58,905 nt of DNA from a virus (lineage: Duplodnaviria > Heunggongvirae > Uroviricota > Caudoviricetes), in the IMG/VR virus record IMGVR_UViG_3300001528_000136, positions 1 to 58,905 of that record, one strand, 5' to 3'. Shown here piece after piece: positions 1 through 58,905 of this stretch (position 1 is the first letter of the stretch; every line of letters starts with the position of its first letter). The notes under the pieces were generated by a model. It made no database searches. It saw nothing but the letters and a program-made list of their open reading frames with translations, and had not been told where the DNA came from. The translations under genes were made by a program, and so were the position numbers.

Positions 1-1
1 G

Positions 2-75
2 TGGACCAGCTAGGGCTTGAACCTAGGACCTCCAGATTATGAGTCTGTTGCTCTAACCAACTGAGCTACAAGTCC
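2..75 (-). tRNA. tRNA with CAT anticodon (Ile2/lysidine type more likely than Met)
   Basis: Reverse complement GGACTTG-TAGCTCAGTTGGTTAGAGC-A-ACAGA-CTCATAA-TCTGG...GGTTCAAGCC...CTGGTCC-A folds as a cloverleaf. C4-G69 and the TTCAAG T-loop resemble Ile2 tRNAs. Confidence 0.9.
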
Positions 76-185
76 TTAAAAATGTGCTTAGAGGGCATTA
101 CTTCTCTTCCTGCTGCTAAGCCGTGCATTTTACACCAAAGCACTTCGCGATTTTAAGTATTATTAGCTCTCCAGCTATTAAATAG

Positions 186-259
186 TACTCCTGCTGTGGC
201 TCGAACACAGAACTTACGCTTTAGAAGAGCGTTACTCTATCCAATTGAGTTACAGGAGC
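186..259 (-). tRNA. tRNA-Arg(TCT)
   Basis: Reverse complement GCTCCTG...ACGCT-CTTCTAA-AGCGT...TTCGAG...CAGGAGT-A is a cloverleaf with anticodon TCT. AGA is the Arg codon seen most often in the genes here. Confidence 0.92.
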
Positions 260-350
260 ATATCCTTGTAATAAAATTACAAGGAATAACTAATTATCCG
301 CCAGTTACCAACGATAGATATTGTTTAATATAATTTGTAAAAAATGATGA

Positions 351-563
351 TTAATCATTTGACATTTTAGTTACAGTTATATACCATTTGCCATTAAATT
401 TAACAGCATCTGTACTAACTATAGATGTACCTATAACTGTGTTTTCACAATTAACTACATCTTCATATTCTCTATCCCATTCTACAAGTAACTTAGTTGC
501 TTCTTCTTGGGATTTAACTACAGCACTCTGAGTACTAATAGTTGAAACTCTTTCTATTTTCAT
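351..563 (-). CDS. hypothetical protein (70 aa)
   Basis: ORF track; ATG to TAA; co-oriented with the left-arm genes. Confidence 0.7.
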   Translation of the reverse strand: MKIERVSTISTQSAVVKSQEEATKLLVEWDREYEDVVNCENTVIGTSIVSTDAVKFNGKWYITVTKMSND

Positions 564-772
564 CTTATTTAATATTAATAGTGTTACTAATTATATTGTG
601 ACAATTACTTAGATAAGTTACTTATTGTTTCTAATTAAATAGTGTAATACTAGAAAGGTGTTTCACAACAGCAAACTAGTATATAGTACACTATTAACTT
701 TACAAAGTGAAAAAATGTTAATTCAAAATATGAATCTCCAAAATTATTCAGCCTAGAAACAATACATTTATA

Positions 773-1231
773 TTAATCATCAAAAAATGAATTCTTGGAT
801 ATGTCTTCAAGTCTATATCTAATAGCTTCTAGTTTAGATAGTCTATCAAATGTAGGCTTAGTAGCTTTCTCTAAAGCATCTACTATTTGTTTAACTAAAG
901 CATTATGTGCTTTATCTCTGACTATTTTATAAGCTAACTTAGGGTTATCTGCATCACCTTCATGCAATGTGATTTTAGCTACATACACCACTTTAGGATT
1001 TTCTAAAGAGAAACCCAAATGAGCCAGACATTTAGTAAATATCTTAACTTCTCTAGATACTTCAAACCCTATAGCAAATTTATCAGTTTCTCCTGTTATA
1101 TCTACAACATGCATCTTCTCAAATAAATTGAGAATGTAAGAGAGGTCAGCTGTCACAGTGCAAATTGTGGTAGGAATTTTATTTCCTGCTTTACGCTCTA
1201 CTTCATATTTAATATTCTTAATTGTTTGCAT
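773..1231 (-). CDS. hypothetical protein (152 aa)
   Basis: ORF track; AT-rich leader; ends in TAA. Confidence 0.8.
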   Translation of the reverse strand: MQTIKNIKYEVERKAGNKIPTTICTVTADLSYILNLFEKMHVVDITGETDKFAIGFEVSREVKIFTKCLAHLGFSLENPKVVYVAKITLHEGDADNPKLAYKIVRDKAHNALVKQIVDALEKATKPTFDRLSKLEAIRYRLEDISKNSFFDD

Positions 1232-1278
1232 TTTAATTAATTATTAGAGTTATTAAATAAGTACTAATTGATTACTAA

Positions 1279-1458
1279 TTAAACTATCTAATCAAGTTCT
1301 CCATATTCTTTCAATACTTCATCGGGTATTACATCATGCCTTACAAATCTTTTAAATTTGAGGTCATCATTTCTGTGAAAACTTGTATTGTAATAGATTA
1401 TCCAAACTAGATACAATAATAAACTAATCATTACAAATGAAAATAAAAACTTAATCAT
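1279..1458 (-). CDS. small membrane protein (59 aa with TAG=Gln, 56 aa if TAG is a stop)
   Basis: Manual translation MIKFLFSFVMISLLLYLVWIIYYNTSFHRNDD...; one N-terminal hydrophobic helix. Confidence 0.6.
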
Positions 1459-1582
1459 TTACTTTTAATTAAAAAGTTATAGTGAATCTAATTCTGATTA
1501 ATCTAATTAGTTAGGAACTAATATATTACTATACTAAATTCCTAACTATGTGTTTAACTAACAATCTTGGTCAGCACTTTGA

Positions 1583-2065
1583 TTAGTCTTTCTTGTTATA
1601 GAGAGCAATTGAAGTATTAATCACATACTCTAATACAACACTAATTAAGTGAGCAAATGTTATAGTCTGACTTGTTAAGTCTTTGTTTACTGGTTTAACC
1701 CAATACAAAGACTTCTGAATTTGACACCACCCATGAGCGGTAATCTCATCCCACTTCTCATCCTTGATAAGCTGAATAGTCTTTTTAATAACATCATAAG
1801 ATAGTTGGTTATAGGTATTCACAGCTTGGTCTACTGTTACATAGGTGATAGAATGCTCATTTATTTCAATGAGTCTTTCGGTGTTCTCTACTACTTTAGA
1901 GAAACATACAACAGCTCTCTTATCAAGAGACTGTATCAATACATTCTTAAATGTATGTAGTACAATCTCAGGTTCAGGAACAGTAAATTTCTCTACTAAT
2001 TCCTCATTAACTACTAAAGTTGACACTAACTGTGGTCCATCTTGACCAAATTGAATCTGTTTCAT
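1583..2065 (-). CDS. hypothetical protein (160 aa)
   Basis: ORF track; ATG to TAA. Confidence 0.8.
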   Translation of the reverse strand: MKQIQFGQDGPQLVSTLVVNEELVEKFTVPEPEIVLHTFKNVLIQSLDKRAVVCFSKVVENTERLIEINEHSITYVTVDQAVNTYNQLSYDVIKKTIQLIKDEKWDEITAHGWCQIQKSLYWVKPVNKDLTSQTITFAHLISVVLEYVINTSIALYNKKD

Positions 2066-2168
2066 ATTATTTATTTATTATTTAATTACTATGACTCTTT
2101 GTGAGCCATTTCCCATTCCATTTATTGTAAGTAATAACTAGTATATACTAATTAGTTATAACTAATTG

Positions 2169-2357
2169 TTAATGAACTCTTACATTCACTATTTTCTTTT
2201 TAATGCCTGAACAATTTAGACTGTTCTTAATCTGAACAGCTATTTTATCTTTCCACATTCCTTTGTTAAATGTCTTGACATAGAAATGTCCAGTAAATTT
2301 TTCACCATCTACATTAGTACATGTAGCCATTACTTCAATCTCGTTAATTAATCCCAT
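2169..2357 (-). CDS. hypothetical protein (62 aa)
   Basis: ORF track; preceded by a copy of the pseudoknot motif at 2419-2448. Confidence 0.7.
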   Translation of the reverse strand: MGLINEIEVMATCTNVDGEKFTGHFYVKTFNKGMWKDKIAVQIKNSLNCSGIKKKIVNVRVH

Positions 2358-2418
2358 TGTTCTAATCTATTTAGTTAATATTTATGAGTCTGTTAAGTAA
2401 ACTATCAAATAATTGAAT

Positions 2419-2448
2419 TAAGGCAGTTTTATGACATACCATAGGTCA
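2419..2448 (-). promoter_or_regulatory. H-type pseudoknot leader motif, variant copy
   Basis: Reverse complement TGAC-C-TATGGTA-T-GTCA-TAAAAC-TGCCTTA. Same architecture as the copies at 3777, 6439, 6829 and 7189, with compensatory changes. Confidence 0.55.
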
Positions 2449-2515
2449 ACTTCTAGTTATACTCTAGAGTAAGAGTCAAATATCGTAACTAATTTTTAGT
2501 AATCTAGAAAATCAA

Positions 2516-2725
2516 CTACTTAGTAATTGGTTTAGTATCTTCTATAATTGTAATACTAGGATTGTATATTTCCACAAAAGGATTACGATTTATGCCATAA
2601 GTGCTAAATATATTAGCAGCAGCTTGATTATTATTAGCTAATTTAGCAAACTCTGACATTATTTGTATAAATTTAGCTATATCAGCTTTAGTTAGAGATA
2701 TATGTGATATATTATTTATTTTCAT
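2516..2725 (-). CDS. hypothetical protein (69 aa to TAG; 98 aa to TAA at 2429 if TAG is read as Gln)
   Basis: ORF track; the 3' end depends on which code applies. Confidence 0.55.
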   Translation of the reverse strand: MKINNISHISLTKADIAKFIQIMSEFAKLANNNQAAANIFSTYGINRNPFVEIYNPSITIIEDTKPITK

Positions 2726-2777
2726 ATTTATTTAGTTAAGTATTAGAAATGTGTTGAACTAACTAAAGTTAGACTAA

Positions 2778-3266
2778 TTAATAGCCTAACTCTAGATAAT
2801 TAGATATAAGTCTCTCGGCTTCTCTAACCTGCCATTTTATAGCATTAGTCAGACAAGCTCTGTACTGACCTAAAATAAGGTCATAGCATAGAACTTCATT
2901 TGAGATACCAAAACCATTACCAGCCATAGTCTCATCTCTATGCTTTTCCCAGAATGGAATGTTATCAGTATTCAAACCCCAGATGTCACCAAGATATACT
3001 TCATCTGGACGCATCGTGATTATGTCCTTAGTACGGAAAAATCCATACTTATCTGGTCTAGTATTCTGATTCTTGAAACCATCATTCCACATCTTCTTAT
3101 GAATGGTCATCAAATCTTCTAGAGTATGACAATCATTGATAGCATGAAGATACTGGTCTTTCATACCACGAATACGCTTCTGGTCTTGCATATCAAAGAA
3201 ATTAGCATTAATCTCTTTAGTTTTGAACAATCTGTTAATCCATGAGTTCTTAATAATCTTTTTCAT
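2778..3266 (-). CDS. hypothetical protein (about 162 aa)
   Basis: ORF track 2778..3299; ATG at 3266 (MKKIIKNSW) preferred over the upstream TTG. Confidence 0.8.
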   Translation of the reverse strand: MKKIIKNSWINRLFKTKEINANFFDMQDQKRIRGMKDQYLHAINDCHTLEDLMTIHKKMWNDGFKNQNTRPDKYGFFRTKDIITMRPDEVYLGDIWGLNTDNIPFWEKHRDETMAGNGFGISNEVLCYDLILGQYRACLTNAIKWQVREAERLISNYLELGY

Positions 3267-3563
3267 ACTTTGTAAAGTTTTAATTGTTGTAATTAACAAC
3301 GTTAGTTAATAATGTGAATTGTACTAAATAGGACATTAGTAAATAACTGTAATTAGCTATTTAATCTCACTCACCACGTAAAGGTTTCCTATCCTAACTA
3401 ATTACGTAGTAGTAACTAATTAGTTATTAGAGTGAGATTTTACCGTCATTTGGATTGGAGAACGACGGAAGGAATTTCAACCTTTGGATGCCTACTATTA
3501 TTCAGCATATTAAATGGAATTAAAGAGTAATTAAATAACAGAATATGTTCTGCTATTGTGGAA

Positions 3564-3740
3564 TTAATATTTTATCTTATAATCTTTCCATAATAAAACA
3601 GCATGTGTAATAGCTGCTATTAAGATAAAGAACAAGATAATGAATGCTCTACTGTTACATACTATCATCATGTAGGTCAACATACCCAGTAAGATGAGTT
3701 CTATTATTAAACTAATCCAGAAGAATACACGAGTTACCAT
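3564..3740 (-). CDS. small two-TM membrane protein (58 aa)
   Basis: Manual translation MVTRVFFWISLIIELILLGMLTYMMIVCNSRAFIILFFILIAAITHAVLLWKDYKIKY*; preceded by the pseudoknot motif. Confidence 0.65.
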   Translation of the reverse strand: MVTRVFFWISLIIELILLGMLTYMMIVCNSRAFIILFFILIAAITHAVLLWKDYKIKY

Positions 3741-3776
3741 AATGTAAAGTTAATGTTACAATGATTTAACTAAAAG

Positions 3777-3804
3777 TAAGCAGTTTATACACTTGCTTAG
3801 GTGT
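3777..3804 (-). promoter_or_regulatory. H-type pseudoknot leader motif
   Basis: Reverse complement ACAC-C-TAAGCA-A-GTGT-ATAAAC-TGCTTA; stem 1 covaries (ACAC/GTGT versus AGAC/GTCT). Confidence 0.65.
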
Positions 3805-3855
3805 CCCTAAAAGAGCATATCTTGATGTGGAAGCTTTTAAGTAAATAGTTATTAA

Positions 3856-4155
3856 TTAAATAATAGCATAATTAGATAGTTTAAATAATGCTATATCTAG
3901 TTTAACTATTGACATCTTTCTTACTGTGAATTTGCCATTGATTATAAGTGACATCAACTTGAATGTGTTTGGAGTATAATCTAATCCACATTCTCTAATT
4001 AATTGATTCACTGCATAATTATGTGACTTACGATTAGCAATTGACATATTATGATATTTATATATATTATATTGCCAATTCTTATGTTCTTTCTCTCTAA
4101 TTTTATTATCGTAGAGAGTGTAAACTTGTAATAATGTACTATTTCCTGTTATCAT
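3856..4155 (-). CDS. hypothetical protein (99 aa)
   Basis: ORF track; ATG to TAA. Confidence 0.7.
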   Translation of the reverse strand: MITGNSTLLQVYTLYDNKIREKEHKNWQYNIYKYHNMSIANRKSHNYAVNQLIRECGLDYTPNTFKLMSLIINGKFTVRKMSIVKLDIALFKLSNYAII

Positions 4156-4501
4156 ATCTTGTAATTTAGAGTTATTATACTATTGTGATTTATTGTAAAT
4201 AATTAGAGTAATTTAAAATAAATTATAATTGTTCTCACTCTGAGTTCTAACCTCAGTACAATAGTTTTATTTAAGTGAGAATTTTTGTTTTATAATATAT
4301 TATTAGTTGACCTATACACTAAAAGGTTTTTAATCCTTAATTAATTATGATACTAAATTATAATATATAAAGTGATAAAAGTTGGGACTAGTACATAGCC
4401 AAACTGGTCAAAAACGAATGATATTGGGTAAGTAGCAAAAAGCAGTCACTTACTCCATTGCCATTTTCAGCTCGCTAGAATGTAGTATTATGTCCATTAA
4501 C

Positions 4502-4738
4502 TTAGCACTATTCACATAAATAGCACTGTTTCACTATCCACTTACGTTCTCCTGTCTTTAGTGTTTCATACAATTGTAATTGCCACCAACATTCACGAGA
4601 TGGATATTTTGTGAGGTCTTGTTTGACTTTGTAGAACTTATACTCAGAAACCAATAACTGTTTAGCTACTTTATGAGCTTTTATAGTTATTAGTTTCCGA
4701 GATAGTAAGTTATGATGGTGACCTTTGTAGATTACCAT
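4502..4738 (-). CDS. hypothetical protein (78 aa with TAG=Gln, 76 aa otherwise)
   Basis: The ORF track ends at TAG 4508; TAA follows two codons later. Confidence 0.6.
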
Positions 4739-4748
4739 CTCAGTTAGT

Positions 4749-5315
4749 TTAAGCTACAAAATCATAATGATAGAGAGCTTTCTCAATCAATTTGCTATGG
4801 TCTGGTTGACCATCCTTGAAACCTGTAGTTTTCATTGGAGTCTTAGAAGTAATCTTGACCTTCTTACCTGCCAATGCCTCAACACCCTTCTGAGTATCAC
4901 TCTTCACAATGTTGCCATTAGCATCCTGGTCAGCCTGACCACGAGACTTCAAGAACTCAGTAACTGCTGTTCCTTCTGGATAGACAACCTCCCCTGTACG
5001 ATACAAGTTATGGTCTTTATCCTCATCCCATACAAAGATAGGATTCTGGAATGTAGTTGGGAACCAGTTGATAGCACGTGTTGTACCATCAGGAGCTTGA
5101 ACTTCAATAACCATAAACTCGTAGTCATTACCGTTGAACTCTCTGGAACCAATTCTCTGACCCATTTCGGATACTGTTGGAAAGATGAGAATATCACCTT
5201 CATTCAAAGCTGCACCACCATCAAAAACTGGCTTCATACCATTAGTGAATGCACCAAGTCCCATCTTCATTGAACCATCAGAACTGTTTGCGTTGATTCT
5301 TTCAATAACTGTCAT
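4749..5315 (-). CDS. hypothetical protein (188 aa)
   Basis: ORF track; AGGAG-like leader; no in-frame TAG. Confidence 0.85.
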   Translation of the reverse strand: MTVIERINANSSDGSMKMGLGAFTNGMKPVFDGGAALNEGDILIFPTVSEMGQRIGSREFNGNDYEFMVIEVQAPDGTTRAINWFPTTFQNPIFVWDEDKDHNLYRTGEVVYPEGTAVTEFLKSRGQADQDANGNIVKSDTQKGVEALAGKKVKITSKTPMKTTGFKDGQPDHSKLIEKALYHYDFVA

Positions 5316-5451
5316 AATTAAATCTCCTATAATTTTAAATTATTGTAGTCTCTTGTTACTAACTAGTTAATACATAACTAATTATATAAGATTTGCTACC
5401 ACAATCAGATTTTATACTTATCTGTTGCTAATATACAATAGGTGCTTATAC

Positions 5452-5526
5452 ATGGCTATTTTTACCTATTTATGGCTATTTTTACCTATTTATGGCTATT
5501 TTTACCTATTTATGGCTATTTTTACC
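5452..5526. repeat. 20-bp tandem repeat ATGGCTATTTTTACCTATTT x 3.75
   Basis: Perfect copies at 5452, 5472 and 5492, partial copy at 5512; intergenic. Confidence 0.95.
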
Positions 5527-5582
5527 CCATTTTTATTGAGATAAATATTTACTCCCACTATTAAGTAACGAGAGTAATTAAT

Positions 5583-5618
5583 AAAAAGAAAGAGGGAGAT
5601 TAATGTTCTCCCTCTTTC
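5583..5618 (-). terminator. intrinsic terminator
   Basis: 12-bp stem GAAAGAGGGAGA/TCTCCCTCTTTC followed by a T-run on the minus strand, downstream of 5686..5985. Confidence 0.7.
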
Positions 5619-5685
5619 AAGTTATTTAATCCATCTATCATTGCATCTATATAATCATAAAGCAAATCTTCTTTCTCTTCTTCCG

Positions 5686-5985
5686 TCATATCTTCTCAAA
5701 TTTATAGGTAACGACGGTGCGATAAAAACCTTCTTTAATCATTTTCTCACTTGTTGTAAATCCTTTATATAAAACTTTAGTATGTTTGTAAACATCTTCA
5801 AGCTCTTCAAAAGAACTAACTTCAAATAGTTTTACTAGCTCCCAAGGATTAATAATAAAATTAATGCCATTGTAATTTACAATAGCACATGGAACTCGAC
5901 AGGTAGGAATATAAATTAAACCTACAAAAGTCACTACCGTGTTTGGTAGTATGCACTTATAAAGCAAAGGTATTTGTGTGTGCAT
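5686..5985 (-). CDS. hypothetical protein (99 aa)
   Basis: ORF track. Confidence 0.65.
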   Translation of the reverse strand: MHTQIPLLYKCILPNTVVTFVGLIYIPTCRVPCAIVNYNGINFIINPWELVKLFEVSSFEELEDVYKHTKVLYKGFTTSEKMIKEGFYRTVVTYKFEKI

Positions 5986-6041
5986 AATATATTCAATTCC
6001 ACCACACTAGAGCTGAATTGAGAACGGCTTTAAGTTGTTAT

Positions 6042-6410
6042 TTATATTTCCTCAATAAAAACCTTGACATCAGGGTCACTTGTCCAAGCAGCTAACACTC
6101 CATGTTGTCTTGCAAAGTCATAAACCTCTAAGTTGTATTTCTTAGAGATGACAGCTCTAACGTTGGCAAGAGTTTCCTCACTTGTATTAGGTATAGTAAA
6201 CTCTAATGAGCATTCATGGAACACGTGAGTACCTCTAAGAGTAACGATAAACGTAGGTCGTGGTGTTGGTAAAGTTGCATTTAGATAATCTTTGATTTCG
6301 ATTGGTAATGGATGATTGTTAATCCACTCATCAACTTTTTCCTTGTTGTAACCGTCAACTGCGACCATAGCTACAAATGAACATAGGTCAATAATCTGTT
6401 TTGTATTCAT
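6042..6410 (-). CDS. hypothetical protein (122 aa)
   Basis: ORF track; preceded by the pseudoknot motif at 6439. Confidence 0.8.
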   Translation of the reverse strand: MNTKQIIDLCSFVAMVAVDGYNKEKVDEWINNHPLPIEIKDYLNATLPTPRPTFIVTLRGTHVFHECSLEFTIPNTSEETLANVRAVISKKYNLEVYDFARQHGVLAAWTSDPDVKVFIEEI

Positions 6411-6438
6411 AATCTTTATTATTAGTTAATAATGTTAT

Positions 6439-6466
6439 TAAGCAGTTTAGAGACTTGCTTAGGTCT
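6439..6466 (-). promoter_or_regulatory. H-type pseudoknot leader motif (identical copy 1 of 3)
   Basis: Reverse complement AGAC-C-TAAGCA-A-GTCT-CTAAAC-TGCTTA; stem 1 is AGAC/GTCT and stem 2 is TAAGCA/TGCTTA. Confidence 0.7.
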
Positions 6467-6473
6467 TATGGGA

Positions 6474-6797
6474 TTAATCCATATTAGGACCTGTCATATT
6501 CCAAAGAACAACATCATCTGAAATAATCTTGTCAATTACGTCAGAAAGTTGCTGAACAGTGATAGGTTCAAGGTCTCTTGATGCAGCCATAAAGATGTGG
6601 TCTGCAATCATAGAGAGCTTCCACTCTTCTACACTATGAGCTGCACCACGTGGTACTTCATTCACTACAAAAGTTACTTTATCGCCAAGGTTAACAGCAA
6701 ACTCATTATTCTCTTTATTATTATAAATCAAAGAGATAGTAGAGTTAGCAACTGAAGGAATGTCCTTAATCAAATTCTTAATAATATTAGTAATCAT
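6474..6797 (-). CDS. paralog A of a tandem three-gene family (107 aa)
   Basis: N-terminus MITNIIKNLIKDIPSVAN and C-terminal IDxIIxxDxVLWNM are shared with the next two genes. Confidence 0.85.
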   Translation of the reverse strand: MITNIIKNLIKDIPSVANSTISLIYNNKENNEFAVNLGDKVTFVVNEVPRGAAHSVEEWKLSMIADHIFMAASRDLEPITVQQLSDVIDKIISDDVVLWNMTGPNMD

Positions 6798-6828
6798 AAT
6801 TGTAAATATATAAAATGAATAATGTTAA

Positions 6829-6856
6829 TAAGCAGTTTAGAGACTTGCTTAGGTCT
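6829..6856 (-). promoter_or_regulatory. H-type pseudoknot leader motif (identical copy 2 of 3)
   Basis: Identical to 6439-6466; 32 nt upstream of ATG 6797. Confidence 0.7.
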
Positions 6857-6863
6857 TATAAGG

Positions 6864-7157
6864 TTAGTCATTCATGTTCCAAAGAACAATATCAGAATTG
6901 ATAATGGCATCAATTCTATCTGACAATGTCTGTAGTGGTTTACCCACGGAATCGAGGAAAGCTTGAACTATCTGTCTCTTCTTGTATATCTCAATAGATA
7001 TAGAAGTTTCATATGATAGGTTAGATAAAACGATAGTAACTTTGCCAACGTAGAATGTAATCTCTGTTTGGTCAGCGTTTAAATCGCCTTGTCTTAAATC
7101 TAAGTTAGCAACTGAAGGAATGTCCTTAATCAAATTCTTAATAATGTTTGTAATCAT
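6864..7157 (-). CDS. paralog B of a tandem three-gene family (97 aa)
   Basis: Same conserved termini; diverged middle. Confidence 0.85.
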   Translation of the reverse strand: MITNIIKNLIKDIPSVANLDLRQGDLNADQTEITFYVGKVTIVLSNLSYETSISIEIYKKRQIVQAFLDSVGKPLQTLSDRIDAIINSDIVLWNMND

Positions 7158-7188
7158 AATGTAAAGTATTTAATGTTAATAATGTTAT

Positions 7189-7216
7189 TAAGCAGTTTAG
7201 AGACTTGCTTAGGTCT
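7189..7216 (-). promoter_or_regulatory. H-type pseudoknot leader motif (identical copy 3 of 3)
   Basis: Identical to 6439-6466; 32 nt upstream of ATG 7157. Confidence 0.7.
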
Positions 7217-7223
7217 TATAAGG

Positions 7224-7556
7224 TTAGTCGCCCATATTCCAAAGGACTACATCTTGATTAATGATGTCATCAATCTCATCTGCCATAGTTGCAAGAGTGT
7301 AAGGCTTGCCGTCCTTGTTACCCATATGGTCGTATTGTGTAGCTACTAGATATAGGAAGTCGGCAATCATTTGCTTCTTGTAGTCCTCAACAGATGTAGG
7401 AGCACCTTTTGGAATGTTAGTAACAACAATGGCAACATCATTCTCAGTTATGAAATAATATAAACCATTATCTCTATTGTCTGCCATAAGACGAATAGTA
7501 GAGTTAGCAACTGAAGGAATGTCCTTAATCAAATTCTTAATAATATTAGTAATCAT
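7224..7556 (-). CDS. paralog C of a tandem three-gene family (110 aa)
   Basis: Same conserved termini; diverged middle. Confidence 0.85.
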   Translation of the reverse strand: MITNIIKNLIKDIPSVANSTIRLMADNRDNGLYYFITENDVAIVVTNIPKGAPTSVEDYKKQMIADFLYLVATQYDHMGNKDGKPYTLATMADEIDDIINQDVVLWNMGD

Positions 7557-7592
7557 AATGTAAAGTATTTAATGTTAATAATGTTAATTAGT

Positions 7593-7624
7593 AAAAGAGG
7601 GAAATCCAATATGGAAATCCCTCT
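7593..7624 (-). terminator. possible terminator or processing hairpin
   Basis: Imperfect stem AGAGGGA...TCCCTCT with a short T-run, just after the stop of 7633..8142. Confidence 0.4.
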
Positions 7625-7632
7625 AATTAGTC

Positions 7633-8142
7633 TTACTTGGCTACGATGCCAAGCATAGTTTTGGTGTACTTTCTACCCTCATAAGCACAATCATATGAGA
7701 GTTTGGTGAATTTCCAATTGCCAACCACATTAAAGTGGTCAACAATCTCCTTAAACCAAGACTCGATGGTCTTATCGGCACTCGCTGTGTTGCGAGCGAA
7801 GGTATGTAACTCGTCATTAGGAGTGGCGAAGTCTTTAAACTCGCCTTGTGCATCTACTATCGCAATATCCTCTGTGAGCAAGTCCCATTGAAGAAGAGCA
7901 AACTCTGCGTGTTCCTTCCCACCATAGAAAGGAATAATGCCGCAATAGCAGTTCTCTGACCAAGAACGGTCACGCTTTTGATATCGCAAATCGTCATGAT
8001 AGACAAATTTAAAGTCAGCAGGTAACGCATCAGGATAAGCAATCAGCAAGTTGTTGATTGCCATGTTGTTTCTGAGGTGCATATTCTCAGAACCATTAGC
8101 GTTTGACTTGTTAGCGTCATTGTTAATCATTACAGTAGCCAT
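7633..8142 (-). CDS. hypothetical protein (169 aa), first gene of the leftward unit
   Basis: ORF track; ATG to TAA; no in-frame TAG. Confidence 0.85.
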   Translation of the reverse strand: MATVMINNDANKSNANGSENMHLRNNMAINNLLIAYPDALPADFKFVYHDDLRYQKRDRSWSENCYCGIIPFYGGKEHAEFALLQWDLLTEDIAIVDAQGEFKDFATPNDELHTFARNTASADKTIESWFKEIVDHFNVVGNWKFTKLSYDCAYEGRKYTKTMLGIVAK

Positions 8143-8385
8143 AATTAATTAAGGATTAAGTCCAACATTGGACGGAAAACTCTTTCAAGAGTTAGCGAGA
8201 ATATCTTATTTACTTTGAAACAAGAAAAGTCGTGCAGTAGTTTAACGTTCGACTGCAAGCGGAACGCAATTCCTCAACGCTCACACTGATGAGGAAGACG
8301 AGCTGACGTGCTCGGATTCGATATAAATTTTTTATATCTATATTTATATAGTTGCTAATAACTGGCTATTTTATATTTATTTTTT

Positions 8386-8417
8386 CTACTCGATGCCCCG
8401 GGGGCTAAAACGAGTAG
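8386..8417. other. GC-rich inverted repeat in the strand-switch region
   Basis: CTACTCG-AT-GCCCCGGGGGC-TAAAA-CGAGTAG embedded in very AT-rich DNA between divergent gene blocks. Confidence 0.6.
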
Positions 8418-8495
8418 TCTACCATATTTATAATGACCCATTTAAAATAAAATTCTATTAACATTTTTTAACTTCTCACTTTTTAGACACCAATT

Positions 8496-8503
8496 TATGT
8501 TTG
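8496..8503 (+). promoter_or_regulatory. possible Bacteroidota -7 promoter box
   Basis: TATGTTTG matches TAnnTTTG about 50 nt upstream of ATG 8553; no clear -33 TTTG. Confidence 0.3.
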
Positions 8504-8552
8504 TATGTGATTCAGAAAATCACAAGAAATTAATTAAAAATTATATTAATAA

Positions 8553-8966
8553 ATGAAAGAAAATATAGACGAATTAATGACAAAACTAATGTCTGAACAA
8601 GATATACAAGAATTAATAACAGCTTCAGACAATAATAAAGATTATAGCTATAATAAAGATGGATTAAAGGTAGAAATTAAACATACAGATAATTCAAAAT
8701 CTATTGTTATTACTTATGATAATCCAACAGAATCTATAAAAAAAGATTTTATAGCTAATTTAGAAAATATTAGTGATAATGATTTTATAGATATATGTGA
8801 GTTTATTGGAAAGGACGAATTGAATCGTATCCAAGAATTAGTAGATGCAAATACTGTAGAAGAAATTAAGGATGGTATTAATATCTTTAAAAGAAATGTC
8901 TATGATTATGTGGATGATAAAATTAAGCATCTAACTAATCTTAGAACATATATATCTAAGTTTTGA
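8553..8966 (+). CDS. hypothetical protein (137 aa, acidic)
   Basis: ORF track; no in-frame TAG. Confidence 0.8.
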   Translation: MKENIDELMTKLMSEQDIQELITASDNNKDYSYNKDGLKVEIKHTDNSKSIVITYDNPTESIKKDFIANLENISDNDFIDICEFIGKDELNRIQELVDANTVEEIKDGINIFKRNVYDYVDDKIKHLTNLRTYISKF

Positions 8967-9027
8967 TTTTTTATAAAGCACTATATTGCAAATTATGTGA
9001 AACTAGCTAGTTTAATCACTAGCTTAT

Positions 9028-9099
9028 TCTCTTCTGGTGTAATGGCTAGCACAGGTGGCTCTAACCCACTTAGTCAGGGTTCGAATCCTTGGGGGAGGA
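9028..9099 (+). tRNA. amber suppressor tRNA (anticodon CTA), probably Gln-charged
   Basis: TCTCTTC-TG-GTGTAATGGCTAGCAC-A-GGTGG-CTCTAAC-CCACT-TAGT-CAGGG-TTCGAAT-CCTTG-GGGGAGG-A. Anticodon CTA at 9061-9063. The TGGTGTAATGG D-arm and weak 1:72 pair are tRNA-Gln-like. Confidence 0.93.
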
Positions 9100-9120
9100 C
9101 TAAATAATAAATAAAATAAT

Positions 9121-9276
9121 ATGACATTATATCAAAAGTATTTAAATGCTAAATCTAAACAATGTGGATTAGCAATACATGAATTAATAGATGAAGTACT
9201 AAATACTGATTTAAAAGATACTCAATGGTTTTTAAATTGGTTAGATTCATTAAATGAAGAAAGTGTAAGATATTAA
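9121..9276 (+). CDS. hypothetical protein (51 aa)
   Basis: Manual translation MTLYQKYLNAKSKQCGLAIHELIDEVL...; A-rich leader; ends in TAA. Confidence 0.6.
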   Translation: MTLYQKYLNAKSKQCGLAIHELIDEVLNTDLKDTQWFLNWLDSLNEESVRY

Positions 9277-9323
9277 TTAGAATTATTTTTCATAATTATA
9301 TAGTTTAAAGTGTGATTTTAGTA

Positions 9324-9362
9324 AGGAGAAGCTTAGTTGTGAAACTAGGTTTCTCCTATTTT
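9324..9362 (+). terminator. terminator hairpin between convergent units
   Basis: AGGAGAAGCTTAG...CTAGGTTTCTCCT stem followed by a T-run. Confidence 0.6.
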
Positions 9363-9390
9363 AGTATTTACTAAATTAATAATTACATAG

Positions 9391-9639
9391 TTAGATAAAT
9401 CCATATATCATCCAACCCACTCCTACTCCTATAATATCTAACATTACATAATCTAATCTCTTATTACTAAATATTTCCCATATACTATATACAGTAACAC
9501 TAACTAATGCTGTAAAAATATTACTAACTATAGATATAATAGTAAATAATATAACTATATCTAAACTTCTAATATCTAACAATACATATTTTAGATTAGT
9601 TAGTTTATTTAATAACTTGTCTGTTAATAGTTTAATCAT
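9391..9639 (-). CDS. membrane protein (82 aa)
   Basis: Frame from the ORF track; ATG 9639 overlaps the stop of the upstream holin-like gene; hydrophobic segments. Confidence 0.7.
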   Translation of the reverse strand: MIKLLTDKLLNKLTNLKYVLLDIRSLDIVILFTIISIVSNIFTALVSVTVYSIWEIFSNKRLDYVMLDIIGVGVGWMIYGFI

Positions 9640-9853
9640 CCTTAGGTTTTCTAAATACACTAGTTACACTATCTATACCTAATAAGCCCATACAACAATA
9701 TAACATAGTATCTATCATCTATGGAGCTTCTATCTAATTAATAGTGCAGTATATTAGAATAATTAAACCTATTAACCATCCTAATATACCACATACTCTT
9801 TTACTACTTACTCCTGTATGAGCTGTAATTAATTTAATTAGGAACTCTCTCAT
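9632..9853 (-). CDS. putative holin (73 aa, TAG=Gln)
   Basis: MREFLIKLITAHTGVSSKRVCGILGWLIGLIILIYCTIN(Q)IEAP(Q)MIDTMLYCCMGLLGIDSVTSVFRKPKDD*: SSKR motif, two TM helices and a charged tail; next to a peptidase gene. Confidence 0.6.
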
Positions 9854-9888
9854 CTATTTAGTTATTTAATTAAGTACATACTAGTTAA

Positions 9889-10509
9889 TTAACTAAATCG
9901 AACAGCAGCACTATCTGGTCCAATATGAAAATGCTTTCCAGTAGCTCCTGTTTTTGCCATCATCTAAGGAGTAGTCTCATCTAATATTCCCCAATTTCTT
10001 ATTTTAAACCATTCTCTTACATTCTAATTATTAGCTAGGATATTTCTGAGATTAGCAAATGCTGAATCACTTTTATCTACTTTACCATTAACTAGTGGCT
10101 AAATATCATAAGCCATTGGATGTCCATGCTCATCTATTTTATTATGATTAGACTATTTACCAGACTTAGTTTTACCTCCTCTAAATCCATTCTTTCCTCT
10201 ATAACCAGATGAAATCTAAATAGGAAGATTGTATGTCTTAACTAAATCTTCAAAGCTCATATTAGCTAAGTTACTATTTAGCTACTAGTTATTATCCTAA
10301 TTAGTTAATGGCTTCCAACCAGCAAATCCCTAATTAGATTTCTAACTAGACTATTTAATTATAGGTAACTAAAGAGTGTCTAGAAAATCTTCAACATTGT
10401 CCTAAATATTCTCATCATTATTTATATAACTAGTCTAATTAGGTTGTTCTATATGGGGATAATTAGTTACATGTACTGGTTTGTAACTTACAAATAAATC
10501 ATTTACCAT
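9889..10509 (-). CDS. peptidase M15-like (Zn DD-peptidase fold) protein (206 aa, TAG=Gln)
   Basis: Motifs ISSGYR, SNH..., AYD and HFHIG in the C-terminal half; open only if TAG is read through. Confidence 0.7.
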
Positions 10510-10828
10510 ATTTAATATATTTAAACTAGTTATAATGTTTTCTACTATTTAAATAGTCTAGATTAGACTAATTATAATAAGCTTCTCTTTCAAATGATAA
10601 AGTCTTGTAAGCCATCCATGTATTTCTATATATAATTAGTCTGACTAAATATTCAATTATATACCATAAATAGAAACCTATCCATAATAACTCTTGTCCC
10701 TATTTAGTATGTATAGTTTCATGATTTATATCTATTTCATTTAACTATTTTCTACAGAATAATATTCCAAATAGATTTATACATTTAAATCCTTTTGGAG
10801 GTAATATGCTGTTTATAATTATCTTCAT
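10499..10828 (-). CDS. HExxH-containing (zincin-like) protein (109 aa, TAG=Gln)
   Basis: MKIIINSILPPKGFKCINLFGILF...HETIHTK(Q)GQELL...SFEREAY. Confidence 0.7.
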
Positions 10829-10943
10829 ACCATTTATTTATTTGATTTCTCATATTATCTAATATTTCACTCGTGATAGTAATTTCATCAGGATGCTCTA
10901 TATAATAGAGCAGTCCTGCACCAAATTTAATAGGTTTCTACAT
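10785..10943 (-). CDS. hypothetical protein (52 aa, TAG=Gln)
   Basis: M(Q)KPIKFGAGLLYYIEHPDEI...; overlaps both neighbours. Confidence 0.45.
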
Positions 10944-11058
10944 AATCATCTAACTAAGTACATCTAATTAAATATCTATCCCATAACTACTAATCTCTTT
11001 TATTTACAAAGTCGAAAAACTCTTGTAATTCTTTTAACTATACATTTATATCTTCCAT
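10927..11058 (-). CDS. hypothetical protein (43 aa, TAG=Gln)
   Basis: MEDINV(Q)LKELQEFFDFVNKRD(QQ)LWDRYL...; starts 1 nt after the upstream stop. Confidence 0.5.
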
Positions 11059-11059
11059 A

Positions 11060-11377
11060 TTAAATAATTCCTCCAATTCCAAATGTTAAGTGATGATTCT
11101 TCTTTAAATCCTTGGTCTTAAACCATCCATTCTCTGTAATAGCTCTATGTCCATTAGGTTTATGTACTGAACCACCATCTTCATGCTTCCATTTCTTAGC
11201 ATTCTAGGCAAATATAGCTCTCTTTCTAGTTAGGGAATTCTTACTATGAGTCAATTCTTCAGTAGTTTTACCTGTTCTCTTTTTAATCTCAGTAAATTTT
11301 CCTTCATTTTCTTTCTTAATGTGTATTCCCGAACCATTAGCTAAGATAGGAACACCAAATACTTTAAAACTGTTCAT
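11060..11377 (-). CDS. basic phage protein (105 aa, TAG=Gln)
   Basis: Contains IHIKKENEGKFT...TRKRAIFA(Q)NAKKWKH, a motif I recognise from crAss-like phage proteins. Confidence 0.7.
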
Positions 11378-11501
11378 TAATTATTAATTTTAGTTAATTA
11401 TTTAATCTTCTATTTGTACTTCACCTATTATAAATATATAATAATATATGAGAAAATAAAAGTTAATAGATTATAAGTTAAATGAATTATGTTTATGTTT
11501 T

Positions 11502-12416
11502 ATGAATGAATTACAAATTGATAAACAAAATGGTACCGTAGCTTTTAACGATAAAGCTCATAAGTACTGGGATGTAAATGACCCTTCAATTAAATTTACA
11601 TCTGTAACAACTATGATTGAAGAATTTGCTCAACCTTTTGACAAAGAGTTCTGGTCAGCTTATAAGGCATTAGAAAAATTACTTGATGCTGATTCTTGGA
11701 AATTAGAAAAGAAGTCTCTATTATCTACTAAGAAATTTGATGACTCTCTTCTTGAAATACATGATATAGATACTAACCTATTTAATAAGACACAACAGGG
11801 AATATTAGATGATTGGGATACTGAGAATAGAAGGTCATGCGAAAGAGGTACTAAGATACATGCTGGTTTAGAAAATTCATTCTATACTAAAAAGAAAGAT
11901 ATTAGTTTAGCTAAATATCAAATAGGAGGTAAATTTGAATGTCAAAAAGATAGAACAGCTTTAGACTTAGAGAATGCAGTATATCCAGAATATCTTATTC
12001 ATTGGGATTCTCCTTCTGGTAAACTTCATATAGCAGGACAGATAGATTTATTAGTTAAAAAAGGCAATTCTATCACTATCGGAGACTGGAAAACGAATAA
12101 AAAGATTGAAACTAAGAGTTTCTATGACTCAAAGACTAGGAGTTCAGTTAAGATGAAGTTTCCTTTAAATAATTTAGATGATTGTAATTATTACCATTAT
12201 TGTCTTCAGCTTAGTACTTATGCCTATATAATAGAATCCTATAATCCTGATTTCACCATAGAAGAATTAGTACTTGTTCACTTTGACCATAATGATAATA
12301 TGACAGTTTATAAGCTACCATACCTTAAGAAGGAAGTAGAAAGAATGTTATCTTTTTATGAGAAGGAACATTTACTAGCTGAACGTAGATTAAGAAATAA
12401 ACGAATTGAATATTAA
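11502..12416 (+). CDS. PD-(D/E)XK family exonuclease (304 aa)
   Basis: Motifs SVTT, RGTKIH, E-x-AGQIDL-IGDWKT and QLSTY; TAG-free. Confidence 0.88.
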   Translation: MNELQIDKQNGTVAFNDKAHKYWDVNDPSIKFTSVTTMIEEFAQPFDKEFWSAYKALEKLLDADSWKLEKKSLLSTKKFDDSLLEIHDIDTNLFNKTQQGILDDWDTENRRSCERGTKIHAGLENSFYTKKKDISLAKYQIGGKFECQKDRTALDLENAVYPEYLIHWDSPSGKLHIAGQIDLLVKKGNSITIGDWKTNKKIETKSFYDSKTRSSVKMKFPLNNLDDCNYYHYCLQLSTYAYIIESYNPDFTIEELVLVHFDHNDNMTVYKLPYLKKEVERMLSFYEKEHLLAERRLRNKRIEY

Positions 12417-12511
12417 TATGATAATAAATACACTAGTTCTATTGATAGTTTCCTATATTACTTATAGGGCTATCTAGGAATTATTTAAATAAATACTTAT
12501 ATTACTTAACT

Positions 12512-12736
12512 ATGGAAGAATATATTACTAAGCGAACTAAAATATGTAGAGCATGTCCAATATGTGACCAAGAAAATGAAATATGTAATGCCCATCTTTA
12601 TTTAAATCCTATTAATAATGATGTAAGTACAGAACCCAAGAAGGGATATTTAAAAGGATGCGGCTGCCACCTTGAATGGAAGATTAAAAACAAGAATAGC
12701 CATTGTCCTTGCAATAAATGGGGTATAGAAGATTAA
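12512..12736 (+). CDS. Cys-rich putative Zn-binding protein (74 aa)
   Basis: CxxCPxC, GCGC and CPCxKW. Confidence 0.75.
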   Translation: MEEYITKRTKICRACPICDQENEICNAHLYLNPINNDVSTEPKKGYLKGCGCHLEWKIKNKNSHCPCNKWGIED

Positions 12737-12738
12737 AT

Positions 12739-12978
12739 ATGAGTATATTAATTAAATGGTTACATGGAATATTAACTAAACCATTAACTATACTAAAAAG
12801 CATTTACTTTAATATAAAAAATAAACATCAAGATTTAGCAGATTATAGATTATCTATATGTAACCAATGTGATCACAAATTAACTATTAAGTTTGGAGAT
12901 ATATGTGATTTATGTGGTTGCATATTAGAGAATAAGACAAGATTAAAAGAAGAAAAATGTGATTTATGTAAATGGTAA
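12739..12978 (+). CDS. Cys-rich putative Zn-binding protein (79 aa), related to the upstream gene
   Basis: RxxICxxC, CxxCGC and CxxxKW; ATG 12739 preferred. Confidence 0.75.
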   Translation: MSILIKWLHGILTKPLTILKSIYFNIKNKHQDLADYRLSICNQCDHKLTIKFGDICDLCGCILENKTRLKEEKCDLCKW

Positions 12979-13010
12979 ATTACATTAATTTTATTAATTA
13001 AGTAATTTGA

Positions 13011-13610
13011 ATGATTATGGATTTTAGAAATGAATTAAATGGTAAGGAGAAAGTAGCACAAAGTCTTATAGGTATGGAAAGTACTGGAACACCTATTGTA
13101 GTTAATGGTCAAAGAGCTGATGTTATTTTAGCTAATGAAAAAAAGGCTAAGTTTAATACACAAGTAGATGAATATGTAGATAAATTTGAAAAGCATAATA
13201 AAGCTCTTGAAGACTATGCTAAAGAAATCTCACAAGACATCAATGGTTTAGAGATATTACCAATGGGTTCTTATGCACTAATTAAGCCTTTCGATGAGAA
13301 TCCTTTCCAAAAAGTAACTGTAAATGGAGGTATTATTACAGATCTTGGTGGTTTTGTTCCAGAATATAAAAGTGAAGAAGATGGTCAAATACATGAGTGT
13401 GACCGATTTATTCATGTCGGAACAGTTATTGAAACAGGTTATAAATGTGAGTTCCTTAAAGAAGGTGATGTAGTATTCTTTACTAAGGCTAGTGAAGTAA
13501 CTATTCCATTCTTTAAACAAGGCTTTGTAGTTGTTAATGAATCTCGTATCATGGCTATAGTTAATGAGAAATTAACTGAAAGAAGAAATGAATTACAAAA
13601 CAAGAAATAA
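13011..13610 (+). CDS. GroES-like co-chaperonin with an N-terminal extension (199 aa)
   Basis: ILPMGSYALIKP...GGII...GTVIETG...LKEGDVVFF...IMAIV follows the Cpn10 pattern. Confidence 0.7.
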   Translation: MIMDFRNELNGKEKVAQSLIGMESTGTPIVVNGQRADVILANEKKAKFNTQVDEYVDKFEKHNKALEDYAKEISQDINGLEILPMGSYALIKPFDENPFQKVTVNGGIITDLGGFVPEYKSEEDGQIHECDRFIHVGTVIETGYKCEFLKEGDVVFFTKASEVTIPFFKQGFVVVNESRIMAIVNEKLTERRNELQNKK

Positions 13611-13613
13611 TTA

Positions 13614-13823
13614 ATGGAAAACAAGATTTATTTTAGTCCTGGGGATGTTGTAATCTTGCGTTAGCATGACAAGATGCACTCCCCAGCAATGCTTGTTCTT
13701 AGAAAGGAACAATCATTATTTAAAGATAGTCCTGAATTAAAAGGATTAAGATGCAGATGGTTCACAGATTCTGGCTTAATGTAGGAAGCTGTATTCAATA
13801 CTAAGGATTTAATACTTATTTAA
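13614..13823 (+). CDS. YodC/DUF2158-like small protein (69 aa, TAG=Gln)
   Basis: FSPGDVVIL...PAMLV...CRWF...EAVF..KDL. Confidence 0.6.
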
Positions 13824-13825
13824 AT

Positions 13826-15433
13826 ATGGTTTGGAAAACTGTTACAGCAGCTCAATCAAATGATGCAAAAGACTAGAATATATTTAGAAAATTTGCCAAT
13901 ATAAATTCTTCTCATAAAAATTCTAATGGCAGTATTTAGTATAATCCTACAGATGGTACTTATAGGTTAGTAAATAATAATGGGACGTTTTATTCCAATG
14001 GTAGATTCTTCTCTAAATACGGAGCTAAAGGTAATTATGATACAAATACAGGAAATTTCTTAAGAAAGAAAACAAAACCAGTAATAACTAAACAGAATGC
14101 TCCAAAAAATACAAATCCGCAAGATATAGTATCCTAGGTAACTAATAGCACTTATTTAAATAATTATATTGGAAAAACACCTACTGTAAGTAATACTCTA
14201 CCTAAAACTTAGAATAAAATTACTTCTAATTCCGGAAATGGGTTTAGAGCAGCTTGGACTAATGCTAGAAATTCTGGGTTAGGAACATTTACTTGGAAAG
14301 GATAGTCTTATAATACTATGAGAAAAGGTGAGTCTAAATAGCAATATAATACATGGTTATCTAAATAGAGTAAACCAACACAATAGCCAAAGCCTATTTA
14401 GGGAGCTCCTGGTTATGGTATTCATGTAGGTAATAATGGAGTTACTTTATAGACACCTAATGGTCAAAATACAGATATAACTAATTCCCATAATGTTTCT
14501 GCTCTAATTAATAATGGTAATTATAAAGCACCTTCTATTGGTGGAACTCCAACTAATTAGTTAGAACAAACTGCCTCTAACTTAATTAGTCCTAATTAGC
14601 ATTAGTTTAGCAGAGGAGAGACTAGAGATTTTATGAGCTAGCAAGGGTTAGTTAATCCTAATGATTATTCTGCTTCTGAGAGAAGAGCTTTTAGACATAG
14701 TATTAGTAATGATGAAGGAGATTGGTCTGGAGCTAGTAGAATAATGTCAGATGCACGTATAAATAATAAATTAGGTCAAGCTACTGGTTTAAATAATTAT
14801 TAGCTATAGAAACCATAGTTAAATATGCCTAATTAGTTAAACAATAATTTAGTAAGTTTAAAATTTAAACAAGGAGGACAAATGTTTAAATATCAACAAG
14901 GAGGTCAAGCTCAACAAGCTGGTGGTCAACAAGGAATGGAATAGCAAGCAATTGCTCTAGTTCAAGCAGCAATGCAAGGTGATTAGTAGGCTAATTAGAC
15001 TATCCAATAGATTATGTAGGCTGCACAATAGGGAGATTAGCAAGCTCTTAAAGTAGCATAGTTACTTCAAGTTATTATACAAAAAATGCAAGGTTCTCGT
15101 AAAGCTAGATTAGGTGCCAAACTTAATTACTTTAAATAGACAAGTGAATGTCCAGAGGGTCAAGAAGTAGTTTATTTTAAGAAAGGTGGGGAAATTTGCA
15201 AAGTATGTCAAGGCAGAAAAATGTAGAATGGAGGTAAATCTAATCCTATTTCTGACTTTAAAAAGAAAAGAGAACAAGAGTAGTTAAAAAAGAACTATCA
15301 GAAAAATCCTGCTACTAAAGGTAAATCTGCTAAAGAAATAGCTGAAATGCAAAAGAGAAACAGACAAGAATCTAGTCAAGGCAAAGGAGAGTCTCCAGCA
15401 AATGTAGCTCCTTGGCAATATAAAAAGAAGTAA
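13826..15433 (+). CDS. Gln/Asn-rich protein with repeated xxGG motifs (535 aa, TAG=Gln); possible virion cargo protein
   Basis: One frame open to TAA 15431 only with TAG read-through; TAGs are interleaved with CAA in Gln tracts; motifs KQGG, QQGG, KKGG and QNGG. Confidence 0.75.
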
Positions 15434-15466
15434 TATATAAATATTTATGATTAATGTTAATGATTT

Positions 15467-16027
15467 ATGAATGTATTTAGTTATGATAGTGACCATCTTT
15501 AGCTAGAAATAAATGAGCCTGAGATTCTCTTAATTAGAGAGTTTAAGGCTCTTCTAGATAGAGATAAAACTAAAACAAAGACTAGGGTATTTAAAGAGCT
15601 TACTTATATTTACCTTGCTCTGGATTGGAAATCACAATATGCTAATTATTCGGAGCAAGAGAGACATGAAGAAGCTCTTGCTGATAGTGGTTTGACAGAG
15701 GAACAATTTAATGACCCAATATTTAGAGAAGCTTGTCGTAAGTATAGAAGATTACAAGAATCTAATAAATCTATTTAGTTATTAGGAGCTGCCAAAAAAG
15801 CCGCTGACTAGTTAATTGATTACTTTGATGTAATAGTAGATTTAAATGAGAGAGATGTCAATGGTAAACCTGTATTCTCTGCTGAAAAATTTATGAAGGA
15901 AGTAGCTTAGTTAAGTAATGTACATGAACAACTAATTACTTTAGAGAAAGAAGTAAAAGAATCAGTATCACAAGAATCTACTACCAGAGGTGGAGTTAAT
16001 ACAGGTTATGACCCAGGAGATATTTAA
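15467..16027 (+). CDS. conserved protein upstream of terL (186 aa, TAG=Gln); candidate small terminase
   Basis: Open with read-through; helical; directly before terL. Function inferred from position only. Confidence 0.6.
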
Positions 16028-16039
16028 TAACTATTAATT

Positions 16040-18400
16040 ATGGCTAAGAAACAAATACTACCTACAGAGTTATAGTTAATAGTAGATGAAGTTAAAAAGA
16101 GATAGCAAGAAGAGGATTATCAAGAAGTACAAGAACTGATAGATTAGAAAAGACTTGAGAGGTCTAATGATAAATCTTATTGGGATGTTCCTATTGATTA
16201 GGAAATAACTTGTTTTGATCCAACTCTTAGCTATGAACTTACTGGATATAGACCTATTGACGAAACTCATAGTTTAGATTTTAACCCTGATTGGTTTACA
16301 GAAGTAAGAGAAGTATTTAAAAAAACTGGTAAATATTGTTCATATTTACCTAGAAGTAAACGTTGGGATGCTTTTTGGAAAGAATAGTATAGAAGATGTA
16401 AATATGGTATGACTTCACATGGTTATACCATTACAGGTGATAATTACTTCTTTCTTAATTTTTATTAGTTACCAGTAATTGATTAGGATGAAGCCGCAGG
16501 TAGTGGTACTGCTGATAACTTTCCTAACTTTATGGCATCTTAGTACATGTTTTTTCATTATTTATAGATGTGTAGAGTACTAAGATAGAATGCTTGTCTT
16601 ATGAAAGCCCGTTCGATAGGTTTTTCAGAGATTATGGCATCTATTGCTGCTAGAATGTACACAGCTATTAAAAAGAGTAGAACTCTTATTACTTGTTTTA
16701 AAGATGTTTATTTAAAAGGTACATTTAGTAAGGTTGACCATGCTCTCACCTTTTTAAATATGAATGCTGATGGATTCTTTAAACCTAGACTTACTGATAC
16801 TGTCTTAGAAATTAAATCTGGATATAAAGTAAAAAAAGATGGACAGTTTGTTGATGATGGTTGGCAATCTGTAGTTAAAGGAATATTAGCAGATAAACCT
16901 TCTAAGATTCGTGGAGACCGTGTTGATCTTCTTATATATGATGAAGCTGGATCTTGGAATGATTTAACTACAGCAGTTGTACAAGGTAGAGCACTCTGTG
17001 AGGTCTAGGGAATTATTAGAGGTGTTCAAGTGTTTGGTGGGACAGGTGGTGATGTTGGTGCCGCCCTTGAAGGTTTAAAGAAAATATATTATAATCCTAA
17101 AAGTTATAAAGTACTTCCATTTAGACATTCTTGGACACAAGATGGTGCTGTTGCAGAAACAGGTTTCTTCATTCCTTATTTCTTACAATCTCTTAATCCT
17201 AAATATATGGATAATAGAGGTGTATGTAACTAGGCTGAATATAAAAAGGTTCTAACTAAAGAAAGAAATGAACTTCTTTCTATTCCTGATGATTACGTAA
17301 AACACTGTGCAGAGTATTGTTGGAATGCAGAAGAAGCATTTACTCTTGAAGGTTAGAATAAATTTAATAAAACTATTATAGCTAATTAGTTGGCTAATAT
17401 AAGACTTCATAAAATAGGTCCAAAGCCACAAGTGGGACTGTTAGATTATACTTATAAAACTGGTAAACATTCTCTAGACAATATAGATGGTTTTAGATGG
17501 ATTCCTGGAGCTGGTAAAGTTCAAATACTTGAACATCCCGTATGGTCTCCTTTATATCAAGAACAAATTGATAAACAGAAGAAAGAAGCAGAAGAGCAAG
17601 GTATTGAATTTAATCCTTAGACATATCAAGAGATGAATGACTTGTATGTTGCAGGTATTGATGGTATTGATATAGGTGCTAATTAGACTTCTAAAGAAAC
17701 TAGAGATCCATCTGATTTTTGTATAGTTATTAAAAAGAGAGCATTTGGTTTAAATGAACCTTAGTATGTAGCTATGTATAAAGATAGACCAGCTAATATT
17801 AGAGAAGCTTATAAAATAGCTATGTGTATGTGTCGTTACTATAATTGTAAGATAAATATAGAAGCTACACGTATGGGTATGGTCACTTGGGCTAGAGAAA
17901 ATAAATGTCTTTAGTACTTTATGAAGAGACCAAGAGCTACTCTTACTGATATTAAATATGGAACTACTAAATAGTATGGTACCCCTGCTACTAAAGCTAT
18001 AATCGAACAGCAAACGGACCTTATAGCTGACTTTGTTGAAGACTATGGACATACTATATGGTTTGAAGAAATGTTAGAATAGTTAAATAACTATAATGAC
18101 GAAAATAAAACGAAATTTGATATTATTGCCAGTCTAGGTATGGTTGAGCTTGCCGACCAAGAACTTTCAGGAAGATAGCCAACTACAGTAGAAAGAGAAG
18201 TAGAAGACTTTCAAGATATAGGATATTATTTTGATGAAAAAGGCTATAGACATTTTGGAGCTATACCTAGAAAATAGACTCAATCTGTAACTATTAATTA
18301 GGAAAAACAAGATGACCCATACAGAATTGAAACAAGTGATCCGAGATTACTATAGAACACAGTTTTAGGTAGATTTTATAGGAGATATTCAGATTACTAA
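16040..18400 (+). CDS. terL: terminase large subunit (786 aa, TAG=Gln)
   Basis: Walker A-like LMKARSIGFSE, Walker B LLIYDEAG, motif C GGTGG and nuclease motif YVAGIDGID. Track fragments 16601, 17030 and 17390 share one frame. Confidence 0.93.
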
Positions 18401-18614
18401 TTTAGACCCAGTAGGATATAAAGTTGCTTTAAATTTAAATCATGCTGAGAATCCAGTAGTCTATATAGCAGATTTACCAGATGAAGAATTTGTACCATAT
18501 ATAAAGGAGGAACTAAGAAGAAGTAAATTACATGAAGTAAAATTCTTTAAAGCTATAAAAATACAACCTCCTAAACCAACTTTATGTTATGACAGAGAAC
18601 GAATTAATAGATAA
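18312..18614 (+). CDS. hypothetical protein (100 aa, TAG=Gln)
   Basis: MTHTELKQVIRDYYRTQF(Q)VDFIGDI...; lies between terL and the portal gene. Confidence 0.65.
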
Positions 18615-20760
18615 AACTAATGAAATAATCTCTGAATTAGTAGTTAATAAAACTAAATTATAGAAAGCATTTAACTATTATAATGGTAAAAGAGATAAAG
18701 AATAGTTTAGATATTTAGAAGAAAATTGTGGTATAGGTAGTCCGACTTCTGTAAACTTTACTCCTTTATTAAAGAAGCATGTAGATGCTTTAGTAGGAGA
18801 ATTTTTAGGAACACCTATACTTCCAAAAGTATCTTGTAAAGATAGTAGAACTATATCTAATATAGGTAGGGAAAAACAGATTGAGCTTACTGCTAAAGTA
18901 ACTACCTTTTTAAAGACACATTTAAATAATTCCTTATTAAGACTTATAGGAGGTAAAGATATTGTAGATAAGTCTATTAAATAGTAGTTAGATAAAGTTA
19001 TAGACGAACTTGATTAGTCCTTTACTTCTTAGTATGAAATAGCTGCTCAGAATATACTTTAGTATATAATGCAATCTACTGAGACAGATTTTATAACCAA
19101 ACTTAGGCAACTATTTATAGACTTATTAGTCACGGGATATTGTTATTTTAGAATTAAACCTTCTTTAAGTAAAACTAATATAGAAATAGAAGTACTTAAT
19201 CCTTTAAATACCTTTGTTGATAAGAATCCAGAATCTCCTTATGTTAAAAATTCTAATAGAAGTGTAGTTAGACAATGGCTTACCAAAAGTTAGATAATAG
19301 CTAAATATGGTAAGGAATTATCTAAAGAAGATATTTAGAAAATGAAGGAAGATTGGACAGATGATAGTATAGCTAGATATAGAAGAGCTTATGGTCCAGT
19401 TGTTTCTATTGATGAAGATAGAGAAGATGATGAGGATATTGATTTATTGCCAGGTTATCCCGATGATGATTCACATAAGTATAATTATATTCCTGTTTAT
19501 GATGTGGAATGGATAGAAACTGATTCTAACTATGTAATGCAGCGGTATAATTGTATTAGAATAGGTGAAGAGTTCTATATACTAAGAGGGTAGGATAATA
19601 ATGTTATAAGATGCTAGGATAATCCTAATTATTGTACTCTTACTGTAAATGGTGTTTATTTTCTTAATAGAGCACGCCAGCCTTATAGTCTCATACTAAA
19701 GTGTGCCCACCTTCAGGACTAGTATGATGTACTCAATTACTATAGAGATGCTATCCTTGCAAATAGTGGTGTGAAAGGAAGTATTATTGACATTTCTATG
19801 ATACCTACATTCTTAGGATCTGAATATGCAGCCAGAATACAAAAATGGATTGCATATAAGAAGCAAGGAACTATGCTTATAGATACTGCATAGGAAGGTA
19901 GAAATGAAAATGGTAATGCCCCTTTAAATACTATATTTAATGGATATGATGAATCTCTACCTGCACAAGTAATACAGGCTATTGATTTAACTATTTAGTC
20001 TATTGAAAATACAGTATCTTCTATTACTGGAGTATTTAGGGAAAGACTTAATGGTATTGAACAACACGATGCAGTAACTAATATTAAATAGGGAGTAACT
20101 AATTCCTTTACTATAACTAAGCCTATTTTTCAACAGATGGATTTAGTAGTTAATTAGTTATTAACAGATTGTCTTAATGAAGCTAAGATAGTATTTAAAA
20201 AGGGGATTACAGGAACTCTTATATTAGGTGAAAAGTATCAAAAGATATTTACAGCACTTCCTGAACACTATACTTTAACAGACTATGATATTCACATCAT
20301 ATCTAGTACTGATATTATGCAGGATATGTAGACTATTAAATCTACACTTCCTGATTTAATTAAGTCTGGTTTAGTTAGTGCTGATATTATATTTGAAGCC
20401 CTCACTGCTAAGAGCCTCACTGACCTTAAATACAAAGTTCAAAAAGCTATCTAGAAATAGAAAGAAGAAAATAATTAGATACAATAGTTATAGTCTAAAC
20501 TAGAAGAAACTAGTTAGTAGTTACAATAGGCTCAATAGGAATTACAAAAAGCTCAATAGAAGATTCAATAGCTAAATGAGCAAAAGATGCAATTAGATTA
20601 GTCTAAGATATAGCTAGAATATCAAGTTAATTGGTTTAAAGCTCAAACCGATAGAACTTATAGAACTAGACAATTAGATATAGAGGATGAAAGAACTAAG
20701 ATTGAGTTAGCTTAGTTAAATGATGGCAATCCTTATAATGATAAAATTAGACAGGTATAA
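18589..20760 (+). CDS. portal protein (723 aa, TAG=Gln)
   Basis: Size, position after terL, AFNYYNG, PLLKKHVDALVGE, ITGVFRERLNG and a C-terminal Gln-rich coiled coil. Confidence 0.8.
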
Positions 20761-21620
20761 TGGCAACACAATTATATGATTCAGGTAATCAAGCTATTTA
20801 TCCTAAAACAACAGCAGATGCAGTATCAGTAAATACCGAGAAATCTGAAATAAATAATGTACAATTAGCTATTTCAGATATTTATTAGACAATGGCAGGA
20901 TTAAATGGTGATTCTGCTGCTGTAACTCATTTACAATTTGAAGTGTCTTATTTAGTATCTAATATTTCAGACCCTGAATAGATTAAAAATGAAGAATAGT
21001 GGAGTAGAACTTTCCAGTTACCAACTACAAATAAACCTTATGCTTGGAAACGCACTACTATTGGATACACAGGAATAGCCGAAGCTGATAAAAAGATTGT
21101 ATATGAGATAGTAACAGCAGATATTGCTGAAATTAACTAGTCATTATATATAGCAGTTAATAGTGACACTGAACCTAAAATTTATTATCCAAAAGCTTAC
21201 AATCAAGACAATTCTGAGTATGATGATACTTAGGCTTCTATAAATAATATTATTGCTGAAACTAAAAAACAAACAGGTAATACATGGAGTGATTCTCCAG
21301 TTAGTATTAGTTAGTCAGCACCATATGGTTTTGTAGCCACTAGGGTCAGGAAAGAAGGTATTTGGGGTTAGTTTGTAATAGGTCTTAATTCTAAATGGTC
21401 TTATGATAGTAGATTAATAGTTAGATATACTTATACAACATCGAATTCTTCCCCTTCTATAGATAGAACTAAAGATAATCCTGGAGATATTTGGAAAGAA
21501 CAAGTTACTGGCACTGGTTATCTATGGATGATTACTGCTACTAGAGTAAGTACTAATTATGCTAAGGATGATTCAAGTAATATTTGGAGTGAACCACAAT
21601 TAATATCAGTAATTTAGTAA
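20760..21620 (+). CDS. putative tail/structural protein (286 aa, TAG=Gln)
   Basis: IYPKTTADAV N-terminus; repeated WSxxP...Y(A/L)W motifs as in phage tail proteins. Confidence 0.65.
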
Positions 21621-22396
21621 TGGAATTTAATATTGATATTTGTAATACTATTTAGGGAGGTATAACTATATTAGATTTATCTAAAGAATATAATTAGTAT
21701 CTCCCTGAAAATAGTATTGATTCTAGTGTTTATGAAGATACTTTACTATTTAAATATAGTGATACAGTTACTGTTAATTCTTTATTACAAGTAACTACTG
21801 AGAGTATTAAATATGTAGATGCCTTAATACATGAACACATTAAATTAGACAATGGTATTTTCAAAGATGATTCGTGTACTTTCAATATCTTAGAAGATGG
21901 TTATTATACGATTGACCATTTTATATTTCCAAATATTAATTGGTATAATTGGTATAAAACGAAAGCTTCTGAGGAATATAAATAGAAAGTAAACAGAATA
22001 TATATAGTAGATGGAGGAGTCATTAAAAAAGAAATAGATGGAGAATTAGTAGAAACTACTTTAAAAGAAGTACTTGAAATGAATCTTGAGGGTACTCCTA
22101 TTTAGAAAGAAAAAATAGATACTTTCTATACAGGTAATCTTTAGTAGTGTTATATTAATTATTGCAAAAGAATATTTGACCATTTACTTAATAAGTGTAG
22201 AGTATCTACATATAACGATGATTTATATGCAAGAGACTTTATCTGGATGACCCTTAACATTATAGATTATTTAATAGAATTTGGATAGTTCATGGATGCT
22301 TAGAGAATCATTGAAGAGTTTAATACTTGTGGAGGATTCTGTACTGGAAATCCTGAACATATAAAATCTCATGGTTGTGGATGTTCTAAAGCATAA
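21620..22396 (+). CDS. putative structural protein with C-terminal CGC (258 aa, TAG=Gln)
   Basis: TAATG coupling; open with read-through; ends HGCGCSKA. Confidence 0.7.
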
Positions 22397-22601
22397 AGCA
22401 ATAAGACTATATAGGGACTTATTAAAACGTGCTTAGTATGGTTATAGAGATGACTATACAGATTTAATGAATATAATATGTTTTATAAGTCTTCCAGAGA
22501 GGTTAGATAATAATGAGTTTATTAAACAAAGACTTTTAAATTAGAATGATACACTCTATTTACAATTAGGTAGGGAAGGTCAATTTAGCACCATGTTCTA
22601 A
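22371..22601 (+). CDS. hypothetical protein (76 aa, TAG=Gln)
   Basis: MVVDVLKHKAIRLYRDLLKRA(Q)YGY... Confidence 0.55.
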
Positions 22602-23865
22602 AGACCGTCCTATTATAAATGTACCTTTATTTAAAATTAACTATTTAAATGAGTTCTAGACTTAGTTAGAGAAAGAATAGGCGAGACAGAATTTGGGTAT
22701 AAAAATAACAGGAGATTATATCTATCCAAATAAAGAAAATCCAGCAGATAACATTAATGATATTGCTAATGTTAATGATGCTTTAGACTTTTTAATTACT
22801 ATAGCTAAATCTTATCAAGATAAAGATATAGAACATTAGGTTGAGCAAGTGGTTAAAGATGTTAAGACAATTAACGACATAATTAACGATGAAACTTCTG
22901 GCATTGAAGCTATTAATGAGTATATCAAGATTATTAATGAATCTATTACTACTATTAATGATACCCTAGCTAATTTAAATGTTGATTCTCAAGTTAGATA
23001 GTGGATTATTGACCATACTGGTTCTGTAGGGTTAAATGATAAAGACAAACTAGGATTTGCTATATCCAAAGATGAAGGTAATGCTATAGATGAAAGAGAA
23101 GATGGGCTCTATGTAGAGAGTTCTGATGCAGCTGTTTATAAGACAGATTTAGCAGATTCCACTACTTCTAAGTATTAGGTAGGAGGTATTCCAGCAGGAA
23201 CTACAGTAGAACAACTTAAAGGTAAAGCATTCTCTTCTATAATTAATGACATGCTATTTCCTTCTTATACTAGAGACCTTATTCAACCTAAACTTATTTC
23301 TTTATTAACTAATTAGTTAGTAGAAATGAATACCGTAGTTCTCTAGTTAAATCCTCAATTTATTTAGGGAGATGCTGGTAATTTAATTAATCTTACTTAG
23401 TCTATTACTTATAATGGTGAAGAATTTACAGATTCTATTTATAATTAGTTAGGACAATATAATTACAAAGCAGAAGCATCTTATGAAGCTGGAGAATATC
23501 TAACTAATGATAGAGGAGAAGTAACTAAATAGAGAATAGAAGCAGGAATTATAGGATTATTAGTTAATATTACAGCCACTTATCCTTGGTATTATGATAA
23601 TACTAAAGGTAAATTAGTAGAGTATGGAACTCAATCTCCTGTATTAGATATTACTCTAACTGGTAAGGCAACTATTAAATTACCTGGTATAAATTCTACT
23701 ATTGATTCATTTAAAGTTGATGGAGGACTTGGATATTTAGATGTAAATATGGATGGATGGGATAAATCTACAGAAGAGATTAATGGATATACTTATTCAG
23801 TATGGACTAAATAGGATGAGTATGTATCTAGTTTACCACATAAAATACAATTTACATTAAAATGA
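22546..23865 (+). CDS. putative fibre/structural protein (439 aa, TAG=Gln)
   Basis: NYLNEF..EKE.ARQNLGI motif, a coiled coil, ISKDEGNAI..REDGLYV and VGGIPAGT. Confidence 0.7.
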
Positions 23866-24929
23866 AATATACAGGTGATTCTCTATTAGGAGTTTCTTTT
23901 GAAGTATAGACTCCTAAACCATTAGATAATAGATTAGTAGTAAATATTAAATCAGACTTATATAGCATATAGCCCAATACTGCTTATGAAGGAATGTTAG
24001 TAACCTGTATAGCAGATGGCTTTACATATATGTTAAAAGATAAGTCAAATATAAGTAATCAAGATGGATGGCAATCTGTAGCTATTTAGATAAAGAGCTG
24101 TACTAAATAGGAATTTGATACTTGGAAAGAAAATACTAATGATGATTATTCTCCTAAAGATGATAAACTACCTTATTTAATTAAAGATGTATATTATTAT
24201 ATCTATGAGGATAGTATATCTGAGACAGGAGAGTTTTATGTAACTCAGGATTAGTTTAACTAGCTAAATACTTTATTAGGTTTAAAAGCAGATGTTTCAG
24301 CCCTTAATACATTTAAATAGGAAGTAAATAACTAGTTTACAAATTTAACTACTTAGTATGTACCTCTCTCATTTTTAGCAGGAACAGGTGAAGGTACACT
24401 TTCGGCAATACTAAATAGTTATTATACTAAAATAGAAGCCGATAATAAGTTTTTAACTAAAGATGATTTTGGTGGAGATACTGATTTATCATTTGTTAAA
24501 ACTAGTTAGTATGATACTGATATAAAATCTATTAATACAGAATTAATTAAGAAGATTGAAACTAATTCCGATGCTTCTTTAAATAGTCTTAAAACTGTAA
24601 AAATTAATTTAAATGGTTAGGAAGTAACTGTTCAACCTGAAGGTCTTTATCTAGGTAGTAAAAGGTTAGCCAAAGTTGAAGAAGTTCCCGATTGGATTTG
24701 TATACCACATGATGAGTATCTCTAGATGGTTGCCAATGGTAAATTAGAAGAAGGTAAATATTATTTAACTTATGGTGATGATATTGATGATTCTGGTTAT
24801 ATAACTATGACTAATCTAGAAGAAAAGTATTTATCTGTAAGAGACGGTAAACAGTTCTTAATTGATTAGATTAATAATAAAATATCTAGTTATGTAAAAG
24901 TAGAAGATGGAGTCTTAGTTATCTCTTAA
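23862..24929 (+). CDS. putative fibre/structural protein (355 aa, TAG=Gln)
   Basis: ATGA coupling; PKPLDNRLVV...AYEGMLV motif; YYTKIEADNKF repeat. Confidence 0.7.
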
Positions 24930-25293
24930 CAAGACATCTTACAAACTAGCTATAATCGCATTAAAATATGTTCCATTTATTACTGCTAGTATAATGTATA
25001 TTCATGTTATTTTAGTGCTCTTTGCTAAACCTTTATTTATAGCTGAAATGTTTGCAGGATGTTCTATATTACCTGCTGTAATAATGTATTTAATAGCACA
25101 TGTATTAAGGTTTTGCTGGATACATAAAAGCTTAATAGTTTATACAGCATTAATAGATGGATGTATTACTTATAATAGATATTTTGAATTTAATAGTATG
25201 GAAATACATGCATGGGGAGCTTTTGTAGTTGGAACCTTTCTAGTATTCTATACCATAATATTTAAATTTTTATGGAAGAAATTGCTTGGGTAA
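24907..25293 (+). CDS. membrane protein (128 aa with TAG=Gln)
   Basis: Track ORF 24994..25293 extends to ATG 24907 through one TAG; several TM helices. Confidence 0.65.
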
Positions 25294-26618
25294 GTGGAAG
25301 ATATAGACCCCTAGTTAAGGGAGCTTTTCTAAATACCCTACGAGAATTAAAAACATTAATAAAGGAAATATCAAGAATTAATGTCTATGTATCTGAAGAT
25401 ACTATCAGAGTTATTGATAGATATGGTAAGGAGTCAATAATAGACATAGCTATGTAGTCAGAAGTAGTTAATTTAACTGTTACCTCTGATGAACCATCAG
25501 TTAAAGTCTCTGGGCTTAAATTAAGTGTCTATATTAATGGCGGAAAAACTCCTATATATTATACGACTGATAGTGATGGTAAAGTAATATTTTTAGTACC
25601 TAGAGGTAGTTATTATTAGATAGAATTTCCAGAATATGCTAAAGCTTAGCCTATAACTCCAATTGGTTATACTGCAATATTAAGTAGCAGAGATATAGAT
25701 GTTAAATATTTACCTTATGATGAAGCTACTAGTGAAAAGGTAATAGTTAAGGTTAATAAGGTAAAAGATGGCACTAAAACAGCATGGGAAGATAAAGAAG
25801 TAAAGGTAACTGTTGATAAAAAGACCACTTCTTATAAAACAAACGAATCTGGAGAATATATAATTTGGATTCCTCTGGGGAAAGAATATACTATATAGGT
25901 AGATAATTCAGATGGATACTATGTAGATTTTAGTAGAAATAAGAGAACATTTACTGCAAAAGTTGTATAGAGACAGGTGGTATATAATGCAGGAATTTAT
26001 CTTACAGGAATATTTCTTTTAAATAATTAGGGAGAACAATACAATATAGAGGATTGGAAGAAATTAGGATATACTGGTGATGATGTAATAGGTATTAGAA
26101 TAAGTACAAACATATTAATGGCTAATAATTCAACTTATGTAATACCTATGAAAGTATTATTGGAACATAAGTCAGTAAATTATCAATGGTGTAATTAGAA
26201 TGTATTATTTGAATCTATATCTAGTAATGGTAATAATACTTCTGACCCTTATTATTATAATGGAGAAGGTGCTAATGAATTAATAAGAGACGAAGCACAA
26301 TAGAGAGCTTTACTAGTACCTGCATTCACTTATGCTTATAGTTAGATATTTGAAATTAATGGGGAGTAGTATCATGGTTATATTGGTTCTATAGCTCAAT
26401 GGTCGGCTTGTATAAATAATATGGTTTATATAAGAGATAATATTATAACTGAACTATGGGATGCTAATACTGCTTCTACTATCTATAATTGGATTTGTAA
26501 TAGTTGGAAGTGGACTAGTTGCTAGAATAATACCGCCTACGCTTGGGGCTACGGCACTGGCACGGGCAACTACGGCAAGGGCTACGGCTACCTAGTAGTT
26601 CCGTTTTGCGCTTCTTAA
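25272..26618 (+). CDS. DGR target protein 1: putative receptor-binding protein with beta-sandwich domains and a C-terminal CLec-like domain (448 aa, TAG=Gln)
   Basis: The C-terminus WKWTSC(Q)NNTAYAWGYGTGTGNYGKGYGYLVVPFCAS* is encoded by VR1; paralog of 29740..31236. Confidence 0.88.
26532..26612 (+). repeat. DGR variable repeat VR1
   Basis: 81-nt ungapped match to the TR with 20 mismatches, all at TR adenines (15 G, 3 T, 2 C). Confidence 0.95.
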
Positions 26619-26624
26619 TCTCAT

Positions 26625-26672
26625 TCAGCCCTTTCCCTCTTTCCAAGTCCGCAAGACTGTGGAAAGGGCTGA
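26625..26672 (+). other. hairpin/cruciform downstream of VR1 (putative homing recognition element)
   Basis: TCAGCCCTTTCC...GGAAAGGGCTGA with an inner AGTC-CGCAA-GACT hairpin. Confidence 0.65.
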
Positions 26673-26763
26673 TATTTTTATTAATTTATAGTAATTCTAT
26701 ATTAACTTTTGTTTTAGATTATTAATTATTTTAGATTAAACTTTTAACTTAGACAATCCCATA

Positions 26764-27162
26764 ATGGCACTAACTAAAGACCTCTAGATTTATAAAGATA
26801 ATTATGATTTATGTAAATTATTTTTATAGTATAATAAGTAGGTAAGTAAACTTCTCAGATATGGTCAATATCAAATTATGATTGATAAATCATTTAACTG
26901 TTTAGATTTATTAAGAAGAATAAATAGTGATTTTAAAACTAGAGAGTATTACTTAGAGTAGTATTTGTTGTTACTAGACGATATTTATAATCGTGTTAGT
27001 TTGTTCGTGGAGACTGGTTATATAGAGGTAAAGAAAGGTACTAATATGATTCATTTAGTATCTGGATTATAGAAGTAGGCTACGGGTTGGAAAAGTTTTT
27101 CACGCAAACGCCAGAATTGTAGAGGCAACGCCAATACAAGTGAGCAGTCATTATCTAAATGA
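26764..27162 (+). CDS. avd: DGR accessory variability determinant (Avd-like four-helix bundle, 132 aa, TAG=Gln)
   Basis: L(Q)IYKDNYDL...RYG...K(Q)ATGW pattern; directly upstream of the TR and RT; six in-frame TAG. Confidence 0.8.
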
Positions 27163-27236
27163 CAAGGGATACTTTCACTAAATCTTATCCTGAAATAAGA
27201 CGTGAACAAATCTCATCAAAGATTAAAGTGTCAGAA

Positions 27237-27317
27237 ACCGCCAACGCTTGGAACTACAACACTAACACGAACAACAACAACAAGAACAACAACTAACTAG
27301 TAGTTCCGTTTTACGAT
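27237..27317 (+). repeat. DGR template repeat (TR)
   Basis: ACC GCC AAC GCT TGG AAC TAC AAC ACT AAC ACG (AAC)4 AAG (AAC)3 TAA CTA GTA GTT CCG TTT TAC GAT: 11 AAC codons and 34 adenines, between avd and RT. Confidence 0.95.
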
Positions 27318-27326
27318 TGTCAATTA

Positions 27327-28454
27327 ATGACTTTAAAAATGCGTGAATGGATAATGATAGAATAGGTTTATCAAGCTTATGATGATTGTTGCAAACGTAA
27401 GAAATCTACTTACGGATATGTAAAATATCATTAGAACTATATAATGAATAATTTATAGTTATACAAAGATTTAAATAGTATGTAGTATAAAATAGGTATG
27501 AATAGAACATTCTGTGTTACTAGACCTAAATTAAGAGAAGTATTTTGTGCTACTTTCAGAGACCGTATAGTACATCATTTATTAGCCAATAAATTTATTG
27601 ACATAATAGAGTCCGAACTTACTGATTCAGCTTTTGCTTGTCGTAAGGGTAAAGGAACACATTATGGTATTAAATATATAGAAACTGCTATTAAAAGAGT
27701 AAGTGATAATTATACTAAAGAAGCTTGGATATTAAAATGTGATTTATAGGGATTCTTTATGAGTATAGACAGAAACTTATTATTTAATATTATAAATGAT
27801 GTAATTAGAAAGAAATATCATGGTGGAGATATTGAAAACTGGTTATGGCTCTGGAAAACTATAATTATGAATGCTCCTGAAAAAAATTGTAAAAGGGTAG
27901 GTAATTTAGACTTATGGAAAAATTTACCAGCAAATAAATCTCTATTTACCAGTAATGGCAAAGGATTACCTATAGGCAATTTGTCTAGTTAGATATTAGC
28001 TAATTTACTATTATCTAGATTAGATAATTTTATATTAAGTAAAATAGGTAATGGAGGTTATGGTAGATATGTAGATGACTTTATTCTAATACATAATAAT
28101 AAAGAATATCTTAAATAGTTAATTCCTTAGATTAAATCTTTCTTAAAAGATAAACTAGGACTTACTTTACATCCTAAAAAGATATATTTATAGAATGTAT
28201 AGAAAGGAGTATCATTTATAGGAGCTTATATTAAGCCTAATAGAATATATGTGAATCACAGAATTATAAATAATTGTAAAGAAACATTTAAAGAATATGA
28301 GAATGCTGACCATTTTGTTTAGTAGATAAATAGTTATTTTGGTATGTTAAAACACTATAATACTAAAAAGATGCGATGGGAACTCTGGAAAGAAATGCCT
28401 AAGAAAGGTATATACTGTGTTAATCTAAATAAAATAAAGAAATTAAATGATTAA
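27327..28454 (+). CDS. DGR reverse transcriptase (375 aa, TAG=Gln)
   Basis: Motifs PKLREVF..FRDRIVHH, FACRKGKG, LKCDL(Q)GFF, GLPIGNLSS(Q), RYVDDF and LHPKK; about 12 in-frame TAG. Confidence 0.95.
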
Positions 28455-29022
28455 TTTTTGTTATACAAATATTCCTATAAATTTATATAAAGAGAAAGTA
28501 GATATGGGATTTACTTCTGTATTACACTTCGACCCTATTAAATAGGAAGGTGATACCTATTTATGTGTTGAGTGTACCATACCTAATGATCTTTTAGATT
28601 AGGCAGAGACTCTTTATAATGAATGGAAAACTAAATAGGAATAGTTAAAACTTAACTATGTTAAGAATGAAAAAATAAAAGAGATTGAAGAATATGATAC
28701 TAGCACTAAGGTTAATGGTTTTTAGTTAAATGGAGTTACTGTATGGCTAGATAAAGCCACTAGAGTAGGTCTTATGAATAGTACTACCATAGCTAAAAAT
28801 ATGGGTAATGAGAATACAACTCTTTGGTTAGGTGATATTAGAATAGAAGTTAATTGTGATAAAGCTATTCAACTTCTATCAGCCCTAGAAATGTATGCTC
28901 TTCAATGTTTTAATGTGACAGCTGCACATAAAAAGACCATAAGCGAATTAACTAATATCAAAGAAGTAGAAGATTTTGATATAACAGTAGATTATCCAGA
29001 TTAGTTAGTAATGTCAATCTAA
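28447..29022 (+). CDS. DUF4376-like putative fibre-associated protein, paralog 1 (191 aa, TAG=Gln)
   Basis: YDTS..VNGF...WLDKATRVGLMNS...LEMYALQCFNVTAAHK...YP. Confidence 0.75.
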
Positions 29023-29534
29023 TGCTTTGGTTAGGAATAATTTCAGCTATAGTATTAATATCTTATCTATGTATAACTATATATAAGTTTGGATTACCAA
29101 ATATGATTAGTGATACATATTATTAGTTAAAAGAAAAAGGATGGATATTTTCTAGTGTAATGCTATTTATAGCATTATCTATGTTAATAGCTATACTAGA
29201 TACTAACTAGGGAATACAATGTCTGGCTTTTTTAGGATGCGCGGGACTTGCATTTGTAGGATGTGCTCCTAATTATATAGTCGATTATAGAATACATAAG
29301 ACAGCAGCTATAATAGCTAGTATAGGATGTGTAGGATGGAGTTGTTCTATTAATTATTGTATAACTTTGATTATATCTATAATATATTTAATGTATTTAT
29401 TATCAATTAGGGAACCTCTCAAAGTTAAGGAACAGTATAAACACTTAATTTCTAAATCTCATCCTTGGTATTTTTTAGAATTAGCTGGATTTTTAGACAC
29501 TTATATAACATATTTTTCAATATGCTACATTTAA
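29022..29534 (+). CDS. multi-pass membrane protein (170 aa, TAG=Gln)
   Basis: GLPNMISDTYY(Q)L, FVGCAPNY and IHKTAA; several TM helices. Confidence 0.7.
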
Positions 29535-29755
29535 TTAAAATAAATAAGAGAGATATTTATGGGCTAATAGGCTGGTTTATAGTTAGTACAGTTATCAGCA
29601 TATTAGCTTTACCTGTTATGATAGGCAGAGAAATTTATTAGTGGAAACATTATAATTTATCTGCTTTAGAATGGGAAGATATAATTAGATATTCAATAGT
29701 AATCTTATTAGGTTCTATAATTAATTACTAGTTAATACAATGGCTGATACAATAA
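29522..29755 (+). CDS. small membrane protein (77 aa, TAG=Gln)
   Basis: MLHLIKINKRDIYGLIGWFIVSTVISILALPVMIGREIY(Q)W... Confidence 0.6.
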
Positions 29756-31236
29756 ATGACAATATAATTAATAAAGCTAAGATAAAAGATATAGATTATG
29801 AAATAGGGGCTAAATATGATTCTTCTGGTAATGAAATAGAAACTACTTATCTAAAAAAAGAAACAGTAGATAATACTGTAACTGCTTGTGAAACTTCCAC
29901 TTAGGCAGCTACTGAAGCTACTGCAAAAGCTATTACTGCTACTAATGATGCTATAACTGCTACTGGAAATGCTGAAAACGTAAATGCAGTTTTAGAAGGT
30001 AATGTACTTACAATTACAAACCGTTATGGGGTAAGAGAATCTATTAATCTTACGGATTCTGATGAACATATTACCATAAATCTCACAACTACTGTAGAAG
30101 ATGCTAGTATGAAGGGATTAATTATTAATGTATTTATTAATAATGGTACTGATGTTTTATAGTATATATCAGATGATAATGGACAAGTAGAATTTACTGT
30201 TCCTAAAGGAGCTACTTATAAAGTAGTATTTCCCTATGTAAAAAATTGTAATATACCTAATCCTGTATAGCATATAGCTAGTGTTGGTAATAGAATTATT
30301 GATATTTCTTATGATCTTTCAGTATATAAGTATGAATAGGTTATTGTTAATACTAAATAGGAAAATGAAGATGGTAGTGTTATAGCTATTATTAATAAAG
30401 AAATTACAGTAACTATTAATAAAGAAGATACTATATATAATACTGATGAAGAAGGTAATGTTACTTTCAATGTACCTATTGGAACTACTTATAAAGTAAG
30501 TACAGAAACAGCTGAGGGAACTTTTGAAGCACATGGTCGTGATACATTTACTAGAGTTGCTTCTGCAACATCTTTTCATATATCTTTTTATTTTCAATAT
30601 TATCAAAGTGGTATATGGTTAGTAGATAATCAAAATAAAATATATACATTTGACGAGTGGGAAGAAAGTGGTAATGATTCTTCAACTTTAGCATTTATTA
30701 AATTAACTTCTAAAGAAACACAATAGTATCAAGGTGATATATATATTTCATTTGAAACTATATATAATTGGGGACAATATGGTTCTATGCAATGGTGTAA
30801 TCAAAATGTATAGTTTAATAATATGCCTTTAAATGGTATGGATAAAAATAATAGTTTATGGGGAACATTTGCTTATAATGGATTATTAGCTACCTAGACA
30901 ATTATAGCAGAAGCCACAGAACGCAGTTTATCTGTACCAGCAGCTACTAAATGTTACAGTTATACAGTAGAAAATGGCAATAAAACATATTAGGGGTATT
31001 TACCTACAGTATATCAATGGATATTATTTATTAATAATGTAGATAGTATAATAATGGCAGCTTAGTATAAATATCCAGAAATAGTATCTACTGTAAACAC
31101 TTTTAAAGGAAATAAATGGAGTTCTACACAGCAAAGTACCGCCAGCGCTTGTTACTACAACACTGGCACGAGCTACTTCAGCAAGAGCTACGGCTACCTA
31201 GTAGTTCCGTTTTACGCTCCCCTCTTACCCTCTTGA
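29740..31236 (+). CDS. DGR target protein 2: putative receptor-binding protein (498 aa, TAG=Gln)
   Basis: Paralog of target 1 (QWCNQNV, EA..R.L.VPA); the C-terminus WSSTQQSTASACYYNTGTSYFSKSYGYLVVPFYAPLLPS* is encoded by VR2. Confidence 0.88.
31138..31218 (+). repeat. DGR variable repeat VR2
   Basis: 81-nt ungapped match to the TR: 15 mismatches at TR adenines and 1 at a G (TGG to TGT). Confidence 0.93.
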
Positions 31237-31307
31237 CCCATTCATCTCTTTGCTTTCGAGCAAGGATGTTGCAAGGAGCGGAGCGAACGTAGCATTGAAT
31301 GGGTCAA
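31233..31307 (+). other. hairpin/cruciform downstream of VR2
   Basis: TTGACCCATTCA...TGAATGGGTCAA with an inner TTGCT-TTCG-AGCAA hairpin. Confidence 0.65.
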
Positions 31308-31338
31308 TCTATTGTTATTGAATTAATGAATTTATAAC

Positions 31339-31920
31339 ATGAAAATAAATTTTATAAAAACATTTATATCTAATGACGATTTTTCTGAAAAAGAAATATT
31401 AGGTAATAAAGTTATAATGAGATTTGATGCAGTTAAAGAAGAAGATGGTTATTATTGTGTAGAATGTTCTATTAATAAAGAAGATTTTAATGAAACTTTA
31501 ATAACTAAATCTTATAATGAGTGGAAGAGTAAACTTGCTTCACATTAGCTATTTCAAGCTAAAAATGCTAAAATAGCTGAAATTGATTTCTATGACCAAT
31601 CTTCAGCAGTGAATGGATTTAAACTTAATAATTCTTAGGTGTGGCTTGATAAGGCTACTCGTGTAGGCTTGATGAACTCTACTAAAATAGAAAAAGATTT
31701 AGGAAATGAAACAACAGATTTATGGTTAGGTGAATTACATCTTACTTTAAATTGTGATTTGGTAATTAATATATTAAGACAATTAGAATCTTATGCTTTA
31801 AAATGTTTTAATATAACTGCTCAACATAAGAAAGAAGTAAATGCTTTAACTACTATAGAAGAAGTAACTACTTACAATATAACTAAAGATTATCCTGAAC
31901 AATTAACTATAAATATCTAA
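31339..31920 (+). CDS. DUF4376-like protein, paralog 2 (193 aa, TAG=Gln)
   Basis: Track fragments 31339 and 31639 are in frame; WLDKATRVGLMNST is shared with 28447..29022. Confidence 0.8.
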
Positions 31921-32141
31921 TGATATACTACAATGGTAAGTTAATTTCAGAAGTTAATGAGACTCTTCTTAAACTAATTAATAATGTTAATTAGATTACA
32001 GATAGGGCTATTGGAGCTATTTATAAAGGTTCACAATTAGTATTCTTAACTGTATCTAATGCTATTAAGAGCTGTTTTGGAAGTGGTACATGGATAAAAG
32101 ATAAACCATGGTTAGATGATGATTTATGGAGAAACAATTAA
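31920..32141 (+). CDS. small conserved protein (73 aa, TAG=Gln)
   Basis: Ends IKSCFGSGTWIKDKPWLDDDLWRNN*; TAATG coupling. Confidence 0.7.
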
Positions 32142-32161
32142 TTATTTAATTTGAAAATTAA

Positions 32162-35100
32162 ATGGCAGTTTTTACAAACTTAGAAAATAGGATACCAGAT
32201 GTAAATACTGAATGGAACGGTAAATCAGGAGAACAAGTAGAAGATTACATTTCTAGAAATTTAGTAGGAGGCATGGAGTATAAAGATAGTATTCTTACTA
32301 TTTATGGAAATGAAACTAATGAAGAAGGAAATAAAAATGTATTGGCTAGTACACAAGTAACTGTTGAAACTCCTGTATATAGTCAAGGAATATTAGCATT
32401 AGCAGTACGAGTTAATGGTACTATTTATAAGACAGGTACTGTCACTATGCAATATAATTCTAATGCTAAAGTAGAATTAGCAGTAGCTACTTACTATATA
32501 TCTAGTACTCCTACAGCAGGTGATGTTGATTCTACTCTTCCTGTAAAGATTAAAATTAGTTATGGTAGCAAGACCAAAACTACTTCAGTAAATCCTTTTA
32601 AGAAAGAATTATTTACTATAGATGGTGATACTCCTACTAGAATAGATATAAATGAATCAGATTATAAATGGACTGATATTACTGAATTATTTAAAGATTC
32701 GGCAACTGGTTAGGTTTCTATATCTCTTGTTGATTACAAGAAATCAAGTACATTACCAGTAACTATTACTAACTAGGTAATTACTCTTAATTATGTAGGT
32801 AATATTGTAACAGATACAGCTTAGTTCTAGTTAAAGGGCGGTAATTCTACTGATTATTATCTGGAAGGATGGATTAATGGAAGTTCTAAATTTACAACAG
32901 CCAGTGGGACATTATCTAAATCAGATTTGAATCCCGGACTTAATCAGTTTGCAATAAGGGCAGTTTATAATACAAATAAAGAGATAGCTACTGATTATAT
33001 TTATGTGGATGTTATTAATCCTAGCACAACTGATACTGTAGTAGCTATTAATAATACGAGCACTAATGTAAATAACCATGATACTGTAGAATTATATAAA
33101 TTAACTATATATAGTCCTAATAAAGAATCTGTAGAAGTTAAAACCTATTTAGATGATACTTCTGGAGATCCTAAGACTTTATTAGCTACAATAGCAATAA
33201 CTAGTTAGGATTATAATTCTAATAATATTTATGAAACTCAATACTCTAAGTATATTGAAATAAATAAGAATAATGGAGAGAAATATTTGAAAGTTCAATA
33301 TAATGGAACTTATTTATTCTATTTAGCTAATGGTACTACAATATATCCTGATACTTATAGAAATATAACTGTATCCGAGGTTGTATCTGATTATTTATAT
33401 ACTTAGGAAATTACACCATCTATTAATTACGACCAAATAACAGGTATGGCTACCACATTATTTAATGATTGTCCTAATTATTGGAAATCAGAGAATGGTA
33501 GAACTATTTACTCTGTTGAAGCTCTTAGTGGGGAAGTATTTAAAAATGCTGTAAGTCTTAATCTGGCTAATGATTTTACATTAGAGTTTGGATTTAAATC
33601 CTATAATATTAGTAATGAAGAGGGAGCTGATTCTGCTGTAATTACATTTGGTAATATGCAAATTAGACCAACAATGGTTTGTTGGAATACTACAGCTGCT
33701 GATACATTCAATGCAAGATTTGCTTAGTTTAATGAAGAGGTTGATACACATATAATTATTACAGTATAGAGCAATTATATACTAAATAAATCAGATGTTT
33801 ACTACCCTGATTATTTTGTAACAGATACTCAATAGAAGACATTTGATAATACCATTCAATCTTACAATTTGGCTAGAATTTATGTAAATGGAGTTATAGC
33901 TAGAGAGATTAAATTAAGTGATAGTGAAGTATAGGGATTTAAGAATGCAGTACTTCAAATAAATCCACAATCTTCTGATATTGATTTATATTTACTTAGA
34001 GTATATAATTCAACTGCATTGGACTTTGATTAGGTTCAAAGAAATTATATCTCATTCTTACCAACTAGATAGGAGAAAGATACTTTCTACGATAATAATG
34101 ATATAATAGGAACTAATGGAGCTATTTCATTTACTAAAGCTCTTGGTAAATATAATACTCTTGTTTATGTATTTCCTAAAGGAGGTGTACTTCCAAATCG
34201 CTCCTGGCAAAATTAGGATAATACATCAGGTGATTAGGATGGTGTCGCAAAGAATCTTCCATGTACTTTATTCCTTAATTATAAAGATGAGGAAATAAAT
34301 AAAGTTTATGGTGGTAGAATAACTAATGGTTTAGTTAAAGGTCAGGGTTCTTCTGCTATGCGTTATCTTATCTGGAATACCACTTTTTAGTTAAAGAAAA
34401 TTAAGAAAGACGGTAATACATTAGCTAGTATATTTACTCCTTATTCTAACCTTGATGAAGACACTAATAGATTTAATGCTGTTAGAACTGATGAATTAAA
34501 GAATGCTTATCATATGCCTCCTTATAATGGTCAATAGGATTCTACGGAGAAAGACTTAAATATAACTAAGCTAGTTGGTAAAATTAACTTTGCTTCTTCT
34601 ATGGAGTCACATAAGGAAGGTGCTTGTAAATTGTATAATGATGCTTTTAAAGCTAATCATACATTAATTAATGGTGGTAGAAAAGCAGTGCATGAAGAAT
34701 CTTTCTTATATTTCTATTTAATTACAGATTTAGATACTGTAGATTAGATAGAATTATCAGACCTTATTGATAATGATGAAGTAAAATTTATGGGATTCTA
34801 GACTTTTGGTTCTGCTAAAGGTGATAAAGCTACTTCTGGTTATGATGATAAATTAACACCTGAGTATATAATGCTTGAGGGTGGTGAAAATGTAGACCCA
34901 GTAGTTAGATTTTTACGTCCTTGGATGTCACTTCAAAGAAAGACAGTTGTAGGAAGTTCTGTAGGATTAGCTAGTTTTCCTACTATAACTAAACAGGGGT
35001 CAATAGAAGATTCTTCTAAGAATCTCTATGTTATGGATGAGTCCATTACCTATGATGGTAAAAATGGAGCTTGGGATGTTGATTTTGGTCTTAATGATGA

Positions 35101-38100
35101 TGCTACTGATTTTACAGATTCAGCTAAAATCTCTTTAGAGAAGTTTAGAGCATTTTACGACTTTGTATATAAGTATAATTATAATTTAACTATTTCCAAT
35201 GTAACTACTACTGATTCTTGGGGTTCTTCTAATAGATATATACTAGAAACAGCTATAGAATCATTGACAGGTAGTAAGAAAGGTGACATTTATCGTTGGG
35301 ATGAATATGCTAATACTTGGGTTAAAGCAGGTCTTTATTATGATTCTACTAATGGATGGGAAGCATTAAATATATTTACTGATTTTCCAGAAGTTGTAAA
35401 TAGTGGCAATAGGTCTAATTTACAAATGGCTATTGATACCTTAAAATCTGCTTTTAAGAAAGGTATTGAGTAGTATGTTGATATTGATGATATTTGTTTT
35501 CACCAAGCTCTCATGAAATTACTTTCTGGTACTGATAATAGAGCTAAAAATACTTATTTCTAGATAGTTGGTACTATATATGAAAACAAGGGAACTAAAG
35601 AAGACCCTGATTATCAACCTACTGAAAAAGGAGATTATAAAGTAAGATTAATTGGTGATGACCTTGATACTATTATTTAGACAGATAATAACGGTCTTTA
35701 GTCTAAGCCTTATAACTTACTTGAACCTTCTTTTGATTGGACTACTAGAGAACAATGGGGAGATTCTGGAATGAATGCTTTTTTCTATATGTTTGACCAA
35801 CAGTGGGAAACTCCTACATCCTCTGACCCTCGTAGTATTAAAACAGAATTAGCTAAGATTATTTAGTTTGGTTGGGTAAATGGTAATAATTTTGATAACT
35901 TCTTCTTTAGTATTTAGAGAAATAAATATCCAGCTATTGCTTATAATCATACTGCTAAGATATGGTATGAAACAGCTTAGTTTATAAAGGATGCTACCGA
36001 TAAAGGTGCTAATATTATTGGTGGTTATACTAATAATGGTATTGCTCCTATCGAACAAAGTCATGGTTCTAGCCTCGAAGGTGAAGAATTGTTTATGAAG
36101 AGACGTAAAGATTTTTTAGCTTCCTATGCACAAGTGGGTATTGATAGTGATTTATATAGCACTTCAAGTTCTGCTGGTGGAGGTAGTATATTACAAGCTA
36201 GAGTAGAATTTGAACCTTTTTAGGATTTTTATCCTTGTTATACTTATGCCAAAGGGGACTTTAGATATGTAATTCAGGATAATTCTACCAATAATTATGA
36301 TGCTATTAAATATTTGGCTAAAAAAGGACAGACTTATACTTCTTTAATTAAAGAAACTAATAGTTCTATTAACTAGGGATTTGTACAAGTTCCTCTTTAT
36401 AAGAAGTTCAATGTAACAGGTTTAACTAATAATAAAATTGATGCTTCTTTTAATAGAACAACATCTTTTACTATTGATAATAAGAATCTCAAAACATATA
36501 AGAGTTTCTTTGAAGATAACTATGAAAAATTCTCATTAGGTAGTTTTAGTGCTAATTTTCCAGTACTTGAAGAACTTACTCTTAATGACATGAATACAAT
36601 AGAAACTCTTGATTTATCTAATTGTAAGAAATTAACTAAACTCAATCTAAGTAAAACAACTGTTAAGAGAGTTATTCTACCATCTAAGGTTAAAGAATTA
36701 GTATTACCTGAAACTATTGAGTCTTTTGAATTATATAATCCTGTAAAATCTATTGAATTTGAAGGACTTGATAATATTCAATCAGTCGATTTATAGAATG
36801 TTGGCAATCTCGATGTCAATTAGCTTTTAATTGATATAACTAATAGCGCTAATCTTAAATCAGTAACTCTTAGAGGCATTGACATCAGAGTTACAGAAGA
36901 AACATTAAGTAAATTATTAGTTACAGATTTTAAAACTTCTGGTTCTATTACTGTTATTGATAATTCTAACTAGTTAGCTGAAATTAGTTTTAATACTAAA
37001 AAATAGTTAGTTGAAACATTTGGTAATATTGATTCAGATGACAATAAACCTAAAGTAAATTATAAAGCATCGTCTTCTAATGCAACTCTTATTTATGAAT
37101 AGGAAGTACAAGCATTCGAAGTAGGTACTACTTATGACTTATTTAATGTTAGTGTAACTAGTAACTAGGTAGCTATAGTTAGTGACCCTACACCCAGACT
37201 TTCTATTACTTATTCTATGCCTTCTAGTTATAATAGATATATTGATTTAGATACAAAAACTGGTAAAATTATTGTGAAAGATAATAGTTATAAATCAGCT
37301 ATTGAAATTACCATTACAGTTAATTTAATTAGCGGTTCTTCTATAACTAAGAAATCTTCTTTAAGTTTAGCTTGGAAAGCTCCTGAAGTAGGTAATTTTG
37401 TTTATTATGATGGTTCTTATACTTCATCTTATAACGAGAATAAAACTCTTATAGGTATGATTTATGCTGTAACAGATGCCACTGATGAAGAACAAGGAAC
37501 AGCTTATGTAATTGGTAAAGAATATTTCACAGACAATGCTTTATATGTTGGATATGATGGTTACTTAGTTAATATAAGTAGTGAAGTTTCGGTATTAAAG
37601 GACTTAGGTTATATAGGTCAATGGTTGAGAGGTAAATCAAAAGTATCTAGTGCTACTTAGAATACACAGGGAGATTATCATTGGATAACAACTGAGCAAG
37701 GTAATTATACTAAGAATGTTAGTGATATTGGAACGTCTACTTATACAATTAGTAATAATTGTTTCAAAAATGATTACTTCTCTGGTAAATCTGATATGCA
37801 AAATTATATAAATGTAGCTAATTCTATTTTAACAGATGTTGTTTCTTAGGCAGGTTCTAACTCAGTTGTGGGTAAAGCTATAACTAATAATGGTGGTTCT
37901 TATAGTATATCTTCATTATCTAATTTAGAAACTATAATTAGTAACTTTTAGATACCTAATGCTACTAATAATACTGGTATTTCTAGTTGTATATTATTCC
38001 CGTATTTTTATGCAGCTTACTTATATCAACCTATTGTAAATGATAATGAAACATTAGCAGACTCATTTAAATAGGGAAATTGGTATATACCTTCAATTGA

Positions 38101-38515
38101 TTAGTTATCTAGAATTATCTATTATAGAGGTTACAGTGTAAATACCAATTTTGCTAATTCTGACATTACTAATGCTATAAGTAGTAATATAAATTCTGGA
38201 AGTACTGTAGATAAGAAAGCAATATTCTCGAATGCATATAAAGCTATGGGAGCTGGATTACCAGATGCGTGGAGGAATATAGCTAGTAACCAGAATCTAA
38301 CTAGTACAGTAGGAGATAGTTCTCCAAATAGCTTTACTTATGGTCAAACTAATAATACTAATACTAGTTCTGGAGTTACTCCTATTTATGGTTGGATGTT
38401 AGGTAGTTATACTGCAAATACTTGGCTTAATTAGAATTAGACAGCTTATGCAGGATGGAGATTAACTAAGCATAAAGGAGTTCCATTCACTGAATTTAAA
38501 TTCTCAAAACAATGA
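32162..38515 (+). CDS. giant multidomain protein (2117 aa, TAG=Gln): beta-rich/LamG-like, CotH-kinase-like, LRR and a CLec-like C-terminus
   Basis: Seven track fragments lie in one frame. Motifs: GQGSSAMRY, KINFASSMESHK, DNRAKNTY, DDLDTI, LDLSNCKKLTKLNLSKTTV, WYIPSID(Q)L and KHKGVPF. Confidence 0.8.
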
Positions 38516-38982
38516 ATTATAAAGGATTAAGTTTAGAACAGATGTTAGAATAGGAGGAGTTTTTATAGCTCCCCCTGTCTAAATGGTATGAAATAATGAA
38601 AGATAAAGATGGAGTTTGTTATGAGTTTACATTAAGTATAATCTTGATAGCTTTACTTAAATACTATGATAAATCTATTAATGTAAATTCATTTTACTAT
38701 AAAGATAAATAGGAATGGATAGATAAAGATACCAGAATTGGATTAAAGAATCTAATTAATAGTGGTGCTGATTCTGTAACTATTTAGTTAAAAGATTCTA
38801 TAGTAGATATTAATGCTACTAAGTTAAAAAAATTTCTTAACTAGTTAGAAGTATATGCTGGTAGGTGTTTCTCAGTTACTGCTAAACATCTAGAAGCTAT
38901 TAAATAGTTAAATACAATAGATGAACTAATTAATTATGATTTTAAGACTGGTTATCCTTTGAAAATTACTTTGGATGAATGA
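38512..38982 (+). CDS. DUF4376-like protein, paralog 3 (156 aa, TAG=Gln)
   Basis: YDKS.NVNSF...WIDKDTRIGLKN...LEVYAGRCFSVTAKH...YDFKTGYP. Confidence 0.75.
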
Positions 38983-39415
38983 TATACGAATTGGGTTAGG
39001 AGGAGAAATAACTCCTACCTAGCCCACTTTTGTACCTCCTAAAGAAACATTTATAATAGAGATTCCTGATAAAGTTGAATTTAAAGATGAATCTACAATA
39101 AATAGTGGATTTGGGCATGATAATAAAATACATTTTGATTGTCCTAAACCTAAGACTCACATTCATCTATGTAAGGATAACTATTTAAGTGAATTTGAAA
39201 CTGAAACTGAAAAATAGTTAGCTAGAGACAATTTAGGAGTATATAGTAAATCAGAAGTAAATAATGCTTTAATTGACATATTAAAAAATATAGGTAATAA
39301 CACTTTTATAACTCGAAAAGAAGTTAATGAAATAGTAGATAACTTAGATTTTGTAAAGTCGATTTTAAAGTCTAATATTAATTATGAAATTCCTGAGACA
39401 TTATTTAAACTATGA
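38975..39415 (+). CDS. putative fibre-related protein (146 aa, TAG=Gln)
   Basis: NYLSEFETETEK(Q)LARDNLGVYSKSEV, a motif shared with 22546..23865. Confidence 0.7.
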
Positions 39416-39936
39416 CTGATATTAAAAAATTACAATAGAATGGTAAGGAATTTGTTCCTATTACTCTAGCTGAGGCAGTTGTTGTAAATGCAACAAATCT
39501 TTAGGGATATAATTAGTTAGGAATAACTACATTAGATAAAGTACTTCAAGCATTAGCTGCTATTGATTATAATCAATAGACTGCAATAACTGAAATAAAC
39601 AATAAACTTAAATCGTTAAATGTAGGTTTATCTTATCAAATAGTTGATAAGTTACCAACTGCATCTGTTGATTGTTTAGGTACTATTTATTTAGTTAAGG
39701 GCAGTGATGTAAACTAGAATAAGTATGCTGAATATATTTGCATATTTAATAATGCAGAGTATTCATGGGAAATGCTTGGTATTGTTAGTACAGATGTAGA
39801 TTTGTCTGGATATATAACTAAGGATGAGTTTAATTAGTTTACAGCTATAGCATTAACAGCAGAAGATGTAACAGATTCTAAAGGAAATAAAGTTTCTGTA
39901 GATTATGAAATTCCAAAAGGTTTATATGATGCATGA
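39412..39936 (+). CDS. putative fibre protein (174 aa, TAG=Gln)
   Basis: IVDKLPTAS..GTIYLV...YAEYI...WEMLG...VDLSGYITK. Confidence 0.7.
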
Positions 39937-40349
39937 AACTAGTTAGGATACAATAGAATGGAAGTCAAGTTGCTCCATAGACTGTAGATAAAGCTGTATT
40001 AGTTAGGATTTCTAATAATACAACAACCCTTGATAAAGTATTATTAACTAAAATAGACTTTGTTGAAAATACAGATAAGTCTTTAAATATTAAGTAGGAA
40101 GGTACTAAATTAACTATTAATCATTTAACTAGGGTAACTCCTAATAATAAACCTGAAAATCTATTAACTTAGATAGATTAGTCAGGACATATAATTAATT
40201 TATAGCGAGTCAAACCTTAGAATATTATAGTTAATGGGGAATAGTATAATTCTTATGATGGTAATACTGAATCTAATATAGAATTTGGGGACGATTTTTA
40301 GATAACTAATAAACAAATAAATTTATGCTGGGGAAATGGCATTACTTAA
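39933..40349 (+). CDS. hypothetical structural protein (138 aa, TAG=Gln)
   Basis: ATGA coupling; N-terminus resembles that of 39412..39936. Confidence 0.65.
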
Positions 40350-41826
40350 TTTTTCTCAAACTTACGCAGGAGTAAAAGATAAACTTTAGAATACTGATTT
40401 ACTCTTTACTAAAGATGGACACATTGTAACTCACGGAATTGATTATATTCCTTGGGGCAATGGTACAATACCTATTGAAAAATTACCAATAGCTAATAAA
40501 GATACTCATAATGAAAATACGTTATGGACTAGTGAAACTATCAATAATTTAATTAGTAATAGTTTCCTAGCTAATGCAGCTATGAGATTTAAAGGCTCTA
40601 TTGGTAGAAATACCTCTAATTAGTACACTATTAATGGAGTAGTTTCTGCTTTTCCTAAGGGTGATGTAGGAGACACCTATAGAGTTGCTACCGCTGGTAG
40701 TTATGAGAGTAATACTTGTGAAGTAGGTGATTTATTAATATGTTATGAATCTGGAACTACTGTCGATGATGATAAATGGACAGTAATTCAAACTAATATT
40801 AATGGCTATACTTCTTATAAAGTAAATGGTACTCCTTATTATTTTTATACTACAAATCCAAGTCTTACATTTGATATTTATGCACCTACAGAAAAAGGTA
40901 CTGCTGGTAATATACTTATTTGGGACGGTACTAATAATAAACCAATATGGGCAGATAAAGATACTGTAGGTATAGGAAAATATTTAAAAGCAGGTAATGG
41001 TCTTTAGATAGGAACTGATGCTACAGGATATAATGGAGCTGAGTAGAAAACTATTAACTTAATTGCAGCTACTACTGGTTCCATCGGCGGTGTAATTATA
41101 GACAGCGATAACACTGTTTTAAATGGCAAACCTACTTAGGTAGGAGATAATCAAGCTATATTAAACGGAGCTACTATTTCTATATCTGACGGCGGTGTTA
41201 TTTATCTAACTAAATAGAATATTATAAATGCTTTAGGATATGCTCCAGAAGGTAAAGGTGCGGTAACAGAAAGTTGGCGTCCTATTAAAATAAATAGTGA
41301 TGCTTTCTTAGATAATAGTGCTACAGGAAATGCTTTAGATTTAGTTAGTACCAATAGTACGATAGTTATAACACCTAGTACAGATAATTCTGGAGTGGTT
41401 AGTTTCGATATTAATCTTGGCTATGATGTAACTAAAGATACTGTAACTAACGGTTTAAAAAGAGTTGCAGTATCAGCAGGTAAAGACACTAACTTAGGTA
41501 AGCTCTATGTAGAAATACCAGAATATGATATAGTATCTGATTAGATAAATGGTTTAGCTCCTAAAATTATAACTACTGAAACTAGTTAGATAAACCCTAG
41601 TTATTATATCTTAGCTAGTTAGAATGGTACTAGTGCCAGTTGGTATTAGTTAGATATTAATGAAATAAATACTTGGAGACCTATTTCTGTAAATAGTAAT
41701 GATATTGGAAATAAGAAATTCAGTATTATAGAATCTGAAAATATTTATGTAGGAGTAAATCAAGATTCTGCTTCTGATACTTATGAGATAGGTTTTGAAT
41801 TACAATGGAAAGAATGGTCTGATTAA
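40336..41826 (+). CDS. putative tail fibre protein (496 aa, TAG=Gln)
   Basis: AMRFKGSI...GDTYRVATAG...EVGDLLIC...WTVIQTNI, ATTGSIGGV, IINALGY and two WRPI repeats. Confidence 0.7.
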
Positions 41827-41838
41827 TACAAATAATAT

Positions 41839-44800
41839 ATGAATATAATATTTAACCCTCTTAGCAATAAAGCCTTAACTGAAAGTCAGTTAAAAGGTAA
41901 TGATGATATTATATTTGACCTCTCTGGGAATAATATATTTGCCAAGGGGGTTAAATTTTATGGTACAGATACACATGTAGAAATACTGGATGTTTTAAAT
42001 TCAAATAGAACAGATGCAGCACTTTCTGCAAATATGGGGCAAGTTCTTAATTTAACTAAAGTCCCATATAATAATACTAGTAAGGAAAATGATTATCCTA
42101 GTTAGATTGGTACTATAGTATGTCCTACTAATAAAACAAGACAAGATGATGTTCCTACTAATGATGGAGTATTATTTAAAAGTAACACAGGTAATTTATG
42201 TGATTTCTGGATAAGTAGTGATGATAATTATTTATATAAAAGAATAAATTCAGGTAATTGGGAAAAGGTATATGCAGGATATGCTGATAAGGTAGATTGG
42301 AATAATATAATTAATGCTCCTACTATTACTGAAGTTAATGCAACATTATGGGGTAATGAATTTACAGGTGTTGAAAATATAAGTAACTCTTTATATTTAG
42401 AAGATGGTACTTAGATATTTATAAAAAATACTGAAATTATTGATTACTCTGGAACTATTTTGTATTTAGGTTATGGCACCAAAAATAAAACTGGTAATAT
42501 TACTAATATATATGCTGGTAATACTCTTAAATTAATTATTGGAGATTCAAATAAAGTAAGTGTAACTAATTCAGCTGTAAATATTAATCCCTATTTATAT
42601 GCTAATAATACAGCTAATATATCAGGAGGATTATATCTATCTAGTTATAAAATAGGAACCTTAAATAATTCTGTTTAGTATTATACTGACCCGTGGTCTA
42701 ATTCAGGAGCTGAATTTAGATTTAGTGGTAGTATTGCTGCTAAAAAAGTATACGCTTCAGGAGGATTTTGGCACCCTGATTATGATAGTACTACAGGAGA
42801 AACATACTTACTAACTGCTAATGGTGATACCACTACAGTTAGCACTATTAAATAGAGTACTTACATAAGACAAAACAATGATAACAAAAACTTTCCATTA
42901 ATATTTACGGATGAAGCTAATGATGAATCTAAGTATAATTCTTGGCTACTTAAAAATTATAATAAATTAACTTTCAATCCATTAAGTTCTAATTTAAGTC
43001 TTTATGGTGATTATGCTACACTAGATATTGACGGTTATTAGAGTAAAATAAATTTAGGAGCTAATAGCAATAGTTCAACTCTGTATATTGGAGGTATGAA
43101 AAATGCTGCTATCAACACTTATTCTAATGGATATAGAGCTTGGATTAGTGGTTCTACATATAGTGGAAGAATTAGTATAGGTAGCTTTGGTGATGCTACC
43201 AGTGGAACTGATGGATGTTTATACTTTGTTTATGCTACCACAGAAAACATCAATTCTAGTAATAACGTAGTGTCTAGTAGTATTTATATTAATGCTAAAG
43301 ATAAAGTTATAAATAGTACTTATTTTTCAGGGTATTCATATACAGCTACTGGAGGTTATCATTTACAAAGAAATGGTTCAGATGTAATTAATAGTGTGAT
43401 TAGGACTGATGGTTCATATTATTAGACTACCAACACTACTTATTATGCAGCACATACTTGGGGTTGTATTCCAATAATAACAAATGATGGTGTTATGGAA
43501 GTTGGTAAATATATAGATTTCCATAATGATAATACTAGTGCAGTAGACTATTCTTCAAGACTTCAAACAGATGGAAATTATAATAATACTGTATTAATGC
43601 CTACAAAGGATGGTAGATTATTAGTAGAATCTGACTTAGAAGATGCAGGTATGAATGAATAGATTATTAATCTTCATCCTTATAATTGTACTTGGGATAG
43701 TGCTAGTAAAGTATGGAAATCTGGATATAGTTATGATGAGAATACATGGTATCCTATTGAAATACAATTAGATAGAGCATGGAAGGTTAATTATCCAGTA
43801 GTAAGAGGTGAAATACTTGCTTATCTGGATGCAGGTTATACTAATAGTTCAGGTACTTGGATACAAGTTGGTAGTTCTAGTTGTTCATGGATGACACATG
43901 ATGCAGGATTTAGTTCTAGAATAGTGTTCGAAACATAGGGTTCAAGATGGGGAACAGTTCCTAACAACATATTAAGAGTACAAGATGCTAATCAATCTTG
44001 GTGTAAGGTTAATCCTGTTAGAAATATAGTTTAGGATTATAGATCTTCATCTGTAGTAGTATGGTGTAGAGGTTATGGATAGTATAGATTTAGATTTAAT
44101 TATTCTCATATAAAAGTAGTTGTTCATACTAGCACTTTTTATTTAGGTAGTTCTGACAATACTTACTCTACATATTAGTGTAGTCCAATTATAAATGATA
44201 CCTCTTTGACTTCCTGGAGATCTACATATGATGCTTTAAATGCAAAATTACCTGAAATTAAACCTACTTTAGGATATTGGGCAAATGTAGCTGTATCTAA
44301 TTATCCTAATAGTTAGACTGCTCCAACATTTTATACTTGTTGGGCAGAAAACATGTTTAGAAGTAAAGGACAAACAGGATGGTATAATGATACCTATGCC
44401 GATGGAATAGTTATGAGATAGTCTAATTGGATTGAGACTTGGGCTGGTGCAAATATTTTTACGAGTGGTGCTATGTCTGCTGGTAAATTATTAGTAGGCT
44501 ATAATCATTCTAATAGTACTAGTTATGATTTAGACATAAATAATACTAATGGTAGTAGATTTTGTGGTCCCATTCTCACTACTTATGGGACTTTGTTAGC
44601 AAATAAACCATCTATAGATTTTAGAGGAGGTTCAAGTATAGGATATTGGACTTCTTGGTGTCACCATGAAACAGCAGGGAATGAAGCTTTACTATTTGCT
44701 ACAGAACACCCAAATACAACCATAATGTTTGCTAATAATGTGGCACAGTCAAATATTACTAATACTTTATTTTAGTCAATAACAGCCCCTTTACGTATTC

Positions 44801-45306
44801 AAAGTAATAAAGTGTGGATGGGTTATCCATATGCAGCGGCTCCCAGTTCTAGTTATTTATTAAATGTTGCCGGTGGTATTGCTACTGATACAATGTATGT
44901 TGCCGGTGGTATTGCTACTGATACAATGTATGCTGCAGATAAAATTACTTCAAAAGGTTTTTATTTAAGTAGTTATGCTACCCTTAATTATTTACTAACC
45001 ACTAATGGAAGCTGTATGTCAGTTTCCACTGACTCTACTGCATATTCTAAATGTATACAAATAGGTAATATGGTATGGATATACATTAATTATTCTAATT
45101 TTGGAAATAGTTCTTATTATGTTATACCTCCTGATATATCAGCACCAACTTCAGAAGTGAGAGTTTTCGGATATGTTGCTGGTAGAGGAAATTGGGATAA
45201 ATTTAGAATAGGAACTTTTAGAATTAGTTCTGGAAGTAGGTATTTAACTTATGTAGAAGGCGATACGGGAGTTAGTATATGTTCAACTATTTGTTATTAC
45301 GTTTAA
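41839..45306 (+). CDS. long tail fibre/receptor-binding protein (1155 aa, TAG=Gln)
   Basis: Five track fragments in one frame; ALSANMGQVL, LWGNEFTG, MEVGKYIDFH...DYSSRL and FRSKGQTGWYNDTY are fibre motifs. Confidence 0.8.
44864..44929 (+). repeat. perfect 33-bp tandem duplication (VAGGIATDTMY x 2)
   Basis: ATGTTGCCGGTGGTATTGCTACTGATACAATGT at 44864 and 44897. Confidence 0.95.
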
Positions 45307-45373
45307 CAATAATTAACTAAACACACATATAAATATAATATAACATTATAATGTTAATAAAATATAATGATTT

Positions 45374-45826
45374 ATGATTTTAAATGAAATTTTAACAAGA
45401 CAAAATGTCATCACTAAGATTTTATTATCTCATGGTGATAAAGAACTCCCTAAAGAGTTAAAAGTTAAGATAATGAGAATGAGAATGGCTTATAGCAAGA
45501 TTAAAAAACAATTTGATGAAGATACACAAGAGTTTAGTAAACAAATTGTTTCCGATGAATTAAAAGATTTAGCTAATAAACCAGATAAATCTCCAGAAGA
45601 ACTAAAAAAGTTTAATGAGCTTAACTCTAAAGCCAATTCAGAATATCAAGAATATTTAATTCAAAAAGGTAAAGAAGAAGTTAAAGATTTTACTGATGTG
45701 AATTTATCAGAAGATGAATATGCTGATATTCTTGATATTAATTCTGATGGAGAATATGAGGTTAATGGTCAAAAGATTAAAGCAGCAGATTTAATGGAAG
45801 CTGTTTATGAATTATTTGTTCACTAA
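45374..45826 (+). CDS. hypothetical protein (150 aa), possible fibre assembly chaperone
   Basis: ORF track; TAG-free; follows the fibre gene. Confidence 0.8.
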   Translation: MILNEILTRQNVITKILLSHGDKELPKELKVKIMRMRMAYSKIKKQFDEDTQEFSKQIVSDELKDLANKPDKSPEELKKFNELNSKANSEYQEYLIQKGKEEVKDFTDVNLSEDEYADILDINSDGEYEVNGQKIKAADLMEAVYELFVH

Positions 45827-45843
45827 TTAGTATAGTTAATTAA

Positions 45844-46128
45844 ATGGATATAACTAAACAAAGTGAAAATTATGTAATCAATGACACTTACGAAGATTGG
45901 ACTATAACAGGTAATTTAACTAAAGATAGTGTTGGTTCTGTTAATGTTAATTATTCTATTAACACAGAATTATCTCACGTAGGAGATTTTCGTTATAGTT
46001 TAAGTTCTTCTAAGAATGTTTATATTACATATGAAGCACAAGAAGAATATTTAGATAAAGTAAAGGAATATTCAGAACAAGCTCTAGCTAAAGTTAAGGA
46101 ATATTTAAGTAATACTACAGTAGCTTAA
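45844..46128 (+). CDS. hypothetical protein (94 aa)
   Basis: ORF track. Confidence 0.75.
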   Translation: MDITKQSENYVINDTYEDWTITGNLTKDSVGSVNVNYSINTELSHVGDFRYSLSSSKNVYITYEAQEEYLDKVKEYSEQALAKVKEYLSNTTVA

Positions 46129-46192
46129 TTAGTATCTTCTTTAATTATTAATTTAATTTTATTAGGGACATTATTAAATAATAAATAAAGAT

Positions 46193-46495
46193 ATGCTTAG
46201 TATTATAAAAAACTTACTACAATAGATAATTAATGATATAGATAGTAACAATACTAACCTTACTTATGAAGATTAGGTAAAAGCCTTACGATTTATTTAG
46301 AATATGATAGATAAAAATTGCAGAATGAGTAAAATGTAGGCTTGTGATTATTTAGGTGTTAGTAGAGCTACTTTCGACAACTATGTTAAGGATGGATGGA
46401 TTCCAAGAGGTGAGAAGTAGGATGGTTTTAAGGAGTTATCTTGGATGAAGTCAGACCTTGACATTTATTTAAATACTTAGAAAGCGTCTAAGTAA
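46193..46495 (+). CDS. excisionase/MerR-type HTH DNA-binding protein (100 aa, TAG=Gln)
   Basis: MSKM(Q)ACDYLGVSRATFDNYVKDGWIPRG...W.KSDLD. Confidence 0.75.
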
Positions 46496-46506
46496 TGTTT
46501 TTAATT

Positions 46507-46569
46507 AGAGAAAGGTTAATTAAAGGTTAATATCAATTGGTATTATTTTTAGTTAATCTTTCTCTTTTT
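46507..46569 (+). terminator. long hairpin with T-run
   Basis: AGAGAAAGGTTAATTAAA...TTTAGTTAATCTTTCTCT-TTTT. Confidence 0.5.
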
Positions 46570-46667
46570 ATTTTTAGTAACTTCCTATAATTTAGAATTT
46601 AAGGTGTATAGTTAATTAGTTCTAGAACAATTATAGATAATTAACTAAACTTTAAATCTAATAATCA

Positions 46668-47633
46668 ATGAGTGATACAAAAACTTATGTTGTTCCAGAT
46701 AATCTTACTGGTAATAACGATAATTTAGCTACTATGGCTATGATGAGTAATGGAGCATTTGGTAATGGTATGTGGAATAACCCCATGATGTACCTCGTAT
46801 GGATGTATGTTATGCGGTGGATGAATAATGGTGATTGGAATAATAATTCTGATCCTGCCGTACAGAGATAGCTTCAAACTCTTCAAGACTAGATGCAAGA
46901 TAATCATAATTCAGATTTAATTATGTAGGCTATTAAAGGTAATGGTCAAGCTTTACAAGATGCAGCTACTAGAATGGGTTGTGATATAAATGCTTTACAA
47001 TCAGCTATTCAGAGTGTTCAGTCTAGTATTTAGACCGTAGGTAGTCAAGTTGGATTCTCTTCTGAACGCATAATTAATGCAGTTAATTAGGGAGATTCTA
47101 GTGTTATACAAGCCCTTAATAATTGTTGCTGCTAGACTAATTAGAATATCACTAAGATGGGTTATGAAAGCCAGATTCAGAATCAAAATCAGACTTATCA
47201 GTTAACTAGTTAGATACATGATGTAAATAATACTATTCAAAACGGATTTCGTGATACTAATTATGCTACTTAGCAATAGACTTGCTCTTTATAGAATACA
47301 ATTAAAGATACAAGTACTATTAATACTAATGCTATTTTAGCTAAGTTAGATGCTATTAATACTCAGGCTTTACAGGATAAGATTGAATCTTTACGTGAGA
47401 GAAACAGTGAATAGGCTACGGTTATTAATAATGCTCAGTAGAGTGCATTGTTTGGTCAAATGATTAATGCAGCTGTAACTCCTATTAATAGTACTTTGGC
47501 TAGCTTATCTAAAGAGGTGGATGGAATACAATGTAAGCTCCCTAATACAGTCACACTCCCTTACAGTTGTGCTACTGCGGTTCCAACATCATTAGCTTAC
47601 AATCTTTATGGCAATTATGGTGCTTGGGCATAA
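46668..47633 (+). CDS. Gln/Asn-rich coiled-coil protein with a CCC motif (321 aa, TAG=Gln)
   Basis: Track fragments 46668 and 47448 are in frame; NCCC(Q)T, MGYESQI and ILAKLD. Confidence 0.8.
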
Positions 47634-47647
47634 GAAAGGAGGTAATT

Positions 47648-47977
47648 ATGGTATTATTAAATCCTTACTTTTATGCAAATAAGCAAGGTATTCCTAGACT
47701 AGAAGCTGAAACAATAACTCTTACTACAGATGCCGCTACTTTTAACTTTGGTAATCACAGATATTTAAATATACCTTACTCTGGTCTAATTTTATTTAAA
47801 TTACCTAGTTTTACAGCACCTACTACAGCAGTTCCAATTATATTTAATACTAATGGTAAGACCCAAGCTCTTACTACTTTAGGGGGAGATGCTGTAACTT
47901 CTGCAGAGTTAAATAAAGCAGGAATATATCTTGCATATTATGAGAATAGTACTCTTTAGTTATTAACAGGTATTTAA
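47648..47977 (+). CDS. hypothetical protein (109 aa, TAG=Gln)
   Basis: AGGAGG directly upstream of ATG 47648; ANKQGIPRLE... Confidence 0.75.
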
Positions 47978-47987
47978 TTAATAAATA

Positions 47988-48470
47988 ATGGCATTTTCTA
48001 ATTTACGAAACAGTAATTAGCTGTTTATATTACATAAAGATTCAATACCAACATTAGAAATAGGTAAGGTGATTAATGTATCACCTCCTATTCCTAAATA
48101 TGGTAATACAGGAATGTATAATCCTGAGATGATAATAGATATTACTGCTGACGTAAATGGAACTTCTACTAATTTCCAGAAACTGCCAGCAAATGGTGAG
48201 ATAGCGGATTTTGGAAATAATATAGTTATATCTTGTAATAAAGATGCTATGAATAATGAGATATAGGCTATGAAACAACGTAGCTTAGATATAGTTAATA
48301 GTATTGAATTACATAGAAATATAATTAAAGGATGTGATGACATTATATCTTAGTTAAATCCAGAAATTAAAGAGAAGTAGAGATAGGAAGAAGAAAATAA
48401 AGCTTTAAGAGAGGAAGTTAATTCTCTAAAGGAAATGTTTAAAGAATTTTTAAAGACATGGCAACAATAA
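47988..48470 (+). CDS. hypothetical protein (160 aa, TAG=Gln)
   Basis: MAFSNLRNSN(Q)LFILHK...; includes track fragment 48069. Confidence 0.75.
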
Positions 48471-48664
48471 TTGAAGTTCAGGATACCAAATTGGAGAATC
48501 TTACTGAGTATGTTGAGAAAATGCTTACTTATGGAGGTAAGTTAATGCACTGCTTAGAAGATATGAAAGATAATAAGTATGAAGAGAAATATGGAAGACG
48601 TAAAGATATGTATAGATACCCAAGAGAAGAATATAGAGATTCTGACTATAATAGATACTATTAA
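48458..48664 (+). CDS. hypothetical protein (68 aa)
   Basis: ORF track; Arg/Tyr-rich tail. Confidence 0.75.
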   Translation: MATIIEVQDTKLENLTEYVEKMLTYGGKLMHCLEDMKDNKYEEKYGRRKDMYRYPREEYRDSDYNRYY

Positions 48665-48666
48665 TT

Positions 48667-49068
48667 ATGAGACCTTCTTTAGATAGTAATGATTAGATGC
48701 CTAAATACATGAGAAGATATTTAGCTAATTATGGATGGCATTTTAATAAAGCATTATGTAATTATGCTGTATCTCTTATGAGAAAGGATGGAAATCCATT
48801 AGAACCAATATCTAAAGAATACGTAGATAAAGTGCTAGAGTAGTATAATATCCGTCTATAGAATAATGTAGGACATGACTATGTATTTGTAGCTAATATG
48901 TGTAAAGCTGATTACTATGGAAGTAGTATAACAGATGAAAAGCACTTTGCTCTTTACATACAAGACACAATAGATGATGAAGATGCAGGAGATGGAACTA
49001 CTTTGAGACGCTGGTATGCTACTATGGTATCTAATGGGATAATGGTAGATTGGGAAGAATTTATATGA
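48667..49068 (+). CDS. conserved hypothetical protein (133 aa, TAG=Gln)
   Basis: YLANYGWHFNK...DYVFVANMCKADY...IDDED...RWYA. Confidence 0.75.
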
Positions 49069-49454
49069 TTTATAGTGAAACTTATTTAAATAAATATGAT
49101 TGGACTATTTAGTTATATATTCTAACTAGTAGAGATACTTAGAAACATGTATATGATATTCTTAATTAGATAGATATATGTGATAAATAGAAATAGCATA
49201 TACTAAATAAATTTATTAATTTTGTGGATTATGGTTCTGTAATACATGATATAGAAAGTAAAACAAGTATAGTATTTATAGGATAGTAGTCTAAAATAAT
49301 ATCTTATATGGATACTATATCACATGAAAAGAATCATATTGAAATATGTATATGTAATTAGTTAGGAATAAGTCCAGAATCAGAAGAAGCTGCTTATTTA
49401 AGTGGTTATATGACAGTTAAACTTCTAAATCCAGATATGTTTAAACTTATTTAA
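49065..49454 (+). CDS. HExxH-containing protein (129 aa, TAG=Gln)
   Basis: ISHEKNH...SEEAAYLSG zincin-like pattern. Confidence 0.65.
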
Positions 49455-49466
49455 ATAGTTAATCAC

Positions 49467-49507
49467 AATAGGAGAATTTTCTTTAATTAGAGAGTTCTCC
49501 TATTTTT
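49467..49507 (+). terminator. intrinsic terminator
   Basis: AATAGGAGAA...TTCTCCTATT stem followed by a T-run. Confidence 0.7.
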
Positions 49508-49510
49508 GTT

Positions 49511-49541
49511 TTTGCACAACAATAAAGACTACTTATACTTG
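49511..49541 (+). promoter_or_regulatory. Bacteroidota-type promoter candidate upstream of the endolysin
   Basis: TTTG-N19-TATACTTG, one mismatch to TTTG-N19..21-TAnnTTTG. Confidence 0.4.
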
Positions 49542-49568
49542 TTAAGTAAATATAAAATAATATAAATT

Positions 49569-49976
49569 ATGGGAAAATATTTTAATATTGCTGAACTAAC
49601 TAAGAGTTCTACAGCAATTAAAAAGAAAATTGATAATACTCCTACTAAGGAAATTGAGAATAATCTTAATTAGTTAATAGATAATATTTTAGACCCACTC
49701 AGAGAAGCTTGGGGTAATCCAATTATAGTAGGTAGTGGATATAGATGTGATGCTTTAAATAAAGCTGTAGGTGGAGTTAGTTCTAGCCAACATCGTTTAG
49801 GACAAGCTGCTGATATTCACACTAAATCTGATTCTAAAGAAGATAATAAAAAATTATTTGAGCTTATTAAATCATTAAAACTACCTTTTGATTAGTTAAT
49901 TAATGAATATAATTACGATTGGATTCATGTAAGTTATTCTCCTAGAAATAGAAGACAAATTTTAAACATTAAATAA
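49569..49976 (+). CDS. endolysin, peptidase M15 family (135 aa, TAG=Gln)
   Basis: LDPLREAWG.PI..SGYRC..LNKAVGG...SQH..GQAADI...FD(Q)LINE...WIHVS; two in-frame TAG. Confidence 0.9.
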
Positions 49977-49990
49977 TATTTATTTGAAAT

Positions 49991-52030
49991 ATGACTCAAC
50001 TTTTTGGTAAAAACTATTAGGAGACAGGCAAGTCTTCATCCCCACTATTACTAAGAAGTAATGGAGAAATTAAATTATAGTGGGGAAATAAATTTATAGA
50101 CCTAATTAAAAATGGAAAACTAAATAGTCAATCTGAGAATATACTATTTACTGTATCTGGTAAAGATGATATAAATAAAGACGGCATTTATTTAGTTACA
50201 GAAGACAATTCTATATGGTTTAGTTTAAATGGTACTATTCTGTAGTTATCTGATTCTGGTACTACTTATGTATCCTATATGACAGAATAGGAAACTACTG
50301 CTGAATAGAAATATCAGGCACTAACTAATATAGGATTTTATTACAAGACACTTGAAGAAGCACAACAAGCTAATTTAACTTCTGGTATTATATATAATGA
50401 GGGAGACAATTCTTTATATTATATAAAAGATAATGTTTTAACCAAATATTATACTGAACACATTAAATCAGATTCTAATAATACTTTTGAAGAGCTTTTT
50501 ATCTCTGATATGCATATTTATAAAAATGGAGATATGTATATTAATAATAATAATGATTCTATTATTCGTTTTCAACAAAGTTCTGTAAATATACTTAAAA
50601 AACTTGTTCCTTAGAAAGACATATACTCCTATGATTATGAAGTTAATAAAGGATATGCTTTGTATGAAACTAATACTAAGTCTATATTAGAAGTAGATTC
50701 TATAAATTGGAGAAATATTGATAATGAACTTCCTACAATGGAATCTGTAATTGATGAAAAAATTAACTATAATACTCCAAATATAATAAGAAATTGTGAA
50801 CTCACAGAATCTGATGAAATAAAAGGATTCCTTAAATATACTAATGAGTTTAAAATAGGAGACTATATATACTTAGCTTTAGATGTTGATTATTATACTT
50901 ATGTAGTCAGTATTACTGACACTAATTTAAATATTAATTAGACTGTTCCAGAGGGCTACACTCTTATTGTTTACAACACTAATGGTGATAAATACTCTTT
51001 TACAGGAGAAGATACTTCCATTGATTCTTTTTAGGGTACTTATTCTAAGGCAGAAATGTTTTATAATGATAGGGTACAATCACAATTTAAAATTGTTTTT
51101 GGTAATAATGCAAATCCTAAGAAATAGTTAATTGAGTTTAAAATATTAGATATTAACTAGGAAGATAACTCTATAGTATTTAGTGTAGAGGACTAGAATT
51201 TAAGAAATTCTATTATTGATAATTGTTATAATTCTAGAATTGCTTTATCTAGACCTAGTTCTCTTTATTTAGAAAATAATGCTTTAACTCTTAAAGAGAG
51301 AGTTGAAGAAAAAAATGAATTAACTGATAAGATTAATATAGTTGATATTATTCATACTAAAATAGGAGAAGTATCTGAAAAAGAATTTGATAATTAGTTA
51401 AATTCTAAATAGGAAAAATCAAATGTTGGTATTTATTCTGATAATTTAATAGGATTAAATCCTATACTATATAATAGTGTATTTAAGGGAGATTATCCTA
51501 AATATACTGGTAAAGTTCCCGAAAAACTTTTGGATTAGACTAATAACTAGAACCTAATTAATTTAGAATGGTTTAAATAGTTATATAATTAGTTAGTTCC
51601 AATAGGTACTATTATAATGTTCAATAGTACTTAGAATATTCCAGATGGATGGCATATATGTGACGGCACTAATGGTACTCCTAATTTAATAGGTAAATTT
51701 ATTAAAGCAGGAGAAACTTTAGAAACTAATAATACAGACTTAGATAGCTCTAACTAGTTGACTATCAATGTTTCTAATTTACCAAACCATTCACATAGTA
51801 GTCCATCTTCTAAATAGGAATTTTTAACTAATGCTTATTTAACTAAAGGTACTGGTAATATAAGTGATGCTTTTTATTCAGCTGTAGAAGGAACTGAAAT
51901 TAAAGTTTAGACTTCTTCTGAAAATATATCTGAAAGCGATTCTAAAATAAATTTTGAAAATAAACCTATTAAGGTTGAGCCACATGCTTATTCCTTAATA
52001 TTTATAATGAAATACAAAGATTTAGATTAA
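49991..52030 (+). CDS. tail protein with a C-terminal collar domain (679 aa, TAG=Gln)
   Basis: PIGTIIMF...PDGWHICDGTNGTPNLIGKF...NLPNHSH...EPHAYSLIFIMK. Confidence 0.8.
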
Positions 52031-52055
52031 TTTTTATATTAAATGTAAATGACTT

Positions 52056-53096
52056 ATGGATAATTTTGATGACAAAATGTATGAAGAAGATGAATTTGCA
52101 GAGGATGTTACTGTCTCTGATAATCCACCTTCCCAAGAGCCTCCTAAATAGGATGAACCTCCTGTGACACCTCCTTCTTAGCCTAGTCAATAGACTAATG
52201 AAGAGGATGATATTACAGCAGAAGTTCTTAGGCTGAAAGGTATTAATGACCCTAATAAGATTAAATTTGAAGATACTAGTGGAGCTGTTGTTGAGAGAGC
52301 TTGGGACAGCTTATCTAGAGATGAGTAGATTAGAATACTTGGTGATGTTAAGGAGGAAGCACCAGCTGATATACATGATTAGTTGGATGATTCTGAAATT
52401 GACTTAATTAATTCCATTAGAAATAGTGGAATGAGTGTGCAAGACTATTTAAATAGTATCACACCGACTATTTAGGAACCTTCCGCTTCACCTCAGATAG
52501 ATAAGATGTCAGATGAAGATTTATATGCCTTTGATATTCTAAATAAGGTAGGTTCTGATAATATCACAGATGAGGAGTTGGATGCAGCTATCGAACAAGC
52601 TAAGTCTAATGATAAACTCTTTAAAAAGACTGTAGAAGGACTTAGAACTGACTATTTAAGAAGGGAACAAGAAAATCAAGAGAGATTAATTAATCAACAG
52701 CAATATGCTTAGCAACAACGTTATAATGCGTTTGCTAATGTAGTAAATGGTGAAATTGCTAATTTTAATTCTTTTGGTGGACAAGACCTTCGATTATCAA
52801 ATGATGAAAAAGATGAACTACATGATTTTATGCTTAATCTCGATGAAAATGGAGTAAGTGCTTTAGGTAAATCTCTTCAAAATCCACAAGTACTTACACA
52901 AGTAGCTTTCTGGTTACTCAATGGGGATAAAGTAATGGAAGAAATGTAGAAATAGACTAAAGATGCTTATACAAGAGGTTATAATGCTGGTAAAGGTGGT
53001 ACTAATTTAACTAATAGTATTAAGTCTAAACTAGTACATAGAAAGCCTCAAACTCAATCTAAACAAGATTTTAATTGGGACGAAGATTGGGATTAA
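52056..53096 (+). CDS. acidic scaffold-like protein upstream of the capsid gene (346 aa, TAG=Gln)
   Basis: Very acidic and helical; includes track fragment 52506. Function inferred from position. Confidence 0.7.
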
Positions 53097-53117
53097 TAAT
53101 TTAGTTTAATTAAATTT

Positions 53118-53159
53118 ATGTTAGTAGCAAATTTTGTGACAAATCACGCCACTATGGGT
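53118..53159 (+). CDS. putative major capsid protein, exon 1 (spliced product 473 aa)
   Basis: MLVANFVTNHATMG. The five exons total 42+549+236+459+136 = 1422 nt, or 474 codons including TGA. Confidence 0.75.
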
Positions 53160-53427
53160 AATTTCGAGTGTTGCCCATATACATAAATATATGTTGGTAA
53201 AACCTCTCTAACTGCTAGAAACCTTAGCTACGGGCAATTAGCAACTAAGCTCAATACATGAGAAAGCTCAACGACTATCGAACACCTATTATAGAAGAAA
53301 TTTCTATAAATAGAAGTAAGTAGAGTACACATAAATCGTGGAAATGGGAGGTAATTAGTAAGAGCTAATGTTTTACTAGTTAAAGAAATAGTCTAATCTT
53401 TATGGGAACATAAAGTTAATTAATATG
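53160..53427 (+). mobile_element. group I intron 1 (268 nt, no ORF)
   Basis: P1: exon ATGGGT pairs with GCCCAT (U.G at the splice site). P10: TTCGAGTGTT with GATACTCGAA. P7: GACTA/TAGTC. Terminal G. Confidence 0.88.
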
Positions 53428-53976
53428 GATACTCGAACATATGAAGATTTCAGTAAATTCTTAGGTGAAAGACCTCACCGTTTAGGAGTAGTATCAAGAC
53501 TCTATCCAGAGTTGACTGCTACATTCCTTACTGAGGCATTAAGAAACGTTTATTATGGTGATTCTAAGCCTAGCAAGTTCTAGAGCATAGATTCTACATA
53601 CTTTGAGTGGGAGGTAGAAACCAATTATATTAAACGTATTCCTTTTGCTGCAGAGCCTGTAGGTGATGGTGCTAATGGTTCTGAGATTGAAATGATTTTC
53701 CCTGAGAACTATTATCGTTTACACGAAATCTTCAAAATTGAAAGCACTGGACAGCAATGCTTTGTTGTTTCAGACAGTGTAAGAAAAGCTGATAATATGT
53801 GGTCAGTAATGGTACGTTTGTTGGATGATGATTATTCATCTGTACTTGACACTGATGGTACACATATCGGTGATTATACGTATTTTATCGGTAATGCTAA
53901 GCCAGAATTACATGAGACTGGTTTTGTGAAATATCAGAGCAATATTGAAAGAATGCGTAATTATATGACAACGGTT
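53428..53976 (+). CDS. putative major capsid protein, exon 2
   Basis: DTRTYEDFSKFLGERPHRLG...RMRNYMTTV; single TAG at 53581. Confidence 0.8.
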
Positions 53977-55305
53977 AAAACTTTGACCATTAACATAGTG
54001 ATATGTTAATAAACATTTCTTAAATTGCTGGAAAGCTACGGTGGCTACTACTAGGCTAATCAGCAGCTAAGATTTATCTGTAAGATTATTTATAATAGAC
54101 GGATAAGTAAAGTTCAACGACTATCCCAAGTGGGAGTAGATTAATTTTTATTAATTGAAAAAGGAAATAACTTTTATGAAATATATAGTTTATCAAACTA
54201 CAAATTTAGTAAATAATAAGATTTATATAGGCGTACATAAAACTGCATTTCCAGATAAATTTGATAATTATTTGGGTTGTGGTTGCTATATTAATAAACC
54301 CTCTACATATATGTATCCAAAAACTGCTTTCCAATATGCTTTAAAATTGTATGGAACAAAGAATTTTAAGAGAATTACTTTATATGAATACAACACAGCC
54401 AAAGAAGCATATTTTAAAGAGAGCCAAATTGTTGATTATACTTTTATCCAACAAGATACTAATTATAATATGGTTGTTGGAGGCAAAGGAGGAAATGAAA
54501 TTATAGCTTAGGAAATCTATCAATTTGATAAATAGGGAAATTTAATAGCAACTTGGGAATGTGCAATAGAATTAGCAGAAGCTTATGGAACTAATACAAG
54601 TTCTGTATATACAGCCATTTAGTTTAAAGAATCTTTTAAAAGTACTTTTTTAAGTTTTCAAAAAACTATTAATATAAATGAATTTTCTAAAGGAAACCAA
54701 CCTATTATAGTATATGTTTATAATAGGGATGGTAAACTAATTAGAACTTTTAATTCAGAAACAGAAGCATCTAAAGAATTGAATATTAAAAGAACTGATA
54801 TAGCTAATGGTTTAAAATATCAATAGTTAATCTAGGAAAATTATTATTTTTCTAAAACATTATATGATGTTTTTGTCAAAAATCCTAGAAAAAGTCTTAG
54901 AGGTTGTAAATTTTATTTATATAACTAGTTAGGAATTTTAGAATAGGAGTTTAATTCTGCTAAAGAATTGCAAAGATTTTTTAACTTAAAATCCTGGGCA
55001 GTATTAAGTAAAAAAATAAATTATGAAGATGGTTATTATAAACAATATAGAATATTAACTAACAAAGTTGATTCTATAAAACCATTTTCTAAAAAGTCTT
55101 AGAATAAACCTGTTTTAGTATATACTGATTAGGGAAAATTTGTAGGGGAGTATGAAAGTGAAAGAAAAGCAGCTAAAGAACTTAATTGCAATATGGCGCA
55201 AATAAATAGAGTTCTAAGGGGGGTTGCTCATACTCATAGAGGATATATATTTAAATGGAAAGTTAATGATATAGTCTGACAATATAGAAATATATTGAGT
55301 AATTG
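53977..55305 (+). mobile_element. group I intron 2 with homing endonuclease
   Basis: P1 GGTT/GACC; core AATTGCTGGAAA..AATCAGCAG..GTTCAACGACTA..GATATAGTCT; ends TTG; the join reads TTV|RVQD. Confidence 0.88.
54176..55279 (+). CDS. GIY-YIG homing endonuclease with NUMOD1-like repeats (367 aa, TAG=Gln)
   Basis: IVYQTTNLVNNKIYIGVH, YNMVVGG and repeated Y..DGKL..F.S..EA units. Confidence 0.85.
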
Positions 55306-55541
55306 AGAGTACAAGACACATATTCAGCTAAATACGCATTAATGGAAGATACTTTTATCAAGATTGGTAAAGGTGAGAATCAAGGTTGTCTTACTGAGAA
55401 GATTTATAAGCTTGACCCAATGAAGAAGAATCTTATTGAGAACTTCTTGTATGCTCGTGAGAACATGATTCTCCTTGCTAAGGGTACAGTTGGTAAAGAT
55501 GGTAAGACTACATTGGCTGATAAAGCTACAGGAAGACCTAT
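55306..55541 (+). CDS. putative major capsid protein, exon 3
   Basis: RVQDTYSAKYAL...DKATGRP(I). Confidence 0.8.
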
Positions 55542-56884
55542 AGACATAAATGTAGGGGTGAATTGGTGACATTCACAAAAATAATTCTTTTGAATTGCTG
55601 GAAATCTTTTGCTACTAAAGATAATCAGCAGCTAAGCTTAATTTACTGACTTATAAGCATGAAATTAAGAAAGTTCAGAGACTATTCCGAAAGGAAGTAC
55701 ATCTGATTAGATGGAAGTGGAAGATAACTTATAAATGATAAGTATAAAAAATTTAAATTTATGAAATATATAGTATATTTAACTACAAATTTAATAAATA
55801 AAAAGATTTATGTAGGGGTGCACGAAACAGAAACTCCTAATGTATTCGATGGATATTTAGGTGATGGGGTAAGTATTTAGAAACCATCTTCTTATAAAAT
55901 CAGATTAACTCCATTGCAGTGTGCAATAGATAAATATGGTCCAAAGAATTTTTTAAGAAAGACTTTGAGGGTTTTTGAGAAACTTTAGGATGCTTTGAAT
56001 TTAGAATCATGGATAGTTAATCATGAATTTATTGAAAGAACAGATACTTATAATATCACTTTAGGTGGGGGAATGCCTCCGAGATTGAATAAACATATAT
56101 ATTAGTATACTTTAAAAGGAATTTTTATAAAAGAATGGGAATCAATAAAGTCTATTACAGACTATTTTTCTGTTAATAAAGATAGAGTTAGAATGGTTAT
56201 TAATGATAAACGTTCTTTTGAAAATTCATATTGGTCAGAGGAAAAATATGAGAAGTTAGATACTTTATAGTATAGACCAAGTTCTAGAGGATATGTTAGA
56301 TAGTATACAACTGATGGAATTTTTTTAAAAAGTTTTAAGAGTATTACTTAGGCATCTAAAGAACTTGATATAGATAGAAGTAAAATTTCTAATGCTATAT
56401 ATGGTAAATATGCTACTTCTGGATTTTGGTTCTTAAAAGAAGATGAGGCTATAGAATCTTATTTAGACGGTTCTATAAAACAAAAAAAGTCTATATATGT
56501 TTATTATAAATCTGGGGAGTTATTTAAGAAATTTGAAGATTTCACTGCTCTTAAAAAAGAATTAAAATATAATAAAGGAGATATTAAAAGGGCTATTAAA
56601 AATAATTCCCTATTTAAAGACCATTATTGGTCACATTCATTATTTACTAATGTTGTTATAGAAAATCCAGATATTAAAGAATACACTCCAAGAAAAGTAT
56701 ATCAATATACTTTAGATGGAGATTTCGTAAAAGAATGGGATTCCATAAATGAATGTAAAAAACAATATCCCTCAGTATTATAGGTATGTCTTGGTAAAAG
56801 ACAACATTGTCATAAATTTAAATTTTCGTTTGATAAGTTAAAGATATAGTCCGATACCATTAGTAATAATGGATAACTAATATG
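55542..56884 (+). mobile_element. group I intron 3 with homing endonuclease
   Basis: P1 CCTAT/GTAGG; P10 ATAAAT/ATTTAT; core TTGCTGGAAA, AATCAGCAG, GAGACTA and AAGATATAGTCC; the join reads RPI|FIGDG. Confidence 0.88.
55761..56876 (+). CDS. GIY-YIG homing endonuclease with NUMOD1-like repeats (371 aa, TAG=Gln)
   Basis: IVYLTTNLINKKIYVGVH, YNITLGG and YQYTLDG.FVKEW repeats. Confidence 0.85.
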
Positions 56885-57343
56885 ATTTATTGGCGATGGT
56901 GCAATTCCTCAGATTGAGAGATTTGCAAGTAAATATTCTGCAAACAGAATTACTGTAAATACATTCCACACTGTTATTAATACCCTTGTAGAAAAGGCAG
57001 ACAAGCCTACGGGTAATACATTCTCGTTTATCTGTAATGAAAAGGGTTGGGCAATTGTTCAGAGAGTGCTTGGTGACTATTTGGCTAATAGACGTACAGA
57101 TGGTGCTTATCTCTGGTCAAGTGCAGGTCCTGGAAAGTATTTGAAAGTAGGTAATACATTTGATGCTTATGAGTGGGGTGGAAATACAATCGTATTTAAG
57201 GTTGATAGAACCTTATCTCGTGAGTATCCAGACCCATACTTCTTATGTATTGACCTCACAACTGGTAAGACTTCAACACAACCTCCTATTCAAATGTTCT
57301 CATTGAAAGGGAAGGATTACATTTTCAATGAAGTTCTTGGCGT
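56885..57343 (+). CDS. putative major capsid protein, exon 4
   Basis: FIGDGAIPQIERFASKY...KVGNTFDAYEWGGN...NEVLG(V). Confidence 0.8.
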
Positions 57344-58651
57344 AGTGTTAGTCTGCGCAGCCTAGTGGTGACACTAGGGCAATAATCTTTTTAAGTGCTG
57401 GAAGGTAAAGTACTAATCAGCAGCCAAGGTATTGGTAAAAGCAAGGCTTATGCAAGCTCAATACAAGGTTCAACGACTAGCTCGGATGAGCGTACTTATT
57501 AAAGACATAATAAGGAAATGGAAGATAACTTAATTAACTAAAAGTATAAAATAATTATGGAATATATTATATATTTAACTAAAAATATAGTAAACAATAA
57601 AATTTATGTTGGAGTACATAAGACAGAAGATTCTAATGTTTTCGACGGCTATTATGGAAATGGTTTATCTCTTAGAGACTAGTCCAAATTAAAGCATCCG
57701 AAAGAACCTTTTCACTATGCTGTAAAGAAATATGGTTTTAAGAATTTTAAACGTAGTACGATTAAATCTTTTAACAACTTGGATGAAGCTTTAAAACTAG
57801 AAGGACTTATAGTTGATGAAAAATTTATCAAACGTAGGGATACTTACAATATTACATTAGGCGGAGGAATACCTCCAATTAAATGTGTTAAAGTTTATCA
57901 ATTTGATTTGCAAGGAAATTTGATAAATGAGTATGAGTCTATTTTGTGTGCTTCTAAAGTTCTTGGAATCGACGATTCCGCCATAGGTTATGCTATTAAA
58001 AATAAAACTACAAGTGGAGAATATTTATGGGCGACTACAGATTCTATAAATATAAATGAATATGTAACTACTTTATAGAGAAAAGAAGTATATTTGTATA
58101 CACTAGAGGGAGAATTTGCATACAAATTTAAATCCCTTTCTGAGTGTAGTAAATTTTTACAAATTGATTTAGGTCCTGTTTAGAGAGCCTACTATCAAGG
58201 ATGGAAAGTGGGTAATTATTATATATGTGATAAGAAGTTAGAATATTATAAACCAGAAAGGGTAGAACTAATTGGAGATTATCATTAGTATAATTTAGAC
58301 GGTACTTATATCTAGTCATTTACATCTAGAAAATAGTTAATGACTTATTTTGGATGTAGTATGGATGGAATTAATCAATCAATTAGAATGGGAAAGCCCT
58401 ATAAAGAGTTTCTATGGTGCAGAGGAGAAAAATAGGATTCAGTTAAACCTTATAAGTTAAAGAAAAAAACTTGTAAAGTTGGACAATATACACTATAGGG
58501 GGAATTAGTTAAAATATATAATACAGTAAGAGAAGCTAGAAAAGATTTTTCTAATGTAAATAAAGTCCTAAAAGGAACGGCTTCACAATGTAAAGGATAT
58601 ACTTTTAAATATATAAGTTAAAGATATAGTCTAAAATCGTTTCATATTTTG
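57344..58651 (+). mobile_element. group I intron 4 with homing endonuclease
   Basis: P1 GCGT/GCGC; P10 GTCT/AGGC; core GTGCTGGAA, AATCAGCAG, GTTCAACGACTA and AAGATATAGTCT; the join reads LGV|GGRSG. Confidence 0.85.
57557..58621 (+). CDS. GIY-YIG homing endonuclease with NUMOD1-like repeats (354 aa, TAG=Gln)
   Basis: IIYLTKNIVNNKIYVGVH, YNITLGG and YQFDLQGNLI.EY.S. Confidence 0.85.
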
Positions 58652-58787
58652 AGGCGGACGCTCAGGTGGTGAAAGTGGTGTTGTAAGCTCACCAGTAGCT
58701 GGTGGTCTAATGACCATCTGGGGATATGCAGGAATAGCTGTATTTAATCCTTATAAATCATTTATTCTTAAAGCTAAGGAATATTGA
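58652..58787 (+). CDS. putative major capsid protein, exon 5
   Basis: GGRSGGESGVVSSPVAGGLMTIWGYAGIAVFNPYKSFILKAKEY*. Confidence 0.8.
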
Positions 58788-58811
58788 TTTATTTAAATAA
58801 TTAGATTAGTA

Positions 58812-58852
58812 TTAAATAGAGAGCTTAGTTAATTACTAGGCTTTCTATTTAA
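58812..58852 (+). terminator. hairpin after the capsid gene
   Basis: TTAAATAGAGAGCTTAG...CTAGGCTTTCTATTTAA inverted repeat. Confidence 0.5.
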
Positions 58853-58905
58853 ATATAATAGTAAATGAATTATGGTTAAAAATGTTAATAAGATTAAGGA
58901 TGGCG

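Follow-up and report, generated by a model that had tools for sequence, protein, structure and literature searches.

The window analysed here is a 58,905-nt stretch of the virus IMGVR_UViG_3300001528_000136, taken on one strand, and the features listed below carry the coordinates of this whole stretch. Gene calling under table 11 broke the region into fragments of 60-99 aa, and re-calling with TAG read as Gln, the table-15-type check proposed in an earlier sequence-only reading of this DNA, gave intact ORFs for two targets, avd, a reverse transcriptase (RT), two DUF4376 proteins and one 170-aa orf. That reading had described an avd-TR-RT cassette with two paralogous targets, a layout upheld by the TAG=Gln ORFs and by the similarity between the two target proteins (31% identity over 425 aa, E 6e-58). 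The features are as follows.

9028-9100, + strand: amber-suppressor tRNA, anticodon CUA (ARAGORN; Rfam RF00005, 47.7 bits)
25272-26618, + strand: DGR target 1 (variable protein), ORF under TAG=Gln, 448 aa, 11 TAG
26532-26612, + strand: VR1, encoding the last ~27 residues of target 1
26625-26672, + strand: hairpin directly 3' of VR1, 12-bp stem and T-rich run (DNA fold)
26764-27162, + strand: avd (accessory variability determinant), 132 aa, 6 TAG, basic C-terminus
27237-27317, + strand: template repeat TR, non-coding, 81 nt, 34 A
27327/27339-28454, + strand: DGR reverse transcriptase, 375/371 aa, 12 TAG, 1 CAA
28447-29022, + strand: DUF4376 protein a, tail-fibre-associated, partner of target 1 (PF14301, E 4e-6; phrog_1807, tail fiber)
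29022-29534, + strand: orf of 170 aa between the two target modules, conserved in the relative L008
29740-31236, + strand: DGR target 2, 498 aa, 10 TAG, paralog of target 1
31138-31218, + strand: VR2, last ~27 residues of target 2
31339-31920, + strand: DUF4376 protein b, partner of target 2, 52% identical to protein a

The avd-TR-RT insertion thus parts target 1 from its DUF4376 partner, and the 170-aa orf gave no family match in Pfam-type and PHROG profile searches. Phage DGRs are usually found in late tail operons beside tail genes, as in Bordetella BPP-1.

The RT, the sole reverse transcriptase of the genome, matched the RVT_1 (2.1e-19) and phrog_1423 (E 1e-82) profiles and presented the motifs IGNLSSQ, within GLPIGNLSSQ, and YVDD. 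Its best match among solved structures was the Bordetella bRT 8ub7 (E 3e-33, 119 bits), with retron and group II RTs reaching at most 43 bits, and its scores against the NCBIfam group II, retron and Drt models fell far under their cut-offs. Translation probably starts at the conserved ATG at 27339, giving 371 aa, the relatives beginning at M5. The Gln residues of this protein are specified by exactly 12 TAG, one CAA and no CAG codons, in agreement with the earlier estimate of about 12 in-frame TAG against one CAA, and the first TAG is codon 9 or 13, depending on the start. It had also been claimed that the Gln of the GLPIGNLSSQ motif was amber-encoded, and codon 222 (27990-27992) is indeed TAG and aligns with the Q of the bRT motif IGSLTSQ. 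Avd was recognised through phrog_3206, 'Avd protein of DGR' (E 2.4e-10, residues 1-123), and this PHROG profile is its sole family support, no match being found in Pfam or among PDB sequences. The six TAG reported in avd were recovered in the 132-aa ORF, where they account for 6 of 10 Gln codons.

The relation between TR and the two VRs, described beforehand as 81-nt repeats with 20/20 and 15/16 mismatches at adenines, was reproduced by alignment. All 20 mismatches of VR1 fell at TR adenines (hypergeometric p 3e-10), as did 15 of the 16 of VR2, the remaining one being a G>T change (p 2.7e-6), and the non-A positions of TR were kept at 47/47 in VR1 and 46/47 in VR2. Read in the target frame, TR contains 11 AAC codons plus one TAA (27294-27296), and no further TR-like copy was found in the whole 187-kb genome. 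The 3' segment of TR and VRs is invariant and A-poor, with TR-GAT versus VR-GCT fixed in 4/4 VRs of this phage and L008, and a GC-rich IMH like that of BPP-1 is absent. The hairpin after VR1 folds at -13.4 kcal/mol (z -4.85; 0/200 shuffles as good), and its sequence is conserved in L008; that after VR2 is weaker (z -2.7). The VR1 hairpin may mark the DGR target site, end transcription of the target gene, or do both.

The architecture of target 1 was approached through AF2 models, which place, after an N-terminal part, two transthyretin/CnaB-like beta-sandwiches and a C-terminal CLec-like domain at aa ~240-448. The N-terminal domains matched pilin/CnaB folds (Z 10-11), and the C-terminal domain, modelled at a pLDDT of 95, matched DUF1566/Lcl (8q4e, Z 8.9), many C-type lectins, FGE, TvpA (Z 5.4) and Mtd (Z 5.1). 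Its nearest structural match was the C-terminal domain of the Bacteroides ovatus fimbrial protein BACOVA_04982 (PDB 4EPS; Z 13.2, rmsd 3.6 A, 193 residues), which likewise carries beta-sandwich domains ahead of a CLec-like tip, but is a cellular pilus protein of 14% identity, unlike the phage fibre-like target. Such pilus tip proteins are DGR targets in Bacteroides. Pfam detected no domain from the sequence, and it is in the models that the target tips fold as C-type-lectin-like domains. With its DGR-type RT, Avd, adenine-biased TR/VR pairs and CLec-tipped targets, the element is a canonical DGR.

The genome that harbors this element comprises 186,905 nt at 30.1% GC, with 12 tRNAs and a DTR, and encodes polA (phrog_17), NrdD and crAss-type TerL and portal PHROGs. 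Zeta crAss-like phages (proposed Echekviridae) are delimited by TerL/portal/MCP phylogeny, a 155-190 kb genome, polA or polB, and RNR; the present gut phage is crAss-like and, tentatively, Zeta-like, its TerL being only 25-28% identical to classified Crassvirales, and 43-47% identical to two unannotated gut phage records. The Zeta crAss-like phages described in 2025 (PMC12386605) likewise come from the gut, measure 175-190 kb and encode polA, RNR and tRNA(CTA); 18 of 43 genomes carried DGRs, which lay among the structural genes and targeted CLec-tipped tail fibres, and amber codons were published for their DGR RTs. Amber-recoded phage DGRs have therefore already been reported, and the present locus adds another example. 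In that set, Avd together with several TR/VR pairs occurred only in the opal-recoded Lera and ct1yV3, unlike the phage studied here, in which Avd, one TR serving two VRs and amber recoding come together.

Recent activity of the element was assessed by comparison with L008, a 186,681-nt contig of ~90% nucleotide identity and the same gene order, which keeps avd between target and TR as a 132-aa gene with 6 TAG. The VRs of L008 differ from their own TR exclusively at adenines (17/17 and 18/18 mismatches). The TRs of the two phages differ at 2 of 81 positions, and at both of these the two VRs of each phage carry the allele of their own TR; between the phages, VR1 and VR2 show 17/81 and 20/81 differences. 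Among orthologous targets of relatives (76-91% identical), mean column identity was 90% and residues 419-440 were hypervariable. Within target clusters at 90% identity, one of them with n=642, the variable columns gathered in the last ~40 residues, where a column held as many as 7 residue types among 10 sequences. Judged from these between-genome comparisons, the DGR appears to be active now or to have been so very recently. In a standard-code relative of 43% identity, target, avd, TR and RT follow one another as they do here, and the reading frames stay open under table 11. Since 10 of the 12 RT TAGs are common to L008, homing after the split of the two phages must have used the amber-laden RT, and the amber-laden enzyme therefore works.

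These data also bear on the view of the DGR as a decayed relic, in which the TAGs would be nonsense mutations and the VR differences old. The RT fragments called under table 11 do not exceed 83 aa, and VR2 has its one non-adenine mismatch, as such decay would produce. However, in-frame TAGs stand at conserved Gln positions in every late gene, the non-A positions were preserved in both VRs despite the low identity between the targets, the VRs of each phage repeat the alleles of its own TR, and full-length RT, avd and targets occur in relatives. RT frameshifts, TAA or TGA stops in the RT and non-adenine drift between TR and VRs were not seen, and this view is extremely unlikely. What the data very probably describe is a canonical DGR, active now or very recently, among the late tail-fibre genes of a phage that is crAss-like and Zeta-like, has a complete genome of 187 kb and reads TAG as Gln in its late genes.

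Peters et al. are said to have described, in 2022, code-15 recoding of late genes in gut phages. In this phage, RT positions 44, 141, 222 and 289, all TAG, are Q in 89-111 of 111 homologs against a background of 2.4%, and TAG is exchanged with CAA/CAG between this phage and L008 in RT, avd, target 1 and DUF4376, which shows that TAG means Gln in the late genes. The late block consists of 60 contiguous plus-strand genes (13.8-110.8 kb of the genome), all of them recoded, with 941 TAG that make up 57% of Gln codons. The early genes, on a minus-strand block, lack TAG or carry it just where an ORF closes or ahead of the likely start codon, with two exceptions, a cassette at 9.9-11.4 kb and a gene at 182625-183920. 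Since the early genes are TAG-free and several end in TAG, a host using the standard code is indicated. The suppressor tRNA that had been announced at 9028 was detected by ARAGORN and Rfam; it is the sole tRNA(CUA) of the genome and lies in a stretch free of TAG that precedes the rightward late block. The code-15 gut phages of Borges et al. share this arrangement, in which early genes keep the standard code, structural and lysis genes are rich in TAG, and the phage supplies a suppressor tRNA.

It could be argued that the host itself decodes TAG, or lacks RF1 activity, so that the DGR would be independent of the phage tRNA and no switch would exist. Early and replication genes, the two exceptions aside, nevertheless use TAG as if it were a stop, the phage carries its own tRNA(CUA), and published surveys (Borges et al.; PMC12386605) find the standard code in the hosts of recoded gut phages, which makes host decoding very unlikely. 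With TAG decoded by the phage, it would be impossible to make RT or Avd without amber read-through, and tRNA(CUA), putatively charged with Gln, would be needed for translating every late gene, those of the DGR included.

The sequence-only reading went further and proposed that hypermutation could start only once the suppressor tRNA was active, so that the code switch would time receptor diversification and leave the element inert in a standard-code genome. The dependence itself stands, and so does the expectation that neither RT nor Avd would be made in such a genome; what does not stand is that either is special to the DGR, since both are equally true of every late gene here (60/60 recoded). 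The suppressor dependence is real but generic because all late genes are recoded and the TAG density of the RT equals the block average. As a DGR-specific timing device the amber switch was not borne out, with 3.2 TAG per 100 codons in the RT versus 3.06 in the block.

A dedicated regulatory or containment role of the amber codons in RT and avd, timing hypermutation and blocking function upon transfer, nonetheless draws on some features of the RT. With a TAG share of 12/13, it is the most TAG-saturated of the 52 late genes that have six or more Gln codons (binomial p 0.007), the catalytically relevant Gln of its SQ motif is TAG both in this phage and in L008, and so early a first TAG would render leaky RT products useless. 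However, this p value is lost after correction for the 52 genes, the L008 RT has 11 TAG and 3 CAA, consistent with free swapping of TAG and CAA, and the shares of TAG in Avd and target 2 (10 of 22 Gln codons) are average. Moreover, the late neighbours are all equally dependent on suppression, and Borges et al. (bioRxiv 10.1101/2021.08.26.457843) found recoding preferentially in lysis genes, with RT and DGR unmentioned. A dedicated device is thus improbable; the RT may have a slight extra TAG bias, and the TAGs of RT and avd follow the codon usage common to the late genes and are not a special lock.

In the preferred explanation, avd, TR and RT would be transcribed together with the late genes, and Avd and RT would be translated after the phage tRNA(CUA) becomes available, the timing model for late genes being that of Borges et al. 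By homology with BPP-1, an RT-Avd complex would reverse-transcribe TR RNA, misincorporating at random opposite adenines, and the resulting cDNA would replace VR1 and VR2 at the CLec-like C-terminal tips of both paralogous fibre-like proteins, diversifying up to ~15 codons per putative receptor-binding face. The TAGs of RT and avd would have been acquired over long residence in a recoded genome, and the dependence of the DGR on the tRNA would be of the same degree as that of terminase, portal and fibres. Compared with the phages of Borges et al., where DGRs are undiscussed, the DGR would be one more passenger of the late block.

The likeness to the BPP-1 DGR (mtd-avd-TR-brt) includes the order target-VR, avd, TR and RT, the adenine-specific differences between TR and VR, the location of the VR at the C-terminus of a receptor-binding protein of CLec fold encoded among the tail genes, and an RT with IGxxxSQ and YxDD motifs, to which 8ub7 is the closest solved structure. 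Unlike that system, the present one has two targets instead of one, lacks a (G/C)14 IMH, leaves a gap of ~20 nt between TR and the RT start, has an in-frame TAA in TR, and writes its proteins with TAG=Gln; in addition, this phage is of a 187-kb crAss-like lytic type, whereas BPP-1 is a 42-kb temperate podovirus.

It might be asked whether the DGR and the private code are co-adapted rather than just co-resident, code 15 both gating the mutator and enlarging or filtering its productive output. In such a case the near-complete use of TAG in the RT may serve to keep its level low and its synthesis strictly late. The in-frame TAA of TR, too, lies in the mutagenised zone, so that an unmutated copy would truncate the target; its A-to-G product, TAG, is a sense codon (Gln) under the late code only, and in one relative a Q is found at the equivalent T-N-N position. 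We regard co-adaptation as doubtful, with a probability as small as that given to the dedicated device.

The practical value of the locus exceeds its conceptual value, as no new regulatory principle is revealed. Standard-code gene callers and DGR finders miss the DGRs of recoded phages, and surveys of hypermutation in the gut virome consequently undercount them. The locus is a clean and complete example, with Avd, one TR, two VRs and a relative that proves transfer from TR to VR, and it shows that 12 amber codons do not keep an RT from functioning in nature. Studies of receptor-binding diversification in large crAss-like phages could make use of it, and it could be a test bed for code-15 suppression, in which RT activity would be a sensitive read-out of amber read-through.

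When the locus was translated in the standard code, the 25272-31307 region yielded only short fragments, and reading TAG as glutamine (code 15) fused these fragments into seven tightly packed plus-strand genes. In this way, the repeated gene calling recovered full-length genes for the targets, the accessory variability determinant (avd) and the reverse transcriptase (RT) of a diversity-generating retroelement (DGR), together with its template repeat (TR) and the variable repeats of the two targets (VR1 and VR2). All figures of the sequence-only reading, including ORFs, mismatch and TAG counts, the amber codon at 27990 and the tRNA at 9028, were reproduced by the re-analysis. The features of the locus are as follows:

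9028-9100: tRNA with anticodon CTA
25272-26618, plus strand: target 1, 448 aa, 11 TAG
26532-26612: VR1, in exact register with the TR, 20 mismatches, 20/20 at TR adenines
26764-27162, plus strand: avd, 132 aa, 6 TAG
27237-27317: TR, 81 nt, 34 A, 11 AAC codons
27327-28454, plus strand: RT, 375 aa, 12 TAG
28447-29022, plus strand: first DUF4376 gene
29022-29534, plus strand: 170-aa ORF
29740-31236, plus strand: target 2, 498 aa, 10 TAG
31138-31218: VR2, in exact register with the TR, 16 mismatches, 15/16 at TR adenines
31339-31920, plus strand: second DUF4376 gene

Targets 1 and 2 are paralogous, with 31% identity over 425 residues (E 6e-58), and next to each, on its 3′ side, lies the gene for a protein of the DUF4376/tail-fibre family; these two partners are 52% identical, from which it follows that a module of target plus DUF4376 gene was duplicated. 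The avd-TR-RT cassette lies inside the first copy of this module, where it separates target 1 from the DUF4376 gene that belongs to it. The arrangement is identical in L008, a relative phage found by the metagenome scan as part of a 186,681-nt contig; gene order is conserved between the two phages, and their nucleotide identity is ~90%. The scan for promoters and terminators gave nothing better than shuffled sequences. Downstream of VR1 there is a strong hairpin (z -4.85) that ends in a T-rich tail; the hairpin 3′ of VR2 is weaker.

VR1, TR and VR2 form a three-copy repeat family, and no third or cryptic VR, nor any other TR-like copy, was found in the entire 187-kb genome. The concentration of mismatches at adenines was significant by the hypergeometric test for both VR1 (p 3e-10) and VR2 (p 2.7e-6), and the non-adenine positions of the TR were unchanged at 47/47 sites in VR1 and at 46/47 in VR2. 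Only ~20 nt separate the end of the TR (27317) from the conserved start codon of the RT (27339), and therefore any priming spacer RNA of the BPP-1 type must overlap the RT coding sequence.

RT and Avd are a textbook pair. The RT matched RVT_1 and phrog_1423 (E 1e-82) and, among solved structures, the Bordetella DGR enzyme bRT (8ub7) was by far the closest (E 3e-33, 119 bits), followed by retron and group II RTs at no more than 43 bits. Its glutamine codons comprise 12 TAG, one CAA and no CAG, and codon 222, the TAG at 27990, encodes the Q of the GLPIGNLSSQ motif, aligned with the Q of IGSLTSQ in bRT. The 132-aa product matched the PHROG family annotated as Avd protein of DGR along its whole length (E 2.4e-10), and neither a Pfam match nor a PDB sequence match was obtained for it.

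Comparison with relatives provided the evidence on activity. In L008, the TR-VR mismatches fell at adenines in 17/17 and 18/18 cases. The TRs of the two phages differ at 2/81 positions, and the VRs at 17/81 and 20/81; at both differing TR positions, VR1 and VR2 agree with the TR of their own phage. Since the VRs of each phage mirror its own TR alleles, information must have been transferred from TR to VR in a concerted manner after the phages diverged. In other assemblies, target 1 has orthologs with 76-91% identity, several of them on contigs of ~173-190 kb; their column identity averages 90%, yet residues 419-440 are hypervariable. In two 90%-identity clusters, one of them with 642 member sequences, the variable columns were found mainly in the ~40 C-terminal residues, where a set of ten sequences had up to seven residue types. 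These patterns altogether indicate that the DGR of this phage is active or was so very recently.

Variation was also seen in residues 409-414 of the target 1 orthologs (W-I-x-x-x-x-K-W), upstream of the stretch that the 81-nt TR of the window covers (columns 409-414 of A2, the ortholog alignment; proteins P0129, P0164-P0177 and P0125-P0130). Either a longer TR in some relatives or ordinary diversifying selection on the loop would account for it.

Neither megablast with the 6-kb locus nor tblastn with target 1 found a match in the Phages collection, exact scans for the 3′ core of the VR/TR gave 0 matches in IMG/VR and in the metagenome contigs, and the RT-based scan of IMG/VR found nothing closer than 26%-identical loci. 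A standard-code relative, L009 (JFJP01042996.1, 2026-4705), harbors a target with its VR, an avd-sized ORF, a TR of 120 nt and an RT 43% identical to that of the window. These follow one another as in the window (target, avd, TR, RT), and the standard code leaves the region fully open. Thus, the TAG codons of the window DGR are a derived adaptation to its genome.

The AlphaFold model of target 1 presented two transthyretin/CnaB-like beta sandwiches, and these N-terminal domains dominated the Foldseek and VIA matches when the whole model was used. The C-terminal domain was folded alone (model m0680d3282e37, residues 240-448) with a pLDDT of 95. In the wide VIA search, its best match was the C-terminal domain of 4EPS, a fimbrial protein of Bacteroides ovatus (Z 13.2, 193 residues), followed by the DUF1566 domain of Lcl from Legionella (Z 8.9), many C-type lectins (Z 5-6) and two variable proteins of DGRs, TvpA (Z 5.4) and Mtd (Z 5.1). 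Foldseek with this domain alone found no match at E <= 0.001, and Pfam on the C-terminal halves of the targets and a PDB profile search returned nothing useful. In this model, the VR codes for the last strands of the CLec-like domain, as in known DGR targets. The variable domain was matched far better by 4EPS than by Mtd or TvpA; the 4EPS match hints at a Bacteroidales host and at a pool of CLec tips common to pili and phage fibres.

The amber codons of the DGR belong to a much larger recoded block. The window corresponds to the first third of a genome of 186,905 nt (30.1% GC), recorded as complete in IMG/VR with direct terminal repeats. In this genome, a contiguous plus-strand block at 13.8-110.8 kb contains 60 ORFs, among them those for terminase, portal, fibres and giant proteins, with 941 in-frame TAG (57% of the glutamine codons, 3.06 per 100 codons). 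That TAG means glutamine follows from two observations. First, RT positions 44, 141, 222 and 289 hold Q in 80-100% of 111 homologs, against a background of 2.4%. Second, when the RT, avd, target 1 and DUF4376 genes of the window are compared with those of L008, TAG in one phage repeatedly stands opposite CAA/CAG in the other. The L008 RT has 11 TAG and three CAA, and 10 of the 12 RT TAGs are common to both phages; therefore, the enzyme responsible for homing after their divergence was already amber-laden, which shows that this recoded machinery works in nature.

The minus-strand block encodes polA, NrdD and an ATPase, and its ORFs, with exceptions, either lack TAG or confine it to their end or to the stretch before the probable start. 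These TAG-free early genes, some of them with TAG ends, argue for a host that uses the standard code. One exception (182625-183920, minus strand, outside the window) is a 431-aa ORF with 17 TAGs along its length inside the otherwise TAG-free early block, and is a truly recoded gene within the standard-code half. TAG-dense ORFs (206 aa with 14 TAG, 109 aa with 4 TAG) also occur at 9889-11377 on the minus strand of the window, directly downstream of the suppressor tRNA and outside the main late block. Several early genes seem to terminate at TAG (e.g., 139958-141508, 160312-160941, 177505-177903), and the TAA or TGA that comes a few codons later acts as a back-up stop once suppression begins.

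It was proposed in the sequence-only reading that hypermutation can start only once the suppressor tRNA is active, and that the code switch would then time receptor diversification. The dependence on amber suppression follows logically from the TAG codons and was accepted, although nothing singles out the DGR among the late genes. DGR-specific timing was not supported: the TAG density of the RT equals the block mean, and the TAG shares of avd and target 2 are average; the TAG share of the RT (12/13 of its glutamine codons) is the highest of 52 genes, but its p of 0.007 is uncorrected and the L008 RT has three CAA beside its 11 TAG. Likewise, the idea that the element would be inert in a standard-code genome holds for every late gene. 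The observation was, in short, confirmed and its interpretation partly supported. Phage DGRs normally reside in late tail operons, as established for BPP-1. The model of late-gene timing comes from Borges et al. (bioRxiv 10.1101/2021.08.26.457843), who make no mention of DGRs.

In the study of Babkin et al. (2025; PMC12386605), 18/43 Zeta crAss-like genomes had DGRs. Seven of the RT genes are stated there to show amber suppression, which hampers DGR detection; the targets were CLec-tipped tail fibres, and Avd was confined to the opal-recoded Lera and ct1yV3. The window genome matched none of the 43 genomes listed there and, in comparison with those DGRs, it has Avd together with amber recoding and a single TR that serves both VRs. 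It offers a useful, clean case of an apparently active, fully recoded DGR rather than a new mechanism.

The TR harbors a TAA in the target frame (27294-27296), and the corresponding codons of both VRs (26589-26591 and 31195-31197) are TAC. A location of this TAA inside a non-transferred IMH*, which the shared TAC would allow, was ruled out by the L008 VRs, which hold TTA and TTC (the L008 counterparts of the TR and VR codons are at 4958-4960, 4252-4254 and 8800-8802). Relatives present Y, L, F, C, W or Q at this position, all from T-N-N codons and Q only from TAG, and together with the L008 codons this places the TAA inside the mutagenised zone. An unmutated copy would shorten the target by its last eight residues, and the A-to-G product, TAG, specifies an amino acid only under code 15. 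At this codon alone, the DGR and the code may truly interact.

Follow-up and report, generated by a model that had tools for sequence, protein, structure and literature searches.

The template repeat (TR) of the phage DGR described here carries a stop codon, TAA, at positions 27294-27296 in the reading frame of its two target genes, both of which have TAC at the corresponding place in their VRs. In related phages this stop is kept in the template, transferred to the VRs and mutated there, mostly to codons for aromatic residues. The reading that we favour, with a probability of roughly 0.6, is that the TAA is a genuine codon, both inherited and hypermutated, in which the mutable AAC motif sits out of frame and so gives the target an aromatic-biased T-N-N codon, the stops that come with it being a tolerated cost and not the purpose. 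The TAA had been pointed out in a sequence-only reading of the DNA, and its position in frame and opposite TAC in both VRs was confirmed from the sequence itself; the TAA recurs in ten other assemblies.

A complete DGR in an amber-recoded phage

The window, that is, the whole stretch of 58,905 nucleotides that was analysed, covers the first 58.9 kb of a virus record that is 186.9 kb long and has direct terminal repeats. It belongs to a gut-type phage in which TAG is read as glutamine: the window is poorly readable under the standard code, translation with table 15 yields long continuous ORFs, and an amber suppressor tRNA is encoded upstream of the DGR. The DGR itself is complete (Table 1). The TR is intergenic, lying inside no ORF called under table 15, and the VR codons that face the TAA are in frame with their own genes under that table.

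Table 1 Features of the DGR and its surroundings, in window coordinates
Feature	Position	Strand	Remarks
tRNA, anticodon CTA (amber suppressor)	9028..9100	+	basis for TAG as sense codon
Target gene 1, 448 aa, 11 in-frame TAG (Gln)	25272..26618	+	C-terminal C-type-lectin-like domain, residues ~245-448
VR1, 3' end of target 1	26532..26612	+	codon 440 (26589-26591) is TAC
Hairpin-forming inverted repeat just downstream of VR1	26625..26672	+	z -4.2
132-codon ORF in the usual place of avd (accessory variability determinant)	26764..27162	+	avd identity by position and size only
TR, 34 adenines, mostly in in-frame AAC codons	27237..27317	+	between avd-like ORF and RT gene
16-nt block identical in TR, VR1 and VR2	27297..27312	+	co-varies between TR and VR in relatives (CTA/CTT, GTA/GTG, CCG/CCA)
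DGR RT, 375 aa, 12 in-frame TAG	27327..28454	+	Pfam RVT_1, E 2e-19
Target gene 2, 498 aa, 10 in-frame TAG	29740..31236	+	paralogous C-terminal domain
VR2, 3' end of target 2	31138..31218	+	codon 486 (31195-31197) is TAC
Hairpin counterpart after VR2	~31215-31285		z -2.7

The differences between template and VRs are those of adenine mutagenesis. All 20 mismatches between TR and VR1 fall at TR adenines, as do 15 of the 16 between TR and VR2, the exception being a G-to-T change at 27251, and the same pattern recurs in ten VRs of relatives, where adenine sites show all four bases. The exceptional change (27251 in the TR, 31152 in VR2) converts a family-conserved Trp to Cys in target 2; two members of the target clusters (P0131 and P0135) have Gln at this Trp position, presumably through a change of TGG to TAG. 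In the RT, G217, N218, L219, S221 and Q222 are invariant among 27 homologs and the GxxxSQ motif is present. The Gln of the SQ motif (Q222, 27990-27992) is itself encoded by TAG, so that the DGR cannot work without amber suppression. For the avd-like ORF no Pfam match was obtained at E 0.01, and relatives have an ORF of 122-134 aa in the same position; Pfam likewise did not detect the lectin-like domain in the targets. Paralogous proteins of about 190 aa with a weak match to DUF4376 (E 4e-6 and 9e-4) are encoded after both target regions, at 28447-29022 and 31339-31920, the one that belongs to target 1 coming after the DGR cassette.

Directly after the stop comes the 16-nt block, of which the window has exactly three copies and the entire 186.9-kb genome no more (0.07 expected by chance). 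Within it, the synonymous third-position adenines at 27299 (CTA) and 27302 (GTA), which correspond to 26594 and 26597 in VR1 and to 31200 and 31203 in VR2, were unchanged in 17 of 17 VR observations. Mutation occurs on both sides of the block, at 27296 and at 27313, an adenine that is altered in 7 of 10 VRs. The two unchanged adenines could reflect either a context effect, as both stand before G, or a need for homology when the cDNA integrates. A fixed mismatch follows at 27316, 20 nt past the TAA codon, with A in all TRs and C in 10 of 10 VRs, and the succession of a variable 27313 and a fixed 27316 resembles an IMH/IMH* boundary. The hairpins are found downstream of the VRs and are absent from the TR flank (z +0.3), and the locus thus appears, as far as the sequence goes, to have the directional 3' boundary and target-side hairpin of a DGR.

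The template stop is conserved among relatives

As relatives we used RT homologs in public assemblies, whose DNA was compared with the window. The TAA is kept in ten other assemblies from different samples (L022, L023, L027, L029-L033, L037 and L038) with RTs that are 82-89% identical, and it persisted through changes at nearby positions of the TR (AAC to AAT or AGC, CTA to CTT, GTA to GTG and CCG to CCA). Its presence in ten independent assemblies excludes an assembly error or a fresh lesion of the TR, both of which the sequence-only reading had allowed for, and the TRs of these close relatives carry the stop itself, not the TAC of the VRs. Sister lineages have other codons at the homologous position: AAA in L028, AAC followed by TTG in L034 (RT 75% identical) and in L024-L026, and TAC in L035/L036. 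A standard-code relative with an RT identity of 58% has TAC. Since L028 changed the TAA to AAA, the codon is not indispensable. In the RT tree, members with TAA appear in more than one part of the ingroup, and the tree leaves a single origin of the TAA undecided.

Some relatives differ in their cassettes. In L024-L026, with an RT 87% identical, the TR (~5896-5968 in L024) has a different 3' third (AAG ACT AAT AGT AAC TTG ACG ATA CCG), the target has 471 aa and the second target downstream is absent, which suggests module exchange. L031 has a second target-like gene (2852-4282) that ends in a VR-like sequence with no blastn match to the TR; perhaps this VR has decayed, or a different template serves it.

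Searches of other collections yielded little. Exact-pattern scans of IMG/VR with the 16-nt block and its CTT variant returned single chance matches or nothing, which means that no close relatives are present there apart from the window's own record; a search for related loci with the RT of the window alone returned two loci, only 26% identical. A metagenome scan was run with a highly degenerate pattern, and among the matches listed no locus resembled the TR. GenBank phages gave no DNA match and a best RT identity of 39%.

The stop is transferred to the VRs and mutated there

Across the window and its relatives, the VR codons at the site are TAC (twice), TTA, TGG (four times), TTC, TTT (twice), TCT and TAG. 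Position 27295 is altered in 8 of 10 VRs and 27296 in 9 of 10, and at each of the two adenines every one of the four bases is found among the VRs of relatives. Two assemblies, L022 and L023, are identical in RT protein, TR and VR1 and nevertheless differ at many adenine sites of VR2, including the codon opposite the TAA (TGG versus TTC), which shows that the element was recently active. This contrast and the variability of the codon across VRs place it inside the mutagenised and transferred tract. It had also been considered that the codon might lie in an invariant IMH/IMH* segment that is never passed on to the VRs, a possibility that the variation at this site removes. Judged from sequence, ongoing diversification of the DGR is further indicated by a single 90% target cluster in which 642 members have differing VRs.

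Departures from simple substitution were seen in individual relatives. The VR of L038 (79-164 versus 764-846) is one codon longer than its TR, beside a run of AAC; 3-nt indels of this kind were reported by Wu et al. (PMC5758913). In L159 and L160 (3848-4228 in both) and in L241 (3848-4099), a deletion has removed the avd-like ORF, the TR and the greater part of the RT gene, so that only the 3' end of the RT gene remains before the DUF4376-like gene and the VRs are frozen. L241 also has a premature TGA (3774-3776) in place of a conserved Trp codon of the VR. A shortened cluster member, P0142, was considered as a protein ending at the TAA site and was rejected: a TGA replaces the conserved Trp codon earlier in its VR.

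One cluster member, P0134, has Gln at the site, and the corresponding DNA (3818-3820 in L159 and L160) is TAG within an otherwise open gene of 448 codons. This allele can be read only because the phage decodes TAG as Gln. The sequence-only reading had argued that table 15 changes the repertoire accessible from the template, and here a natural TAG allele is indeed found at exactly the TAA-derived codon.

Aromatic residues dominate at the TAA-derived codon

To the DNA-level VRs we added protein variants from the 90%-identity target clusters, restricted to lineages of the TAA type, which gave 22 distinct VRs. The TAA-derived codon encodes Trp in 7 of these, Tyr in 6, Phe in 6 and Leu, Ser and Gln in 1 each, and it is a stop in none. 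Aromatic residues are thus found in 19 of 22, compared with about 33% of sense outcomes expected from how often each base occurs at the AAY adenines of these VRs, a rough spectrum that is itself post-selection (P about 4e-7). Applied to a TAA template, the same spectrum predicts 16% TAA stops, 12% TGA stops, 21% TAG, 17% Trp, 18% Leu, 5% Tyr and 2.5% Phe. The nonsense fraction, which with so rough a post-selection spectrum can only be approximate, would accordingly be about 28% when TAG is read as Gln and about 49% under the standard code. Gln itself was found in 1 of 22 where about 30% was predicted (P 0.005), which suggests that the rescue of TAG by recoding may yield mostly unfit proteins.

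The preference for aromatic residues extends beyond the TAA lineages. At the homologous residue, 60 family members have Tyr in 25 cases, Phe in 10 and Ser in 7, and the homologous TR codon in 28 related TRs is AAC (13), TAC (9), TAT (5) or AGC (1); in the family as a whole the site is thus variable, with aromatic residues preferred. If an aromatic residue were all that was needed, TAC, as in the relatives, would give more viable products than TAA. Trp, the commonest outcome, is beyond the reach of AAC and TAC alike, and it is plausible that access to Trp and a wider choice are the advantage of TAA, although the frequent TGG could also be a simple effect of a strong A-to-G bias.

The codon precedes the last strand of a lectin-like domain

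Residues 235-448 of target 1 were modelled with AF2 from a 60-sequence alignment (mean pLDDT 94). No match at E below 0.001 was found with Foldseek against the PDB, and the fold was recognised by a wider structural search. The best match was the Bacteroides fimbrial protein 4eps (VIA Z 13.0 over 194 residues), followed by the C-terminal domain of Legionella Lcl (8q4e; VIA Z 9.0 over 122 residues); Mtd (1yu0) and TvpA (2y3c) gave VIA Z 5.4 and many C-type lectin domains 5-6. The structural alignments all extend to model residues 212-214, and the variable domain of the target is confidently modelled as a C-type-lectin-like fold.

In this model Tyr440 is residue 206. A stop at this codon removes the sequence LVVPFCAS, including the strand formed by residues 210-212, so that a TAA or TGA copy loses the last 8 residues of target 1 or the last 12 of target 2. 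The claim that an unmutated copy would end the protein ahead of the terminal LVVPF strand of the domain is therefore supported, the TAA being in frame and the strand lying downstream of it. In the 60-sequence alignment, a Pro (P210) and an Ala (A213) of this tail are near-invariant, and truncation at codon 440 is likely to abolish function.

No stop opposite a sense codon in 47 related templates

How unusual the TAA is was assessed from 80 IMG/VR loci with related RTs, which gave 61 TR/VR pairs with 47 distinct TRs. A stop opposite a sense codon of the VR was found in none of these 47 TRs of related phage DGRs; where they contain in-frame stops, the VR has the stop as well and the gene has already ended. 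The 674 codons of 28 motif-aligned TRs included no TAA, TAG or TGA and none of the four third-position-adenine codons checked (CAA, GAA, TCA and TTA); AAA occurred once. The absence of these codons suggests strong selection on the choice of TR codons. In published work, AAY codons are described as unable ever to give a stop (10.1101/2024.11.15.621889), and stop-prone codons are reported to be strongly depleted in natural TRs (10.1101/2025.03.24.644984). The TR of the window departs from the stop-free AAY rule at two codons, the TAA and an AAG at 27282-27284; related phage TRs have one AAG each. The open-access literature, including the two large DGR surveys (PMC5758913, PMC8144416), yielded no account of a TR with an in-frame stop.

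An out-of-frame AAC motif as the probable explanation

The TAA and the base that follows it, C at 27297, form an AAC trinucleotide (27295-27297) that is one base out of frame. With the motif placed as T|AA|C, the RT would randomise the second and third positions of the codon, not the first and second, and would thereby deliver to the target a T-N-N codon specifying Phe, Leu, Ser, Tyr, Cys, Trp, Gln (via TAG) or a stop (TAA, TGA). At this site, immediately ahead of the final strand of the lectin-like binding domain, selection would then keep mainly the aromatic residues. TAA and TGA copies are presumably non-functional and purged, in which case every productive homing event must mutate the codon, and nonsense would be a tolerated cost that amber recoding roughly halves. 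For the Bordetella RT, mutagenesis is reported to be higher at adenines that come after a C, with the two adenines of AAC mutating jointly, and lower, with a bias to G, at AG (10.1101/2025.03.24.644984). The pattern here matches these context rules, which derive from the Bordetella enzyme and may differ for the RT of the window: 27295 and 27296, before C, are nearly always changed, and 27299 and 27302, before G, and the adenines of AAG almost never. As to how the motif came to be displaced, the TR of L030 can be obtained from that of L034 by adding one T and removing one G (two indels, compared with four substitutions), which suggests that a compensated slip moved the AAC motif relative to the frame.

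That same relation also fits a relic that is neutral or mildly deleterious: a compensated +1/-1 slip would have created the TAA in the template and been copied into the VRs, and the stop would persist without benefit because selection on phage progeny removes truncated variants at little cost. We regard this as possible but rather unlikely. In its favour, L028 replaced the TAA by AAA, TAC would serve an aromatic requirement better, and the RT tree leaves a single TAA origin undecided. A relic would not, however, readily be retained across an RT divergence of up to 18% while its neighbours in the TR changed, in a family whose templates otherwise avoid stops and thereby point to strong selection on codon choice, nor would it explain why Trp, which neither AAC nor TAC can give, is the commonest residue at the site. 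The possibility that the TAA is an artefact or a lesion of recent date, or else a fixed mismatch of the IMH/IMH* type that does not reach the VRs, can be set aside almost completely: in the window alone, the TR adenine faces C in both VRs and the invariant 16-nt block lies next to the site, but recurrence of the TAA in different samples, all four bases at both adenines in the VRs of relatives and the location of the truly fixed mismatch at 27316 speak against it.

The sequence-only reading had suggested that the stop could have a purpose, either as a filter for mutated cDNA or as a way to turn off one of two receptor proteins. That the stop is selected for as such a checkpoint, or as a switch acting stochastically, did not hold up well; we consider it improbable. 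By the logic of the code, an unmutated or TGA copy does end the protein before its last strand, and the codon is among the 3'-most variable positions; if information transfer begins at the 3' end as it does in Bordetella (PMC3240598), nearly all homing events would include the codon. Yet neither TAA nor TGA occurs at the codon in the 22 distinct VRs, and the aromatic residues in 19 of them point to an effect on the repertoire. An off allele of a virion protein would moreover be a dead end in a phage genome, with no reversible phase, a poorly mutated and Asn-rich VR would probably be non-functional even without a stop, and no regulatory context was found. It is also doubtful that stop and genetic code are functionally coupled, in the sense that recoding permitted fixation of the stop and that the stop serves as an obligate-mutation checkpoint at the 3'-most variable codon. 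If such a coupling were true, reading TAG as Gln would make the likeliest single mutant of TAA a sense codon and lower the share of homing events lost to nonsense from about half to about a quarter, and a complete receptor-binding protein would arise only from cDNA mutagenised at that codon.

The out-of-frame motif, as the reading that we prefer, has consequences beyond this phage. DGR templates have been described as avoiding nonsense, and here a phage lineage keeps a stop at a hypermutated position through substantial divergence, which implies that the system can survive even when a measurable portion of homing events goes to waste; the natural variants are numerous enough to show how selection treats the codon. 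Placed out of frame, the mutable AAC motif gives access to a different set of amino acids that includes Trp, and the natural TAG allele shows that an alternative genetic code alters the repertoire reachable by a DGR. For those who engineer DGR-based mutagenesis, the codon is a natural example of a T-N-N design; for the phage, it marks a residue at the receptor-binding tip that varies and yet is held to aromatic side chains. In the open-access literature covered, there is no description of an amber-recoded phage DGR in which a stop conserved in the template serves as a hypermutable codon with an aromatic bias.

Comparison with known systems

The DGR of Bordetella phage BPP-1 (mtd-avd-TR-brt), the prototype, shares with that of the window the order of target with VR, small accessory ORF, TR and RT, differences between TR and VR at adenines only (here bar one position of VR2), and a VR at the C-terminus of a receptor-binding protein with a C-type-lectin fold. 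In both, a hairpin follows the VR and none follows the TR, and the 3' end consists of an identical block and then a fixed mismatch (PMC3240598). Unlike BPP-1, the DGR described here has two targets, all of its components need amber read-through, its 3' block is not GC-only, and its template has an in-frame stop at a variable site. At the level of the fold, the target resembles BACOVA_04982, a Bacteroides fimbrial (type V pilus) tip protein (4eps), and Lcl (8q4e), with alignments that reach the C-terminal end of the model, whereas sequence identity is only 11-13%, and the shared fold implies no function.

Similar features are found in the DGRs of crAss-like (Zeta) phages with recoded TAG or TGA (PMC12386605), which likewise belong to large gut phages with a suppressor tRNA(CTA), have amber codons in the DGR RT together with the GxxxSQ motif, and act on tail-fibre targets ending in a C-type lectin-like domain. 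They differ from the DGR of the window in that the paper describing them makes no mention of a stop in the TR and reports avd in two genomes only. The behaviour of individual codons finds a parallel in the DGRec study of the Bordetella RT (10.1101/2025.03.24.644984), where AAC is the most mutable motif and AG shows a lower rate with an A-to-G bias; a difference is that the TR codon here is itself a conserved stop.
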